Shown: one piece after another, positions 1 through 64,000 of the stretch
Position numbering within the stretch: position 1 is the stretch's first letter
Layout of the letters: the number at the start of each line of letters is the position of its first letter
From: Nitrospinota bacterium
GTDB taxonomy: Bacteria; UBA8248
DNA length: 64,000 nt
Direction: 5' to 3'
NCBI GenBank assembly: GCA_046581755.1
Contig: JAYGFR010000103.1
Span: 32,001 to 96,000, forward strand
The notes under the pieces: generated by a model
The model's database searches: none
Seen by the model: only the letters and a program-made list of their open reading frames with translations
Told to the model about the DNA's origin: nothing
Program-made: the position numbers and the translations under genes

Positions 1-79
1 CGCCGTTTTCAATCAGGGCCTTTGCCGCGGACCGTCTCTTGACCAGGCGGCTGGCGGTGAGGAAAAAATCGAGACGCAC
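1..79 (-). CDS. S4-domain RNA-binding protein (YabO/Hsp15-like), N-terminal part, runs off the window
   Basis: Not in the ORF track. GTG at 79 reads MRLDFFLTASRLVKRRSAAKALIENG, matching the MRLDxxLxxxRLxKRRxxAK S4 start motif. Confidence 0.8.
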   Translation of the reverse strand, partial: MRLDFFLTASRLVKRRSAAKALIENG

Positions 80-93
80 TCACCACCGCCCGT

Positions 94-1554
94 TTATTTA
101 AATTCCTGGGGATCGGCCACGATGCTCCGAGTCTTTTCCACCTTCACATCGAACTCCAGGCGCACCCTTTTCTCGTCCGTGACCACGCCGATGCGCCCCT
201 TTTTCGGGGCCAGTGAAATCGCCTTGATCAAGTCGGCGAAGCTGACCTTGCCGAGATAGGAATTGGGCAGGAGATAGTTATACTCGTAAAGGAAAATACT
301 CGTCCCCGGATCGGGATTGACGAATTCGTGATGGAGTTTTTCGAGGCCGCCGATTTTCTCGCGGCCCAGGATCATCTCCTCGTCCACCTTGAGGTTGCCC
401 GATTTCCACCTCTCGTCCCGGCGGCTGGAGCCGAAGGTCCAGAACACCTTCTCGCGCCCCAGCAGCTCGACCGACTTGAGCAGCTTGATTTCGATGAGCT
501 TGAAGGAAATTTGCTCCCTGACATCGCGGAACAGCGCCTCGAGGGAGCCCACGCCCCCCTTCCCTTCAGCCTGGGGATCGAAGTGGATCTCCAGGAATGC
601 CGCGCGCTTGAGATCGGCGATCCACTCGCGTCGGCGCTTCGCGCGCTTTTCCTTGAGCAGAAGACCCCGGAGCCTTCCCGAGAGTTTGTCGAGCGTGGTC
701 ACTTTGCCAGGCCGTAATTTTTTCACCAGGAGGATGTGGTAGCCGGCCTGGGTCCGGACCACATCGCTGATCTTGCCCACCGGCATGGAAAAGAGGATTT
801 TTTCGAACTCGGCGAACACCTCGCCTTTTTTGATGAACCCCAGGTCCCCCCCCCGGGAGGCGTTGGGGCCTTCGGATAATTTTCTTGCGGTGGCGGCGAA
901 ATCCTTGCCGTTGGAGAGGGCCAGGCGGCGTGCCTTGTCCGCCTTGGCGCGCCGGGCGGCATCCTCTTTTTGGGAGGCCCCGCGGGCCACGGGAAAGAAA
1001 ATCTGCAGGATTTGCCTCGCCTCTCCCTGGCGAAAGCGGTCGATGTTGGCCTTGTAGTAGCCCGCGATTTCAATATCGCTCACCGATACCCGGGAAAGCA
1101 CCTCCCGCCCTTCGGTCTTGAGGCGGAGAATGTCATTTCGCCTTTCCTCCCAGTAGGCCTTGAGGGAGGTCCCTTGCGAGCGCAGAATTTTGTCGAATTG
1201 TTTCGCCCCGATTTTTTCCCTGTCCAAGATGCTCTGGATACGCCGTTCGAGTTCCTTGTCGGGAACCGTGATTCCGAGTTTTTTCCCCCGCTGGATCACC
1301 AGTTTTTGCTCGATGAGGTTGTTGAGCGCGCTGAGCCTGAACTCGCGCATGCGCCCCTCCAGGCTTTTGGCGCCGAAGCGCCGCTTGTGTCTTTCGATCG
1401 ATTTCTTGACGTACTCCTGGAGTTCGCTCAGCGTGATGATCTCGCTGTTGATCTTCGCCACGATCCGCTCGACCGTGATGGGCTTCGCCCCCGCCCGGGG
1501 GACCCCCAGGAGAAGAGCGAAAACGATAAATCCGCTAACCCGCCGCGCCATCAT
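94..1554 (-). CDS. surA: SurA-family peptidyl-prolyl isomerase/chaperone with a C-terminal extension
   Basis: Signal peptide, SurA N-domain (ERIVAKINSEIITLSEL), parvulin motif (SEGPNASRGGDLGF...VRTQAGYHIL), about 160 extra C-terminal residues. Confidence 0.85.
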   Translation of the reverse strand: MMARRVSGFIVFALLLGVPRAGAKPITVERIVAKINSEIITLSELQEYVKKSIERHKRRFGAKSLEGRMREFRLSALNNLIEQKLVIQRGKKLGITVPDKELERRIQSILDREKIGAKQFDKILRSQGTSLKAYWEERRNDILRLKTEGREVLSRVSVSDIEIAGYYKANIDRFRQGEARQILQIFFPVARGASQKEDAARRAKADKARRLALSNGKDFAATARKLSEGPNASRGGDLGFIKKGEVFAEFEKILFSMPVGKISDVVRTQAGYHILLVKKLRPGKVTTLDKLSGRLRGLLLKEKRAKRRREWIADLKRAAFLEIHFDPQAEGKGGVGSLEALFRDVREQISFKLIEIKLLKSVELLGREKVFWTFGSSRRDERWKSGNLKVDEEMILGREKIGGLEKLHHEFVNPDPGTSIFLYEYNYLLPNSYLGKVSFADLIKAISLAPKKGRIGVVTDEKRVRLEFDVKVEKTRSIVADPQEFK

Positions 1555-2512
1555 TTAAATTTCTCCAGTAATACCGAATCTCGGCTTTTTGCTTCAGGCC
1601 GGCAATCCATTTTTTCAGCATCGCACGGCCCCTTTCGGTCAACAAGCGGGCGTAGATTTTCTTCCGGACGGCCCGAAACGGCTGGATTCCCGCCGAGCGC
1701 CTTTCGGTCACCTGGAACAGATGGAAGCCCGACGAGGTTTGCACCACGGGACTGACTTCCTCTCCCTTGAGGCTATGGACCACTTTCTGAACCTTATCGG
1801 GAAGCTCATCCGAGGAGAAAAGGCCCATATCCCCACCCCGGCTCCTATCGGCCCCTATCGAGGCCTGGCGCGCGAGGAGCGCAAAGGAAACCCCGGCGAC
1901 GACCCGGTCGCGGAGTTGCCTGGCTGCCTCCTCCGAGCGGACCACAATCTGGCGCACCCGCCAGCGCCTGCCCACCCGGAACGTCCCACGGTTATCATCG
2001 TAATATGCGCGAATATCGGCTTTGGAAAGTTCGATTTTGGAATACACCTCTCTTTCCAAAACCTGTTCAATTTCAAAGGTTTCCCAGAGGGATTTTCTCC
2101 ACCGGCTCATTTCGATCTTCTCCTCGCGGAGCGCTTTTTCCAGTTCCTCCCTGGAGCCGTACTGGCGGGACACCATCTGAATGAGAGCTTGAACCCGCGC
2201 CTCTTCGACAAACTCGCCGGTTTGGCGGGAGTGCTGGAGAATGAGCCGGCGCTCGACCAATTCCTCTACAAGCGCCCGAACCAGGGGGCCGTCCTTTTTG
2301 GAGGCCGCGCCGGCCCTTCCCCTGGCCAACAGGAGGCCCTTGACATCCTTCATCCTGATCGAAGAATCGTTCACCACGGCGATGACCGGACCCGGGCCGC
2401 CTTTTTGGGCCGGCGCTTGGCCCGAATCGCAGCCGGCGGCAATGATGATAACGATAGACGCCACGGCGCACCGCGCCAAATGGGTGCCTCTCCCGATTCC
2501 GCCGCGAATCAT
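1535..2512 (-). CDS. Parvulin-type PPIase lipoprotein (SurA/PrsA-like)
   Basis: Lipobox-like IIIAAGC, VIAVVND, parvulin motif (GGDMGLF...VQTSSGFHL). Lies directly downstream of mfd. Confidence 0.85.
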   Translation of the reverse strand: MIRGGIGRGTHLARCAVASIVIIIAAGCDSGQAPAQKGGPGPVIAVVNDSSIRMKDVKGLLLARGRAGAASKKDGPLVRALVEELVERRLILQHSRQTGEFVEEARVQALIQMVSRQYGSREELEKALREEKIEMSRWRKSLWETFEIEQVLEREVYSKIELSKADIRAYYDDNRGTFRVGRRWRVRQIVVRSEEAARQLRDRVVAGVSFALLARQASIGADRSRGGDMGLFSSDELPDKVQKVVHSLKGEEVSPVVQTSSGFHLFQVTERRSAGIQPFRAVRKKIYARLLTERGRAMLKKWIAGLKQKAEIRYYWRNLNDGAAG

Positions 2513-5500
2513 TCCGCCTCATCTCCTCCCGGCGCGGAAGCCGCCGCCGGCTCGCCCGCAAGGCTCCCGGCCTCCCCGTCTTCGGTCTCTATCCCGCTAT
2601 CCATCGCACAGGCCTCGAAGGTTTCGAGGACTTCCATCAGCCGATCGAAATCCGCCTCCCAGTTCCCCTGGATGGCGAGCTGAAAACTGTGGCTGCCGGT
2701 AAACACCATACCCGGTGTGGCCATGAAAACGGCCGACAATTCATAGTCGCCCGGGAAGGCTTTGAGGAACGCCTGTTTCCCTCTCATATGGAAGGTCTTC
2801 AACCCGCAGCGGCGGCAGCGAATCCGGAGCTCTCCCAGCTGAAGGAGGCGCATCGCCCGGAGCGGCACCGGGCCGAAGCGGTCCGACAGTTCCTGCCCGA
2901 TCTCCCGAATCTCCCCGGGCGTGGCGGCCGCGGCGATCCGCCTGTAGATTTCCAGGCGCTCGGCCTGGGCGGGCACCCATACCGGCGGCACCGAACCCGC
3001 CACGGGCACGGTCACATCGGGTTCGCGGAAATCGACCGACCGGCCCCGGGTCTCCTGAAGCACCTCCTCGAGCAGGCGGCAATACATCTCGAAGCCCACC
3101 GCCGATATTTTCCCCGTCTGACGGTGGCCCAGGAGATGGCCCGCCCCGCGAATCTCCAGATCGCGCGCCGCCAGTTTGAACCCCGCGCCGAGTTCGCTCA
3201 ACTCCTCGATCGCTTGGAGGCGCTCGCGGGCATCGTGGGTGAGGGCCTCCCTCCCCGGCACGAGAAGATAGGCATGCGCCTGGAACCGGTCGCGGCCCAC
3301 GCGCCCTCTGAGCTGGTAGAGCTGGGCCATGCCGAAGGTATCGGCGCGGCTGATGAGAATGGTGTTCACGGTGGGGATATCGAGGCCGCTTTCGATGATG
3401 GCCGTGCACAGGAGCACGTCGGCCTTCCTCGAAACGAATTTCTCCATCACGTCCTCCAGCTGCCTCTCTTTCATCTGCCCATGGGCGACGAGAAGCCGCG
3501 CCTCCGGAACCGCGCCCTCGATGAAGCGCGCCATCGCTGGAAGGCTTTGGACCCGGTTATGGACGAAAAACACCTGGCCGCCCCGATCCATCTCCCGGCG
3601 AATGGCCTGGGCGATGACTTTTTTCGAAAATGACGAGATATAGGTGCGCGGGGCCAGGCGGTGGCGCGGGGGAGTCTCGATGGTGCTCAGGTCGCGGGCG
3701 CCCGAAAGGGCCAGCTGGAGCGTGCGCGGAATAGGCGTCGCCGTCAGCGTGAGCACGTCCACGTTGACCCGCATTTTCTTGAATTTTTCCTTGTGCACCA
3801 CGCCGAAGCGGTGCTCCTCATCGACGATCAGCAGTCCCAGGTCCTTGAAGGCGATGTCCTTTTGAAGAAGGCGGTGGGTTCCGATCACGATATCCACCTG
3901 GCCCGAGGCCAGTTCGCGGACCACCTCGGTCTGCTCCTTTTTGGTGCGGAACCGGGAAAGCATCTCGATCCGGACCGGGAGGGATTCGAACCGGGCGTTG
4001 AAGGTCTGCCAATGCTGATGCGCCAGGAGGGTGGTCGGAACCACAAGGGCGACCTGCCGGCCCGACGAGACGGCGCGGGCCGCCGCCCGGAGTGCCACCT
4101 CGGTCTTCCCGTAGCCCACGTCGCCGCACACCAGGCGATCCATCGGCTGGGGCTTTTCCATGTCGGCCAGGACATCGCGAATGGCCCGCTCCTGATCCTT
4201 GGTCTCCTCGAATTCGAATCCCGCCGCCACCTCGGTGTCCCATCCCCCCTCGGCCGGGAACGACATGCCTTCCACGACGCTCCGATCCGAGTAGAGGCGG
4301 ACCAGGTCTCGCGCGATGGACTGGAGGGCTTTTTTCACCCCCCGCTTGCTCTTCGCCCATCGCGTGCCGCCCAGCCTGTCCAGCGGGGGGGCCTGCCCGG
4401 TCCCCCGGTAGATATGGACCCGGTCGATGTCGTCCATCGGGACATAAAGCTTATCGCCGCCGGCATAGGCGATGTGGAGGAACTCATCCTCCCCCTCGGC
4501 GTGTTCGAGCGTCCGCGCGCCCAGATAGCGGCCCACGCCATGATCGATGTGGACGATGTAATCGTCCACCTTCAAATCCTGGAACCCTTCGGCCTTGCGC
4601 CCCTTGGCGGCGCCGTTGCGCGCCCGCCCCAGGGAGCCGGACAGGATGTCGTCAACCCGGAAAAATACCAGCTTCTCGTCCGGGAAGCGGACGCTGGCGC
4701 TCAGCCGCCCCTCGGCGATGACCAATTTTTCGCCCGCCCGGGCCAAATTCGATTCGGCGGGCAAAATCGAAAGGCCGAATCCGCGATCCTTCAGGATCGC
4801 CTGCACGCGCAGCGCCTGCGTCTTGTCCGCCGCGACGATGACCGTGCGCTCCGCGCCGGCGATCCAGCCCTCCAGGCGCTCCACGAAATCTCCGATTCGC
4901 CCCCGGAAGGGCGCCAGCCGCTCGGCGGCCAGGGTAAGGCCCCCATCCTCCCGGCCCTCCTCCGGAGCCGGCAGGTCATCGAGGCCCAGCGGATCGAATT
5001 CGATCAGGGGCCAGAGGGAGAGCGACTCCTCCACCGCCTCGGGCCGGAGCCACATCCGATCCGGATCGAAATGGATGAGACCGCGCTCGGCGGCAAGGGC
5101 AGCTTCCTCCTCCACGTCCGCCCACAACCGCTCCGTGGCCGGGCCGATAGAGCCGGGCTCATGGATCAGCCATATGGCATCCCCCGGCACGGCATCGAAG
5201 AGGGTCCCCATCTCGGGCAGGAAAAAGGAGGCCAAACCCTCTATGCCGGAAAACTGGCCCTCCGCCTCGAGGAGATCGAGCAGGCGCTCCACCCGGCGGG
5301 CCGGTTCGCCTTCCCCCCCCGCCCCCTCCCGGAGGGCGGCCGCCCCCCGCTCTTTGTCCTCGCCGGAAAGAACGAGTTCCCGGGCCGGAAACACCCGTAT
5401 TTCGGGCCGGGTGAGCAGGGTCCGCTGCGTCTGGGGGTGGAACTCACGGAGCGCATCGATCTCATCGCCCTTGAAATCCAGGCGGATGGGGCGCTTTTCC

Positions 5501-6048
5501 TGCGGGGTGAAGAAATCGACGATGCCCCCCCGCACGGCGTATTCGCCCGGCGACTCGACAATCGAGCGCCGGGTATACATCAGCGACTCCAGGCAGCCCA
5601 GGAGGCGATCGCGGTCGATCTCCTCTCCCTCGCGCAGGGTGAAGGCGCCCTCGCGGAGCCGCGCCGGGGGCGGCATCCGGCCGCACAGCGCCTCGGGGGT
5701 GGTGAGAACGATTCCGGCGCCGCCGGAAATCAGGAAATCCAGGGCGGCCATCCGCTCACCCATCATCTCGCTCGAAGGAGAAATCCGTGCGTATGGGTAA
5801 ACGTCCCAGGCCGGAAAGGAGTAAAGGGCGGGGCGCTCGTGTGCACTCGCGTAGCCGAGAAAGAAGCGGAGGTTCGCCTCGATCTGGCTGAGTCGCCTCG
5901 GATCGGCCTCGACGAACACGGCCGGCCTTCGAACCTCGCGGACGAGATTCGAAAGCCACCAGGCGAGGGAGGCTTCATTCGATCCGCGCAGGCGGACCCG
6001 CTGGTTCGCATCGATTCGATCGGCTAGGGAGAGGATCGGGTTCGTCAT
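2509..6048 (-). CDS. mfd: Transcription-repair coupling factor
   Basis: 1179 aa. UvrB-like N-terminus, RID ([10 protein letters not shown]), [37 protein letters not shown] motif. Confidence 0.98.
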
Positions 6049-6121
6049 GTTCCGGGATAAAACTAAAAATGAAATCGATTAATCGGAAATTTTAATCCAG
6101 GCCTCGTCCGAGGCCCGGAAA

Positions 6122-7213
6122 CTACTCTACCGTTCTCAGGGAGGAGGCCTGTTGAAGTTCGATCATCTTTCTTGTGATGACGAACTCGCGCAAGACGTTC
6201 GAAGCCGTTTGCGGAAGAGCGACCGCCGTATCGTTTAGAAAAATTTTTGTCCCGGCGAGGTTGCCCACTGTCAGGACAAACTTGCCGCGCCCCCGCCAGG
6301 TCTTCTGGCTTCCCCCGGCGAGCAGGATCTCGAAGGATTCCTTCGAATCCACCTGGATGCGAAGCCAGGTATCCTCCACCGCCTTGATCGTAAGGCCCAA
6401 CAGCGCCTCTGTTTTCGGCCGAACCGCCGGGGTCTCCACCTTCCCAGGGAGGGACGCCGTGCGGAGGCCGAGGGCGCTGGGGGATGATTTTATATTCGAT
6501 GATTTCAATGACTTGACAGGAACAGGCAGATTCGGTGCGACCCGGGTGGAACGGGGCCCGGCGGGCTTGGCGCTCCCACTCACTTTCGTTGCCCCGGGAA
6601 ATTTCCGGGCGTTCGGTTTTCCGCCGATGCCACCTCTCTGGGAGGAAATTTTGGGCGCCGCCGCCGTTCGGCCGGCGCCCGCGCCAGCCTTCGTGGAACG
6701 GCCTTTCGATGAGCCGTTCAATTTTCTCAATTCCTTGATGGCGGGCTGAGCGACCGCCTTGATCCGATCGGTGAACCCGCCCAGCTTTCCGAATTGCGCG
6801 GTCTTGCCTTTGACGAACCACAAAAAAGCGCCGCTCCCGAGAATGAACAAAACCACCACGGCGATCGGAAGAAGCAGCTTGCTTCGTTTCGGAAAAGCAA
6901 CGGGAGAGAACCGGATCTTTACCGCAAGCTTGTCGTCGATGTCATCGGAGCGGACGCCAACGGTATTGTTGTAATACTGAACAACGTGATCCGCATCCAC
7001 GCCGATATGGGTGGCATAGGCACGAATGAAGCCGCGGCAAATCGGAACGCCGGGGAGGTCCCCGAACTCCTCGGCTTCAATCTTCTCGATATAGAAGGTT
7101 CGCACACGCGTACTGCTGGCAACATCCGCAATGGAAGTTCCCCGCTCTTCGCGCTCGCGCCTCAGGTAGGCGCCGAGGCCCGCATCTTCGATTGACAAAT
7201 TCCACTCCGCCAT
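6122..7213 (-). CDS. rodZ: RodZ-like cytoskeleton protein (HTH, TM segment, DUF4115-type C-terminus)
   Basis: LGAYLRREREERG...RGFIRAYA HTH, a single TM helix, and C-terminal EDTWLRIQVD...LTVGNLAG. Confidence 0.85.
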   Translation of the reverse strand: MAEWNLSIEDAGLGAYLRREREERGTSIADVASSTRVRTFYIEKIEAEEFGDLPGVPICRGFIRAYATHIGVDADHVVQYYNNTVGVRSDDIDDKLAVKIRFSPVAFPKRSKLLLPIAVVVLFILGSGAFLWFVKGKTAQFGKLGGFTDRIKAVAQPAIKELRKLNGSSKGRSTKAGAGAGRTAAAPKISSQRGGIGGKPNARKFPGATKVSGSAKPAGPRSTRVAPNLPVPVKSLKSSNIKSSPSALGLRTASLPGKVETPAVRPKTEALLGLTIKAVEDTWLRIQVDSKESFEILLAGGSQKTWRGRGKFVLTVGNLAGTKIFLNDTAVALPQTASNVLREFVITRKMIELQQASSLRTVE

Positions 7214-7276
7214 CGCCCATCCACCCGCCCCTGCTCGGGCAAGGATAATAAAAAAAAGCTAAACATAAGAAAAACA

Positions 7277-7305
7277 AATATATAGGTATTCAAAGCAATG
7301 GTCAA
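7277..7305 (-). promoter_or_regulatory. sigma70-like promoter for rodZ-like gene
   Basis: TTGACC-N17-TATATT on the minus strand in an AT-rich intergenic stretch. Confidence 0.55.
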
Positions 7306-7374
7306 CGTTTAAATGATCCGTGGAATACCTTTTTTTTATGGGGCAAAACAGGGGGGATTCGCTTCTGCGGGCCT

Positions 7375-8265
7375 CTAACAGAGCATGAATTCTCGTAACA
7401 GAGTGTGAATTCCCGGCGAAACGTCCAGGATGCCGGGGGATTCCCCGGTGGTGGGCCATTTTGATAACCCTTTACCCCACAACAAGATAGGGACTTTATT
7501 GGTTGTGTGGGATGAAATGCTCATATCCTCGATATTGCCGTGGTCGCTGCTGAGGACAAATGTGTCCCGGGCCGGGTCGAGTTCCGCCACGGCGGCACCC
7601 AGGAAGCGGTTCAGCGGCCCGAGAACCTCCAGCGCATCCTCGAATGTCCCTCGGTGACCGGCTATATCTGTCTGAAAAAACTCATATACGAGCAAATCGC
7701 GCGCCCTGGTCATCCGGCCGAGCCGGGCGCCCGCCTCCTCGGGCGAGATTTCCTCGATCTCCAGGCCGGATTCAATGAGGTAACGGTTGGTGAATTCCCG
7801 GTAGACGGCCTCGCCGCGCCGAAGGTGTTCCAGGCGCTTGAGCGGAATCCCCGAGCTCTCGGCCATCACGGTCGTCACCGAGCGGTGGCGGGTTCTCCCG
7901 CGTGAAAAAAAGGCGGGCGTGTAGGCGTTGGCGAAATCCACGTGCGCTCCCCGCTCGCGGGCTTTTCGAAGCAGGCCATCGCGCGCGATGAGCTCCCGGA
8001 GCGCGGCGTTCGGATAGCCCTGCAGGTGGTCCCCCACCAGCGCCGGGGCGTTCCGGCCCGTAAAGAGGGAAGCGCCTCCGGTCGCGCTCTGCGGAGTGCC
8101 GGGCACACCGAGACAGGCATCGGCGGAGATCAGACCAAAGCCCGCCGGGAGGGGGGCGTTTCCGCCGAGGCCGGAGAGCGGCCCCTCATCGAGCGCGGCG
8201 AGCGGGTTGTGCGGCCCCGGGGGGGCGAGCCCCATCCCATCGACGAAAACGAAAAGGATCGCCAA
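7375..8265 (-). CDS. Metalloenzyme-domain protein (alkaline phosphatase superfamily, phosphoglycerate mutase/phosphopentomutase-like)
   Basis: FVDGMG, PQSATG (phospho-Ser site), TDIAGH, SSDHGNIED, HTTN metal ligands. Confidence 0.75.
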   Translation of the reverse strand: MAILFVFVDGMGLAPPGPHNPLAALDEGPLSGLGGNAPLPAGFGLISADACLGVPGTPQSATGGASLFTGRNAPALVGDHLQGYPNAALRELIARDGLLRKARERGAHVDFANAYTPAFFSRGRTRHRSVTTVMAESSGIPLKRLEHLRRGEAVYREFTNRYLIESGLEIEEISPEEAGARLGRMTRARDLLVYEFFQTDIAGHRGTFEDALEVLGPLNRFLGAAVAELDPARDTFVLSSDHGNIEDMSISSHTTNKVPILLWGKGLSKWPTTGESPGILDVSPGIHTLLREFMLC

Positions 8266-8266
8266 C

Positions 8267-9283
8267 TTAGAGCGTTCGGCCCGCGGCCTTCGCGAAGGGA
8301 GCGAGGTCTTTCATAAGCTGCGCGAAATTCTTGGGCTTGAGCGACTGGGGCCCATCCGACATGGCGGAGGCGGGGTCGGGATGAATCTCGATCATGAGCC
8401 CGTCCGCGCCCACGGCGACGGCGGCCTTCGACAGAGCAGGCACGAACCGCCAGACCCCCGCGGCGTGGCTCGGGTCCACCATCACCGGAAGATGGGTCTG
8501 CTCCTTCAATACGGGCACCGCGCTGATGTCGAGCGTATTGCGCAGCGCCGTCTCGAAGGTCCGGATGCCCCGTTCGCAGAGGATCACGTTGGGATTCCCC
8601 TGGCTCATGACGTATTCGGCCGACATGAGATATTCCTCGATCGTGGTGGAAAGGCCGCGCTTGAGGAAAATCGCTTTTTTCAGCTTCCCCACCTTTTTCA
8701 GCAGGGAAAAATTTTGCACGTTCCGCGCCCCGATCTGGAGAATGTCGGCATAGTCCGCGACCAGGTCGATATCCTCGGTGTCCATCACCTCGGTCTGGAT
8801 GGGCAGGCTGGTCCGGTCGCGCGCCTCGGCCAGGAGCTTGAGCCCCTCCTCGGCCATTCCCTGAAAACTGTAGGGAGAGGTCCGGGGCTTGAAGGCGCCA
8901 CCCCGGAGCACATGCCCGCCGCCGGCCTTGACCGCATCGGCCGAGGCGAAAATCTGCTCCCGGCTCTCGACCGAACAAGGCCCCGCCACGACGACGAGTT
9001 GGGGGCCGCCGAACTTGACGCCGTTCACGTCTACCACAGTGCGCTCGGGGCGCCCCTCGTTGCTCGCCAGTTGATAGGGCTTCAAAACGGGCATGACGTT
9101 CTCCACGCCCGCCAGCACCCTCAGCGCCTCCTCCATGTTCTTGCCCCGCTCATCGCCCAGGGCGGCGATCACGGTGCGCTCGACCCCGCGCATGACGTGC
9201 TCGGTGCAGCCCAGCTCCTTGACCCGTTTGATGGCCCCCTCGATTTCTTTCTCGGTGGCCCTTTCTTTCATTACGACAATCAT
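8267..9283 (-). CDS. aroF: 3-deoxy-7-phosphoheptulonate (DAHP) synthase, type I-beta with N-terminal ACT-like domain
   Basis: MIVVMK N-domain, [52 protein letters not shown]. Confidence 0.96.
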
Positions 9284-9315
9284 CGTCTTCTCTCCTTGCG
9301 ATGAGATTTGAGATC

Positions 9316-9347
9316 AAAAAAAATCGCCACGGGCCGGGCCCCGTGGC
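9316..9347 (-). terminator. Intrinsic terminator in the aroF 5' leader (attenuator terminator)
   Basis: Minus strand GCCACGGG-gcccgg-CCCGTGGC followed by GA-T8, about 30 nt upstream of the aroF start. Confidence 0.85.
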
Positions 9348-9410
9348 TGATTGAATAATTTGCGTCGCCGGGGCGGATCGGCATGTCCCCCCGCCGCCGC
9401 CCGGGGTGGA

Positions 9411-9500
9411 TCAACCGGAGCCGGCGCGCGGGCGGACGGGGGTAAAGCCGAAATAGAATCGCCCCCTCCACCATCCAGCCTGAACCGGCATCTCGCGCAT
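9411..9500 (-). CDS. Aromatic-rich leader peptide of the aroF attenuator (MREMPVQAGWWRGRFYFGFTPVRPRAGSG)
   Basis: 29-codon ORF (alternative ATG at 9491) preceded by GAAGGG. Contains TGG TGG and TTC TAT TTC GGC TTT. Lies between a promoter and a terminator. Confidence 0.8.
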   Translation of the reverse strand: MREMPVQAGWWRGRFYFGFTPVRPRAGSG

Positions 9501-9540
9501 GACCCAAAACCCCTTCAAAAACCGTCCGAAACGAGGCTGA

Positions 9541-9569
9541 AACCTACCTCCGCCCGCCCCGCCCGTCAA
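9541..9569 (-). promoter_or_regulatory. sigma70-like promoter of the leader-aroF transcript
   Basis: TTGACG-N17-TAGGTT on the minus strand, about 40 nt before the leader ATG. Confidence 0.65.
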
Positions 9570-9606
9570 GCCGGGAAGCGGGCCAGGGACCCGCTCCGGA
9601 CCCTTA

Positions 9607-10764
9607 TTAAGAGACCCTTCGGAGCCGCCGCCGATTCTTACCACTGGGGCGGAGCGCCTCTCCGCCGAGGACGACGCATACCGCTTCGAGCATCCGCCCG
9701 CCCCGCCGATGGGCACCCTCCGAGTCGGTGAACCGGAACCTCCCCTCCCTCATCCGCAGCACCGCCACATCCCCCCGCGCGCCGGGCCGGAGGGTTCCGA
9801 TCTCGCCCTCCATCCCGAGCCAAGCCGCCGCCGTCTGGGTGCTCAGGCGCACCACCTGGCCGAGCGAAAAGCCCAGCGCCAGGAACTTGCTCATCAGGTT
9901 CGGAAAATCATAGACGGGCCCGTCGATGCAATGGGTGTGAAGATCCGTGCTCAGGTTGCCGGGCATGAGCCCCTGGGCCATCGCGGCATCGAGCGTATCG
10001 AAACTGAAACTCGCCCGCCCGTGGGCAACGTCGAGGAGGATTCCCCGGTCCCGCGCCTCCCATACCGCCCGGCGGACCCGCCCCCGCCGATCGAGGATGC
10101 CCTCGGCCCTTCCGTGAAAGGCGTGGGTGAGGACATCGCCCGGGCGGAGCTTTTTGAGGATCTTGGGCAGCGAGTCGGGCGTGTCGCCCACATGCACCAT
10201 GAGAGGCACCCTCAGGGCCCTTGAGGCATCGAGGGCGGCATCGAGCGGCCTGCCCCCGCTGCGCTCGACCACGTTCCGGCTCAGGCGGACTTTCATGCCG
10301 AGGAGAATGTCCCGGTTCCTCCCATAACACTCCACCGCGTCCTCCACCCGGAGCGCCCGCATGTCCACGTTCTCCCCCAGCCCGTCGATGAGGAGGCCGC
10401 CCGCCGAGATGTTGAGAAACGCGCGAGTGGTCATCCGCGCCGGATCGAGGAATCCGCTCCTGAAAGTGGAGAACGTCTGGGAGCCCGCGCTGCCGGTGTC
10501 CACCGCCGCCGTCACCCCGCGCGCGAGCATGGACGCCTCGAGGTTCATCCCGTAGTGGCTCACCCCCTCGAAGAAATGACAGTGCAAATCGACGAGACCG
10601 GGCGTGACGATCCGCCCCCGCGCGTTCAGCGTGGGCCTTCCGCGCGGCTCGATGCGGGGCGCGATGCGGCGGACGCAGCCCGCGCGAATCTCCACGTCCA
10701 TCGTCCCCTCGAGGTCCTGGGAGGGATCGACCACATAGCCGCCTCGAATGATCAGATCGGACAC
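9607..10764 (-). CDS. Amidohydrolase/deacetylase-family metallohydrolase (dihydroorotase-like)
   Basis: Start reassigned to GTG (SDLIIRGGYVVDP). PGLVDLHCH, DTGSAG, GMKVR, MVHVG, LTHAFHG, DVAHG, STDLH. Confidence 0.88.
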   Translation of the reverse strand: MSDLIIRGGYVVDPSQDLEGTMDVEIRAGCVRRIAPRIEPRGRPTLNARGRIVTPGLVDLHCHFFEGVSHYGMNLEASMLARGVTAAVDTGSAGSQTFSTFRSGFLDPARMTTRAFLNISAGGLLIDGLGENVDMRALRVEDAVECYGRNRDILLGMKVRLSRNVVERSGGRPLDAALDASRALRVPLMVHVGDTPDSLPKILKKLRPGDVLTHAFHGRAEGILDRRGRVRRAVWEARDRGILLDVAHGRASFSFDTLDAAMAQGLMPGNLSTDLHTHCIDGPVYDFPNLMSKFLALGFSLGQVVRLSTQTAAAWLGMEGEIGTLRPGARGDVAVLRMREGRFRFTDSEGAHRRGGRMLEAVCVVLGGEALRPSGKNRRRLRRVS

Positions 10765-10951
10765 GGCACACTCCCCCGGTTCGAATTTCCGGCTCTGGAA
10801 ATCGCCACTTTGAAACCCGCCGTTTTTGTAGATCCCCACAAAGCCTACTTCGCCTCCCGGCGCCGGGCAAACCCGTCCGCCCGCATTGACAGTGCGAAGC
10901 TCCCCGGAGGAACATGGCTCCCAATCCATTTCCTTTTCGACGGAGCGAGAA

Positions 10952-12124
10952 ATGACGCCGCAGACCGAAACCCCCCTGCCCTTCGACCTCACCGAGCCCC
11001 AGCAAATGCTCCGCAAGATGGTGCGCGAACTGACCGAGCGCCACATCGCTCCCCGGGCCGCCGAGATCGACGAGCGGGACGAATACCCCGAGGACATCTA
11101 CCAGCTCCTCAAGGATCACGGGCTCCTTGGCATATTCTTTCCCGAGGAATACGGCGGCGGGGGCATGGGGTTTTTCGGCGGCTGCATCGCCGTCGAGGAG
11201 ATCGCCCGCTTCTGCTCGAACAGCCTCATCCCCATCGTCCTCAACATGCTCGCGAGCCGCGTCATCGACCTGAGCGGAACCGAGGAGCAGAAAAAACACT
11301 ACATGACCGGTCTCGCCAAGGGCGAGCTCCGGGGCTCCTACGCCCTCACCGAGCCCCATGCCGGCTCCGACGCCGGGAACATCCGCACCCGCGCTGACCT
11401 CGAGGGGGAGGAATGGGTGATCAACGGGCAAAAGGCCTTCTGCACCGGCCCCGACAAGGCGGACTTCATCACCGTGGCCGCCAAGACGGACCCCTCGGCG
11501 GGAACGCGGGGGATCACCTACTTCATCGTGCCCACCGACACCCCCGGCTTCAGCGTCGGCCGCCACGAGCGGAAGATGGGCATGCGGGGCGTTTCCACCT
11601 GCGAGCTGATTTTCGAGAACGTGGCCATCCCCAAGGAGAACCAGGTCGGCGAGGTGAACCGGGGCTTCAAGACCGCCATGATCGGTTTTAACCAGATGCG
11701 CCCGGTCATCGGCGCGCGCGCGGTGGGCCTGGCCCAGGGCTGCCTCGACTACTCCCTCGGCTACGCCAAGGAGCGCGAGGCCTTCGGGGTACCCATCGCC
11801 CAGCACCAGGCCGTCCAGTTCATGCTCGCCGACATGTTCCTCGACATCGAGGCCGCGCGGCTGCTCGTCTACCGGGCGGCGGCGCTGGTGGACGCGGGGA
11901 AGATCGGAAAAGAGAACGCCCGCTACTTCTCGGCCGCCAAGACCTTCGCCGCCGACATGGCCATGAAGGTGGCCATCGACAGCATCCAGGTCCTCGGCGG
12001 GGCGGGCTACATGAAAGACCACCCGCTCGAGCGCTTCATGCGCGACGCCAAACAGATTCAAATCGTCGAGGGCACCAGCCAGATTCAGCGCATCATCATC
12101 GCCCGCAACCTGCTGGACTTGTGA
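10952..12124 (+). CDS. Acyl-CoA dehydrogenase
   Basis: ALTEPHAGSDA, INGQKAF, KMGMRG, REAFG, QVLGGAGY, ERFMRDAKQIQIVEGTSQIQR. Confidence 0.95.
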   Translation: MTPQTETPLPFDLTEPQQMLRKMVRELTERHIAPRAAEIDERDEYPEDIYQLLKDHGLLGIFFPEEYGGGGMGFFGGCIAVEEIARFCSNSLIPIVLNMLASRVIDLSGTEEQKKHYMTGLAKGELRGSYALTEPHAGSDAGNIRTRADLEGEEWVINGQKAFCTGPDKADFITVAAKTDPSAGTRGITYFIVPTDTPGFSVGRHERKMGMRGVSTCELIFENVAIPKENQVGEVNRGFKTAMIGFNQMRPVIGARAVGLAQGCLDYSLGYAKEREAFGVPIAQHQAVQFMLADMFLDIEAARLLVYRAAALVDAGKIGKENARYFSAAKTFAADMAMKVAIDSIQVLGGAGYMKDHPLERFMRDAKQIQIVEGTSQIQRIIIARNLLDL

Positions 12125-12290
12125 CCGGTACGGCGTTTTCTCTCTCCGCCTCGTTGCCCCGGGTTTCCCCTCCGTGCTAGATTCCCACTCGGATATCGTT
12201 CGGCGGGCGGGCCCTCTCCGGCCCCTTTCCGATCCGCCGCCGCTGGCCGGCGGCTTTGCTTTCAACGAATCTATACTCGGGGGAATCGGG

Positions 12291-12683
12291 GTGCCCAAAG
12301 AGCAAATCGTCCCGGAAACGGTAAAACCCGTCGCGGCCTATTCCACCGGATTCAAGGTCTCGGGCGGGAGCCTCATCATGCTCGCGGGCATGGTCTCGGC
12401 CGACACCGAGGGCAACACGGTCGGCGAGGGCGACATCGGCGCCCAGACCCAGAAGGTGTTCGACAATATCCGGGAAACGCTCGAGGCCGCCGGCGCGGGC
12501 TTGAAGGACATCATCCGCCTCACGGTCTACCTGACCGACCGGGCGGACTTTCCGGGCCACATGAAAGTGCGCTCGGGGCTCCTCACCGAGCCCTACCCGG
12601 CGAGCACCCTGCTGATCATCAGCGGCCTCGCCAGGCCCGAGTGGCTTGTCGAGATCGATACCGTCGCCTTCATCGAGGATTAA
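12291..12683 (+). CDS. RidA/YjgF/UK114 family protein
   Basis: AYS, AGMVS, QTQKVFDNI...LEAAG, PYPASTLL, LVEID. Confidence 0.9.
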   Translation: MPKEQIVPETVKPVAAYSTGFKVSGGSLIMLAGMVSADTEGNTVGEGDIGAQTQKVFDNIRETLEAAGAGLKDIIRLTVYLTDRADFPGHMKVRSGLLTEPYPASTLLIISGLARPEWLVEIDTVAFIED

Positions 12684-12692
12684 CCGCAGGCC

Positions 12693-13559
12693 ATGAACGC
12701 TCAGAGCCAGGACCGCTCCCCGCGCGAGGCCCTCGTCATCGTCAAGGGCGCAGGCGATCTCGCCACCGGCATCATTCACCGCCTGTGGCGGAGCGGGTTT
12801 CCGGTCATCGCCACCGAGATTGAAAACCCCACCATGGTGCGGCGGACGGTCTCTTTCGCCGAGTGTCTCTACGCGGGGCGCCACACCGTCGAAGGCGTGG
12901 CGACCGAGCGCGCTGAGGGCGCCACGGTGGCCGAGAAACTCGCGTCCGCCAGAAAACTCCTCGATACGGGAACCCTGCCCGTCGTCATCGACCCGGGCGC
13001 GGAGATCGTCCCCCTCGCGCGGCCGGCCGCCCTGGTGGACGCCATCATCGCCAAGCGGAACCTGGGGACCCGGATCGATCAGGCCGAGGCGGTGATCGGA
13101 ATTGGGCCCGGCTTTACCGCCGGGGTGGACGCGCACGCCGTCATCGAGACCGCCCGCGGGCACGATATCGGCCGGGTCATCCTCGATGGAGGGGCCGAGC
13201 CCAACACGGGCGTTCCGGGCCCGATCGGGGGCTACACGGTGGAGCGGCTTTTGCGCGCTCCGGCGGCGGGCGCCTTCGAGCCGCGCACGGCCATCGGCGA
13301 TGCGGTCCGGGCGGGCGATGTCGTTGCGGTGGTGGGCGGCGCCGAGGTGAAGGCCGGGATCGACGGGGTTCTCAGGGGGCTTCTCCGCGAGGGAATCGAG
13401 GTCACCGAAGGTTTTAAGGTGGGCGACGTGGACCCGCGCGCGAAGACCTCGCACTGCCATACGATATCGGATAAATCGCGCGCCATCGGGGGCGGAGCTC
13501 TCGAGGCCATCATGATGTTTCTTTTTGGGGTGGAAACCGCCGCGGAGCAAACGCATTGA
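12693..13559 (+). CDS. yqeB: Selenium-dependent molybdenum hydroxylase system protein (YqeB/EF2563 family)
   Basis: VKGAGDLATG, PTMVRRTVSFAE, DAIIAKRNLGT, GPGFTAG, ETARGHDIGR, PNTGVPG, KVGDVDPR, ISDKSRAIGGG. Confidence 0.92.
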   Translation: MNAQSQDRSPREALVIVKGAGDLATGIIHRLWRSGFPVIATEIENPTMVRRTVSFAECLYAGRHTVEGVATERAEGATVAEKLASARKLLDTGTLPVVIDPGAEIVPLARPAALVDAIIAKRNLGTRIDQAEAVIGIGPGFTAGVDAHAVIETARGHDIGRVILDGGAEPNTGVPGPIGGYTVERLLRAPAAGAFEPRTAIGDAVRAGDVVAVVGGAEVKAGIDGVLRGLLREGIEVTEGFKVGDVDPRAKTSHCHTISDKSRAIGGGALEAIMMFLFGVETAAEQTH

Positions 13560-14443
13560 GCATCGAGACCTTTACCGAAGTCGTCGAAAACGGGACCTAC
13601 CGGATCGGGCGGAGCGTCATTTCGATCAACCATGAGAACGAGGACAATCCGTTCGTCCCCGGCCCGCAGTTCTACATTTCCGCCGGGAACTCGCTTGAGC
13701 GGATATCCTGGGCGGTCAGCCAGAGTCTGCCCGTCCTCCTGGTGGGCGAAACCGGGGTGGGCAAAACGCTCTCGATCCGCCATCTGGCCCACATGACCCG
13801 GAACGGCTTCCGCCGCGTCAACCTGAACGGGATGACCACGGTGGACGAGTTCGTCGGCAAGCTCATGATCAACGAAAAGGGCACCTACTGGATCAACGGC
13901 ATCCTGATCGAGGCGATGGAGGCCGGCGACTGGCTTCTCATCGACGAGATCAACGCCTGCCTGCCCGAGATCGCCTTTTGTCTCCACAGCCTGCTCGACG
14001 ACGACCGGATGATCGTCCTCTCGGAGTACGACGGGCGGATCGTGCGCCCCCACCCGGATTTCCGCCTCTTCGCCAGCATGAACCCGAACGAAAACCGCCG
14101 CTACGGCGGAACGAAACCGCTCAACGAGGCTCTGCTCGACCGCTTTCCGCTCACCCTGAAGATGGACTACCTCCCCTTCGACGCGGAGGTCGAGGTGACC
14201 ATGCACCAGAGCGGAAACGAAGACCGGGCGCTTGTCGAGCGGATGGTCCGGGTGGCGCAGGATGTCCGCGAGGCCATGGAAAACGAGAAAATATTCTCCA
14301 CCTTCAGCACCCGGAGGCTCATCGACTGGGCGCGCATGGCCGCGCAGTTCGATCCGATGGAAGCCGCCACCTCGACCATCTTCAGCAAGGTCAATCCGTT
14401 CGATGCGAAGGTGATCGAGGACATCCTCGACAACCACTTTTAG
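13556..14443 (+). CDS. MoxR-type AAA+ ATPase, CbbQ/NirQ/NorQ-like
   Basis: Walker A GETGVGKT, Walker B LLIDEIN, FASMNP, ALLDRF, C-terminal STRRLIDW. TTG start overlaps the yqeB stop. Confidence 0.88.
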   Translation: MSIETFTEVVENGTYRIGRSVISINHENEDNPFVPGPQFYISAGNSLERISWAVSQSLPVLLVGETGVGKTLSIRHLAHMTRNGFRRVNLNGMTTVDEFVGKLMINEKGTYWINGILIEAMEAGDWLLIDEINACLPEIAFCLHSLLDDDRMIVLSEYDGRIVRPHPDFRLFASMNPNENRRYGGTKPLNEALLDRFPLTLKMDYLPFDAEVEVTMHQSGNEDRALVERMVRVAQDVREAMENEKIFSTFSTRRLIDWARMAAQFDPMEAATSTIFSKVNPFDAKVIEDILDNHF

Positions 14444-14455
14444 GCAGGCCACGGC

Positions 14456-16228
14456 ATGGAACCCCGCCGAAACCGCCTCGAAATCCTGGCCCAGGTCGCC
14501 GCGCACGACTACGAACTCGATCTGCGCTACGGCGACACCGGCCGCCAGGAAAAGAAAACCATCCATATCGAAGACCCGGAGCGCACCCTCGATCGGCTCA
14601 GGGGCGAGCTGAGCGATGCGCACGTCATCCGCTACCAGAAGGGAATGACCCTCATCGAGGTGGCCCACCGCCTGGAGGGGACGCTTCGCTGGGCCCTCCG
14701 GGCCGCCCGGGCCAGCCGCGAGCGTCCGGGCCTGTTTCAAATCTGGCACGCCGTCGAGGATGCACGCTGCGAGAACCGCCTGGCGGCCACGCTTCCGGGG
14801 ACGCGCAAGAATTTCATCGAGTTCATCCGCCCGGCCCTGAAGGAGGCGGAAATTCTCCACGCCCGGGGCGAGCTCTCGCTTTTCTTCCAGGTCCAGTGGG
14901 GGCTCTACCTGATCGGGCAGGGAATCGAGCCGGGGACGCGCGCGCCGGAGCCCAGCCATTTCGACACCCTCTGGCTGGAGCCCGGTGTCCTCGAATTCTT
15001 GGACGAGCTGAGACCCCTCGCCGTGCGGGCCGGCCAGGCCGATGGCCCGGCCGAGGCGTTCGAGTGCGCCGAGGCGCTCTACGCCGCCATCCGCGAGCGC
15101 CTGCCCGAGGAGCTTCTCTCCGAGGCCCTGCAGGATCTCCCTATCCCCGATATCCCCGAGGAGGTGCTTGAGAGGGCGGAGAATCAAGAAACCGCCGGCG
15201 CGGAGGGAGAGATGGAGGAAACCTTCGCCGCCGACCTGTCGGACACGGACGCCGAAATCGACGAAGAGGCCTTCGAGCTCACCGAGGAGGAGCTTTCCGC
15301 GCTCGGCCACTGGGCCAGCCCCTGGTTCGAGTTCAAGGGCCACTCGAAGGATATCCATCCCTCGGCGGTCCGCTCGGACGAGGGCACGATATTCATCCCG
15401 CCCGAGGGGAAATCCGAGGAATACCAGGCGATCGTCAATAACGCGAGCAGCCAGATCAAGGTGCTCGCCCTGAAACTGATGCAAATCATCCAGGAGCGGC
15501 GCTACACCCGCTACAGCGGCTCGTTCCGCTCCGGAAAACTCAACACCCCCAAGCTGTGGAAGCAGCGCCTCGGGAAATACCACCTCTTCCTCCGCCGCGA
15601 GAACCCCGAGCGCCTCGACATCTGCTTTACCCTGCTGGTGGACGAGAGCGGCAGCATGAACCGCGAGTCGAAATACCTGGCCGCGCGCGAGGCCACCGTC
15701 TTCTTCGCCGAGGTGCTCGACCGGGTGGAGGTCCCCTTCGAGGTCATCGGCTACTCGACCGAAAGCTCCGAGGCGGCGATGGCCGCTTCGCTGGGCCACG
15801 TGCCGGCCTTCAAATACCGCCACATCCGCCACTCCCCGCTCCAGCACAGAATTTACAAGGGCTTCGACGAGCCGTTTCAAGGCGCCAAGAACCGGCTCGT
15901 GAACATCCACCCCCGGTTCAACAACTGGGACGAGGAGCACCTTCAGTTCGCATACCGGCGGCTCCTCGGGAGGAGCGAAGCCGAGAAGGTCATCATCATC
16001 ACCTCGGACGGCCAGCCCAACGGCGATGCGAGCCATCTGGTCGAAACGGTCCACCGCCTTGAAAAACTCGGCGTCCGCATCATCGGCGTCGGCGTGGTCG
16101 ATCCCTTCGTCGAGCAGATTTACCCCAACTTCATCGTCGTCAAGCATCTCGATCAGCTTGCCGAGGAGCTGGTGGAGATTCTCCGCAGCGAGCTTCTCCG
16201 GAGCGGAAGGGGTGGCCGGGCCTCGTGA
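14456..16228 (+). CDS. VWA-domain partner protein (CbbO/NorD/CobT-like)
   Basis: AVEDARCE N-domain, acidic linker, RSGKLN, MIDAS DESGSM, ITSDGQP, IIGVGV. Confidence 0.85.
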   Translation: MEPRRNRLEILAQVAAHDYELDLRYGDTGRQEKKTIHIEDPERTLDRLRGELSDAHVIRYQKGMTLIEVAHRLEGTLRWALRAARASRERPGLFQIWHAVEDARCENRLAATLPGTRKNFIEFIRPALKEAEILHARGELSLFFQVQWGLYLIGQGIEPGTRAPEPSHFDTLWLEPGVLEFLDELRPLAVRAGQADGPAEAFECAEALYAAIRERLPEELLSEALQDLPIPDIPEEVLERAENQETAGAEGEMEETFAADLSDTDAEIDEEAFELTEEELSALGHWASPWFEFKGHSKDIHPSAVRSDEGTIFIPPEGKSEEYQAIVNNASSQIKVLALKLMQIIQERRYTRYSGSFRSGKLNTPKLWKQRLGKYHLFLRRENPERLDICFTLLVDESGSMNRESKYLAAREATVFFAEVLDRVEVPFEVIGYSTESSEAAMAASLGHVPAFKYRHIRHSPLQHRIYKGFDEPFQGAKNRLVNIHPRFNNWDEEHLQFAYRRLLGRSEAEKVIIITSDGQPNGDASHLVETVHRLEKLGVRIIGVGVVDPFVEQIYPNFIVVKHLDQLAEELVEILRSELLRSGRGGRAS

Positions 16229-17043
16229 GCGCCGGCGCGCTGTCCGGGGCCATCGGGCTCGGGCCCGGCCAGATTCTCGCGGCCGCCGGGGGCGGGGGTA
16301 AGACCAGCCTGCTCCGGGCGCTTGGAGAGGAATGCCACGCCGCCGGGATGCGCCCGGCCATCCTCACCCCCACCACCCACTTTTTCTCCCCCGAGCCGGC
16401 CGGGGAGGCCCCCCTTTTCCTGGGAGAGGTGGAAGCGGTGGACGCCCGCCTCCGCGAATACGGCGGGGAGTGGCCGGGCCCCCTCACGCTGGCCCGGCGG
16501 CGGACGGGGGAATCCCCCGTACCGGGGACGCCGGGCGAGAGGCGGATGAAGATGGGGGGGTATCGCGCCGATGAGATCGAACGCCTCCGCCGGCCGGGCG
16601 GTGTCGTCCTCGTGGAGGCGGACGGCGCGCGCGGGCTTCCGATCAAGGCGCCCGGACCGGACGAGCCGGTGATTCCGCCCGGGGCGGACATCGTCCTCGG
16701 GGTGGTGGGTCTGGATGCGCTCGGGGGGCCGATTGACGAAGCCCATGCCTTCCGCCCGGAAATCCTCTCTTCCCTGACCGGCCTCCCGCTCGGCGCTCCG
16801 GTGGATGCCGCGGCCATCGGCTGCCTCGCCGCCCACCCCGAGGGGCTGTTCCGGGGCGCCCCGAAATCCGCCCGGCGGGTCCTGATATGCAACAAATCCG
16901 ACCGGATCGGGCGGATGGAAAAACCGGAGCAAATCGGTTATATTATTGCGGAAATTGCATGTGCCCCGAACGGGCCGGCGGATCTGCTTCTTTTTACAGC
17001 ATGCCTTCCGTCCGGCCTCCGGGTGGGGCGGCCGGTTCCATAA
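16225..17043 (+). CDS. yqeC: Selenium cofactor biosynthesis protein YqeC family
   Basis: GGGGKTSLL, TPTTH, LVEADGARGLPIKAP..DEPVIP, VVGLDALG, CNKSD. GTG overlaps the upstream TGA. Confidence 0.9.
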   Translation: MSAGALSGAIGLGPGQILAAAGGGGKTSLLRALGEECHAAGMRPAILTPTTHFFSPEPAGEAPLFLGEVEAVDARLREYGGEWPGPLTLARRRTGESPVPGTPGERRMKMGGYRADEIERLRRPGGVVLVEADGARGLPIKAPGPDEPVIPPGADIVLGVVGLDALGGPIDEAHAFRPEILSSLTGLPLGAPVDAAAIGCLAAHPEGLFRGAPKSARRVLICNKSDRIGRMEKPEQIGYIIAEIACAPNGPADLLLFTACLPSGLRVGRPVP

Positions 17044-17111
17044 ACGGTGAAAAATCGACGGACCGATAAATGCGCCGCCGAACGCGGGGGCGAGAAAAGG
17101 ACCAATCGGAA

Positions 17112-18260
17112 ATGAGCAAAGACGTTTTTAAGGAAATGTCCGAGTTGAAGGAAAAAGGAACCCGCGGCGCCATCGCCACGGTCGTATCGAGGAAGGGCTC
17201 CGCTCCCATGAGCGGGGACGCCAAGATGCTCGTCCGCGAGGACGGAAGCACGATGGGAACCGTGGGCGGCGGATGCCTCGAGGCCGAGGTCTGGCAGACG
17301 GCGATGAACATCATCGAGGATGGCAGCCCGGAAAAGGTCTCCTTCGACCTGACCGCCGACGAGGCCGGGGACAGCGGTCACATCTGCGGCGGAACGGTGG
17401 AAATCTTCATCGAGCCCTTCGACGCCTACGATCCCGGCCTCCTCGCCGAGATCCTCGATGTCCGGAACCGTGGCCAAAGCGCCGTTCTGGCCACGGTGGT
17501 TCAGGTGGGGAGCGGGAAGGAATCCTCTCCCGATCAAAGGAAAATGCTAGTGAAGAGGAGCGGGACCATGATTGGCGAAATCCCCGATTTCGCCGCCGAG
17601 ATATGGCGTGAAAGCGGCCAGATCATGCGCCAGGGTCAGCCCTCACTGATGCAGTTTTGGGCCGGGGACGATCGCCCGGGGGCCAAGCGCCGCTCCGCCG
17701 GGGATGCGACAGAAATTTTCGTGGAGCCGATCACGGCCCAGCCGCTGGTCTACCTGTTCGGCGGCGGGCACGTCTCCTACTGCGTGGCGCTGGCCGCCCA
17801 GATGGCCGGGTTCCGGATCGCCGTCGTCGAGGACCGGCCCAGCTTCGCCAACAAGGAACGGTTCCCGATGGCGGAATCGTTCTATGTGGGCGAGCATCCC
17901 GCCATTTTCGACGAAATCCCGGTGGACGAATCCAACTACCTCACCATCATCACCCGCGGCCATGCAAATGACGAGATCATCCTGGAGTGGGCGCTCAAGA
18001 CCCCGGCCCGCTACATCGGCATGATCGGCTCAAAGAGCAAGGTTCTGCTGACCTACCGCCACCTGCGGGACAAGGGCTTCGACATGGACGAGATCATCCG
18101 CCGCGTCCATGCCCCCATCGGTCTCGACATCGGCGCCGACTCTCCCGGCGAGATAGGAATTTCCATCGCGGCCGAGTTCATCCGCCTCCGGCGCCAGGGG
18201 GAGGAAGCCATGCAGGACGCCCTTTCCAGCAAGAAAATCAACCTTCGGAAAAAATCTTGA
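17112..18260 (+). CDS. xdhC: XdhC/CoxI-family molybdenum cofactor maturation chaperone
   Basis: ATVVSRKGSAP, GTVGGGCLE, CGGTVEIFIE, LFGGGHV, ITRGH, YIGMIGS, HAPIGLDIGA..PGEIGISI. Confidence 0.93.
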   Translation: MSKDVFKEMSELKEKGTRGAIATVVSRKGSAPMSGDAKMLVREDGSTMGTVGGGCLEAEVWQTAMNIIEDGSPEKVSFDLTADEAGDSGHICGGTVEIFIEPFDAYDPGLLAEILDVRNRGQSAVLATVVQVGSGKESSPDQRKMLVKRSGTMIGEIPDFAAEIWRESGQIMRQGQPSLMQFWAGDDRPGAKRRSAGDATEIFVEPITAQPLVYLFGGGHVSYCVALAAQMAGFRIAVVEDRPSFANKERFPMAESFYVGEHPAIFDEIPVDESNYLTIITRGHANDEIILEWALKTPARYIGMIGSKSKVLLTYRHLRDKGFDMDEIIRRVHAPIGLDIGADSPGEIGISIAAEFIRLRRQGEEAMQDALSSKKINLRKKS

Positions 18261-18297
18261 CCGGAGCGGGCTTCCCCCGCCCCGCGGCCGTCCCGCC

Positions 18298-19082
18298 ATG
18301 CAGCGGTTTCTCAATTTATTGTCCGGCCTCTCCGATATTATTCTCCCGCGCTCGTGCCCCACATGCGGCGGCGCGCTACCCTTCGGGGGCGGCAGAGCCA
18401 TATGCGAAACTTGCCTGGAGGCGCTCGAGCGGACCTTGCCCCCCTGGTGCCCCGTATGCGGAAAACCGTTCCGCTCGGAATTCACCCTCTCCTATTCCCC
18501 GGACCACCTTTGCGCCGAGTGCCGCGAATGGCCGCCGGATTTCGATGGGGCCCGCGCCCTGGGCCCCTACGATGGCGCCCTTCGTAATCTGGTTCATCTG
18601 ATCAAATACCACGGCTACACCTCCCTTGCCGCCGAGCTGGGGGTAGAACTCAGCCAGCGGGCCCGGCAGGAATTTCCCGGTGCCGCTGATGCGGGAGACG
18701 GATTGATAACGTTCGTTCCCATCGCCCGGAAACCTGGAAAGAGCGCGGCTTCGATCAGGCCCGGCTTCTCGCCCAGAGCACCGCCGGGCGCCTGGGAGTG
18801 GCATTCGCGCCCACTCTCGAGAGGAGAGCCCCCTCGGCCCCCCAGACACGCCTGACGGCCAAGCGGAGGAGAAAAATCCTGCGCGGCGTTTTCTCCTCTC
18901 TCAACCCGCCCGCCTCGGAGGGGAAACGGGTCATTTTGATCGACGATGTTCTGACAACCGGCTCGACGGCCTCGGCCTGCGCCCGGGAACTCAAAATAGC
19001 GGGTGCATTATCCGTAAGTGTCTTGACCATTTGTCTTACTGTGATAAAAGGAATTCAGAATTTAATATTTTATTTATGCTGA
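18298..19082 (+). pseudogene. comF: ComF-family (double zinc ribbon plus PRTase) protein, frameshifted near 18725
   Basis: Frame 1 has four CxxC motifs and runs to FVPI. The conserved RGFDQA motif and VILIDDVLTTGST lie in another frame. Adding one base at about 18725-18727 restores a full ORF. May be an assembly error. Confidence 0.8.
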
Positions 19083-19171
19083 GAGTTATCTTAACTGCAA
19101 GAATTTAAAATGGTTAAGTCATGCAATGCAAATAGTTAAAAAAGGTAAATATATTTAAATAAAAAAAATAC

Positions 19172-19200
19172 TTGAAATAATTATGGGTAAAGCGTATTTT
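19172..19200 (+). promoter_or_regulatory. sigma70-like promoter upstream of the XRE regulator
   Basis: TTGAAA-N17-TATTTT, plus a TATAAT at 19207-19212, in a very AT-rich intergenic region. Confidence 0.5.
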
Positions 19201-19338
19201 TGAATTTATAATTTAGGGAGATTTGAGGATCTCAGGGTTTATTTAACCCCAAACAGTCCGTAATATGGTGAAGCTAGGAAATGGAGCGAGTGGCCATAGG
19301 TTCTACTACTGGACTATGCGAAACGGAAGTGGAGAACG

Positions 19339-20097
19339 ATGAAATTACGCCTCGAAAAACCCAGAAGAGAAGCGATCGGAGCCCGGCTCAGGGAGATTCG
19401 GCTCTTCAATAAACTCGAGCAAACCGAGCTTGCCGATCGTGCGGGCCTTTCTCAGGCCATCATCAGCCAGTACGAAAAAGGTCTCACCGAAATCAGTCTC
19501 TCGTTCATCAAGTTCCTGGCCGATAACTTCAACATCTCGGGCGATTGGCTCATTTTCGGCACCGGCGAGTCGCCCCACGAGCAATCCCAAAAAGAAATCG
19601 AGCTCCGCCTCCCGAAAAGCCTCGGCGGCGCCTCCGTGAAAGGAAGAAAAAAGTCGGGATTTTTCGGCATCCCCATCGTGGACCCCAAATCAGCCGCCAG
19701 GCCCGGCAAGGTCCAGAATGAGCAGATCCAGGATTGGGAAATCGTCCGGCTTCAAGAGGCCACGGGCCGCAACAACCTCGTCGCCCTGGAGGTGAGGGGT
19801 GACTGGGTGAAAAACATGGACGCCCCCTTCCGGGCGGGCGGACGCATCGTCATCGATCGCGATGATAAGAAAGTGCGCCACGACGCCTTTTACGCCGTGA
19901 ACAAGGCCATCAAGAAAAAAGCCCCGCGCGACGCCAGCATCACCGGAATCCGCCGCCTCAGCATGAGCGGCTCCCGGCTCTGGTTCGTCGAGGATCGCCC
20001 CGGCAAGGAATTCGAATTCATGGACCTCAAGGCCAGCGACCGGATCGAAAACATCATCATCGGCCGGGTCATCTGGGTCTGGCAAAAGATGATCTAG
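19339..20097 (+). CDS. XRE/CI-like HTH transcriptional regulator with degenerate S24 peptidase domain
   Basis: IGARLREIR...QTELADRAGLSQAIISQYEKG...DWLIFGTG HTH. C-terminal LEVRGD...IVIDRD...IIGRVIWV. Confidence 0.88.
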   Translation: MKLRLEKPRREAIGARLREIRLFNKLEQTELADRAGLSQAIISQYEKGLTEISLSFIKFLADNFNISGDWLIFGTGESPHEQSQKEIELRLPKSLGGASVKGRKKSGFFGIPIVDPKSAARPGKVQNEQIQDWEIVRLQEATGRNNLVALEVRGDWVKNMDAPFRAGGRIVIDRDDKKVRHDAFYAVNKAIKKKAPRDASITGIRRLSMSGSRLWFVEDRPGKEFEFMDLKASDRIENIIIGRVIWVWQKMI

Positions 20098-20120
20098 CCC
20101 CGCTGCCGATCGGATACCGC

Positions 20121-20155
20121 TAGCCGGCTCCCCCGGGGGGGCCGGCTATTTTTTT
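20121..20155 (+). terminator. Intrinsic terminator after the XRE regulator
   Basis: TAGCCGGCTCC...GGGGCCGGCTA hairpin followed by T7, between convergent genes. Confidence 0.8.
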
Positions 20156-20163
20156 CGGGCCCT

Positions 20164-21213
20164 TCATTTCATTACACCGGTCATGCGGCGGCGGGCCATC
20201 CGCGCGGCGAAGACCACGGCGTCCACCATGCTCGACGCATCGGCCATCCCCCGGCCGGCGATATCGAATCCCGTTCCGTGCTCGACCGAGGTGCGGATGA
20301 TGGGCAGCCCCAGCGTCACGTTCACTCCCCGCACGTTGCCGCCCCCCTTCCCGCCGAACCGGAACGCCATCATCTTCCCGGCAATGTGTCCCTGGTCGTG
20401 GTACATGGCCACCACCCCATCGAACTGCCCGCCCCTGAGCTTGGCGAAGACCGTATCGGGCGCCTCGGGGCCGAAGGCGGCGATGCCCTCTCGACGCAAA
20501 TCCTCGACGGCGGGCGCGATCTCGCAGACCTCCTCGGAGCCGAAAAGGCCGTTTTCCCCCGCATGGGGATTCAGCCCCGCCACGGCGATCCGCGGCGGCC
20601 GCCCGTCGAGGGCCTCGAGTGTCTCCGCCAAAAGCCGTCCCGCATGGACGATGCGCCGGCGCTTCACGAGGCGGAGCGCCTCCCGGAGGGAGCAATGCGT
20701 CGAAATGTGGACGATGCGGATTTTCCCGTGGGCGAGCATCATCACCGGGCGCGCGCGCCCCAGGATATGAGCCAGCATCTCCGTGTGTCCGGGAAAGGGA
20801 TAGCCCCCCGCCTGGAGCGCCTCCTTATGAATCGGTCCGGTCGCCATTCCCGCTGCCCGGCCCTCCTGAATCTGGCGGACGGCCTCCTCGATGTAGCCCG
20901 CCGCCGCGCGGCCGAGGCTGGCCCGTATCCTGCCGAACACCCGATCGCGCGCCGCAACGTTCGCCAGATCGAGCACGGCGGTGGCCCCCGCCGATTTTCC
21001 GGCAAGATCGTCCAACTCATCGGGCGAGACCGGAACCAGCCTGCCCGGCAGGCGCATTTTTCGCGCGTGGTGCCTGAGCACCTTCAGATCACCCACGATC
21101 AGCGGGAGGCACGCCCTCCGGACGCGGGGCGACTGGACCGCCTTGAGGCACACCTCGGGCCCGACCCCGGAGGGGTCTCCCATCGTCATCGCCACCACCG
21201 GAAACTTTTTCAT
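20164..21213 (-). CDS. pdxA: 4-hydroxythreonine-4-phosphate dehydrogenase family (PdxA/PdxA2)
   Basis: TMGDPSGVGPE, TGPIHKE, PGHTE, GLNPHAGENG, AMYHDQGH, VNVTLGLPIIRTSVEHGTGFDIAG. Confidence 0.92.
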   Translation of the reverse strand: MKKFPVVAMTMGDPSGVGPEVCLKAVQSPRVRRACLPLIVGDLKVLRHHARKMRLPGRLVPVSPDELDDLAGKSAGATAVLDLANVAARDRVFGRIRASLGRAAAGYIEEAVRQIQEGRAAGMATGPIHKEALQAGGYPFPGHTEMLAHILGRARPVMMLAHGKIRIVHISTHCSLREALRLVKRRRIVHAGRLLAETLEALDGRPPRIAVAGLNPHAGENGLFGSEEVCEIAPAVEDLRREGIAAFGPEAPDTVFAKLRGGQFDGVVAMYHDQGHIAGKMMAFRFGGKGGGNVRGVNVTLGLPIIRTSVEHGTGFDIAGRGMADASSMVDAVVFAARMARRRMTGVMK

Positions 21214-21365
21214 CCGCTCCCCTCATCGCGCGCCGGGCGCGGCCCCGGGCGCAAAACACATCCGCGCGGCCGATGGCCGCGCTCTCGTTGACATCCTTAT
21301 ACCCCAGGCACCACGATAGTTGGACCGGCACGCCCATTCATACATTCGATTTTAAGGAGAACCCC

Positions 21366-21875
21366 TTGTCCAAAAACGGCGCAAGCGCCTCCAAGACGCT
21401 GGCCGCGCTCAAATCCCTCGGCTTCACTCATGTCCTCGCCATTCCAGACTCCGAGAGCGCACTCCTCTACACGGCCATCGAGAAAGACCCGGACATCGAC
21501 CTCATCCTCCCCACCCGCGAGGGGGAATCCATCGCCATCGCGGCCGGCCTCTGGACCGGAGGCCGGAAACCCCTCGTCCTGATCCAGAACACGGGCTTCA
21601 TGGAGGCCGGAGATGCCCTGCGCGGCTGCGGCCTGGGCCCCCGGGTGCCGCTTCGCCTCATGGTCGGCTGGCGCGGCTACGGCGGCGCCATGGCCGGGAA
21701 AAAGCCCACCGACTCGGCTTACACATACACCGAGCCGCTCCTGAAGGCATGGGGGATTCCCACCTGGCATCTCATGTGCGACGACGACCTCCCGGCGATC
21801 GAGCAGATGGACCGCACGGCGGAGGAGACCTCCCTCCCCGCCGCCGTCATCACCGGCTACGCCTTCACCGAATAA
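21366..21875 (+). CDS. TPP-dependent decarboxylase alpha subunit (sulfopyruvate/phosphonopyruvate decarboxylase ComD-like)
   Basis: TTG start after TAAGGAGA. IPDS, TREGESIAIAAG, LIQNTG, MVGWRG, TEPLL. Confidence 0.8.
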   Translation: MSKNGASASKTLAALKSLGFTHVLAIPDSESALLYTAIEKDPDIDLILPTREGESIAIAAGLWTGGRKPLVLIQNTGFMEAGDALRGCGLGPRVPLRLMVGWRGYGGAMAGKKPTDSAYTYTEPLLKAWGIPTWHLMCDDDLPAIEQMDRTAEETSLPAAVITGYAFTE

Positions 21876-21889
21876 GCGAGAAAAAAACC

Positions 21890-22483
21890 ATGATCGAACG
21901 AATGGACCTGTTCCGCGCCGTCCACGCCCGGCGGACCGACGAAATCGCCGTCCTCACCATGGCGGCCACGCTCCAATACCCCCTCGTCTCCGACCACGAA
22001 CTCGACTTCGACTTCCTCGCCTTCGGCATGGGCCATGCCGGCGACTTCGCGCTGGGCCTCGCCCTGGCCCGGCCCGAGCGCAAGACCATCGTATTCAAGG
22101 GGGACGGGGGACAACTGATGAGCCTGGGATCGCTCGTGACGCTGGGGCGCTACGCGCCGGGGAACCTGCTCGTCCTATTTCTCGAAAACCGGGTCTACGA
22201 GCAGACGGGCTCCCAGCCCTTCTCCGATCGCGTGGACTTCGACACCCTCGCGCGCGGGGCGGGCATCCAGGGCGGCGGCGCCACCGGCAAGGGGAAAATC
22301 GAGCGAATCGAAACCATCGAAACCTTCGAGGAGGCCCTGCATCGCCTGCTCACCGAGGAAGGCCCCCACTTTGTCATCTGCCCGGTCGAGAACTACGAGC
22401 ACGTCCCGCCGACCAGCCACACCGACCACGCGGGACGGATCCGGAACCTGAGAAAGGGCCTCGGACTGCCCGTGCCCAATTGA
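21890..22483 (+). CDS. TPP-dependent decarboxylase beta subunit (ComE-like)
   Basis: GMGHA..ALGLALARP, TPP motif GDGGQLMSLGSL...EN..YEQTG. Confidence 0.82.
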   Translation: MIERMDLFRAVHARRTDEIAVLTMAATLQYPLVSDHELDFDFLAFGMGHAGDFALGLALARPERKTIVFKGDGGQLMSLGSLVTLGRYAPGNLLVLFLENRVYEQTGSQPFSDRVDFDTLARGAGIQGGGATGKGKIERIETIETFEEALHRLLTEEGPHFVICPVENYEHVPPTSHTDHAGRIRNLRKGLGLPVPN

Positions 22484-22494
22484 CCTTTTTTCCC

Positions 22495-22557
22495 AACCGC
22501 CCCATCCGCCAGAGCCGCCCGAACCGCCAGAGCCGCCTCAACTGTTCGAACCGCGGC
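22495..22557. repeat. Degenerate 9-bp tandem repeat (about 7 units, AnCCGCCnn)
   Basis: AACCGCCCC ATCCGCCAG AGCCGCCCG AACCGCCAG AGCCGCCTC AACTGTTCG AACCGCGGC. Confidence 0.6.
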
Positions 22558-22574
22558 CCTTCAACCGCAAAGCG

Positions 22575-22607
22575 CAAAAACCCTCCCCCGGCCATCCACC
22601 GGGGAGG
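22575..22607 (-). terminator. Probable terminator for the minus-strand MDR genes
   Basis: CCTCCCCGG/CCGGGGGAGG hairpin followed by a T-run on the minus strand. Confidence 0.5.
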
Positions 22608-22663
22608 ACTATCGCTGGATAAATGAAAACCAAACGGGAATGCGGGAAAATTCGCATTTCCCC

Positions 22664-23638
22664 CTACACGTTCAACACCACCTTCCCCAAAAATTTTCCG
22701 CTCAGGACCAGTTCGTGCGAATCGTTGGCCTCATCGAGCGGAAGCTCGCGGCCGATATGAGGGTGGATGTCCCCCCGCTCGAGGAGGGGCCTCAGATGAA
22801 GGAGGGCCTTGGGGATATGCGGGGCCATGTTGGCCGAGGAGATTCCCATCATCCGCGCGTCCCGGCTCATGGCCGGGCGGAGCGAGATCGTCACCTCCGA
22901 GCCCTTCCCCGTGCCCCCGCCGACGATGACGATGCGCCCGTTCAGGGCGAGGAGTTCGAGGTCGCCGGCCAGATTGTCGCTGGCGGCGGTTTCGACCACC
23001 ACGTCCGCCCCCCGCCCGGCGGTCACCTCCTTCACCCGCTCGGGAACGTTGCTCTCCCGGTAGTTGATCACCTCCTCGGCGCCCGCCTCCCGGCAAAAAT
23101 CGGCCTTTTCCTCCGAACTCACCGTCGCCAGCACGCGGCAGCCCATGTGCCGGGCCAGCTGAATCGCCAGATGGCCGACGCCACCCGCGCCGCCCTGGAC
23201 GAGCACCGTCTCGCCAAGCCCCGCTTCGCCCTTGATCACCAGAGCGTTCCAGGCCGTGAGGAGGGGAATCGGCAGGCAGGCTCCCTCTTCGGAGGTCAGG
23301 CTGTCCGGAAGGATTCCGGTCGCCGCCGCCGAGAGGACGCCCTTTTCGGCGTACCCCCCGGTCAGGGAGCGGCCCCACACCCGGTCCCCGGCCTTGATGG
23401 CGTCCACGCCCTCGCCCACGGTCTCCACCTCGCCCGAAACGTCTGTACCGCAAACCATGGGGAGCTGCATCATCTTCGAGCGTGGATGATTGCCCGAGCG
23501 AATCGAAATTTCGAGCGGGTTGACCCCCGCCGCGCGAACGCGCACCACCACCTGCCCCGGCCCCGCCTGGGGGGCAGACAGGTCCTCCACCACCATGGGG
23601 GTATCGAGTCCGAGCTTATGAACGCTGACCGCTTTCAT
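22664..23638 (-). CDS. NADPH:quinone reductase-like MDR (zeta-crystallin family), paralog 1
   Basis: AAGVNP, GGYAE, TAWNAL, VLVQGGAGGVG, GKVVL. Confidence 0.92.
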   Translation of the reverse strand: MKAVSVHKLGLDTPMVVEDLSAPQAGPGQVVVRVRAAGVNPLEISIRSGNHPRSKMMQLPMVCGTDVSGEVETVGEGVDAIKAGDRVWGRSLTGGYAEKGVLSAAATGILPDSLTSEEGACLPIPLLTAWNALVIKGEAGLGETVLVQGGAGGVGHLAIQLARHMGCRVLATVSSEEKADFCREAGAEEVINYRESNVPERVKEVTAGRGADVVVETAASDNLAGDLELLALNGRIVIVGGGTGKGSEVTISLRPAMSRDARMMGISSANMAPHIPKALLHLRPLLERGDIHPHIGRELPLDEANDSHELVLSGKFLGKVVLNV

Positions 23639-24609
23639 GGCGTGAGCACCACCTTTCCGATAAATTTTCCACTTAACACGACATCGTGCGCCTTGTTGGC
23701 CGATTCCATCGGCAGCGCCCGGTCGATGTGGATCTTGAGCGTCCCCTCGCGGAGAACCGGCGTGAAGCGCCGGATCAGTTCGCCCATCTTGGGGATGAGG
23801 TTCACCACCGCGAGGCCGAGCACCCGCGCGTCCTTGGTCATCACCGAGGGCACCCGAAAATCCGTCATGGGTCCTATTCCGGTTCCGGTGCCGATGACGA
23901 TGACGCGCCCATCGATGCAGATGGCATCGAGATCCTTGTCGAAATTATCGCAAGCGGCGAGTTCGACGATGACATCCACCCCGCGCCCGCCGGTGAGTTC
24001 CATGCACCGCTCGGCGAAATTCTCCTCGCGGTAGTTGATCGTCTCATCGGCGCCGAGGCTCCGGCAATAATCCGCCTTCTCTCCGGAACTCACCGTCGCG
24101 AACACCCGGCAGCCCATCCGCTTGGCGATCTGAATCGCGGCGCTGCCGACGCCCCCGGCCCCGCCCTGGACGAGAACCGTCTCGCCGGGCCCTGCCTCAG
24201 CCTTGATCACCAGGGCGTTCCAGGCCGTGTAGAAGGGAACCGTGATGCCCGCGCCCTCCTCGTAGCTGTAAGCCTCGGGAAGCTCGGCGGCCCCATCCGC
24301 CGGGAGGCGCACCAGTTCCGCGTAGCCGCCCCCCATCGCCCGCCCGTAGACGCGCTGGCCCACCTCGAAGCCCTCCACACCCTCGCCGATGGCCACCACC
24401 TCGCCCGCCGCCTCGGCGCCCGGGACGTAGGGGGGCGTCACCATCTTCGCATAGGGGTGCTTGTTCGCCCGGATGGCGATGTCCACCGGGTTGACACCCA
24501 TCGCTCCCGCCCGGATCAGAAGCTCTCCCGGCTGGGCTGCGGCGTCCTCGATTTCCTCTTCCTGCATCGGAACGGATAGATCAAACTTGTGTACGCGAAC
24601 CGCTTTCAT
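23635..24609 (-). CDS. NADPH:quinone reductase-like MDR, paralog 2
   Basis: Same motifs and same length (324 aa). Overlaps paralog 1 by 4 nt. Confidence 0.92.
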   Translation of the reverse strand: MKAVRVHKFDLSVPMQEEEIEDAAAQPGELLIRAGAMGVNPVDIAIRANKHPYAKMVTPPYVPGAEAAGEVVAIGEGVEGFEVGQRVYGRAMGGGYAELVRLPADGAAELPEAYSYEEGAGITVPFYTAWNALVIKAEAGPGETVLVQGGAGGVGSAAIQIAKRMGCRVFATVSSGEKADYCRSLGADETINYREENFAERCMELTGGRGVDVIVELAACDNFDKDLDAICIDGRVIVIGTGTGIGPMTDFRVPSVMTKDARVLGLAVVNLIPKMGELIRRFTPVLREGTLKIHIDRALPMESANKAHDVVLSGKFIGKVVLTP

Positions 24610-24669
24610 GGCATCCCTTTCAGGTTGAATAAATGACGAATTGACGCGAATGAACCCCCCGACCCCGGA

Positions 24670-25725
24670 TTATTTTTTTTTGGGTGAAACCGGGAATCTG
24701 TCGACCATATATTCTTCGCTATCGATGAGATGCACAAGGTCCGCCGCCGCCTTGCGCACCCGCCGCATCAGGGGCGAGCCCAGGTCCGGCTTGACGGCGA
24801 CCCGCTCGGCGCCCCGCCGCGCCGCCTCCTTGTCGCCCAGCCGGTAGTCGCATCGCGCGATGCGCCATTCGGCGTAATTCGCATAAAACCCCTCGACCCT
24901 GCCCTCGATGTGCCGGAAGCGCCCGCGCAGCCTCCGGAACATCGCCCTTGCGCGCTTGTATTTTTTTTGAACGAAATACCCCTCCGCATGGGCGAAGCGG
25001 TAGTGGGGCTGATCGGGATAGTCCCCGATGAGCCCGGCGAGGACGGCGCGGGCATCGGCGAATTTGTTGTCCGCATAAAATGCGTAGACTAGCTCGATCC
25101 GCGCCAGGTCCCGGAGCCATCTGCCGCCCCTGGCAACCCGGCGCATGTAGCGAATCCCGGTATCGCCCGTGTCGCCGAGCAGCGGGGCCAGGTCGCGGAG
25201 CCATTTGGCCCGGCTACGCCAGAAATAATAGAGGCCCAGCCCGTAGTAGGCGTCCTCGAGCTTTGGGTTCAGGGCGATCGCCCGCTCGAGATAGCGCTTG
25301 GTTTTCAGGCTCCTTATGAGCGCCCGGACGTAGCTCTTCCGCCGGGAAGCCGCCAGCGCCCGCATTCCGGCTGCCAGACCCCCGAGAAGATAGGCCTCGG
25401 CATCCTTCGGGGCCGCCTTGATCCGTTCCTCGGCGAGGGCGGCCGCCCGCGCGGCGTTTTTCTCGAATCCCTCCCGGAAGGGCGGATCCTCAAAATGCCC
25501 GGCCAGGATGCTGTAGACCGAGGCGAGGAAAAAATAGCCCCTGGGATCGCCGGGCGCTTTTTTCACCACGCCCTCGAACTCGCGCAGGGCCTCCTCGTAG
25601 CCGCCGGCGGCGGTGGCCCGGAGGCCCCGCCGGATGCCGGCTTCGAGAGGAGAAGCCGCCCGGGCCGGCGCGGGCGCGGCGATGACCAAAAAAATAGCAG
25701 TGGCGAACCCAGCGGCTCGGCGCAA
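24670..25725 (-). CDS. Exported tetratricopeptide-repeat protein
   Basis: Signal peptide ending ARA-AS. TPR-like helices (LERAIALNPKLEDAYYGLGLYY). Confidence 0.75.
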   Translation of the reverse strand: MRRAAGFATAIFLVIAAPAPARAASPLEAGIRRGLRATAAGGYEEALREFEGVVKKAPGDPRGYFFLASVYSILAGHFEDPPFREGFEKNAARAAALAEERIKAAPKDAEAYLLGGLAAGMRALAASRRKSYVRALIRSLKTKRYLERAIALNPKLEDAYYGLGLYYFWRSRAKWLRDLAPLLGDTGDTGIRYMRRVARGGRWLRDLARIELVYAFYADNKFADARAVLAGLIGDYPDQPHYRFAHAEGYFVQKKYKRARAMFRRLRGRFRHIEGRVEGFYANYAEWRIARCDYRLGDKEAARRGAERVAVKPDLGSPLMRRVRKAAADLVHLIDSEEYMVDRFPVSPKKK

Positions 25726-25947
25726 TGGATTTTCTCCTTATAAAGACACGCTACCAAAGCCCCGCGCCCGCTATCAACATCGCGTCCCGGCCCCGGCGCC
25801 TCCCGGAATGGCCCCAGGAGAAAATCCACCGGGGGCACATCCAGCGAGGGCACATCCAGCGGGAGCCCCCTCGCTGGATGCCCAAGATTCCGCTATCTTC
25901 CCTGGGAGCGGGAGAGCCCTCCCGCCGGACAGGAGCGAGGCGGTGAC

Positions 25948-27273
25948 ATGCCGGAAACCGGCCCCCCCGAGGGGGCGCTGCACATTATCAACGCGCTGCG
26001 CGGGCGCGGCCATCGGGCGCTCCTGGCGGGCGGTTGCGTCCGCGACCGGGCGATGGGCCGTGCGCCGACGGACTGGGACATCGCCTCCGGGGCGGACCCC
26101 GGTGAGGTCGCCCGCCTCTTCGAGCGCACCGAGGCCGTGGGCGCGAAGTTCGGGGTCGTCCTCGTCATCCTGCCCGACGGGGAGTATGAGGTCGCCCAGT
26201 TCCGCACCGAGGAGGCCTACCTCGACGGTCGCCACCCGAGCGCCGTTCATCCCGCCGGGGAGGAAGAGGACGCCCGGCGGCGCGATTTTTCGATCAACGG
26301 CATGTTCCTCGACCCGGTCGAGGGAAAGATCATCGACTACGTCGGAGGGCAAGAGGACATCGATAGGCGCTTGATCCGGGCCATCGGCGATCCCGCCCGG
26401 CGCTTCGAGGAGGACCACTTGCGCCTCCTGCGCGCGGTGCGGTTCGCGGCGCGGTTCGACTACGCCATCGAGGAGGAAACCCTCGCTGCCGTCAAAAAGC
26501 TCGTCCCCCGCATCCGGCGCACGAGCGCCGAGCGCGTGCGCGCCGAACTCACGATGATGCTCACCGGCCCCCATCCGGAGCGCGCCTTCGAGCTGCTCCG
26601 GGAAACCGGCCTCCTTCGGGAGGTATTGCCCGAGGCGGCCGAGATGGAGGGCGTGGAGCAGCCGCCCCAGTTTCACCCCGAGGGCGACGTATGGACCCAC
26701 GTCATGATGGTTCTCGCCCAGCTTCGCGATCCGGGCCCCGCCCTCGCCTGGGCCGCGCTCCTGCACGATGTGGGAAAACCCGCGACCTACGCCGTGACCG
26801 ACCGGATCCGCTTCAACGGCCATGCGGCGGCGGGCGCGCGGATTTCGGAGGAGATTTGCGAGCGCCTGAAAATACCGGGCGAGACGGCGGAGCGAATCCG
26901 CGATATCGTCAGGGACCACATGAAGTTCATGAACGTCCGGAAAATGCGCGAGTCCACCCTGAAGCGCTTCCTGCGGGAGCCACACTTTTCTGAACTCCTG
27001 GAGCTCCACCGGATCGACTGCCTGGCAAGCCACGGAAATCTCGCCACGCGCGATTTTTGCCTGGAAAAACGGGCCGGGATAACCGAGGAAGACCTCCGCC
27101 CCGCACGAATTCTGGACGGCCACGATCTGGCCGCGATGGGATTCGAGCCGGGTCCGCCCTTCGGGGAGATATTAAGGGCTGTCGAGGACGAACAACTCGA
27201 GGGCCGGGTGCGGACGAGGGAGGCGGCCGAGGCGTTCGTGAACGAGCGCTTCGGCGCGCTGCGGAGTGGATAG
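25948..27273 (+). CDS. cca: CCA-adding tRNA nucleotidyltransferase (class II) with HD-type domain
   Basis: GGCVRD..DWD, RRRDFSIN, EDHLRLLRAVRF, HPEGDVWTH, LLHDVGK. Lacks the GRRF signature of poly(A) polymerase. Confidence 0.88.
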   Translation: MPETGPPEGALHIINALRGRGHRALLAGGCVRDRAMGRAPTDWDIASGADPGEVARLFERTEAVGAKFGVVLVILPDGEYEVAQFRTEEAYLDGRHPSAVHPAGEEEDARRRDFSINGMFLDPVEGKIIDYVGGQEDIDRRLIRAIGDPARRFEEDHLRLLRAVRFAARFDYAIEEETLAAVKKLVPRIRRTSAERVRAELTMMLTGPHPERAFELLRETGLLREVLPEAAEMEGVEQPPQFHPEGDVWTHVMMVLAQLRDPGPALAWAALLHDVGKPATYAVTDRIRFNGHAAAGARISEEICERLKIPGETAERIRDIVRDHMKFMNVRKMRESTLKRFLREPHFSELLELHRIDCLASHGNLATRDFCLEKRAGITEEDLRPARILDGHDLAAMGFEPGPPFGEILRAVEDEQLEGRVRTREAAEAFVNERFGALRSG

Positions 27274-27350
27274 GGACCGCACCCGATTTTGCGGGACCTG
27301 ACTTTTGCAGGCCGTTTTTTTTCAAGGCCCGTGTTTTTTAGGAGACTCCG

Positions 27351-27902
27351 GTGAACGGCGAGCGGAACGGAGGCACCATTCTCATGAGGGAGCGAGAGCT
27401 CGAACTGGCTCTCCGCCGGATGGCCTCTGAGATCGCCGAAATTTGCGCGGGCGATCCGCATCTGGCCCTCATCGGGGTGCGCACGCGCGGAGAACCCCTC
27501 GCCCAGCGGCTGGCCCGCTTGGTCGAGGAGATGGAGGAGATCGAGCCGCCCGTGGGCACGCTCGACATCGGAATCCACCGGGACGACGTGGACCACCCCG
27601 GCGGGGGAAGAATTTTCGGCCCCACCGAGATCGGCTTTGACCTCGCCGAGCGGCAGATCGTCCTGGTGGACGATGTATTCTTCACCGGGCGCACGGTCCG
27701 CGCCGCCCTCGATGCGCTGGCCGAAATCGGGCGGCCGCGCCGGGTATGGCTCGCTGTCCTGATCGACCGGGGGCACCGCGAGCTTCCCTTCCGGCCCGAT
27801 TTCACCGGAAAAAACGTACCCACCGCCACCGCCGAGCGAGTCAACGTCCGCCTCCGGGAGGTGGACGGCGAGGACGGCGTATGGCTGGTCAGGCCCGCCT
27901 GA
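27351..27902 (+). CDS. pyrR: Pyrimidine operon regulator / uracil phosphoribosyltransferase PyrR
   Basis: LRRMASEI, GVRTRG..LA, LDIGIHRDD, LVDDVFFTGRTVRAALDA, DRGHRELPFRPDFTGKNVPT. Confidence 0.93.
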   Translation: MNGERNGGTILMRERELELALRRMASEIAEICAGDPHLALIGVRTRGEPLAQRLARLVEEMEEIEPPVGTLDIGIHRDDVDHPGGGRIFGPTEIGFDLAERQIVLVDDVFFTGRTVRAALDALAEIGRPRRVWLAVLIDRGHRELPFRPDFTGKNVPTATAERVNVRLREVDGEDGVWLVRPA

Positions 27903-27946
27903 GGGGCGGCGCATTTCTTTCGGCCTCATAGCGAACGGAGAAAATC

Positions 27947-28345
27947 ATGTTCAACAAGGTGCACCACATCGGCATCGCGGTGAAGGACATGGACGGGGCC
28001 ATCGCCCTCTACAAGGGCGCGGGGGCGAAGCTGCTCGGACGCGAGTCCTCCAAGGACGGCAACGTGGACCTCGCCATGCTCGATCTGGGCGGGGACCTGA
28101 TCGAACCCCTCTCCCCCATTCGGGGAGAATCGGAAATCTCGAAATTCATCGAGCGCCACGAGGAGGGCGTCCACCACGTGGCCTATGAGGTGGACGACAT
28201 CAAGGCCGAGATGGCCCGCCTGAAGGCGGAAGGGTTCAAGCTGATCGACGAGGTTCCCCGGCCCGGATTCATGGGCCACATCATCGCCTTCATCGAACCC
28301 CAAAGCACGATGGGCACCCTCTGGGAACTGGTCGAGAAGGAATAG
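27947..28345 (+). CDS. Methylmalonyl-CoA epimerase-like VOC protein
   Basis: HHIGIAV, ISKFIE..EGVHHVAYEVDDI, PRPG..IAFIEP...GTLWELVE. Confidence 0.85.
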   Translation: MFNKVHHIGIAVKDMDGAIALYKGAGAKLLGRESSKDGNVDLAMLDLGGDLIEPLSPIRGESEISKFIERHEEGVHHVAYEVDDIKAEMARLKAEGFKLIDEVPRPGFMGHIIAFIEPQSTMGTLWELVEKE

Positions 28346-28374
28346 CCGCCGCGCCCGGGCCGGGATTCCGCCGC

Positions 28375-29199
28375 TCACCTCCGGGGCGGCTTGGAGGGCA
28401 TCTCAACGATCCGGACTATGTGATCGCCGGAGACAGGGCGCCCGCCCTGCCTGCGCTGGATCCCCCAGCCCTTGAGGCGAAAGGTCCGGCCCGGAGCCGT
28501 TCGGGGCGGAATCTCGACGTGGGCGGCGCCCCGGACGGTGAAGACGCGCACGGTTCCCCCGGCGATCAGGCGGAACCGGGGGACGCCCACCTCGCTGTGC
28601 ACGTCGAGGCCGCGCCGCTCCAAGGCGGGATGGCGCGCCGAGGTCACCGTGAGAACCAGGTCTCCCGGCCTGCCCCCCGCGCTGCCAGGAGCCCCCTCCA
28701 TGGGAACCCGGACCTTCTCCCCGTCCTCGAGGCCGGAGGGAAGGAGGGCGTTCACGAGCGCCTCCTCGAATATCTCGCCCGCCCCGCCGCACACCTTGCA
28801 CGATCCCACCCCGGACGCCTCGGACAACCCGGGCGACCCGCCGCAATCCGGGCAGGCGAAGGGCCGCTGTATCCGGACGCCGACCTCACCGCCCGCAGCC
28901 GCCTCGAGGAAATCCACCATGATGTCGAAGTGAAGATCGCGCCCCCGCGCCGACAGGTCGTCCGAGGCGTCCAGGGTGGGGGGTGCATCCTCTCCCGCCC
29001 CCGAGATCAGCGCCTGGTAGGCCTCGCCGATCTCCTTGAAGCGCGCCTCCATTTCCAGCTGGCCGGCGTGGCGATCCGGATGAAATTCGAAGGCCAGCCG
29101 CCGGTAGGCGCGGTGAATATCCTCCTGCGCGGCGGTCCCCGAGAGGCCCAGAATCGCAAGTGCGCTCTTTTTCGAAATCGGAGGCGGTTTGGGAGACAA
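28375..29199 (-). CDS. DnaJ/CbpA-like co-chaperone
   Basis: TTG start after AAGGAGG. J domain with HPD, CPDCGG/CKVCGGAG, DnaJ C-terminal domain (GDLVL, FRLKGWG). Confidence 0.85.
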   Translation of the reverse strand: MSPKPPPISKKSALAILGLSGTAAQEDIHRAYRRLAFEFHPDRHAGQLEMEARFKEIGEAYQALISGAGEDAPPTLDASDDLSARGRDLHFDIMVDFLEAAAGGEVGVRIQRPFACPDCGGSPGLSEASGVGSCKVCGGAGEIFEEALVNALLPSGLEDGEKVRVPMEGAPGSAGGRPGDLVLTVTSARHPALERRGLDVHSEVGVPRFRLIAGGTVRVFTVRGAAHVEIPPRTAPGRTFRLKGWGIQRRQGGRPVSGDHIVRIVEMPSKPPRR

Positions 29200-29300
29200 G
29201 GGGCTCCCTCCTTCGGGCGGAGGCGCGAAATGCGCCCGCCCCCCTATTTTTTCACCGATTCGCCAGGAGTCAAGGGGGGGGGCGGCGGTCGGGCCGACCC

Positions 29301-30176
29301 TCAGGGCGCGTTCACGGCGATCAGGACCACCCCGAGGAACAAGGCGATGGCGCCCACCCACTTCTGCCAGGTCAGGATTTCCTCGTCCCGGAGCCAGATC
29401 CGGGTGAAGATGAGGGCGAACAGCGGCGCGGCGTAGCCGATCGGGACGACGATGGAGACCGCCCCGAACTGGAAGGCCGAAAAGAAGACGAGGAACGAGA
29501 GCGAATTGAGGAGCCCGGTGAGAATCATCATCTTGTGGCCGCCCGGCTCGATGCGCCACCGCTCCTCGGGGGGAAGGAACGGCAGGAACACGAGCAAGGC
29601 GGGCAAGGACGCGAGGCTCGCGATGATGATGCCGATTAGAATGTCCGGGAACAGCAAAAGGGAAAACCGGCGCGACGTCGAGGCGAAGGCCATGACGATC
29701 GAATGCGCGACCGGAAGGAGGAGAAAAATCCGCCGCCAGTCCCTGTCGCGCTCGGGTTTGAGGGCGATGAGAAAACACCCCGAAACCACCAGGGCGGTGG
29801 CCCCGAAAATGGCCGGGCCCGGCCGCTCGCGCAGCCAGAGGATCGCCACCATCGTCGAGAGGAACGGGGTCATCGTGATCAGCGGCATCGCCCGGCCCAC
29901 CCCGACATACTTGATGGCGAGGTAGACCAGCGGGCGCGCCAGGCCGGGAGCCAGAAACCCGGTCAGCGAGAACCAAAGGACCGCCTCCCAGGTGAGTTTT
30001 CCCCAATCCGAGAAATAGAGAGAAAGGGCGAACATCACCGGCAGGCCGACCACGACGGAAATCAGCGAGGCCGAAAGGGCGCTGCCCAGGTGCATGGCCT
30101 TTCGGGCCATGACGCTGAACGCCCCGAATGTTATCGCCGCGGAGATGGCCAGCCCGATGGCGATATAGTTGTTCAA
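29301..30176 (-). CDS. DMT/EamA-family transporter
   Basis: About 10 TM helices in two repeats, LRER and LRDEE end motifs. Confidence 0.88.
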   Translation of the reverse strand: MNNYIAIGLAISAAITFGAFSVMARKAMHLGSALSASLISVVVGLPVMFALSLYFSDWGKLTWEAVLWFSLTGFLAPGLARPLVYLAIKYVGVGRAMPLITMTPFLSTMVAILWLRERPGPAIFGATALVVSGCFLIALKPERDRDWRRIFLLLPVAHSIVMAFASTSRRFSLLLFPDILIGIIIASLASLPALLVFLPFLPPEERWRIEPGGHKMMILTGLLNSLSFLVFFSAFQFGAVSIVVPIGYAAPLFALIFTRIWLRDEEILTWQKWVGAIALFLGVVLIAVNAP

Positions 30177-30336
30177 GGCGAACCCCTGGGTTTCGAAAAT
30201 GAAACGCGCGCGGGCGAGCCGCGCGTTCGGGCCGATGGGGGCGAACGGGAATGAGGCGGAAGCCCGGAGCGCCTGGCTCCCACCCCGGCTCCTCTAATGA
30301 ATGGCTGGCCCGCCAGGTGGAAGATGGCCCGCCGGG

Positions 30337-31560
30337 CTAGAAGTAGGTCTGCCCGGGCTCGACGGGGGGCGTCCACTCGCAATCGCCGAAGGGCCCATCG
30401 CCGTTTTCCTTCACGTAGGCGATCCGGTCATCGTTTACCTTGCTCTCGAATAGGGCGCGGTGGAGCCAATCGAGGATGTAATGATGGTTGTCCAGCCCGC
30501 CCAGGTTCGTCAGGTTCACCAGCGGGTGGAACTGGTTCTCGAACACCCACATTTCCTTTTTGCAAGTTAGATCGCTGTAGACCTCGATCGCGTCCTCGAG
30601 CGGGCAGAGGGGATCGAACTCGCCCGTGACGAGCAGGGTGGGACACGCCACCTTGTCCATGTAGCCCTTGACGGTCATCGTCCGGGCCATCTCGTCGAAT
30701 TCATCCTCGTCCGATATGCCCGCCATGTACATGAACACCTGCTTAAAGCGGGGGCTGGACTGGGTGAAGATGGTGTTGTTCGGGTTGAAGCAGGCCACGG
30801 CACTCGCCACGGCCGCGATCCGGCGGTCGTAGCTCGCGAGGCGGAGGGACCAGAAGCTACCCATGCTGATTCCGTAGATGCCGATCTTCGAGGGTTCGAC
30901 CTCCTCGCGCCCCAGCAGGTATTCGATGACGGCGGCGCCGGCGCGCTCGTAATTGTCCCCCACCGCGCGGATCTTCTGGATGTTCGAGTCCCCCTGTCCG
31001 GGGCCGTCCATGGTGATGACGTGGAAACCCCGCTCGGCGGCCACGTTGTGGCGCGCGTGGGGGAACGACTCCTTGGTCTGGTCCATGCCCGGAACGTAGA
31101 TGATGCAGGGCGCCTTCCGCCGGTCGGGCAGGAGATGGAGCAGGCAGGAGATCGTCTTCCCGTCGTCGAAGGGAATCTGAACGCGCTCGATGGGATAGGA
31201 GGCGACCTCCGAGCGGCGGTCCACCATCTCCTTGAGTTTATCGCAGAGATATATTTTCACCGGGTTGTCGTCGTAGAAGATCGGGTGCTGCGCCATCCGG
31301 TAGGCCTCGACGGCGTGATCGTAGTGCTCGGTGGCGGTGTGGTTGAACCCTTCGGCCTGGGCTTTTTTGGCGAGCTTCTCGTGGAACTCGGCCGATTCGC
31401 GCCAGACCTTGGGGAGCATCTGATAGTTGTGCGCCCGCTTTCCGCCGGGGACCTCCAGGTAGTCGCGCTCAAAATTCTGCACGCGCCCGCGCATGTTGAG
31501 CGCCAGGTCGAGCATCCACTGTTGGCTGTCGCGTTCGGTTCTGAGTTTCCGGATTGCCAT
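30337..31560 (-). CDS. Alpha/beta hydrolase (FrsA/2,6-dihydroxypseudooxynicotine hydrolase-like)
   Basis: IERVQIPF, PGMDQTKE, MDGPGQG, nucleophile GISMG, GEFDPL, QFH. Confidence 0.82.
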   Translation of the reverse strand: MAIRKLRTERDSQQWMLDLALNMRGRVQNFERDYLEVPGGKRAHNYQMLPKVWRESAEFHEKLAKKAQAEGFNHTATEHYDHAVEAYRMAQHPIFYDDNPVKIYLCDKLKEMVDRRSEVASYPIERVQIPFDDGKTISCLLHLLPDRRKAPCIIYVPGMDQTKESFPHARHNVAAERGFHVITMDGPGQGDSNIQKIRAVGDNYERAGAAVIEYLLGREEVEPSKIGIYGISMGSFWSLRLASYDRRIAAVASAVACFNPNNTIFTQSSPRFKQVFMYMAGISDEDEFDEMARTMTVKGYMDKVACPTLLVTGEFDPLCPLEDAIEVYSDLTCKKEMWVFENQFHPLVNLTNLGGLDNHHYILDWLHRALFESKVNDDRIAYVKENGDGPFGDCEWTPPVEPGQTYF

Positions 31561-31736
31561 TGCACATCTCCTGAAAAGAGCCGCACCGGCGAGCCGCGCC
31601 GGCAAGCCGCCGGCGGTGGAAGTGTTCCGAGTCGGTGCCTCGATGGGATAAGAAACCAGCCAAATGGTACGGCCACCCATGGAAGAGATCAACGAAGATA
31701 GCCGTTCGGGGGCCGAACTAAATATCGGGAGGAAAA

Positions 31737-32906
31737 CTAGTAAACGACGCCCTCATCGCGGAGGGCGTCGATCTCACCGGTCGAATAACCTTCCTCGGCC
31801 AGAACCTCGCCGGTGTGCTCGCCGAGGAGGGGGGGGGCGCCCTTCCGCGTCGAGGCGGCATCGAGGCGGTAGGGCGCCCCTATCATCTGGAGGGTTCCGA
31901 GTTCCGGGTGGGTTTCCCGGGTCAAAAAACCCATGGCGCGCATCTGCTCATCCTCGAGCAGGGCCGAGGACGGCCTTACCCTGGCGCTGGGAACCCCGGC
32001 CTCCTGGAAAAGGACGACCCATTCATCCGCGGATTTTTCCATGAGAATTTTTTGCACCTCGCCGATGATTGCATCGCGGTCAGCGTGGCGCCCGAGGTGG
32101 GTCGCGTAGGCGGGCTCGTTTTTCATCGCCTCCAGGCCCAGCACGTCCAGCGCCCGCTCCCAGAAACCGTCCGCGTCCATGTACACGTAGAATCGCCCGT
32201 CGGCCGAGTCGTAAATCCGCGCGATCCGGTCGCTCAGGGCGTCCCGCACATTATCGAGCGGCTCGCGCTCGGAGGCCCACACGAGCCGGCCCATCTGCAT
32301 GGCGGCGGCGCTCCCCAGCAGGCAGGCGTCGATATACTGGCCCCGCCCGGTGCGTTCGCGCTCTAGGAGCGCCATCGTCACGGCGTTTACCGCGAGCGCC
32401 CCGGTGAAGTAGTCCACGAAGTGGCCCTGGACCAGCCGGGGCTCGCCGTTCTCGGTCTGCTGGGAGGGAATTCCGGCGTCGGTCTGAAGAATGGGGTCGA
32501 GCCCCCGCCGGGCCCGGAGGGGCCCCTTCTGTCCGTAGGCCGAGATAGAAGCGTAGACGAGCCGGGGGTTGATTCGGGAGAGCGTCTCGTAGCCGAGCCC
32601 GAGATCATCGGCGACGCCGGGGCGGTTTCCCTCGATGAATACGTCGGCGCCCTCCGCCATGCGGAGGACGATCTCCCGGCCCCGCTTTTTCTTGAGATCG
32701 ATGGCGAGGCTGCGTTTGCTCCGGTTGAGGCCGAGGAAGAGGCGGCTGCCTCCCTCGAGGGTGGAGGGAAAGTAGCGGATGGTGTCCCCGCCGGGCGGTT
32801 CGATCTTCACCACGTCCGCCCCGCCGTCGGCCAGCAAGAGCGTACAGAACGGCCCCGCCACGTAGTGGGTCAGGTCGAGAACGCGGACCCCGTCGAGCGC
32901 ACCCAA
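31737..32906 (-). CDS. CoA-transferase family III (CaiB/BaiF)
   Basis: LDGVRVLDL, AGPF, GADVVKIEPP.GD, NRSKRS, NRPG, SAYGQKGP, PPLLGEHT. Confidence 0.93.
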   Translation of the reverse strand: MGALDGVRVLDLTHYVAGPFCTLLLADGGADVVKIEPPGGDTIRYFPSTLEGGSRLFLGLNRSKRSLAIDLKKKRGREIVLRMAEGADVFIEGNRPGVADDLGLGYETLSRINPRLVYASISAYGQKGPLRARRGLDPILQTDAGIPSQQTENGEPRLVQGHFVDYFTGALAVNAVTMALLERERTGRGQYIDACLLGSAAAMQMGRLVWASEREPLDNVRDALSDRIARIYDSADGRFYVYMDADGFWERALDVLGLEAMKNEPAYATHLGRHADRDAIIGEVQKILMEKSADEWVVLFQEAGVPSARVRPSSALLEDEQMRAMGFLTRETHPELGTLQMIGAPYRLDAASTRKGAPPLLGEHTGEVLAEEGYSTGEIDALRDEGVVY

Positions 32907-33048
32907 CTCAGGCCTCCCGCGCGCGCCGGACCGGCGGTGGGCCCTCGGAAGCGCCCGCGCACGATTTCGATTTCACCGGCGAGCTTTTCATTGCCGCGCT
33001 CCAGAAGGACGAAGAAGTGCTCGCTCCACCCCCGGCCACTTTTTCCTC

Positions 33049-33102
33049 TTCGCCGAAATTCTCGACCTCGCCAAATTTTTCGACTTCGCCGAATTTTTCC
33101 AA
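33049..33102. repeat. 18-bp tandem repeat, 3 degenerate copies
   Basis: TTCGCCGAAATTCTCGAC CTCGCCAAATTTTTCGAC TTCGCCGAATTTTTCCAA. Confidence 0.7.
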
Positions 33103-33181
33103 CTCAAAGATGCACCCTCTCCCGTTTCGGCCGAATCGCAACCCCGCCCATATCTCCTCGCGCGGCTGCTTTTGAAACGGG

Positions 33182-34156
33182 TCACACCTTCAAAACGATT
33201 TTTCCCGCCACCTTGCCCGTCATCAGAACCTCGTGGGCGCGCGCCGCCTCGGCGAGGGGGATCTCCTCGCCGACGAGGGCGCGGACCTTTCCCTGCTCGA
33301 GGAGGTAGTTCACCTGACGGATCATGTCGGGGAACACGGCGTCCGTATTAAAGAGGCTCATCCCGCGCACGTCGATGTCCTTCGAGTAGAAGGGCGGGTA
33401 GGTGACCGAACCCACCATGCTCTTTCCAGTCCCGGCGCCCAGAAGCACCATCGTCCCGCCCTTTTTGAGCGCCCGGCAGCTTTCGTCGAAATTCTCGGCC
33501 GAGACCATCTCGATGACCACGTCCACCCCCACCCCGCCACTCTCGGCGACGCAGCGGTCGGCGAAATCTTCCTCGCGGTAGTTCACCACCACGTCCGCGC
33601 CCAGCGACTCGGCAACGGCGGCCTTTTCCTTTGAACTGACCGTCGTGATGACGCGGGCGCCGGCCGCCTTGGCGATCTGAATTGCCATCGACCCCACGCC
33701 CCCCGCGCCGGCGTGGACGAGTATTGTCTGGCCGGGCTGAATCCCAGCCTTGACGACAACGGCGTTAAAAGCCGTATAGAGCACCACCGGGAACGAGGCG
33801 CACTCCTCGAACGAGAGGTTCGAGGGAATCCGGGCGGTCCGCAGGCCGTTCAGCGCGGTCTTTTCCGCATAGCTTCCGGTCATGGCCGCCCCGAACACGC
33901 GGTCCCCCGCCCCGAACCCCTCAACACCCTCGCCCACCTCGATCACCTCGCCAGCCGCGTCGATTCCGGGCGTCCAGGGAAGTTTGAGGGATTTCGAGAG
34001 CGGATGAGCGCCCGAGCGGAAGGTGGTGTCCACCGGATTCACCCCGGCCGCCCGCACCTGGATAAGCAGCTGACCCGGACCGGCCGAAGGCTCCTCCGCC
34101 TCCTCGAATTTCATCACTTCGGGTCCGCCGAATTCGTGAACCTGAATCGCTTTCAT
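33182..34156 (-). CDS. NADPH:quinone reductase-like MDR, paralog 3
   Basis: MKAIQVHEFGGPEV, AAGVNPVD, GSYAE, HAGAGGVG, GKIVL. 324 aa. Confidence 0.92.
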   Translation of the reverse strand: MKAIQVHEFGGPEVMKFEEAEEPSAGPGQLLIQVRAAGVNPVDTTFRSGAHPLSKSLKLPWTPGIDAAGEVIEVGEGVEGFGAGDRVFGAAMTGSYAEKTALNGLRTARIPSNLSFEECASFPVVLYTAFNAVVVKAGIQPGQTILVHAGAGGVGSMAIQIAKAAGARVITTVSSKEKAAVAESLGADVVVNYREEDFADRCVAESGGVGVDVVIEMVSAENFDESCRALKKGGTMVLLGAGTGKSMVGSVTYPPFYSKDIDVRGMSLFNTDAVFPDMIRQVNYLLEQGKVRALVGEEIPLAEAARAHEVLMTGKVAGKIVLKV

Positions 34157-34360
34157 GCCGCCTCCTCCCGGAATGGCCCCGTAAACGCGAGGAAGTCCAT
34201 TCTAAAAACAGAGTGAAATATCCGTTGAAATGGAAGGCGCTCCAACAGCGGCGCCACGGGCCCGGAGCCCTTTGTTTATTTGCGATCAGCGAGGATCAAC
34301 CCTTAGCACACTACCGCCGGGCTGCCCACCCGATCCGGGCCAAACTTCGAACTCTTGATC

Positions 34361-34388
34361 TTGACATTCCGCTCCGGCGGGCGATAAT
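34361..34388 (+). promoter_or_regulatory. sigma70-like promoter for the TRAP operon
   Basis: TTGACA-N16-GATAAT. Confidence 0.55.
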
Positions 34389-34556
34389 GGCTGACATAAT
34401 GCACACATGAAGGAAACGGTTTGGAATAATCCGATTTTCACCGGATCGTCTCTGTTGCGTTTTGGTTCCACCTTCGCCGGTCTGCCGCCCATTGGGAATC
34501 CAATCAGCGGACAGAGTTGATCAGCCGGCAATTCTTTTATCGGGAGGAGTTTCCGC

Positions 34557-35573
34557 ATGAAAAGAACAACGACTCTGCTGATCGCGGCCGCCGTGGCCGC
34601 CGCGTTCGCCTCGGCACCGGCCATGGCGGCGGAGCGCTACCGCTTCGGCGGCGGCCCCTCGGGCGGCGCCTGGCACCCCTCCATCAGCGCCGGCACCCAG
34701 CTTCTCAACCGCAAAATTGGCAAAAAATTCTACTTCCAGTACTCCCCCTCGGCGGGTTCGGTCGCCAACGTGCGCCGGGTGAGCCTGGGCGAGTTCGCCA
34801 CCGCATGGGGCCACGTGGGCCAAGTTTACCAGTCATGGACCGGGACCGGCCTCTTCAAGAAGGACGGGGCCAGCAAGGACTTCCGCATCGTCGCCAACGT
34901 GCGGAAACAGTCGCAGGTCATCGCCGTCCTGGCCGACACTCCGGTGAAATCGTTCTCCGACATGGCCGGAAAAGTCGTGAACCTGCTCAAACAGGGCACG
35001 GGAAGCCACGTGAACTGCCGGAACATTTTCTCCACTCTCGGGCTTTATAACAACGCCAACCCCAAGGCCTCGAAAATCAAGCCGCGCTATCTGGGCTTCT
35101 CCGCAGCGGGCCGCGCCCTCGGCGACCGCCAGATCGACGTCTTCTGCTCGGCCGGCGCCCCCTTTACGATTCCGGCCGTCACCCGTATTTCCATCCGCAA
35201 GGCGGTCCGCTACATCGGCCTGACGGTAGCGGAGCAGAAGAAAATCACGAGTAAATTCAAGTTCTACTCGCCGGTTACCATTCCCGTGCAGAAGGAAGTG
35301 CGGGGAATGAAGTCGCCCGCCCGCTCCATCGCCTACGACGTGTGGTGGATCGCGCATAAGCAGATGTCCAACGCCGCCGTCTACAATATGCTCAAGGTGA
35401 TCGCCAGCCCGGCAAACCTCAAGCAGCTCACCAAGACAGCCCGCTACTGGCGGGATCTGGGCGGAAACTTCAACTCCCTCATACAGCACAAGATCTGGGT
35501 CCATCCCGCCGCCGCGCGCTACTGGAAAGAGCGCGGCGTGAACGTGCCGGCAGAGGTGGTAAAAGGGTTCTAG
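34557..35573 (+). CDS. TAXI-family TRAP transporter solute-binding protein
   Basis: Signal peptide (AMA-AE), GGGPSGGAW, SAGSVANV, GTGSH, DRQIDVF, HPAAARYWKE. Confidence 0.92.
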   Translation: MKRTTTLLIAAAVAAAFASAPAMAAERYRFGGGPSGGAWHPSISAGTQLLNRKIGKKFYFQYSPSAGSVANVRRVSLGEFATAWGHVGQVYQSWTGTGLFKKDGASKDFRIVANVRKQSQVIAVLADTPVKSFSDMAGKVVNLLKQGTGSHVNCRNIFSTLGLYNNANPKASKIKPRYLGFSAAGRALGDRQIDVFCSAGAPFTIPAVTRISIRKAVRYIGLTVAEQKKITSKFKFYSPVTIPVQKEVRGMKSPARSIAYDVWWIAHKQMSNAAVYNMLKVIASPANLKQLTKTARYWRDLGGNFNSLIQHKIWVHPAAARYWKERGVNVPAEVVKGF

Positions 35574-35624
35574 GGAAATCTCTCCCGGCACTCTATGCGC
35601 GCCGGTGAACCGGGGCAGGATTCA

Positions 35625-35659
35625 GGGAAGGGGGGTGGAGACGATCCGCCTCCCTTCCC
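35625..35659 (+). terminator. Strong intercistronic stem-loop between SBP and permease genes
   Basis: GGGAAGGGGGGTGGA-gacga-TCCGCCTCCCTTCCC with a T-rich tract about 15 nt downstream. Confidence 0.6.
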
Positions 35660-35721
35660 GCCCCTGAAATTCAATCTTTTTTTCATAGCCGCGAAGGCAA
35701 ATCGCCCTCCAAGGGAATCCC

Positions 35722-38229
35722 ATGCTTCGAAATTTACTCTCCTTTCTCATCAAAATGGGCATCATCGCCGAGGCCATGGTCAAGCCCCGCGAACTGACCG
35801 GGTTCACGCGGGTGCTGGTCGCCGTCATCGCCGTATCGTTCTCCTATTTCTTCATCCATATCTCATTCTTCGGACCGCCCATTTCCGAGATTTTCAAGGG
35901 CACCTACATCCTCGCCACGGCGATCCTTTGCATCCTAATTTACAGGGGCCGCCAGATGCCCATCCGGGATGGCTTCTCCTACTTGGACGAGATGTTCATC
36001 TTTCTCACCCACGTGACCATGTGCGCCTCCCTCCTGGTGTTGGTCCACTGGGGACTGTTCGATCGGACCTTCCTGTGGGACAACTACAAGGGCCCGGGCG
36101 CAGCCGCCGCCGCCATCCTGGGGGCGATCCTCGGGGCAATCCTCTACTGGAAAGAGGCGACCCGGGATGAAATTTCCGATGCTACTCTCCTCTCGGATTG
36201 GCTCTACCTCTTTTCCGCCATAGCGCCCATCGTTTGGTGGGTGGTCGAAAACGTGAATCTGGTCGAGCGGGTCGGCGGCCCGGTGCCCACCTCGATCGTC
36301 GTCTTCGCCGGCCTCCTGGTGGCCGTAAGCTTTGACATCGCCCGGCGTGTCATCGGACCCGTAATCCCGCTCATCGGCTTTTTCTTTCTGATTTACACTT
36401 TCAAGCCCATCGCCCAAATCTCGCCCGGGCTTTTCTTCCACGACGGCTTCGGGCTGGCCCGCGTGATGGAGTTTCTCATACTCGAGGCGGACGGCATCAC
36501 CGGCCTCATCGTTGAAGTGTTCGCCACCTACATCGTCATCTTCGTCGTCCTGGGAGCGTTCCTCGAAAAAACCGGCCTCGGCGCCATTCTCATCGACACC
36601 ACCTTCCGCCTCACGGGCCAGCGCACCGGGGGGCCGGCGATGACCGCCGTCATCTCGAGCGGCCTGTTCGGCATGATCTCGGGAAGCGGCGTGGCCAACG
36701 TCGTGACGACGGGAACCTTCACCATCCCGCTCATGAAGCGCGTGGGCTACGATTCCGAGTTCGCCGCCGCCGTCGAGGCGGCCGCCTCGACCGGCGGGGC
36801 CTACATGCCCCCGATCATGGCCGGGGCCGCCTTTCTGATCGCCCAGCTCACCGAGACCAGCTATTTCGAAATCATCAAGATCGCCCTCCTGCCGGCAATC
36901 CTCTACTACCTTTCCCTGCTCTACCTGGTGTATATCCGCGCCGTCCGCAGGGGGCTGCTCGGCGTCTCGGTAGACGAACTTCCCTCGTGGGCAGCCATCC
37001 TGCCGCGCATTCATTTCCTGGTGCCCATCCCTTTCATGGTCTACTACCTCATGATCGGTGATTCGGCCTTTCTCGCGGCCTTCAAGACCATCTGCTTGAT
37101 CCTCATGATCAAGGCCTCCGATTTACTGAACGGAATCCGGACCCCCTGGTCCGGACGGACCTGGCAGCCGTTCCTTGGCCTTTCGATCCTCTTTGGGGTA
37201 CTCGCCTACTATTTCGGGCTCCGGGTGGGCGCGCCGTTTTCCTGGTTCGCCGATAACCTGCGGGGGCTCAACATAGGCGATGGCATCATCTGGACCGTGG
37301 CGGGATACATTGCCCTCAAGATCGGGGAAATCCTCCTGGCCGGATTCCGCAGTCCCCCGGCGGCCGGCGCCTCTCCCTCGCCGCAGCCGGTCGGGGAAGG
37401 CGAGCCGCAGGCCGAATCGGGCGGCGCGCTCTTCTCCAGCCTGGGGGATGCTTTCGTCGAACTGGTCAAGGTGACCTGGATCTCTCTCGAGTCGGGGGCG
37501 CGGAACACCCTCGTCGTCGGGTGCATCGCCTGCGTGCTCGGAATTTTGCTCTCGTGCGCCTCCCAAAGCGATCTCACGGGGCGGATTTCCATCCTGCTCA
37601 CCGATTTCAGCTTCGGCCTTTTGCCGCTCACGATCATGTGGGTCATCATCGCGGGCTACGTCGTGGGCATGGGTCTCCCCATCACGGCGAGCTATGTCGT
37701 ACTTGTCATCTTCGGGGTCATCTCCCTGACGAACCTGGGCGTCCCCACCCTCACCGCCCATCTCATCTGCTTCTGGGTCGCGGTGGTGAGCGCAGTGACG
37801 CCCCCGGTGGCGCTGGCGGCCTACGCGGCGAGCGCCATCGCCCTCTCGGACCCGGTGAAAACCGGCTTCCAGGCGCTCAAGCTGGCTTCGTGGATTTTCA
37901 TCATGCCCTTCCTGTTCGTCTATACGCCCATCCTTCTCACGGGCACGACGACGCAAGTCACGATAACGTTTATCGCCTGTTTGCTGGGCATACTCGGCTG
38001 GGCTGGATGGCTCGAGGGGTTTTTCCTCAAACCGACGACGGGCACGGAGCGAATGCTTCTCCTCGGATCGGCCCTCTGCCTGCTCATGCCCGTGGGGCAA
38101 TTCGCTGCTTTCGCCTTCTCGCTCAAGGGAACCTTCATCTACCCATCCTACGTCATGGGCGCCCTGCTGTTGGTGCTGACCTTTATCATGCAGCGCGGAC
38201 GCGGAGAGGTGGTTTCCCAGACGGCCTGA
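35722..38229 (+). CDS. TRAP transporter fused (4TM/12TM) permease, TAXI type
   Basis: GGPA..AVISS..FGMISGSGVANVVTTG..TIPLMKR, EAAASTGG..PPIM, GMGLP, TPPVALAAYA. Confidence 0.94.
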   Translation: MLRNLLSFLIKMGIIAEAMVKPRELTGFTRVLVAVIAVSFSYFFIHISFFGPPISEIFKGTYILATAILCILIYRGRQMPIRDGFSYLDEMFIFLTHVTMCASLLVLVHWGLFDRTFLWDNYKGPGAAAAAILGAILGAILYWKEATRDEISDATLLSDWLYLFSAIAPIVWWVVENVNLVERVGGPVPTSIVVFAGLLVAVSFDIARRVIGPVIPLIGFFFLIYTFKPIAQISPGLFFHDGFGLARVMEFLILEADGITGLIVEVFATYIVIFVVLGAFLEKTGLGAILIDTTFRLTGQRTGGPAMTAVISSGLFGMISGSGVANVVTTGTFTIPLMKRVGYDSEFAAAVEAAASTGGAYMPPIMAGAAFLIAQLTETSYFEIIKIALLPAILYYLSLLYLVYIRAVRRGLLGVSVDELPSWAAILPRIHFLVPIPFMVYYLMIGDSAFLAAFKTICLILMIKASDLLNGIRTPWSGRTWQPFLGLSILFGVLAYYFGLRVGAPFSWFADNLRGLNIGDGIIWTVAGYIALKIGEILLAGFRSPPAAGASPSPQPVGEGEPQAESGGALFSSLGDAFVELVKVTWISLESGARNTLVVGCIACVLGILLSCASQSDLTGRISILLTDFSFGLLPLTIMWVIIAGYVVGMGLPITASYVVLVIFGVISLTNLGVPTLTAHLICFWVAVVSAVTPPVALAAYAASAIALSDPVKTGFQALKLASWIFIMPFLFVYTPILLTGTTTQVTITFIACLLGILGWAGWLEGFFLKPTTGTERMLLLGSALCLLMPVGQFAAFAFSLKGTFIYPSYVMGALLLVLTFIMQRGRGEVVSQTA

Positions 38230-38250
38230 GCGCACATCAGGAGACCGATC

Positions 38251-38916
38251 ATGACCCCCAAGCCACCTCCCCTCCGGCGCGTCCAGCACATCGGCATCAA
38301 GGTCCACGATCTGGACGAGGCCGAGGCCTTCTACCGGGACGTCTTGGGCTAGCGCGTGTCCGACCGCTACGAGCCCGGCGACAATCCGCACAGCCTCTGG
38401 GGCATCTGCTTCATGCGGAGCGCGGAGCTTCATCACGAACTCTCCCTCCTCCACTACGTCCCCGAGTCGGGGCCGTTCGAGAAAATCGATGCCCTGCGCA
38501 CCCCCGGCGTCGGCCTCCACCACATCGCCTTCGATGCCGGGTCCAAGGAAGCCTTCGAGGCCTGGGAGGAATACATCCGCTTCCTCGGAATCGAGATCTT
38601 CCACGGTCCCCGGGTCCACAGCCCGACCCATCCCGAGGGGGACGGGACCCTGGGCGAGAACCGGGCGTTCTACTTTCACGACCCTTCCGGGAACGGCATC
38701 GAAATTTTCACCGATCTGGCCCCGATGGACGAGGACACGAACCGCGTCAACGAGGCCTGGTTCCGCGACCGCCTCGAACGGGACGGCTACGAACGCGGCT
38801 CCGCCGATCCGCCGCCCGCCGCCCGCCTGGAAACCCGGCGTATCGAGCATGGCGGGCGCGCACGAAAAATTCGGGAACAAAAAATCCTGGTAAATTTCAT
38901 GGAGACTTTCGAATGA
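38251..38916 (+). pseudogene. VOC-family protein (glyoxalase/extradiol dioxygenase-like) with in-frame TAG at 38350-38352
   Basis: AGGAG RBS then MTPKPPPLRRVQHIGIKVHDLDEAEAFYRDVLG*RVSDR...HHELSL...GLHHIAF...HGP...YFHDPSGNGIEIF. Confidence 0.8.
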
Positions 38917-39869
38917 CCCACCGCATTGTGGCGGTCGATCCGAGGTGGAAAAACCCCGGCCGCCAGAAATTCCTGACCGACCATCTGCCGGATGGATACG
39001 AACTGATCATCCCCGAATCCTTCGAGCCTGAAGACCTCCGCCGGGAGCTGGAATCGACCGCCGCCCTCGTCACCGGCCTTGGCGATATCACCGAGGAGAT
39101 GATGCGCGCCGCGCCGAACCTCCGCGTGGTCGGCAAGGCGGGAACCGGGGTGGACTCCATCGATGTCGCCGCGGCGACGGCCATGAAGATTCCGGTGGCG
39201 CACACCCCAGGCTGGATGCGCGCGACGCCGGTGGCCGAGCACGCCCTCACCCTTATGCTCATGCTCGCTCGGAAACCCTGGCTCTGGCGAGGAAAGGAGC
39301 GTCCACCCCTGCACACGCAGCTATCGGAGTGCTCGGCCGGGATCGTGGGGCTGGGGAACATCGGCCAGCGCATCGCCGCCCGCTGCGCCGGGTTTGACAT
39401 GGAGGTGCTCGCCTATACGAGGACGAAAGGAAAGTTCCAGCCCGAGGGATTTTCGGTCGAGGAGACCGGCTCGCTCGAAGAACTCCTGGGCCGGGCAGAC
39501 TACGTCGTCCTCTCCCTCCCCCTCAACGAGGAGACGCGCGGAATCATCGGCGCGGGCGAACTGGGCCTGATGAAGCCCACGGCGTTCCTCATCAACGTCT
39601 CGCGGGGTAGCCACATCGTGACGGACGCCCTCGTCGCCGCTCTCCAAAACGGAGAGATCGCCGGCGCCGGCCTCGACGTGATCGAGCCCGATCCGCTTCC
39701 CGGGGACCATCCCATTCTCGAACTGGATAACGTTGCCATATCGCCCCATTGCGCCGCCCAGACCCAAAGCACACAGGATCAGAGCTACCGCCTCCTCGCC
39801 GAGAGCATCCGCCTCGCGGTCGAGGGCGAGCGCGTCGAAGCCCTCGTCAACCCGGAAATATACGGCTGA
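38913..39869 (+). CDS. D-isomer-specific 2-hydroxyacid dehydrogenase
   Basis: GTGVDSID, VAEHAL, GLGNIG, LINVSRG, GAGLDV, SPHCA. ATGA overlap with the upstream ORF. Confidence 0.92.
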   Translation: MTHRIVAVDPRWKNPGRQKFLTDHLPDGYELIIPESFEPEDLRRELESTAALVTGLGDITEEMMRAAPNLRVVGKAGTGVDSIDVAAATAMKIPVAHTPGWMRATPVAEHALTLMLMLARKPWLWRGKERPPLHTQLSECSAGIVGLGNIGQRIAARCAGFDMEVLAYTRTKGKFQPEGFSVEETGSLEELLGRADYVVLSLPLNEETRGIIGAGELGLMKPTAFLINVSRGSHIVTDALVAALQNGEIAGAGLDVIEPDPLPGDHPILELDNVAISPHCAAQTQSTQDQSYRLLAESIRLAVEGERVEALVNPEIYG

Positions 39870-39957
39870 CCGGCCGCCGCGCGGCGGAGGGCGTCATCTT
39901 CCTCGTCAATCCCCGGGCGGGGGGCGGGCCGCCCGACCGGACGCCCCCATTCGCCCG

Positions 39958-39966
39958 TGCTATAAT
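39958..39966 (+). promoter_or_regulatory. Extended -10 promoter element upstream of citrate synthase
   Basis: TGcTATAAT about 65 nt before the ATG. Confidence 0.55.
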
Positions 39967-40032
39967 TTTCCCACGGGAAAATTTGGCCACCCACCCGTGC
40001 CGCCGAGGCACACCCAAGGGAAGGATTTCCTG

Positions 40033-41166
40033 ATGCCGGATGATGTGATCCGCGGGCTTGAAGGCATCGTCGCCGTGGAGACCTCGATCTGCGACCTGGA
40101 CGGCGAGGGCGGGCGCCTGGCCTACCGGGGTTACGACGTGCCGGATATGGCCCGGCGGGGCGTGACCTACGAGGAGATCGTCTATCTCCTCCTGAACGGC
40201 GAGCTTCCGGACCACGCCGCCCTCAAGGCCTTCAGCGCCGAGCTCATCGCCGAGCGAAAGCTCCCCGGTGATTTGCTGCGCGTGATCAAGCTTATCCCGC
40301 CGGCGGCCCACCGCATGGCCGCCCTCCGGGGAGCGGTGGGGATGCTGGGCCTCTACGATCCCGAGGCCGAGGACACATCCCCAGAAGCGAACCGCCGCAA
40401 GGCTGTCCGCCTCATCGCCCGGATGCCGGTCGTCGCGGCGGCCATCCACCGGGCCGGCGAGGGAGAGAAACCCCTCTCTCCCCGCAAGGGGCTGGGCCAT
40501 GCCGCGAACTTTCTCCACATGGTCTTCGGCGAAAAACCCCATAAAGCGGACGTAAAGGCCCTCGACGCCAGCCTCGTCCTCTACGCCGAACACGAGATCA
40601 ACGCCTCGACCTTCACGGGGCGGGTCGTCGCCTCCACCCTCTCGGACATTTACTCGGCGGTCACGGCGGCGATCGGCTCCCTCAAGGGACCCCTCCACGG
40701 CGGGGCCGGACTCGCCGTCATGGAAACCCTCGAGGAAATTGGCGAGGCCGAAAACGCGGAACCCTTCCTCGAGAAGGCGCTGGCCGAAAAGCGCCTCCTC
40801 ATGGGCTTTGGCCACCGCGTCTACTACCGGAGCGGCGATCCGCGCGCCGCCGTTCTGATGGGCATCGCCGAGGAGACCTGCCGCCGCCGGGGGGCGGACA
40901 AATGGTTCGACATCGCGCGCGCCCTCGACCAGGGCGTGCAGAGCCGCAAGGGGATCATCCCGAACGTCGATTTCTATTCGGCTCCGCTCTGGCGCGGCCT
41001 CGGGCTGCCCACCGGCCTGTTTGTGCCCATCATCGCGATCTCCCGCGTGGCGGGATGGTGCGCCAACATCCTCGAACAACAGGGCGATAACCGCCTCATC
41101 CGGCCCCGCGCCCGCTACACGGGCGCACCGAAGCGGGCCTATAAATCCCTCCGGGGAAGGCGCTAG
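40033..41166 (+). CDS. Citrate/2-methylcitrate synthase (type I, dimeric)
   Basis: GLEGI, LAYRGY, AEHEINASTF, LKGPLHGGA, MGFGHRVY, PNVDFYS, NRLIRP. Confidence 0.93.
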   Translation: MPDDVIRGLEGIVAVETSICDLDGEGGRLAYRGYDVPDMARRGVTYEEIVYLLLNGELPDHAALKAFSAELIAERKLPGDLLRVIKLIPPAAHRMAALRGAVGMLGLYDPEAEDTSPEANRRKAVRLIARMPVVAAAIHRAGEGEKPLSPRKGLGHAANFLHMVFGEKPHKADVKALDASLVLYAEHEINASTFTGRVVASTLSDIYSAVTAAIGSLKGPLHGGAGLAVMETLEEIGEAENAEPFLEKALAEKRLLMGFGHRVYYRSGDPRAAVLMGIAEETCRRRGADKWFDIARALDQGVQSRKGIIPNVDFYSAPLWRGLGLPTGLFVPIIAISRVAGWCANILEQQGDNRLIRPRARYTGAPKRAYKSLRGRR

Positions 41167-41170
41167 GGCG

Positions 41171-43096
41171 ATGGCCAAAAGTCTCGCGCAACTGCTCATC
41201 GACGAGCACCTGGTCTCGGGCGATGGCGGCCGCGTCGGGGCCGAGATTGAGATTCGCGCGGATCAGGTGCTTTTGCAGGACGCCTCGGGCCCGATGGCCC
41301 TGCTCCAGTTCGAGGCGATGGGGATGACGCGCGTCGCCCAGAAGACAGCCGTCATGTACGCTGACCACCAGACCCTTCAGATGGACTATCTCCACACCGA
41401 GGGGCACCGTTTTCTGCTCGGTTTTTGCCAGAAATACGGCATCCACTTCTCCAAACCCGGCAACGGAATCTGCCACAACGTTCATCTGGAAACCTATGCC
41501 GTCCCGGGCGAGAGCCTGGCCGGCACCGACAGCCACACCCCCCAGGCCGGCGCGGCCGGAATGCTCGCCATCGGCGCGGGGGGGATCGACGTGGCCGTCG
41601 CCATGGGCGGGGGCACCCTCATTCTCCCCCGCCCAGAAATCATCGAGGTCCACCTGAGTGGAAAGCTCGGCCCCTGGCGCTCGGCGAAGGACGTCATCCT
41701 CGAACTTCTGCGGCGCCTCACGGGCCAGGGCGGGGTGGGCAAACTCTTCGAGTACACCGGCCCCGGGGTGGAGACGCTGAGCGTGCCCGAGCGCTCGACC
41801 ATCGCCAACATGGGGACCGAGCTGGGCCTGACCAGCTCTCTTTTTCCGAGCGACGAGCGGACGTGGGAGTTTTTCGGGCGGATGAACCGGCCCGGCGACT
41901 GGCGGGCGCTCTCGGCGGACCGGGACGCCGCCTACGACGGCCGGATCGAACTCGACCTCTCCCGCATCGAGCCGCTCATCGCCCTGCCCTCGAACCCGGA
42001 CAAGGTGGTCCCGGTGAGCGAGGTGGCCGGAACCCCGATCGAGCAGGTCATCGCCGGAAGCTGCACGAACGGGTCCTACACCGACATCGCCTCCTTCGCC
42101 CAAATCATGCGGGGGCGCAAGGTGGCCCCCGGGGTGGATGCCATCGTTTTTCCGGGAAGCCGCCAGGCGTTCGAGGAGTTGGCCCGCGAGGGGCACATCG
42201 CCGACCTGCTCGCCGCCGGGGTCCTCGTGTCGGAGGCCACCTGCGGCTCCTGCCCCGGCTACGGCCACATCCCCGCGCCGGGGACGAAATCCCTCCGCAC
42301 CTTCAGCCGGAATTTCAAGGGCCGCTCCGGCCTCACGGAGGACGCCGTTTATATATGTGGCACCGAGACGGCCGCCCTCTCCGCCATCCATGGGGTCATC
42401 ACCGCCCCCCCCGGCGACTTGAAACCGCCCGAGGTTCTTCTCCCCCACCGGTTCGCCGCGGACGGGGCGGGAATCGTGCCGCCCTCGGCCGAGCCCGAGC
42501 GGATCGAACTCCTCCAGAGCCCCAACATCGTGCCCATCCCGGCGGGAGAGCCCTTCGGGGATGCCTACGAGGGAGAGATCCTCATCAAGCTGGGCGATTC
42601 GGTCTCGACCGACACCATCATCCCCGCTGGCGTCGAGGCAATCACCTACCGAACGAACGCGCCCGCCCTTTCGGAGTTCCTCTTCCGGAGGATCGACCCG
42701 GAGTTCGCCGGCCGCGCGCGCGCGGCGGGCGGGGGGATCATCCTGGGGGGCGACCTCTACGGCCAGGGCTCGGCCCGGGAGCAGGCCGCGCTTTGCCCCA
42801 TGTGCCTGGGCGTGCGGGCCGTGGTGGCGAAGTCCTTCGCCCGGATCCACCGCGCGAACCTGATCAACTGGGGCATCCTCCCGCTCGAACTCGCCGACCC
42901 CGGCGAATGGGACCGCCTCGAGCAGGGCCACCGCCTCCGCCTCTCCGGCATCCCGGAGGGGCTTTCCCAAAACCGCCTGGCGGTGGAGAATCGGACCATC
43001 GGATCGCGCTTCGAGGTGACGTGCGCGCTCACCGCGCGCGAGCGGAGCATCCTTCTCGCAGGAGGGGTCCTCGCCCATACCAAAGCCAGGGCTTGA
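41171..43096 (+). CDS. Aconitase-family hydratase (compact, about 640 aa)
   Basis: QDASG, DHQ, PGNGICH, GTDSHTP, GSCTNG, CGSCPG ([4Fe-4S] Cys), RNFKGR, STDTI, YGQGSAREQA, KSFARIH. Confidence 0.92.
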   Translation: MAKSLAQLLIDEHLVSGDGGRVGAEIEIRADQVLLQDASGPMALLQFEAMGMTRVAQKTAVMYADHQTLQMDYLHTEGHRFLLGFCQKYGIHFSKPGNGICHNVHLETYAVPGESLAGTDSHTPQAGAAGMLAIGAGGIDVAVAMGGGTLILPRPEIIEVHLSGKLGPWRSAKDVILELLRRLTGQGGVGKLFEYTGPGVETLSVPERSTIANMGTELGLTSSLFPSDERTWEFFGRMNRPGDWRALSADRDAAYDGRIELDLSRIEPLIALPSNPDKVVPVSEVAGTPIEQVIAGSCTNGSYTDIASFAQIMRGRKVAPGVDAIVFPGSRQAFEELAREGHIADLLAAGVLVSEATCGSCPGYGHIPAPGTKSLRTFSRNFKGRSGLTEDAVYICGTETAALSAIHGVITAPPGDLKPPEVLLPHRFAADGAGIVPPSAEPERIELLQSPNIVPIPAGEPFGDAYEGEILIKLGDSVSTDTIIPAGVEAITYRTNAPALSEFLFRRIDPEFAGRARAAGGGIILGGDLYGQGSAREQAALCPMCLGVRAVVAKSFARIHRANLINWGILPLELADPGEWDRLEQGHRLRLSGIPEGLSQNRLAVENRTIGSRFEVTCALTARERSILLAGGVLAHTKARA

Positions 43097-43103
43097 AACC
43101 GAA

Positions 43104-44282
43104 ATGAGCCAGCGAAAAATTTCAGCCGTTTTCTACCGGGGCGGCACCAGCCGCGCCATCTTTTTCAACGCCAAGGACATCACCGAGGACCCGGAGACGC
43201 GGACCGCGATATTCCTCCGCGCCATGGGAAGTCCGGACCCCAACGGCCGCCAGCTCGACGGCCTCGGCGGCGGCATCTCCTCCCTCAGCAAGGCCGCCGT
43301 CATCGGCCCCTCCACCCGCCCGGACGCCGACGTGGATTTCACCTTCGCCCAGGTGAGCGTGGATACCCCCTTCGTGGATTACGGGGGCAACTGCGGAAAC
43401 ATGTCGAGCGCGGTGGGGCTCTTCGCGGTCGAGGAAGGGCTCGTCCCCCCGCCGCCGGACGGGGAGGCCACCGTCCGCATCCACAACACGAACACCAACA
43501 AGATCGTCATCTCCAAATTCCGGGTCGAGGGCGGCATTCCCGCGGTCGAGGGGGACTACGCGCTTCCGGGCGTGGCCGGAACTGGCTCGCGCATCACGCT
43601 CGAATTCACCGATCCCGGAGGCGCCTCGACGGGAAAGCTTCTCCCCACCGGGAGGCGGGTCGATGAATTCGATATCGAGGGAATCGGAAGGATCGAGGCC
43701 AGCCTCGTCGATGCGGCCACCCCCGCCGTTTTCGTCCGGGCCAAGGACATCGGCCTTTTGGGGACCGAATCCCCCGGGGCCATCGACGCCCAGCGGACGA
43801 TTATGGTGAATCTGGAGCAGATCCGGGCCGAGGCCACTGTCCGGATGGGTATATCGCCCGACACCCGGGCGGCTTCGGAGTCCTCCCCCCTGGTTCCGAA
43901 AATGGCCATAGTCTCGCCCCCGGCGGAATACTTCGACCTCACGGGGGCGCCCGTTCCCGCCGACTCGTTCGACATCCTGAGCCGGATGCTCTCGATGGGA
44001 AAAACCCACCGCGCCTATCCGCTGACGGGGGCGATGTGCCTCGCCGTGGCCGCCCGCATACCGGGCACAATTGCGCACGAGGCCGCGCGTCCCGGCGGAG
44101 GGGACCTTCGTCTCGGGCACTCGTCCGGGGTCCAACCCATCGGGGCCGTCGTGACCCAGGACCCGGAAGGGCCCCGGGCCGAGAAGGTCATCGTCTACCG
44201 CACCGCCCGCCGCCTGATGGAAGGCTCGGTCCTCATTCCCGCCAGCGTATTTGAGGCTGAGGCGCAAACCGCCCCGGCCTAG
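43104..44282 (+). CDS. prpF: PrpF-family (methyl)aconitate cis-trans isomerase
   Basis: RGGTSRA, GSPDPNGRQLDGLGGG.SSLSK, GNCGNM, SMGKTHRA, GHSSG, RTARRLMEG. Confidence 0.92.
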   Translation: MSQRKISAVFYRGGTSRAIFFNAKDITEDPETRTAIFLRAMGSPDPNGRQLDGLGGGISSLSKAAVIGPSTRPDADVDFTFAQVSVDTPFVDYGGNCGNMSSAVGLFAVEEGLVPPPPDGEATVRIHNTNTNKIVISKFRVEGGIPAVEGDYALPGVAGTGSRITLEFTDPGGASTGKLLPTGRRVDEFDIEGIGRIEASLVDAATPAVFVRAKDIGLLGTESPGAIDAQRTIMVNLEQIRAEATVRMGISPDTRAASESSPLVPKMAIVSPPAEYFDLTGAPVPADSFDILSRMLSMGKTHRAYPLTGAMCLAVAARIPGTIAHEAARPGGGDLRLGHSSGVQPIGAVVTQDPEGPRAEKVIVYRTARRLMEGSVLIPASVFEAEAQTAPA

Positions 44283-44352
44283 ATTGGCTTCCAGGCGCGC
44301 GCCTCGGGCGGAGCGCCCCGGGCGGCCTCCGCCGGCGAAAGAGACCCAAAAA

Positions 44353-45201
44353 GTGGGCAACCAGCCCTCGATCCAGGAAATTCAGGGATTCTACGATGTG
44401 GTGTCCCCCCTCTACCGGGATCTGTGGGCCGGCCACATCCACCATGGCTACTACCCCTCCGGCCGCGAAACAAAAGAAGAGGCCACCGAGGGCCTCATCC
44501 AATTTCTCGCCGACGCCTCCTCCCTGAAACCCGGCGCCAAGGTTCTCGACGTCGGATGCGGAATCGGCGGAACGTCGATCTGGCTGAGCCAAAATTTCGG
44601 CTGCAAGGTGACCGGAATCACCATCAGCCCGGCGCAAAGGAAAATGGCGGAAGAGGCGGCCTCCAGCCTCGACCGGAAACCCGAATTTCTGCTCATGGAC
44701 GCCAACCGCATGACCCTGACCGGAACCTTCGACGCGGTTTGGACCGTCGAGGTGCTCGCCCACCTGGGCGATCACCTGAGTTTTTTCCGAAAGTGCCACG
44801 CGCTTTTGAACCCCGGCGGAAGGATTTGCATCGCCGCCTGGCTCAAGGCGGACAATCTGACAGCGCGGGAGGAGGCGGAGATTATCCGGCCCATCGAGGA
44901 GGGAATGTTCTGCGCGCTATCGACCTCCGAAAAATACCTGAAGCTCCTCGATGAATCCCGTTTCAAGCTGGTGCGCTTCGAGGACATCAGCCCCCGGGTG
45001 AAGCAAACATGGGATATCGGCCTGAAAATTATAAGGGATAAGGCCGTGTGGGCGTTCGCCGCCCGCCACGGGATGGAATTCCTGAGACACCTCCGGGGAT
45101 TTCGAAGGATGAAGCGGGGTTTCGAGGAAAAAAAATTCGTCTACGGGATTCTGATCGCCGAAAAAATCCAGCCGCCGCTCGATCTAATTTCCTCTGATTG
45201 A
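44353..45201 (+). CDS. SAM-dependent methyltransferase (tocopherol/sterol methyltransferase-like)
   Basis: LWAGHIHHGYY, VLDVGCGIGG, GITISPAQ, LNPGGRI. Confidence 0.85.
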   Translation: MGNQPSIQEIQGFYDVVSPLYRDLWAGHIHHGYYPSGRETKEEATEGLIQFLADASSLKPGAKVLDVGCGIGGTSIWLSQNFGCKVTGITISPAQRKMAEEAASSLDRKPEFLLMDANRMTLTGTFDAVWTVEVLAHLGDHLSFFRKCHALLNPGGRICIAAWLKADNLTAREEAEIIRPIEEGMFCALSTSEKYLKLLDESRFKLVRFEDISPRVKQTWDIGLKIIRDKAVWAFAARHGMEFLRHLRGFRRMKRGFEEKKFVYGILIAEKIQPPLDLISSD

Positions 45202-45331
45202 AAACCCTGTTCATGGCGCCCGGGCGGCCCGGCGCCCGACCGTCACCAGCCAAACGCCCGCTATCGTCAGCGCCCCTCCCGCGAGGAGGCCCCCGCTAAA
45301 TGGCGCGCCCTTCGGTGAATGGTTTTTCCGC

Positions 45332-45743
45332 TCAACTGGGCCCGCCGCCGATACGCACCCGCTCGCACAACTCGATGCGCACGTTGCCCGGCCCGCGGAT
45401 AAATGCGATCGCCCGGCCCCCGATGCCGGTCCGCTGGGGGGGCGTCCAGGACCTCCGCCCCGCGCGAGGCCAGCCAGGCCACGGCGGCATCCACGTCCTC
45501 GACGGCGAAGCCCACATGGTCCAGCCCCTCGACGAGCCGGGGGGCGCGCGCATCGGGCGCATCTCCCTCGCGCATCCCCCTGATCCGCAGTGTCCCGCCG
45601 CCGAGCCGGAAAATCGCGTAGGCCGCCCCTTTATGGTCGTCGATGTACTCCACGGCCTCCATCCCGAATACGCACTCGAAATACCCGGTCAGCGCGCGGA
45701 CGTCGCTAACCAAAAAATGGACGTGATCGAAGCCGAACTCCAT
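45332..45743 (-). pseudogene. VOC-family protein, frameshifted at a G7 run (45436-45442)
   Basis: MEFGFDHVHF...GLDHVGFAVEDVD in one frame and IAFIRGPGNVRIELCE in another. Removing one base fuses them. Confidence 0.8.
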
Positions 45744-45978
45744 CGCGGTTTCTCCACAAAAATAAACGCGGCACAAAAACGGAAGCGGCGCCATGAATGT
45801 ATTTTGGACCGGCACCCCCGGCGGCGGCGTGGACGCCCCGGGCCGGCCCCCGGGCGAAATCTCCAGGACAATTTTCATTTCGGTCCGGCCATAGTACGCT
45901 GAAAATCATCATCATCAAAACCAGTTCGTTTATCGTTGGAAATTCGTCTCTTTTTGACCCGCAATGAAAGGAACCGGC

Positions 45979-46893
45979 ATGGCAAATGCCAAAATCATCG
46001 GCACCGAACACTGGACGCATCACGGAGGCGCCGATCTGTTCATCTGGAGGAAGCGGCGCGCCCATCTGAGAAAACCTGCCGGCTCGGTCATTCTCGTGCA
46101 CGGCTCTTCGATGGCCTCCACCCCTTCCTTCGATCTCCAGGTGCCGGGGCGTCCTGGCCACTCCCTGATGGATTATCTCGCCGAGCGCGGTTACGACGTT
46201 TGGTGCATGGACCACGAGGGCTATGGACGCTCCACTAAAAACAGGAAAGTTCACGCCGGGATCAAGCGGGGGGCCGAAGACCTCCTCGCCACGGCGAAAT
46301 ATATCCGAAAAGAAAGCGGCGCCAAAATATTCCTCATGTACGGAATCTCCTCCGGCGCGCTCCGGGCCGCCCTTTTCGCGCAAAAATATTCTCAATTCGT
46401 TCAGCGGGTCGTGCTCGACGCCTTCGTTTGGACAGGAAAGGGCAGCCCGACCCTGAAGGATCGGGCCAAGCGCTTCGCGAATTCCAAGGGCACCGACCGC
46501 CGGCCCATTCACTCAAAATTCATCCGCACCATCTTCAGCCGCGACAAGCACGCCAAGGCGGCCTCCCCGGACGTGGTCAATGCCTTCGCCGAGGCCTGCT
46601 GCGAGCTCGACGACTCGGTCCCGAACGGGACCTACATCGACATGACCCGGCGCCTCCCCCAGGTGAATCCCCGCAAGCTCAAGGTGCCCGTCCTCATTAC
46701 CCGGGGGGAGTGGGACGGCATCGCCTCCTACGAGGACCTGATGGAGTTCTTTCACCTGCTGCCCAATCCGGACAAGCAGTTCGCCGTCATGCCCGGCATC
46801 TCGCACGCCAGCCTTCAGATGAAGAATTTCGAGATCGTCTTCCATCTGATCGAGCGCTTTTTCAGCCAGCCCGCCCCGATTTTCAAGGGCTAG
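45979..46893 (+). CDS. Alpha/beta hydrolase
   Basis: LVHGSS, GYDVWCMDHEGYGRS, GISSG, RGEWDGIA, GISHA. The start could be 45964. Confidence 0.87.
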   Translation: MANAKIIGTEHWTHHGGADLFIWRKRRAHLRKPAGSVILVHGSSMASTPSFDLQVPGRPGHSLMDYLAERGYDVWCMDHEGYGRSTKNRKVHAGIKRGAEDLLATAKYIRKESGAKIFLMYGISSGALRAALFAQKYSQFVQRVVLDAFVWTGKGSPTLKDRAKRFANSKGTDRRPIHSKFIRTIFSRDKHAKAASPDVVNAFAEACCELDDSVPNGTYIDMTRRLPQVNPRKLKVPVLITRGEWDGIASYEDLMEFFHLLPNPDKQFAVMPGISHASLQMKNFEIVFHLIERFFSQPAPIFKG

Positions 46894-46937
46894 CCAATTT
46901 TCAAGGGCTAGCCAATTGGCCAGGGCTAGCCAATTGG
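46879..46937. repeat. 18-bp tandem repeat spanning the hydrolase stop codon
   Basis: ATTTTCAAGGGCTAGCCA x2, ATTGGCCAGGGCTAGCCA, ATTGG. Confidence 0.85.
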
Positions 46938-47093
46938 TTGATTTGGCGACCCCGTGAGGATAGATTAAGGGCAAGCTCATCAGGGCAATATCCGACATGA
47001 AATCGCCACTCCCGAGGGGCGGCGGGCCGGGTCCGGCTCCCCCACCGGGGCCGCGCCCGATTACGGTATTTTTTTATTAGTGAAGGAGACTCC

Positions 47094-47915
47094 ATGGACA
47101 CCCAGGATTGGTACACCGTCAACGAGTTCGCGCCCGGAAGCTATCAGATCACCGAGGGGGGACGCTTCAACTTCCTCCTGCTGCTCGGCGAGGAGAAGGC
47201 CCTCGCCATCGACGGCGGAATCGGCATCGGCGACCTGCGGAAACTCTACGAAAGCATCACCGACCTTCCCATCGACTTTATTCTCACCCATACGCACTGG
47301 GACCACGTCGGCTCGGCGCACCAGTGGGACAAGGTGGGCGTGCATCCGGCCGGGAAGGATTTGCTGGCGCCGGATCTCAGCAAACAGACCCAGGGTTTTG
47401 TGAAAATGTGGACGGGAAACGGAAACTCGTTCCCGGACTGGTTCGACGCGGAAAATTACACGATCCCGCCCGCCACCTTCGGCTGGACGCTCCAGGAGGG
47501 CGACACCTTCGACCTGGGCGGGCGGAAATTCCGGGTCTTCGACACCCCGGGCCACTCGCCGTGCAGCATTTCGCTCTACGATGAGCGGGAAAAAATCCTG
47601 GTCTCGGGCGATCTCATCCGTTGCGAGGAGTACCTCTTCCTCCAGGTGCCAACGGCGGTGCTCTCCGACTATCCGCCCTCGCTTCGAAAGATGGAAAAGC
47701 TCGCCTCCGAGGTCGAGGTCAAATGGATCACCTCGGGGCACACCCCGCCCTACGGCGACCCCTCCATCATCGGCGAACTCGCCCAGCAGATGGAAGAGTT
47801 CGAGGCCGGCAAGCACGACCCGCCCAAAAAGGTGGACGGCGGGATGTGGGGAGAAGTGGACGAGTACGAATTCCCCCGCGTCAAGGTCTGGATTCAGGAT
47901 CACGCGCGCAAATAG
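47094..47915 (+). CDS. MBL-fold metallohydrolase, copy 1
   Basis: THTHWDHVG, TPGHSPCS, SGD, SGH. Confidence 0.92.
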   Translation: MDTQDWYTVNEFAPGSYQITEGGRFNFLLLLGEEKALAIDGGIGIGDLRKLYESITDLPIDFILTHTHWDHVGSAHQWDKVGVHPAGKDLLAPDLSKQTQGFVKMWTGNGNSFPDWFDAENYTIPPATFGWTLQEGDTFDLGGRKFRVFDTPGHSPCSISLYDEREKILVSGDLIRCEEYLFLQVPTAVLSDYPPSLRKMEKLASEVEVKWITSGHTPPYGDPSIIGELAQQMEEFEAGKHDPPKKVDGGMWGEVDEYEFPRVKVWIQDHARK

Positions 47916-47992
47916 ACGGCTACGGGCCCATGGGAGGCCGTGCATATTCCTGGCCGCCCGATTTCATGGCCGCCCGCTTTCCTGGAGAAGCG

Positions 47993-48808
47993 ATGGATAC
48001 CCAAAACTGGTACGACGCTCAAGAATTCGCGCCCGGCACCTACCAGGTCACCGAGGCCGGGCGGTGGAACATGTTTCTCTTCGTTGGCGAGAAAAAAGCC
48101 CTCGCCCTCGACGGCGGGCTCGGCGTGGGGAGTTTCCGGAAATTCTGCGAGAGCGTCACCGATCTGCCCATCGATCACGTCCTGACCCACACCCACTGGG
48201 ACCATGTCGGCGCCGCCCACGAGTGGGACGCGGTGGGCGTCCATCCGAACGGCAAGGAAAAGCTCGCCAACGACTATTCGGCCGGGTGCAAGGATTTCGT
48301 CGAAACCTGGGAGGGCAAACCATTCCCCGAGGGATTCGATCCCGCTTCGTTCACCATCCCGCCCGCCATCTTCGGTTGGGAGGTCAAAGAGGGCGACACC
48401 ATCGATCTCGGCGGGCGCACCCTCCGCGTCTGGGACACCCCCGGCCATTCGCCGTGCAGCATCTCGCTTTACGAAGACCGCGAGGGCGTCCTCATCACCG
48501 GCGATCTCGTCAAGCCGGGCCAGCCCCTTTTCATCCAGGTGCCAACGGCGGTGCTCTCCCAGTACGGCCCCTCGCTTCGGGTGCTCGAAAAAATCGCCGC
48601 CGAAAACGAGGTGAAGTGGGTCTGCTCCGGCCACACCGACCCCTTCGGCGACCCCTCCGTCATCGGCCGGATGGCCGCCTTCGTCGATGATGTCGCCGCC
48701 GCTAAACTCGATCCGCCCAAAAAGGTGGAGGCCGGGAAATGGGGCGTCGTGGACGAATACGAGGCAGGGGACCTCAAAGCCTGGGTCAACGATAACGCGC
48801 GGAAATAA
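47993..48808 (+). CDS. MBL-fold metallohydrolase, copy 2
   Basis: Same motifs. ATG follows GGAG and the protein is colinear with copy 1. Confidence 0.92.
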   Translation: MDTQNWYDAQEFAPGTYQVTEAGRWNMFLFVGEKKALALDGGLGVGSFRKFCESVTDLPIDHVLTHTHWDHVGAAHEWDAVGVHPNGKEKLANDYSAGCKDFVETWEGKPFPEGFDPASFTIPPAIFGWEVKEGDTIDLGGRTLRVWDTPGHSPCSISLYEDREGVLITGDLVKPGQPLFIQVPTAVLSQYGPSLRVLEKIAAENEVKWVCSGHTDPFGDPSVIGRMAAFVDDVAAAKLDPPKKVEAGKWGVVDEYEAGDLKAWVNDNARK

Positions 48809-48840
48809 CGCGGGCGGCATTCCGCCGGGGAGGAGAAAGA

Positions 48841-49660
48841 ATGAGTCCCGAGGGCTGGTTCAGGGTCGAAGAATTCGCGCCGGGCACGATTCAACTCACC
48901 GAGGGCGGCCGGTGGAAATTGTTCCTTCTCATCGGCGATGAAAAAGCCCTGCTCCTCGACAGCGGGGTGGGCTTCGGCGACCTCAGGGCCCTTTGCGAGA
49001 GCCTCACCGATCTGCCGATCGATCATGTCCTCACCCATACGCACTGGGACCACATCGGCTCCTCCCACCGGTGGGACGCGGTCGGCGTGCACCCCAACGG
49101 AAAAAGCGAGCTGGCGAACGACCACTCCAAAAATGTGCGGCGAGGTCATCCAGGACTGGGGGGACGGGCTGCCCTTCCCGCCCGGGTTCGATCCCGAGGG
49201 CTACACGATTCCGCCCGCCACCTTCGGGCGGGAGGTCAAAGAGGGAGACACCATCGATCTCGGCGGGCGCACCCTCCGCGTCTGGGACACCTCCGGCCAC
49301 TCGCCGTGCAGCATCTCCCTTCTCGACGACAGGGAGGGCGTCCTCATCACCGGAGATCTCGTCAAGCCCCTTCAACCGCTCAACCTGCGGGTTCCCACCG
49401 CGGTCCTCTCCGAATACGGCCCCTCGCTTCGAAAACTCGAAAAGGTGGCCCCCGAAAACGAGGTGAAGTGGGTCTGCTCCGGCCACACGGACGGGTTCCC
49501 GGATTCCTCCATCATCGGCGAGATGGCGCGGTTCATGGAAGAAATCGAGGCGGGCAAGCACGACCCGCCCCGGAAAATGACCCACCCCAACGCCGGGCAG
49601 ATCGACGTCTACCAGGCCACCCGCTTTTCGGTCTGGATCACTGACACCGCCAGAAGGTAG
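48841..49660 (+). pseudogene. MBL-fold metallohydrolase, copy 3, frameshifted at an A5 run (49129-49133)
   Basis: Deleting one A gives LANDHSKMCGEVIQDW, which aligns without gaps to LANDYSAGCKDFVETW of copy 2. Confidence 0.85.
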
Positions 49661-49702
49661 CCCGCACCCTTCGCGGCAGCGGCAATTCGGGAGGATGAAC
49701 AC

Positions 49703-51649
49703 TTGAACGAAACCGAAGTCATCTGGCGACCCAGCCGGGATTTCAGGGAAAACAGCCACGTCGCCCGGCTCATGAAAAAGCTCGGCCACTCGGACTACCG
49801 CGAGCTTCTCGCCTGGTCGGTCGCGGACATCCGCCGCTTCTGGGAGGTCATCCTCGATGACATGGGCTTTGTGTGGCAGCGCCCCTACGACGAACTTCTG
49901 GACCTGAGCGGGGGCTTCCCCTGGCCCAAGTGGTTCGTGGGCGGGGAGACGAACATCGTTCTCAACTGCCTCGACCGCCACGCCGGGGGCCCGCGCCGGG
50001 ACGACGCCGCTCTCATTTGGGAGGGGGACGGCGGCGAGGTGCGGCGGTTCACCTTCGGCGAGCTCTCCGCCGAGGTCTCCAAGCTCGCCAACGCCATCCG
50101 CGCGGCGGGCCTCAAGCCCGGCGACACGGCCGGGGTGTTCCTTCCCCTCGTACCCGAGGCGGTTATTGTCATGTACGCCTGCTTCAAGACGGGGGTCGCG
50201 GTTCTCCCCGTCTTCTCGGGCTTTGGCCCCGAGGGGCTGGCCGAGCGCCTCGCCCACGCCGGGGCGAAAATCCTCTTCACGGTGGACGGCGCCATCCGGC
50301 GCGGAAAAACCATCCCCCTCAAGGCGACCGCCGACACCGCCCTGACCAAGGAGAATTTGGTCGAAAAAGTCGTCGTCGTCCGCCGCTCGGGGGGCGATGT
50401 CTCCATGACCCCTGGGCGCGACATCTGGTGGGACGATTTCACCGCCGATCAATCCACAAGCGCCGAAACCGAGCGCCTGCCCTCGAACGCTGTTTCGATG
50501 ATCATGTACACCTCGGGCACGACCGGAAAACCCAAGGGCACCCGCTACTCCCATGCCGGCCTCCTCACCGGCCCCGGCCGCGAGCTTCGCTACTGCTTCG
50601 ACATGCGCGAGGGCGACACCATGTATTGGGTCACCGACTTCGGGTGGGTGATGGCGCCCTACGAGCTGGTCGGCGCCCATTTCAGCGGGAACGCCTGCCT
50701 CCTCTACGAGAGCGTGCCCAACCATCCGAACCCCGACCGCCTCTGGCAAATCGTCTCGGACCACAAAGTCACCCACCTCGGGCTGTCGCCCACCGCCATC
50801 CGCGTCCTCATCGGCGCGGGGGACAAATGGGTGGAAAACCACGACCTGTCCTCCCTGCGCGTTTTGGGCTCGACAGGCGAGCCCTGGGACCCGGAATCCT
50901 ACATGTGGTATTTCGAAAAAGTGGGCGGGAGCCGCTGCCCGATCATGAACATCTCGGGCGGCACTGAGATCGGCGCCTGCCTCCTCCAGCCGCTGCCGGT
51001 CATGGACCTCACCATCGGCACGGTGGGCGCGCCCGCCATGGGCACCGACACCGACGTTTTCGGCGAGGACGGCAAGCCCGTCCGGAACGAGGTCGGGCAT
51101 CTGGTCCTGAAGCAGCCGATCCCCTCCCTGACGATGGGTTTTTTGAACGAGCCTGACCGGTACGTCGATACCTACTTCTCGCGCTGGGAGGGGGTCTGGT
51201 ACCACGGCGACTGGGCCAAGGTGGACGAGGCCGGGCTCTGGTACCTCTACGGCCGCTCGGACGACACCCTCAAGATCGCCGGCAAGCGCGTGGGGCCCAG
51301 CGAGATCGAATCCGAGATTATCAAGCATCCCGGAGTCATCGAGGCCGCCGCCATCGGCACCCCCCACCCCATCAAGGGCGAGGGGATCACCTGCTTCGTC
51401 GTCATGGGGGACGGCTATCCGCCCACCGACGCCCTCCGTGAGGAGATCAAGGACCAGGCCGTCGAGTATCTTGGCAAAAGCCTCCGGCCCGACGAGGTGA
51501 AATTCGTCCAGGCCCTGCCCAAAACCCGCTCCGCCAAGATCGTCCGCGGCGCCATCAAAAAAGTGTATTTGGGGCAGGATATCGGGCACATGGATTTGAG
51601 CTCCCTGGAGAACCCGGATGTCCTGGATGCGATACGGGAGGCGGTTTAG
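49703..51649 (+). CDS. Acetyl-CoA synthetase-like AMP-binding acyl-CoA ligase, paralog 1
   Basis: YTSGTTGKPKG, GSTGEPW, SGGTE, YHGD, GRSDD, LPKTRSAKI. Confidence 0.93.
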   Translation: MNETEVIWRPSRDFRENSHVARLMKKLGHSDYRELLAWSVADIRRFWEVILDDMGFVWQRPYDELLDLSGGFPWPKWFVGGETNIVLNCLDRHAGGPRRDDAALIWEGDGGEVRRFTFGELSAEVSKLANAIRAAGLKPGDTAGVFLPLVPEAVIVMYACFKTGVAVLPVFSGFGPEGLAERLAHAGAKILFTVDGAIRRGKTIPLKATADTALTKENLVEKVVVVRRSGGDVSMTPGRDIWWDDFTADQSTSAETERLPSNAVSMIMYTSGTTGKPKGTRYSHAGLLTGPGRELRYCFDMREGDTMYWVTDFGWVMAPYELVGAHFSGNACLLYESVPNHPNPDRLWQIVSDHKVTHLGLSPTAIRVLIGAGDKWVENHDLSSLRVLGSTGEPWDPESYMWYFEKVGGSRCPIMNISGGTEIGACLLQPLPVMDLTIGTVGAPAMGTDTDVFGEDGKPVRNEVGHLVLKQPIPSLTMGFLNEPDRYVDTYFSRWEGVWYHGDWAKVDEAGLWYLYGRSDDTLKIAGKRVGPSEIESEIIKHPGVIEAAAIGTPHPIKGEGITCFVVMGDGYPPTDALREEIKDQAVEYLGKSLRPDEVKFVQALPKTRSAKIVRGAIKKVYLGQDIGHMDLSSLENPDVLDAIREAV

Positions 51650-51736
51650 GGAGGAGCTAATATAGGGTAAAAGAAAGGTCTATATGCCGCTGGGCAGTGA
51701 ACCATCAGGCCCTTAATAAATTCAGGAGATTTATCA

Positions 51737-52615
51737 TTGGCTCGGTTTTCGGAACGGATTGGCATCGTCGAGCCCAAACCGCTCGTCCAGATCGAAGGGA
51801 TGACCCTGGAGTTGCGGAACTCGCTTTGGAATTTGATCTACGGACTCTACGAGAACCGACACAAAGATTACTGGAGGCAGGTCGCGCAGTTCATAGCTGA
51901 ACACTTTCGGAAGGTGCCAGTCGACGAATTGCCATACCGAGATTACGAATGTCGCGACTGGGTAAAAGACTACTTCTTTAAACTTGAATGGCACGAGGTG
52001 TACGACCTCGTTGAGTTCATCGATAACAACCATATTATTATGACCCGCCAGAAACATTCACCCTACGAAGACCGTTACATTTACCATTCAGTAAAACCCG
52101 ACCAAATCAAAAAAGCGGTTAACACGATCCTTCAAGGGGAGCTCACAGGGTTTCGGTTCATCTCTGGTACCCGGGTACCGATTTCGGACGAGGCCGAGGT
52201 CATAGAAGTCGAGGAAGCTACACCGCGCTCGAAAACTGTAGGCCTCTCGGGGACAACGAAACACATTCGCACCGCTCTTGAACTTTTCGGAAAGAAGCCG
52301 AACCCCGATTACCGGAATGCTACGAAAGAAGCCATAAGTGCAGTCGAATCGGCCGTAAAGCAACTTTCTGGGGCGAATTCGTCCGGCTTAGACGGAGCAC
52401 TCGATGAGTTATCGCGCAAGACCAGCATCCACGGAGCACTTAAGTCCGCTTTTAAAAAGCTTTACGGGTACACGAGTGACGAAGACGGAATTAGACATGC
52501 AATCCTGGAGGAAAATGAAGTCGGGTTCGATGAGGCAAAATACATGATCGTCGCTTGTTCGGCGTTCGTGAACTTCCTCATTTCCAAGGCTGACGCTGCC
52601 AATTTACTCCCCTGA
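51737..52615 (+). CDS. AbiJ-NTD-type abortive-infection-related protein with HEPN-like C-terminus
   Basis: FSERIG...LRNSLWN...WHEVYDLVEF N-domain. KEAISAVE...LYGYTSDEDGIRHA C-domain. Lower GC than neighbours. Confidence 0.72.
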   Translation: MARFSERIGIVEPKPLVQIEGMTLELRNSLWNLIYGLYENRHKDYWRQVAQFIAEHFRKVPVDELPYRDYECRDWVKDYFFKLEWHEVYDLVEFIDNNHIIMTRQKHSPYEDRYIYHSVKPDQIKKAVNTILQGELTGFRFISGTRVPISDEAEVIEVEEATPRSKTVGLSGTTKHIRTALELFGKKPNPDYRNATKEAISAVESAVKQLSGANSSGLDGALDELSRKTSIHGALKSAFKKLYGYTSDEDGIRHAILEENEVGFDEAKYMIVACSAFVNFLISKADAANLLP

Positions 52616-52630
52616 CAAGATGTACCAATC

Positions 52631-52665
52631 TCCCTCACCCCGCCCCTCTCCCGGAGGGAGAGGGA
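52631..52665. repeat. Palindromic intergenic element (CCCTCACCCC..CCCTCTCCC-n-GGGAGAGGG type)
   Basis: TCCCTCACCCCGCCCCTCTCCCGGAGGGAGAGGGA hairpin. Confidence 0.6.
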
Positions 52666-52734
52666 GGTATGAAGTTCTTTGGAGGTATGGAACCTTTCTT
52701 CCAAGAAAGGTTCCGGGATGTTGATTCTTAAAGG

Positions 52735-54690
52735 ATGGACACGATGAAAGCTCCCGAAGTCATCTGGCGTCCCTCGGACGATTTTCTCGAAAACTCCAAC
52801 ATCGCGCGGCTCATGAAAAAACAGGGATTAGCCGGCTACCGGGAGCTATTGGACTGGTCGGTGGAGGACAGCCCGCGCTTTTGGAGCGCTGTCATGGAAG
52901 ACATGGGCGTCGAATGGTACCGCCCCTTCGACCGGGTGCTCGACACGAGCGGCGGATTCCCGTGGGCGAAATGGTTCGTGGGCGGGGAGATCAACATCGT
53001 CCACAACTGCATCGACCGGCATCTGCAAGGCCCCAAAAAGGATCAGACCGCCCTCATCTGGGAGGGCGACGGCGGCGAGGTGCGCCGGTTCACCTATGCC
53101 GAGATGTCGGCGGAGGTATCGAAACTCGCCGGGGCCATGCGCGCGATGGGCATCAAACCCGGGGACGCGGCGGGCATCTTCATGCCCATGATCCCCGAGA
53201 CGGTCTTCGCCATGTTCGCCTGCTTCAAGGTAGGGGCGGTGGCGATCCCGATTTTTTCGGGCTTTGGCCCCGAGGCCGTCGGCGAGCGGCTGGCCCACGC
53301 CGAGGCGCGGGTGGTATTCACCACGGATGGCGGCGAGCGGCGCGGCAAGGAGATTAGGGTCAAGCCCACGCTTGATGAGGCGCTGAACCGCGAGACGGCG
53401 GTGGAAAAAGTGGTCGTCTATCCTCGGACGGGCGCTTCGGTCCTCATGCGGGCGGGGCGGGACGTGACCTGGGCGGAGTTCACCGAAGGGCAATCCACCA
53501 CCGCCGAGACCGAGCGCCTGCCCGCCGAAGCGCACGCGCTCATCCTCTACACCTCGGGGACGACCGGGCGGCCCAAGGGGACGATTCACACCCACGGCGG
53601 CTCCATCGCGACGATTGCGAAAGAGGTCGGCTACTGCATGGACTACCGCGAGGGGGACGTTTTCTTCTGGGTGACCGACATCGGCTGGATGATGGGTCCC
53701 TGGGAGTTCATCGGGGTGCAGTTTTACGGCGGGACGTATTTCATCTTCGACGGCGCGCCGAACTGGCCCGAGCCCGACCGCCTCTGGCGGATGATCGCCG
53801 CGCACGGCATCACCTCGTTCGGCGTCTCGCCCACGGCCATCCGCCTCTTCGCTAGCGCGGGGGAGGGGTGGGTGAAAAAACACGACCTCGCCTCCCTGCG
53901 GATTCTCGGATCGACGGGCGAGCCCTGGGACCCGGAATCCTACATGTGGTACTTCGAAAAAGTGGGCGGCGGGCGCTGCCCGGTCATGAACATCTCGGGC
54001 GGGACCGAACTGGCCGGATGCCTGCTCCAGCCCTATCCAATCGCAGAGCTGACGCCCTGCTCGCTCGGCGGCCCGGCGCTGGGGGTGGACACCGATGTAT
54101 TCAACGAGGAGGGCAAGCCCGTGAAGGGCGAGATCGGCCACCTGGTCTGCAAGCAGCCCGTCCCCTCGATGACGAAAGGATTTCTGAACGAGGATGAGCG
54201 CTACATCGAGACCTACTTCTCCCGCTGGCCGGAGGTCTGGTATCACGGCGACTGGGCCCGGGTGGACGAGGACGGCCAGTGGTACCTTTTCGGCCGCTCG
54301 GACGACACCATCAACGTCGCCGGAAAGCGGGTGGGGCCCGCCGAGGTCGAGTCCGCCCTCATCGCGCACCCCGCGGTCGTCGAGGCGGCCACCATCGGCA
54401 CGCCGCACCCCATCAAGGGGGAGGGGCTCACCTGCTTCGTCGTGCTGGGCGGGGATTACGAGCCTACCGACGCCCTTCGCGAGGAGCTCAAGGACGAGGC
54501 CGTGAAATACCTCGGCAAGAGCCTGCGGCCCGAGGAGGTGAAATTCGTCGAGGCGCTTCCCAAGACCCGCTCGGCCAAGATCGTGCGCGGCGCCATCAAG
54601 CGGATTTATCTGGGAGAGGACCCGGAGCGCATCGATACGAGTTCCATCGAGGTTCCCGAGATTCTTCTGGCCATCGCCAAGGCCTTGTAG
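52735..54690 (+). CDS. Acetyl-CoA synthetase-like AMP-binding acyl-CoA ligase, paralog 2
   Basis: YTSGTTGRPKG, GSTGEPW, GRSDD, LPKTRSAKI. Colinear with paralog 1. Confidence 0.93.
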   Translation: MDTMKAPEVIWRPSDDFLENSNIARLMKKQGLAGYRELLDWSVEDSPRFWSAVMEDMGVEWYRPFDRVLDTSGGFPWAKWFVGGEINIVHNCIDRHLQGPKKDQTALIWEGDGGEVRRFTYAEMSAEVSKLAGAMRAMGIKPGDAAGIFMPMIPETVFAMFACFKVGAVAIPIFSGFGPEAVGERLAHAEARVVFTTDGGERRGKEIRVKPTLDEALNRETAVEKVVVYPRTGASVLMRAGRDVTWAEFTEGQSTTAETERLPAEAHALILYTSGTTGRPKGTIHTHGGSIATIAKEVGYCMDYREGDVFFWVTDIGWMMGPWEFIGVQFYGGTYFIFDGAPNWPEPDRLWRMIAAHGITSFGVSPTAIRLFASAGEGWVKKHDLASLRILGSTGEPWDPESYMWYFEKVGGGRCPVMNISGGTELAGCLLQPYPIAELTPCSLGGPALGVDTDVFNEEGKPVKGEIGHLVCKQPVPSMTKGFLNEDERYIETYFSRWPEVWYHGDWARVDEDGQWYLFGRSDDTINVAGKRVGPAEVESALIAHPAVVEAATIGTPHPIKGEGLTCFVVLGGDYEPTDALREELKDEAVKYLGKSLRPEEVKFVEALPKTRSAKIVRGAIKRIYLGEDPERIDTSSIEVPEILLAIAKAL

Positions 54691-54954
54691 CTCTCCGCTA
54701 TGCGCCGCGCGCCGCCGCGCCGCCGCCGCGCGCGTGAATTTACCCGGGCGGGTCGTCTCCGCGCGCATGGTTTCGCCGGAGAAGCGGAGTCCTCCCACGG
54801 CATCCATCCCGGGCAACCACCCACGGCACTCTTTCCGGGCAATCGCCGCCCATCGCGCGCCGCATGCCGGTACCATTATTTTACTTGTCCGAAATGATAC
54901 CAGGCGGGATTTGTTGGTATGCTCATGGGGATCAAATCCCCGAGGGAAAAACCA

Positions 54955-55785
54955 ATGAGAGCCGCCGACCTTCACATGACGCAGGAAATTCTCGGATACT
55001 CGCGCTTTCACTTCATCACCCTGCCCCAGGGCGCGGACGATCCGGCCCTCTCCGAGGCGCTGGATGCGCTGGGCAGGCGGATGGAGAACATGCACATCGT
55101 CGAAGGAGGCCCGGCCACTGAGGCTTTCCGCGGGGGGCGCTACCAATACCTCCGGGCGGAGAGGGGATTTTCTTCCGAGCGCGATATCGCCCACCCCGAA
55201 ATGGCGCGCGCCGATGTTCTTATCCGCACCGAATGCGCCGATGCCGATCCGCTGGACCGCTACGAGGAGGGCCTTCGCCATGAAATCGAGAAACGGGAAG
55301 GCTCGCTGGAAACGCTGAGCGGAATCCAGAAGCCGCGCAGCTACACGAGCTACGCGATGACCCAGTTCGCCTACACCCCCGCCCTTCCGCCCGCCTCGGG
55401 CGCGGTCCTTCCGATCGGGGTGGTGACCCCCCAGAACAAGACCCGGAAATGGTGGAAAATGGATTGGATGCGCCGGGAGAGCTTTTTTCTGCCCCGCTAT
55501 GACGATGAGGGCCGAATTACCGCGAGGGGCCACGCCCTGGCCTCCAAAGAGGGGGTTCCCGGCATCCACCGCCGCCTCGCCCACCATCCCGAAGGTTATG
55601 GCCTGAAGGAGGGCTACGACTTCGTGGGCTATTTCGAGTTCGCGGAAAACGATGCCGAAACCTTCCGCGCCGTCATGGCCGCCCTCCGGGACGAGGCGGA
55701 CAATCCCGAGTGGGCCTACGTCCAAGAGGGGCCCGAATGGTGGGGCCGCCGGGTGGGCCTTGCCCGGGATCTTTGGAGAAAATAA
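54955..55785 (+). CDS. Chlorite dismutase-like (CDE superfamily) heme protein
   Basis: PQNKTRKWWKM...R, GH-x12-R (PGIHRRL.H), YDFVGYFEFA, EWAYV resemble short clade-2 Cld C-domains. Confidence 0.65.
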   Translation: MRAADLHMTQEILGYSRFHFITLPQGADDPALSEALDALGRRMENMHIVEGGPATEAFRGGRYQYLRAERGFSSERDIAHPEMARADVLIRTECADADPLDRYEEGLRHEIEKREGSLETLSGIQKPRSYTSYAMTQFAYTPALPPASGAVLPIGVVTPQNKTRKWWKMDWMRRESFFLPRYDDEGRITARGHALASKEGVPGIHRRLAHHPEGYGLKEGYDFVGYFEFAENDAETFRAVMAALRDEADNPEWAYVQEGPEWWGRRVGLARDLWRK

Positions 55786-55887
55786 AATCGGATCTATGCT
55801 ATGTAATGCTAGGCTGGGAGTCTGGGACGGCAAGGAAAAACACAATTAATTCAGATGGTTGAACCTCATTTTTAATAGGAACCACAG

Positions 55888-56436
55888 ATGCCTTTTCGGT
55901 ACAAGACTTACGTCACCTATCACCACGACTTGGCCCAAGAAATCAAATCCGACGATGTCCGATACGTCCGGCAATTATTGGACTGGGAAATCCGGGACGA
56001 GGACCACATCGCCTTTGTCAACGCCATCGAAAAATTCGCGCTATTGAACGATGAGGCCAAGCAGCTTGAGTTGGTGCACGGAATCAAGGAGCGATTGGCG
56101 AATTCGACCAACCTTTTGCTGATCATGGAAACCACTGTCAAGGAGGAGACGCCCTGGGTGAAGTTTGAGGTCGAATGGGCGGTGGATCATTGCAAAATTC
56201 CGATCATCGCGGCCTACAAGGGCTATGACAACATTCTGGCGCCCGGCAACCTCGAGCATCACTGGCCCAATGTGCTGGACCTGAGAATCCGGAATGCCTC
56301 CGCTCAAGTGGTGCACGTTCCATTTCTAAAATATCCGCTCCTGCGGGCGGTGGGTCAATTCGACCACAACAACCCGCCCAAGGGCAGCCTTCACTCATAC
56401 TCCAAATGGGCCTACGAGCACTGGAAGCTGGTATAG
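55888..56436 (+). CDS. TIR-like domain protein (ThsB/MTH538-type)
   Basis: TYVTYHH, IKERLANS..LLLI, WVKFEVEWAVD..KIPIIAAY with the putative catalytic Glu. Confidence 0.78.
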   Translation: MPFRYKTYVTYHHDLAQEIKSDDVRYVRQLLDWEIRDEDHIAFVNAIEKFALLNDEAKQLELVHGIKERLANSTNLLLIMETTVKEETPWVKFEVEWAVDHCKIPIIAAYKGYDNILAPGNLEHHWPNVLDLRIRNASAQVVHVPFLKYPLLRAVGQFDHNNPPKGSLHSYSKWAYEHWKLV

Positions 56437-56541
56437 CCCGCCCTCTCGCCGGGCTCCGGGCCGGCCGCCATTTCCCGCTCCCCCGGACCGGCCAACACGG
56501 CCCACACCGCCAGCGGCACTCTTATTGGCCTCTTCCTCCCG

Positions 56542-58773
56542 TCACCGCCTCTCGATGCCCCAACGAAAACGGCTGACAAGGATGGTGGCCGGAAGAAAGA
56601 GCAAATCGCAAAGAACGGCGAGCAGTATCGTCACGCCGGTAAAAAAGGAAAAATGCACGACCGGTATAAAATTACCGATGACGCCGACCCAAAATCCCCC
56701 CGCAAGGACGAGCGCCGCGGCCGCGATTGGCTTCCCGGCGATACGGATCGTCCGGCGAACGGCCTCCTCCTTCGTTTGCCCCTCTTCCCGGAGAAAGTGG
56801 AACGTATAGAGAAAGTGGATGGTGCCGTCCACCACCAGCCCCATCGAAACGCTCGAGATCATCGCGGCCGGAACGTTCAGCGGGATGCCCAGCCAGCCCA
56901 TCAGCCCGAACACCGAGGCGATGGGGATCAAGTTGGGGATCACCGAGAGCGCCATCACCCGAATCGATCGGAACAAAACGCCGATTGTCGAGAGGACAAA
57001 AACCGCCGCCAATAGAAGCCCGGACACCTGCCTGGAGACCAAAACGGCGGACATATTGGCAAGGAGCAGGGTGTTCCCGGTCATTCGCAGCCACAGGCCG
57101 TCCCCCATCCGATCCCTGGCGAATTCCCGGATTCTATTGTGGAACGCCCGAAGCTCCGCCGTCCCGATGGATTTCATCCGGACAGCCACGCGGAGGCGCG
57201 TAAAATCATCGTTGATCCAGTGGCGGAGGCGGCGCCCCTTTGCCGATGAGGCCGCCGTGACCGCCGCGTAAAGAAGCTTTCCCTCCGCTCCGGGCGGGAT
57301 GGGCGACCGCCCTCCCCCCGCGGGCCTGCCCGAAGCGTGAATGAGCCCGTCCACCACCGAAAAGGTTTTCGTCACCGCTGGATGGGACTCCAGAAAATCC
57401 TGAAGCGCACCCACTTTTTCGAGCGATGCCCGATCGCCCACCTTCCCGCCGCCCGCCGCGCCGATCATGATCTCGAGGGAGTTCACCCCTCCCATGTGAT
57501 CATCGATGAACCGGGTCGCCCGGTAGAGGGGAGCGTCCGGGCGGAGGGTCCGGATGATGTCGGTGTCCACCACCAGGCGCGGCAGGCCGGACACCGCCAC
57601 CGCCGACAAAAGCACCGCCGCGATCATCACGGCCGCCGGGCGGCCGCTCACAACCTCCATCGACCAATCGAGCGCCCGATCCAGAACGCCGCGCCCGGCC
57701 GGACTCCGGAAGCCGCCGCCCCGGCCGGCGATGAAAACGACGATGAGGGGAAAAACGCTTATCGAGAGCAGAAACGAAATCATCACCCCGGCCGCGGCAA
57801 ACCAGGCGAAATCCTGAACGGCGGGAACGCCCAGCGCCGCCGTGGCCAGAAGACCCCCCGCCGTCGTCAGGGCCGACAAAAAACAGGGAGTCAGCACATT
57901 TCGGAGCGCGCTCCGGAGCGCCAGCCCGGGAGGCCGCCCATCGGCGGCGATCCGGGCGTAGTGGCTCAGGAAATGGATGATTCCGCCCAGGGAAACGATG
58001 ATGACCACCGGCGAGATGAGGCTCGTCACCGTGTTGATCTCTTTTCCAAAGAGGGCGAACAGGCCCAGCGTCCACAAGAGAGCGCATCCGACAAGAAGCG
58101 TCGCGAGAAGGGCGGTGGGGGCGCTTCGAAACAGGGCGAAGATGAGAATGGCGATCAGGACGAACATGAGGGGAACGATTCGGCTCTGGTCCTCGCGGAC
58201 ATAGGCCGAGATATCGTTTTTCTCGACCGGGATTCCCGCGATGAAGACCTGCGCGCCGGGTGAGGCGGGGCCAGAAGAGAGGCCGCGAAGCGCCTTCACG
58301 ATCCGCCCCCGGTAGGCGCGATCCCCATCGATGTGCTCGATCCAGACGATAATCGCAAACGAGCGGAAATCGGAGGATGCGAGAACGTCCGAATAGGCGG
58401 GGTCCTCAAGAAGGGTGCGCCGGGCCTCCTCCTCGTCGATCTTTTCCTCCGCCCCGCCCGAGGGCCGCAGCGGGCTCTGCACCATCCGGACGTTCGGAAT
58501 TCGGCGGGCTTTTTCCGCGAAGGTTTCGATCCTCTCGAGTGCGGCTGAATCGGCGGGCGCCCTCAGGCGAAGGGCCCCGACGATAAATTCGTCACTCCCG
58601 AAAATTTCGCGGAACTCCTCCAGATACCGGAAGGCCGGATCGTCCCGGGGGAGCATTTTCTCGTTCGAGGAATCCACCCGCAGACCGAATACCTGCCACC
58701 CGAAGAAAACGGTCAAAAGCACGAAGGCCGCCAGCACCCAGCCGAATCTTCGTAGTAGAAAGGTTCCGAACAT
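56542..58773 (-). CDS. MMPL/RND-family lipid exporter
   Basis: Two repeats with periplasmic loops. IHFL, SALTTAGG, GLVVDGTIHFL, LLFLPA. Confidence 0.9.
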   Translation of the reverse strand: MFGTFLLRRFGWVLAAFVLLTVFFGWQVFGLRVDSSNEKMLPRDDPAFRYLEEFREIFGSDEFIVGALRLRAPADSAALERIETFAEKARRIPNVRMVQSPLRPSGGAEEKIDEEEARRTLLEDPAYSDVLASSDFRSFAIIVWIEHIDGDRAYRGRIVKALRGLSSGPASPGAQVFIAGIPVEKNDISAYVREDQSRIVPLMFVLIAILIFALFRSAPTALLATLLVGCALLWTLGLFALFGKEINTVTSLISPVVIIVSLGGIIHFLSHYARIAADGRPPGLALRSALRNVLTPCFLSALTTAGGLLATAALGVPAVQDFAWFAAAGVMISFLLSISVFPLIVVFIAGRGGGFRSPAGRGVLDRALDWSMEVVSGRPAAVMIAAVLLSAVAVSGLPRLVVDTDIIRTLRPDAPLYRATRFIDDHMGGVNSLEIMIGAAGGGKVGDRASLEKVGALQDFLESHPAVTKTFSVVDGLIHASGRPAGGGRSPIPPGAEGKLLYAAVTAASSAKGRRLRHWINDDFTRLRVAVRMKSIGTAELRAFHNRIREFARDRMGDGLWLRMTGNTLLLANMSAVLVSRQVSGLLLAAVFVLSTIGVLFRSIRVMALSVIPNLIPIASVFGLMGWLGIPLNVPAAMISSVSMGLVVDGTIHFLYTFHFLREEGQTKEEAVRRTIRIAGKPIAAAALVLAGGFWVGVIGNFIPVVHFSFFTGVTILLAVLCDLLFLPATILVSRFRWGIERR

Positions 58774-59015
58774 ACAGGCCGACCTTTATTCCGGGCCCAG
58801 CGAATCTGGGGATGAAAAGATGGACGGAATTTCCTTGGCCGGGCTCGTTTGTAAATTCCGGCGTCATCCCTCCGGGCCGGAGGGGCGCCCCAGTCAATTC
58901 CTCGGGGACAGGAGAAAAGCGGAAACCAAAATATCGGGCCCGTCAACAGTTTCGAGAAAACCGGGCGGGGGGCGGAGGGGGGGCCGTCAAGGCCCGGGGC
59001 GGGATGGCGTTTCCC

Positions 59016-60071
59016 TCAATCCGGCCAGCAAATCAGGAGCTGCTCGATGCTGAAGCCGGGACCCATCGCCAGCAAAAGGCCGGTGTCCCCGCCCCGCGCC
59101 TGGCCGGATTGGAGAATTTCATCGAGAATCATGAGAATCGTCGATGAAGACACGTTTCCGCACTCGCTGAGGACTTTCCGGGAAAAGTACAGAGCCTCGT
59201 TCGTCACCCCGAGTTCGTCCCGGTAGACTTCGAGTATCCGCTTGCCGCCCGGATGAAGGAGCAGATGGTCGATCCCCTCGAGGGAAAGCTCGTTTTCCGC
59301 CAGAAACTCTTCCACGGTGGGCCGCACCCGCTCCTTCACGGCCTGGGGGATATTCTTCGAAAGAATGATCTGAAACCCCTTTTCGCCGAGCCTGAATCCC
59401 ATCAACCCGGTCGAATCCGGCAAGGTGGTCGTCCGCGAGTCTACGATCTCGGGCCGGCCGTTTTCGGGCCGCCCGCTCAAGACCGCGGCGGCGGCGCCAT
59501 CGCCGAAGATCGCCAACGAAACGATATTGTCCAACGAAAGATCGTCGAACTGAAAGGTCAGGGTGGGAAGTTCGACCGACACCAGAAGAACCCGGTGATC
59601 GGGAAATCCGAGAAGGTACTCCCGCGCCCTGGAGAGCCCAGCCGCGCCCGCCGCGCAGCCCAACTCGGTGATCGGAAGCCGCTTCGTCGCGGCGCCCATT
59701 CCGAGCTCGTCGATGAGATAGGCGTCCACCGAGGGGATCATGAAGCCCGTGCAGGAAACCGAGATGATCATGTCGATATCGCCGGGCGCCAGGCCCGCCG
59801 CCTCGATCGCCATCCGGCTCACCTTTGCGCCCAGGCGGATTATGTTCTCCTCGTATAGGCGGTTGCTTTCGGTCAGGGATTTGGGGCGGAATACTTCTTC
59901 GATGGGGAGAACCGACGAGCGCAGGTCCACCTCGGCGTTGCGGCACATCCGGACGGCGGTCTCCGGATTTCTTCCCGTCCCCGAGAGCCAGTCCGAAATC
60001 CAGGGTTCGGCGGCCGACTGGGGATACTTGTATTCGGCCAGCGTTTTTGCGGTGGAGAGCACAACGGCCAT
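59016..60071 (-). CDS. Type III polyketide synthase (chalcone synthase-like)
   Basis: VSCTGFMIPS, catalytic Cys (ELGCAAG), FGDG, His (HPGG), Asn (GNVSS), GPGF. Confidence 0.94.
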   Translation of the reverse strand: MAVVLSTAKTLAEYKYPQSAAEPWISDWLSGTGRNPETAVRMCRNAEVDLRSSVLPIEEVFRPKSLTESNRLYEENIIRLGAKVSRMAIEAAGLAPGDIDMIISVSCTGFMIPSVDAYLIDELGMGAATKRLPITELGCAAGAAGLSRAREYLLGFPDHRVLLVSVELPTLTFQFDDLSLDNIVSLAIFGDGAAAAVLSGRPENGRPEIVDSRTTTLPDSTGLMGFRLGEKGFQIILSKNIPQAVKERVRPTVEEFLAENELSLEGIDHLLLHPGGKRILEVYRDELGVTNEALYFSRKVLSECGNVSSSTILMILDEILQSGQARGGDTGLLLAMGPGFSIEQLLICWPD

Positions 60072-60314
60072 GCATCGATTCCTTTCAATGAATTTTTAAG
60101 CCAGGAAAATTCCGGCGAAACCGGCGCCCCGGCCACTATCCTCTAACTGCGCGCTGTTTCATACTCCCGCGATAATAACGATATACGGCACGGGGACTTG
60201 TCGCGGGCTTCCGCGCCCCTTATCCTTCTGGCATCCCCGGTCCGGGCCTCGGCGCGCGTTCCCGGCCGGGGCCATCCGTAGCGACTTTCGCAAGCCGATT
60301 TTCAGGACTCTTTC

Positions 60315-61055
60315 GTGAATCTTACCACCTTCGAACTAGCGGCCATCGCCCTGGGGGCGTTCGGGACCGGATTCTTCAAGTCCACCTTCAGCATGGCGAT
60401 CGGCCTGGTCCTCGTGCCGGTCATGCTCCTCTTCTGGCCCACGCGGTTCATCATCGGAACCATCGCGATCCACATGCTGATTTCGGACTATGCCGTTATC
60501 CACCGGTTTTGGAAGCAGTGGGAATGGAACCTAGCCAAATTGGTGATTCCCGGCTTCTATGCCGGCATCGTCGCCGGAACGAGCATCCTCGTGAATCTTC
60601 CCGACTTCTGGATTCGAAAATCCATCGGCGCCTCCTGCCTGGTTTTCATCCTCACCCGGACCTGGTCGGAGATCAAAGGCGCCCTTCCCGCCCTTCGGAT
60701 CGGCCGCCGCGCCGGATTCGCCATCGGCCTCGGGGGCGGCATCGTGAGCGCCATTACCCATACGGGGGGCACGGTGCTGACCCTCTACCTGCTCAGCCAG
60801 GGGGTGCAAAAAGTTCAGCTCGTCTCGACCATCATCGTCACCTGGATTCTCGTGAACCCGCTCAAGGTCGCCTCCTACTATGCCGGCGGGCTCCTCACCC
60901 CGGCCCTTCTTTTCGCCGGAGCGGCGTCCATCCCCTTCGCATTCGCGGGGGGATGGCTCGGGAGAAGGGTGCTAGACATGATGTCCCAGCGGGTTTTCAA
61001 CTTCTCCCTCCTCGGGCTGGCGGCGGCCACCGCCCTCCGTCTTCTTTGGGAATAG
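60315..61055 (+). CDS. TauE/SafE (TSUP) family exporter, copy 1
   Basis: About 8 TM helices, GGIVSAITHTGG, NPLKV, GGWLGRR. Confidence 0.85.
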   Translation: MNLTTFELAAIALGAFGTGFFKSTFSMAIGLVLVPVMLLFWPTRFIIGTIAIHMLISDYAVIHRFWKQWEWNLAKLVIPGFYAGIVAGTSILVNLPDFWIRKSIGASCLVFILTRTWSEIKGALPALRIGRRAGFAIGLGGGIVSAITHTGGTVLTLYLLSQGVQKVQLVSTIIVTWILVNPLKVASYYAGGLLTPALLFAGAASIPFAFAGGWLGRRVLDMMSQRVFNFSLLGLAAATALRLLWE

Positions 61056-61057
61056 AA

Positions 61058-61807
61058 TTGTTCGACTTCTCTCCGCTCCAGTGGGCGCTGATCTGCATCG
61101 CCGCCTTCGGCAACGGATTCCTCATGCGCACCTTCGGCGGCGGGGTCGGCATCACCCTGATGCCTGTGCTCGCCATCGGGTTTCCCGCCAAATTCGCCCT
61201 GGTGTACCTGGCGATTTGCACCTCCTGGGTGAGCCTGGGCATCGCCCGCCAGATGTGGCGCCACTGGGACCGCCGAATGGCCTATATCTTCTTTCCCGGC
61301 ATGGCGGCGGGCGTCATCCTCGGCGGATGGGTGCTGACCTGGATCCCCGAATATCATCTCCGCTTTTTCATCGGCGCCATTTGCCTGATCATCGCCGCCT
61401 ACCAGGTTTTCGTGGAACTGCGGGGAAGGCCGCCCAATATCGCTCCGATGCCGGTCTGGGCCGGAATCGGGATCGGCTCGATCAGCGGATTGAACTCCAC
61501 CCTGGCGAACGCCGGGGCCACCCTTCTGGTCCCCATTATGATCGGACAAAACCTCGCGCCGAGAATGATCGTGGGAACCATCTGGGCGATTTTTTTCCTC
61601 CTGAATCCCCTGCGGCTCGTAGCCTACTGGAACGCGGAGATACTCACCGTGCCCGTCGTATCGGCCACCGCCATCGCCATCCCCCTGCTTTGGGCGGGGG
61701 TGCGGAGCGGCGCTTGGCTCCAGCCCCGGCTCCCCCGGAGAGCGTTCAACTTGCTCGTCCTCTCCATCGCCCTGGCCGGCTCGATCCGGATCCTTTTGAC
61801 CGGCTAA
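61058..61807 (+). CDS. TauE/SafE (TSUP) family exporter, copy 2
   Basis: TTG start 2 nt after the upstream stop. FGGGVG, SGLNSTLANAG, NPLRL. Confidence 0.83.
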   Translation: MFDFSPLQWALICIAAFGNGFLMRTFGGGVGITLMPVLAIGFPAKFALVYLAICTSWVSLGIARQMWRHWDRRMAYIFFPGMAAGVILGGWVLTWIPEYHLRFFIGAICLIIAAYQVFVELRGRPPNIAPMPVWAGIGIGSISGLNSTLANAGATLLVPIMIGQNLAPRMIVGTIWAIFFLLNPLRLVAYWNAEILTVPVVSATAIAIPLLWAGVRSGAWLQPRLPRRAFNLLVLSIALAGSIRILLTG

Positions 61808-61918
61808 CCTCTCCCCATTGCTGGACACGCTTTCCCGCCAGGCCCTATAAGGGGCTCTCCGCCAAACGGCGGCGCCCCGGGCCGCCCGGGACGCCTCCCC
61901 ACTTCAGGAGATCGAATC

Positions 61919-62869
61919 GTGCGAACCGTCGTCCCCGACGATTATCCCCCCGTCATGACCGGAAGCCGCGGGGAGGAGCGCCTGGCCCAGCTGGGCGAGG
62001 TGGAGATCCATCCCATCGACTGCAAGGGGGGAAAGGAACTTCTTCGCCTCGCCGAGGGCGCCGGCGCCATCGTGAACATCCGTGCCCGGTGCCGTTTCGA
62101 CCGGGATTTTTTCGAGAAAGCCTCCGCCCTGCGGGTCCTCTCCATCTGGGGAACGGGAACGGATCATGTCGATCTCCCCGCCGCGAAGGAGGCGGGCGTC
62201 GTGGTCTCGAACACCCCCGGCGTCGCCGCCCACTCGGTCGCCGAGCACACCCTGGCCCTCATGTTGGCCGCCGCGCGGCAGATCCCCGCGAACGACGCCG
62301 CCCTCAGGCGGGACGAATGGCCGCGCGGGCAGATGACCCAACTGACGGGAAAAACGCTTGGCCTCATCGGCCTGGGGGCCATCGGCCGCCAGACGGCCCG
62401 CATCGCCCGCGGCATCGGGATGCGCCTGATCGCCTGGACGTTTCATCCCGACGACGCCTTCGCGAAAGAGTTGGAGATCGAGTGGGTCGAACTCGATGCG
62501 CTCTACGAGCGGGCCGATGTCGTGTCGATCCACGTGCGCCAAACGCCCGACACCGAGGGAATGGTCGGAGAAGAAGCCTTCGCGCGGATGAAGCCGGGCG
62601 CCATTCTGGTGAACACGGCGCGCGGGCCCATCGTGGACGAGGAGGCGCTTGTCCGGGCGCTGACCGAGGGCCCCCTCGCGGCGGCGGGCCTGGATGTGTT
62701 CGGAAAAGAACCGCTTCCCTCCGGCCATCCGATCGCCCGGCTGCCCAACGCCGTTCTCTCCCCGCACAACGCCGGCGTCACCCCGGAGGTGACCGAGGCA
62801 GGCCTGCTCATGGCCGCCGAGAATGTGGCCGCTTTTTTCGAGGGAAAACCGCAGAACGTCGTGACCTGA
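61919..62869 (+). CDS. D-isomer-specific 2-hydroxyacid dehydrogenase (SerA-like catalytic core)
   Basis: GTGTDHVD, SVAEHT, GLGAIG, VNTARG, GLDVF, SPHNAG. Confidence 0.92.
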   Translation: MRTVVPDDYPPVMTGSRGEERLAQLGEVEIHPIDCKGGKELLRLAEGAGAIVNIRARCRFDRDFFEKASALRVLSIWGTGTDHVDLPAAKEAGVVVSNTPGVAAHSVAEHTLALMLAAARQIPANDAALRRDEWPRGQMTQLTGKTLGLIGLGAIGRQTARIARGIGMRLIAWTFHPDDAFAKELEIEWVELDALYERADVVSIHVRQTPDTEGMVGEEAFARMKPGAILVNTARGPIVDEEALVRALTEGPLAAAGLDVFGKEPLPSGHPIARLPNAVLSPHNAGVTPEVTEAGLLMAAENVAAFFEGKPQNVVT

Positions 62870-62890
62870 TCGGAGACCGGAAACCCCCGC

Positions 62891-64000
62891 CTACCACCCG
62901 CCCGCGCTGGAGGCGCGGCGGGCGTCCGCCCCGCCGAGGAGGATGCCCGATTTCGGGTCCCGGACGATGCAGCAAACGCTCCCCAGAGATCGGGAGTAGT
63001 CCGGCACCTCTTCGAGCCGGTAGCCCCGCCCGCGCATGGCATCGCCCGATTCGCGGCAGATGCGCGCCTCCGCGAACGTGCGGCCGGGGTCGTAGCGGTG
63101 GGGCCAGAACGAGTTGGGAAAGTTCATGCTCGCCGCCCGGGGCGCCTCGACCGCTATCTGGGGAAGTATCCCGAAATCGACGATGTTCAAAAACACCTGG
63201 AGCATCGCCTGGGGCTGGACATCTCCGCCGGGGGTTCCGAAGGTCATGAATATTTCGCCCTCCCGGAGGGCGAGGGCCGGGTTCGGGCTCAGGCGGGGGC
63301 GCTTCCCCGGGGCCGCCGCGCTCGGATGCCCCTCCTCGAGCCAGCTCTGCGAGCCTCGCCCGGAGACGGTGCAGCCGACGCCCGGAATGATCGGGGTGTC
63401 GGCCGAGGGGTCCGAGGGGGTGGCCGAGAAGGCATTGCCCTCGGCGTCGATCACCGTGCAGTAGGAGGTGTCCTCGGACGTCCCGGCCGGGCCCGCCGCC
63501 GCGCGCGGCGGAGCGGGAGCCCCGCCCGGGTGGCCGTTTCGCGCGGTAGAGGCGGCCTCCTGGTATGTCCAGGGATCGCCCGCAGGCGCCATTTCGCCGA
63601 ACGCCTCCGCACCCTCGAGCAGCTTCGCCCGCTCGGCCGCGTAGGCTTTCGAGAGAATCCCCTCGATGGGTACATCCACGAATTCCGGATCCCCGTAGTA
63701 GCGGTGCCGGTCGGCGAAGGACAGATCGAGCGCCGAAAGTATCCTGTGAAGATAATCGGGCGAGTTGTGGCCCAGGGCGGGGAGATCCGAGGATTCGAGC
63801 AGGTTGAGCGTCGCCGGAACAACGGGGCCCTGGCACCAGGGACCGCAGCCATACACCTCGTATCCCCGGTACACGATTCGAATGGGCTCCTCTTCCTGGA
63901 CATGGCAATCGGCCAAATCCTCCATCGTGAGGACCCCGCCGTTCGCCTGGACGAAATCGGTGACCCTTCTCGCCGTCTCTCCCCGGAAGATTTCATCCCG
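62891..64000 (-). CDS. ggt: Gamma-glutamyltransferase family protein, 5' end outside the window
   Basis: Frame is open to the window edge. YRGYEV, FADR..YGDP, nucleophile DTSY, PGKRP, GTPGGDVQPQ, GGADARR. Confidence 0.92.
   Translation of the reverse strand, partial: RDEIFRGETARRVTDFVQANGGVLTMEDLADCHVQEEEPIRIVYRGYEVYGCGPWCQGPVVPATLNLLESSDLPALGHNSPDYLHRILSALDLSFADRHRYYGDPEFVDVPIEGILSKAYAAERAKLLEGAEAFGEMAPAGDPWTYQEAASTARNGHPGGAPAPPRAAAGPAGTSEDTSYCTVIDAEGNAFSATPSDPSADTPIIPGVGCTVSGRGSQSWLEEGHPSAAAPGKRPRLSPNPALALREGEIFMTFGTPGGDVQPQAMLQVFLNIVDFGILPQIAVEAPRAASMNFPNSFWPHRYDPGRTFAEARICRESGDAMRGRGYRLEEVPDYSRSLGSVCCIVRDPKSGILLGGADARRASSAGGW

Follow-up and report, generated by a model that had tools for sequence, protein, structure and literature searches.

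A putative ribosome-mediated attenuator with an extra relay hairpin upstream of the DAHP synthase gene aroF in a Nitrospinota bacterium

The aroF locus and its leader region

The window analysed here is a stretch of 64,000 nucleotides from a Nitrospinota bacterium (assembly GCA_046581755.1, contig JAYGFR010000103.1, positions 32,001 to 96,000). Coordinates given without a contig name are positions in this window, and all features described in it lie on the minus strand. The regulated gene, aroF (9283-8267), encodes a DAHP synthase I family protein with an N-terminal ferredoxin-like domain. This identity, proposed in the original prediction, was confirmed by matches to PRK08673 (498 bits against a cut-off of 335), PF00793 and, at the N-terminus, PF18152. 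The best solved-structure matches of residues 1-335 include 1rzm and 1vr6. We take these to be the Thermotoga DAHP synthase, whose N-terminal domain is presumably the site of inhibition by tyrosine and phenylalanine, and assume the aroF product to be a type I-beta enzyme.

A metalloenzyme-superfamily gene (8265-7375) starts 2 nt past the aroF stop codon and is likely co-transcribed with aroF; its function is, as far as seen, non-aromatic. This gene (7375-8265) adjoins aroF in three families (f1, f2, and f3) and is followed here by rodZ-like and mfd genes. TrpR was not found in this 96.5% complete genome, and the T-box family (RF00230) had no match in the region or in the genome. A second aroF copy of one related genome (L035 in G009) has no leader or terminator within 400 nt upstream.

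The region upstream of aroF contains a predicted sigma-70-like promoter (9569-9541), composed of a -35 element TTGACG (9569-9564), a 17-nt spacer, and a -10 element TAGGTT (9546-9541). Its consensus match is 8/12, and matches of this quality fall below the threshold of the promoter scan, which is why the scan listed 0 promoters in the region. TTGAC is kept in all 26 leader-bearing loci of relatives, followed 17-18 nt further on by TAnnnT in 21 of them. A weak Shine-Dalgarno-like sequence, GAAGGGG (9516-9510), lies 9 nt ahead of the ATG of a leader ORF of 29 codons (9500-9411); most relatives have a purine-rich stretch ahead of the leader start. The encoded peptide carries W10 and W11 followed by F15, Y16, F17, G18, and F19, and its family-conserved core reads [FY]FGF-x-x-VRPRA.

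An intrinsic terminator (9352-9316) follows. It consists of arm E (9347-9340), a loop, arm F (9333-9326), and a U8 tract (9323-9316); the 8-bp stem (9347-9326) is lengthened by an AAUC:GAUU pairing (9352-9349). The aroF ribosome-binding site, AAGGAG (9297-9292), lies outside the terminator hairpin. Translational control by sequestration of this site was considered and rejected, because the site is located 19 nt beyond the U tract. The promoter, the ORF with its aromatic codons, the terminator, and the ribosome-binding site were all found where they had originally been placed.

Promoter, terminator, and free fold are not striking individually. One terminator-like site was observed against 0.9 in shuffled sequences, and the complete leader, folded freely, is of ordinary stability compared to shuffles (z -0.78). 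The aromatic cluster and the switch do stand out from chance. Six aromatic residues in ten codons have P=2e-5 at the codon usage of this genome (a single test), and six among all 29 leader codons have P=0.015. Of 200 shuffles of the sequence separating the stop codon from the terminator, 2 reached the switch observed and 4 the segment-1 pairing observed. A genome-wide leader scan revealed two other short aromatic-rich ORFs with terminators among 103 pairs; as the scan missed the trpE leader described below, this background rate is only rough.

Parts of the stretch are represented in 14 RNA runs, of which eight were compared, all as contigs. One RNA contig spans 9295-9522 and another covers the predicted promoter (9511-9677); starts, ends, and levels are not readable from such contigs, and DNA may have been present.

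Competing helices and covariation

Six segments of the leader transcript, named A to F, can pair in mutually exclusive ways. Segments B (9437-9422), C (9404-9385), and D (9382-9366) correspond to segments 1, 2, and 3 of the original prediction. B pairs with C in the state expected for a ribosome stalled at or before F19. The partner of C is B in the stall state and D in the translated state, and D takes part either in the C:D relay hairpin or in the D:E antiterminator. B begins 6 nt past the last Phe codon throughout the family and 5 nt past it in family f4.

A competing helix between segments 1 and 2 had been predicted, and it is conserved. The register proposed at that time (-31.8 kcal/mol) is, however, weaker than the one conserved in relatives, in which 9437-9422 pairs with 9399-9385 (-36.4 kcal/mol). 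For B:C and the terminator together, 92.5% of cells were paired, against at most 53% when slid, and with 0 of 500 shuffles. One pair of B:C was changed on both sides and seven on one side. The terminator helix E:F had 98.8% of cells paired, with three of its eight pairs changed on both sides. The pairing originally suggested between segments 2 and 3 is borne out by C:D, which was paired in 85.4% of cells and had one pair altered on both sides in five sequences.

The antiterminator D:E (9374-9367 with 9347-9338) is a computed fold sharing the 5' arm E of the terminator, with a computed stability of -13.4 against -19.4 for E:F. No two-sided change was seen in any single register of D:E, and the register varies between groups. 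In 6 of 21 sequences the terminator arm reads GCCGUGG; there, D is CCACGG and pairs with it. That D follows the altered arm agrees with the predicted pairing of segment 3 with the 5' arm of the terminator.

One arm was absent from the original scheme. Segment A (9472-9462), located within the WW-R-G codons, is predicted to pair with B if no ribosome covers it (-21.2 kcal/mol), forming a protector-type hairpin. Mean A:B pairing over 26 leaders was 0.82 compared to 0.65 in shuffles, a modest excess, and A:B prevails at equilibrium in 9 of 37 leaders. It is the weakest-supported of the helices, and a candidate RNA polymerase pause hairpin. With arm A present the polarity of the attenuator is ordinary; an inverted-logic reading of the layout was dropped once this arm had been found.

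Conservation of the leader across the phylum

Of 41 related genomes, 40 had a match to aroF, and 30 loci were retrieved. In 26 of these, an aromatic cluster lies within a leader ORF that is accompanied by a terminator. The four loci without a leader or terminator (L013, L015, L022, and L024) all belong to one AT-rich genus of the same family (g4) with genomes of about 2 Mb, which suggests that the leader was lost on streamlining. A covariance model trained on 21 leaders matched 44 of 51 phylum genomes, the training sequences accounting for 21 of the matches; its best match lay just upstream of aroF in all 27 of the 44 matched genomes that were checked by coordinates. Two leader-bearing loci, L026 and L027, were missed by the model, which brings the count to 46 of 51. 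Within this genome, second matches of the model had E values of 0.06 at best, and five weak second matches in relatives corresponded to terminators or to coding sequence without an aromatic leader. At gathering score, no Rfam family was found in the leader; the seven matches returned (E 0.7-9.8) were all far below it.

Four families share the leader ORF, its control codons, the distance of these to B, and the alternative helices, and the element is kept despite different upstream genes in the relatives. The majority of the leaders belong to a single genus and do not count as independent cases. The alignment of aroF upstream regions showed the expected leader and covarying stems; Trp and Tyr codons were not invariant in it, and Phe was (32 of 32 leaders). 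Nitrospinota and Candidatus Tectomicrobia lineages are described as grouping together in GTDB (PMC10839748).

Ribosome-masked folding and the proposed mechanism

Folding of this genome's leader with the ribosome masked was performed with the ribosome edge at +12 and the transcript cut ahead of arm F. With A-site codons 8-19, B:C was 0.77-0.90 and D:E 0.60-0.77. At codon 20, these values fell to 0.12 and 0.17, respectively, and from codon 21 to the stop C:D was about 0.8, except for codons 25-26. The flip occurs just past the last Phe codon, F19. Moving the edge from +12 or +13 to +15 places a stall at F19 itself on the terminating side.

Similar behaviour was seen in a set of 37 leaders, that is, 38 distinct leaders minus L052, in which no D motif was found. 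B:C was 0.84-0.91 up to the last Phe codon and decreased to 0.49 one codon later, to 0.19 at +2, and to 0 at +3, while sequestration of D rose from 0.25 to 0.72. The switch was present in 29 of the 37 leaders and ran oppositely in two, where C had been picked for D by the script. With another segment picker, 24 of 38 leaders switched and five ran oppositely; D was mis-assigned in five rows. Once arm E was made, a clear difference between stall and stop was seen in 14 of 45 leaders, with three opposite cases (the terminator was mis-picked in two rows), and in many leaders of genus g8 D:E is still present when the ribosome has reached the stop codon. In the full-length equilibrium fold the terminator forms at almost every ribosome position, because D:E is weaker than E:F. 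Read-through would accordingly need kinetic trapping of D:E, which we infer to form first and to persist.

These data are best explained by a ribosome-mediated transcription attenuator containing an additional relay hairpin, a reading to which we assign a probability of roughly 85% on the strength of conservation and modelled folds. Assuming that transcription starts at the predicted promoter and that the leader is translated, the element would operate as follows. With aromatic amino acids plentiful, the ribosome would pass F19 and unwind segment B. C would then pair with D, the terminator E:F would form, and transcription would end near 9316. A ribosome stalled anywhere from W10 to F19 would cover A and leave B free to capture C, so that D could bind the emerging arm E; with D:E formed, RNA polymerase would read into aroF. 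This is the logic originally proposed, in which a stall allows 1:2 and the antiterminator and full translation allows 2:3 and termination. Conservation, covariation, and the masked folds of truncated transcripts speak for it; the effect is weak after arm E is made and absent from the full-length equilibrium fold.

Related leaders before other genes and in another class

In this genome, a Trp leader with WPW and a third W codon is followed by a terminator ahead of trpE (L159; G000:C107, minus strand, approximately 20591-20430). As read from the ORFs, trpE heads the array trpE-trpG-trpD-trpC-ORF-pheA-hisC-tyrA-cmk-rpsA. At least two Trp codons were present in the trpE leaders of all 29 loci examined, one of the 30 returned having been left out. 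A B-like segment of these leaders pairs straight with the terminator arm, and the scaffold is related to that of the aroF leader. Of the 29 trpE leaders, 23 were scored; 17 of these switched and one ran oppositely.

The simple form, in which B pairs directly with the terminator arm, also occurs before aroF, in L059 and L063. The latter belongs to a Syntrophaceae genome (G058), whose class we take to be Syntrophia. Within this class aroF was matched in 58 of 61 genomes, and 30 loci (L194-L223) were examined. Their aroF leaders have a direct B:terminator antiterminator and two terminators in tandem. Twenty-one of the 30 passed the leader filter, and all 21 switched (0.96 to 0.14); Phe, Tyr, and Trp codons were all present in 20 of the 21. 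The remaining nine loci were not scored and contained the terminator motif in 9/9 and the B motif in 8/9 cases.

Several observations were made beside these. Downstream of aroF in L063 lie aroB-like and pheA-like ORFs. Two further covariance model matches were found in the same genome: a WWW leader of the relay form before a tryptophan-synthase-beta-like gene (L193; G058:C30:8586-8696), and a leader with a Phe run before a solute-binding-protein-like gene (L189; G058:C10:27660-27809), both genes being named from reading the sequence. Upstream of aroF in L067, L099, L103, L105, and L109, which include Gemmatimonadaceae and Bryobacterales/Bryobacteraceae, there are likewise short F/Y/W-rich ORFs accompanied by terminator-like hairpins; the RNA sequence differs in these loci. 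Masked folding of L067, L099, L103, and L109 gave no matching switch.

Comparison with known attenuators

The aroR-aroF attenuator of Corynebacterium glutamicum was reportedly described by Neshat et al. in 2014. Its leader peptide includes Phe-Tyr-Phe, and it is stated to respond to phenylalanine limitation and to be unaffected by tyrosine (PMC11802643); the aroR leader was likewise predicted in PMC4046766. As in the element described here, a leader peptide precedes a DAHP synthase gene, F15-Y16-F17 resembles the Phe-Tyr-Phe of aroR, and a stalled ribosome raises transcription, as is proposed here. Unlike the present leader, aroR has no reported Trp codons in the available descriptions, answers to phenylalanine only, and belongs to a different phylum; the two are likened by description and not by homology of sequence or structure. 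The original suggestion that no characterised example is known must therefore be narrowed, since a Phe-Tyr-Phe leader before aroF has been tested. It holds for leaders with all three residues: our literature search, which covered few subscription papers and no supplements, revealed neither a tested F+Y+W leader nor one from this lineage.

The element shares with the class of E. coli pheL-pheA and trpL cognate codons in a leader ORF, hairpins that exclude each other, an intrinsic terminator, and a stall that leads to read-through (PMC3082878). As described in the same source, pheL has four segments (1:2, 2:3, and 3:4) with a single amino acid repeated in a run, and it controls a branch enzyme. 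The aroF leader differs from it by an extra relay hairpin (A:B, C:D, and E:F versus B:C and D:E), by mixed aromatic codons, and by its position before the shared first step. In its mode of action, the element would work like pheL and aroR, and it differs from them by the relay hairpin together with the mixed codons.

The his attenuator of Salmonella and E. coli has six segments, with three terminating helices opposed to two antiterminating ones. The topology inferred here matches this layout. The his attenuator senses histidine via seven tandem codons, and no sequence similarity to the present leader was shown; its general mechanism is covered in PMC3896937.

For Thermus thermophilus and Vibrio, attenuators were also predicted upstream of DAHP synthase operons (PMC1173090). 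These likewise place a terminator and an antiterminator ahead of the DAHP synthase gene; they are predictions only, and no leader peptide or codons are described in the accessible part of that paper. Among the leaders given in PMC2659441 is one for aroF of Shewanella. No aroF leader appears in the available text of PMC1262725, PMC2965389, PMC3896937, and PMC11857589; the main text of PMC2965389, as far as accessible, mentions neither aroF nor DAHP, and supplements of attenuator surveys may list such leaders.

Amino acids sensed and alternative explanations

The control codons were surveyed in 32 distinct family-type leaders, mostly from one genus, over a 12-codon stretch that closes with the last Phe codon. 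Phe was present in all 32, Tyr in 24, and Trp in 9; all three occurred in six leaders, and neither Tyr nor Trp in five. Counted by genus, Trp was present in 7, Tyr in 10, and all three in 6 of 12 genera. Trp makes up 7.3% of the codons upstream of the core (mean over 12 genera) compared to 1.05% in the genome. Phe, Tyr, and Trp interchange at positions -9, -8, -5, and -3, the last of these varying between TTT, TTC, and TAT. Synonymous change is nearly absent from the core TTC-GGC-TTT, which may therefore be conserved at the RNA level. The control codons of 38 leaders are predominantly U-ending (TAT 42 to TAC 4; TTT 81 to TTC 56), while the usage of this genome is 35:65 for TAT:TAC and 30:70 for TTT:TTC.

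Among the explanations compatible with attenuation, one is a true three-input sensor, in which starvation for tryptophan, tyrosine, or phenylalanine alone would each cause clear read-through. For this genome we consider it a tentative reading that falls short of even odds. Stalls at W10, W11, and Y16 keep B:C and D:E in masked folding, the Trp enrichment upstream of the core and its spread over 7 of 12 genera point in the same direction, and all three residues are found in the deep-branching L025, L030, and L059 as well as in 20 of the 21 simpler leaders of the related class. Against this stand the low counts of Trp (9 of 32) and of all three residues (6 of 32), and L002 of the same genus, whose leader has neither Trp nor Tyr. 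The Trp codons here pair in A:B (0.75 and 0.92), and this pairing could explain their retention. Also, a separate Trp leader is already present before trpE, and the single Tyr codon in the F-Y-F of C. glutamicum is stated to be without effect (PMC11802643).

The opposite reading, a sensor of phenylalanine only with Tyr and Trp codons being structural or neutral, appears to us similarly doubtful. It agrees with the presence of Phe in every leader, exactly at the switch point, with the five leaders free of Tyr and Trp, and with the aroR precedent, which answers to phenylalanine only (PMC11802643). It is at odds with the interchange of Phe, Tyr, and Trp at four positions and with the near-universal F+Y+W content of the related leaders in another class. 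We predict from the folds and the codon census that the element responds mainly to a shortage of charged tRNA-Phe, probably with weaker input from tRNA-Tyr and tRNA-Trp in this genome. The originally proposed sensing of all three aromatic amino acids is thus retained in part: input from tyrosine and tryptophan is plausible, and the family is Phe-centred.

Two other explanations concern the attenuator itself. TnaC is a ligand-sensing arrest peptide and provides the model for the first of them, in which the nascent FFGFxPVRPRA would stall the ribosome over B at high free aromatic amino acid and thereby favour termination. Within the family, conservation of the peptide core is indeed strong, and in the folds with a stall at codons 21-24, C:D forms and the antiterminator does not. 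The residues past the Phe run are, however, accounted for by B:C pairing, and the peptide changes (YFGGFR-stop in other families, VCP in the other class) while the RNA scaffold stays, which makes an arrest peptide very improbable. Least probable is that the element simply terminates the upstream amidohydrolase gene, or acts as a constitutive dampener, the ORF being incidental, for although a single terminator-like site equals the shuffle expectation, the RNA-library contig 9511-9677 spans the promoter region, and two other aromatic-rich ORF and terminator pairs exist among the 103 in the genome, the ORF, control codons, spacing to B, and alternative helices are kept across four families with varied upstream genes.

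Reuse of the scaffold and possible origin of the relay hairpin

Codon content tracks the target gene on one scaffold, and this is the best argument for selection of mixed aromatic codons. A possible joint interpretation, which we offer with less than even confidence, is that a modular scaffold (B = GUC[CU]GCCC with a GG[CU]GGAC-like partner) would be reused in at least two bacterial phyla, with control codons swapped per target: Trp codons ahead of trp genes, Phe codons ahead of a transporter, and codons for Phe, Tyr, and Trp ahead of DAHP synthase. The last arrangement would then represent a true three-input OR gate on the entry step of the shikimate pathway. In the lineage studied here, a duplicated terminator hairpin would have become the relay, and the sensor would have drifted from pan-aromatic towards Phe.

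In family f4, the sequence of the terminator recurs in the C:D hairpin, and the loci of the Syntrophaceae class have tandem terminators; from this we infer that the relay hairpin may have arisen by hairpin duplication. The occurrence of simple and relay forms side by side suggests how attenuators gain segments. The mechanism as such is textbook, which limits the surprise. If correct, our reading would add an uncultured phylum, and a second class for which our searches returned no report, to the known range of leader-peptide attenuation. The series from F+Y+W to Phe-only leaders on one scaffold would also offer a natural set for examining how many codons of each type the sensing of several amino acids requires.

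In L154 of a relative (G027:C6, upstream of 607323), the aroF promoter and the terminator are kept, while the leader ORF and the middle segments are absent. This segment was apparently lost between repeated GCCGCGGG motifs, which may reflect a real loss or an assembly collapse. The corresponding locus of the sister genome (L150; G028:C1:405118-405267) contains both the leader ORF and the middle segments.
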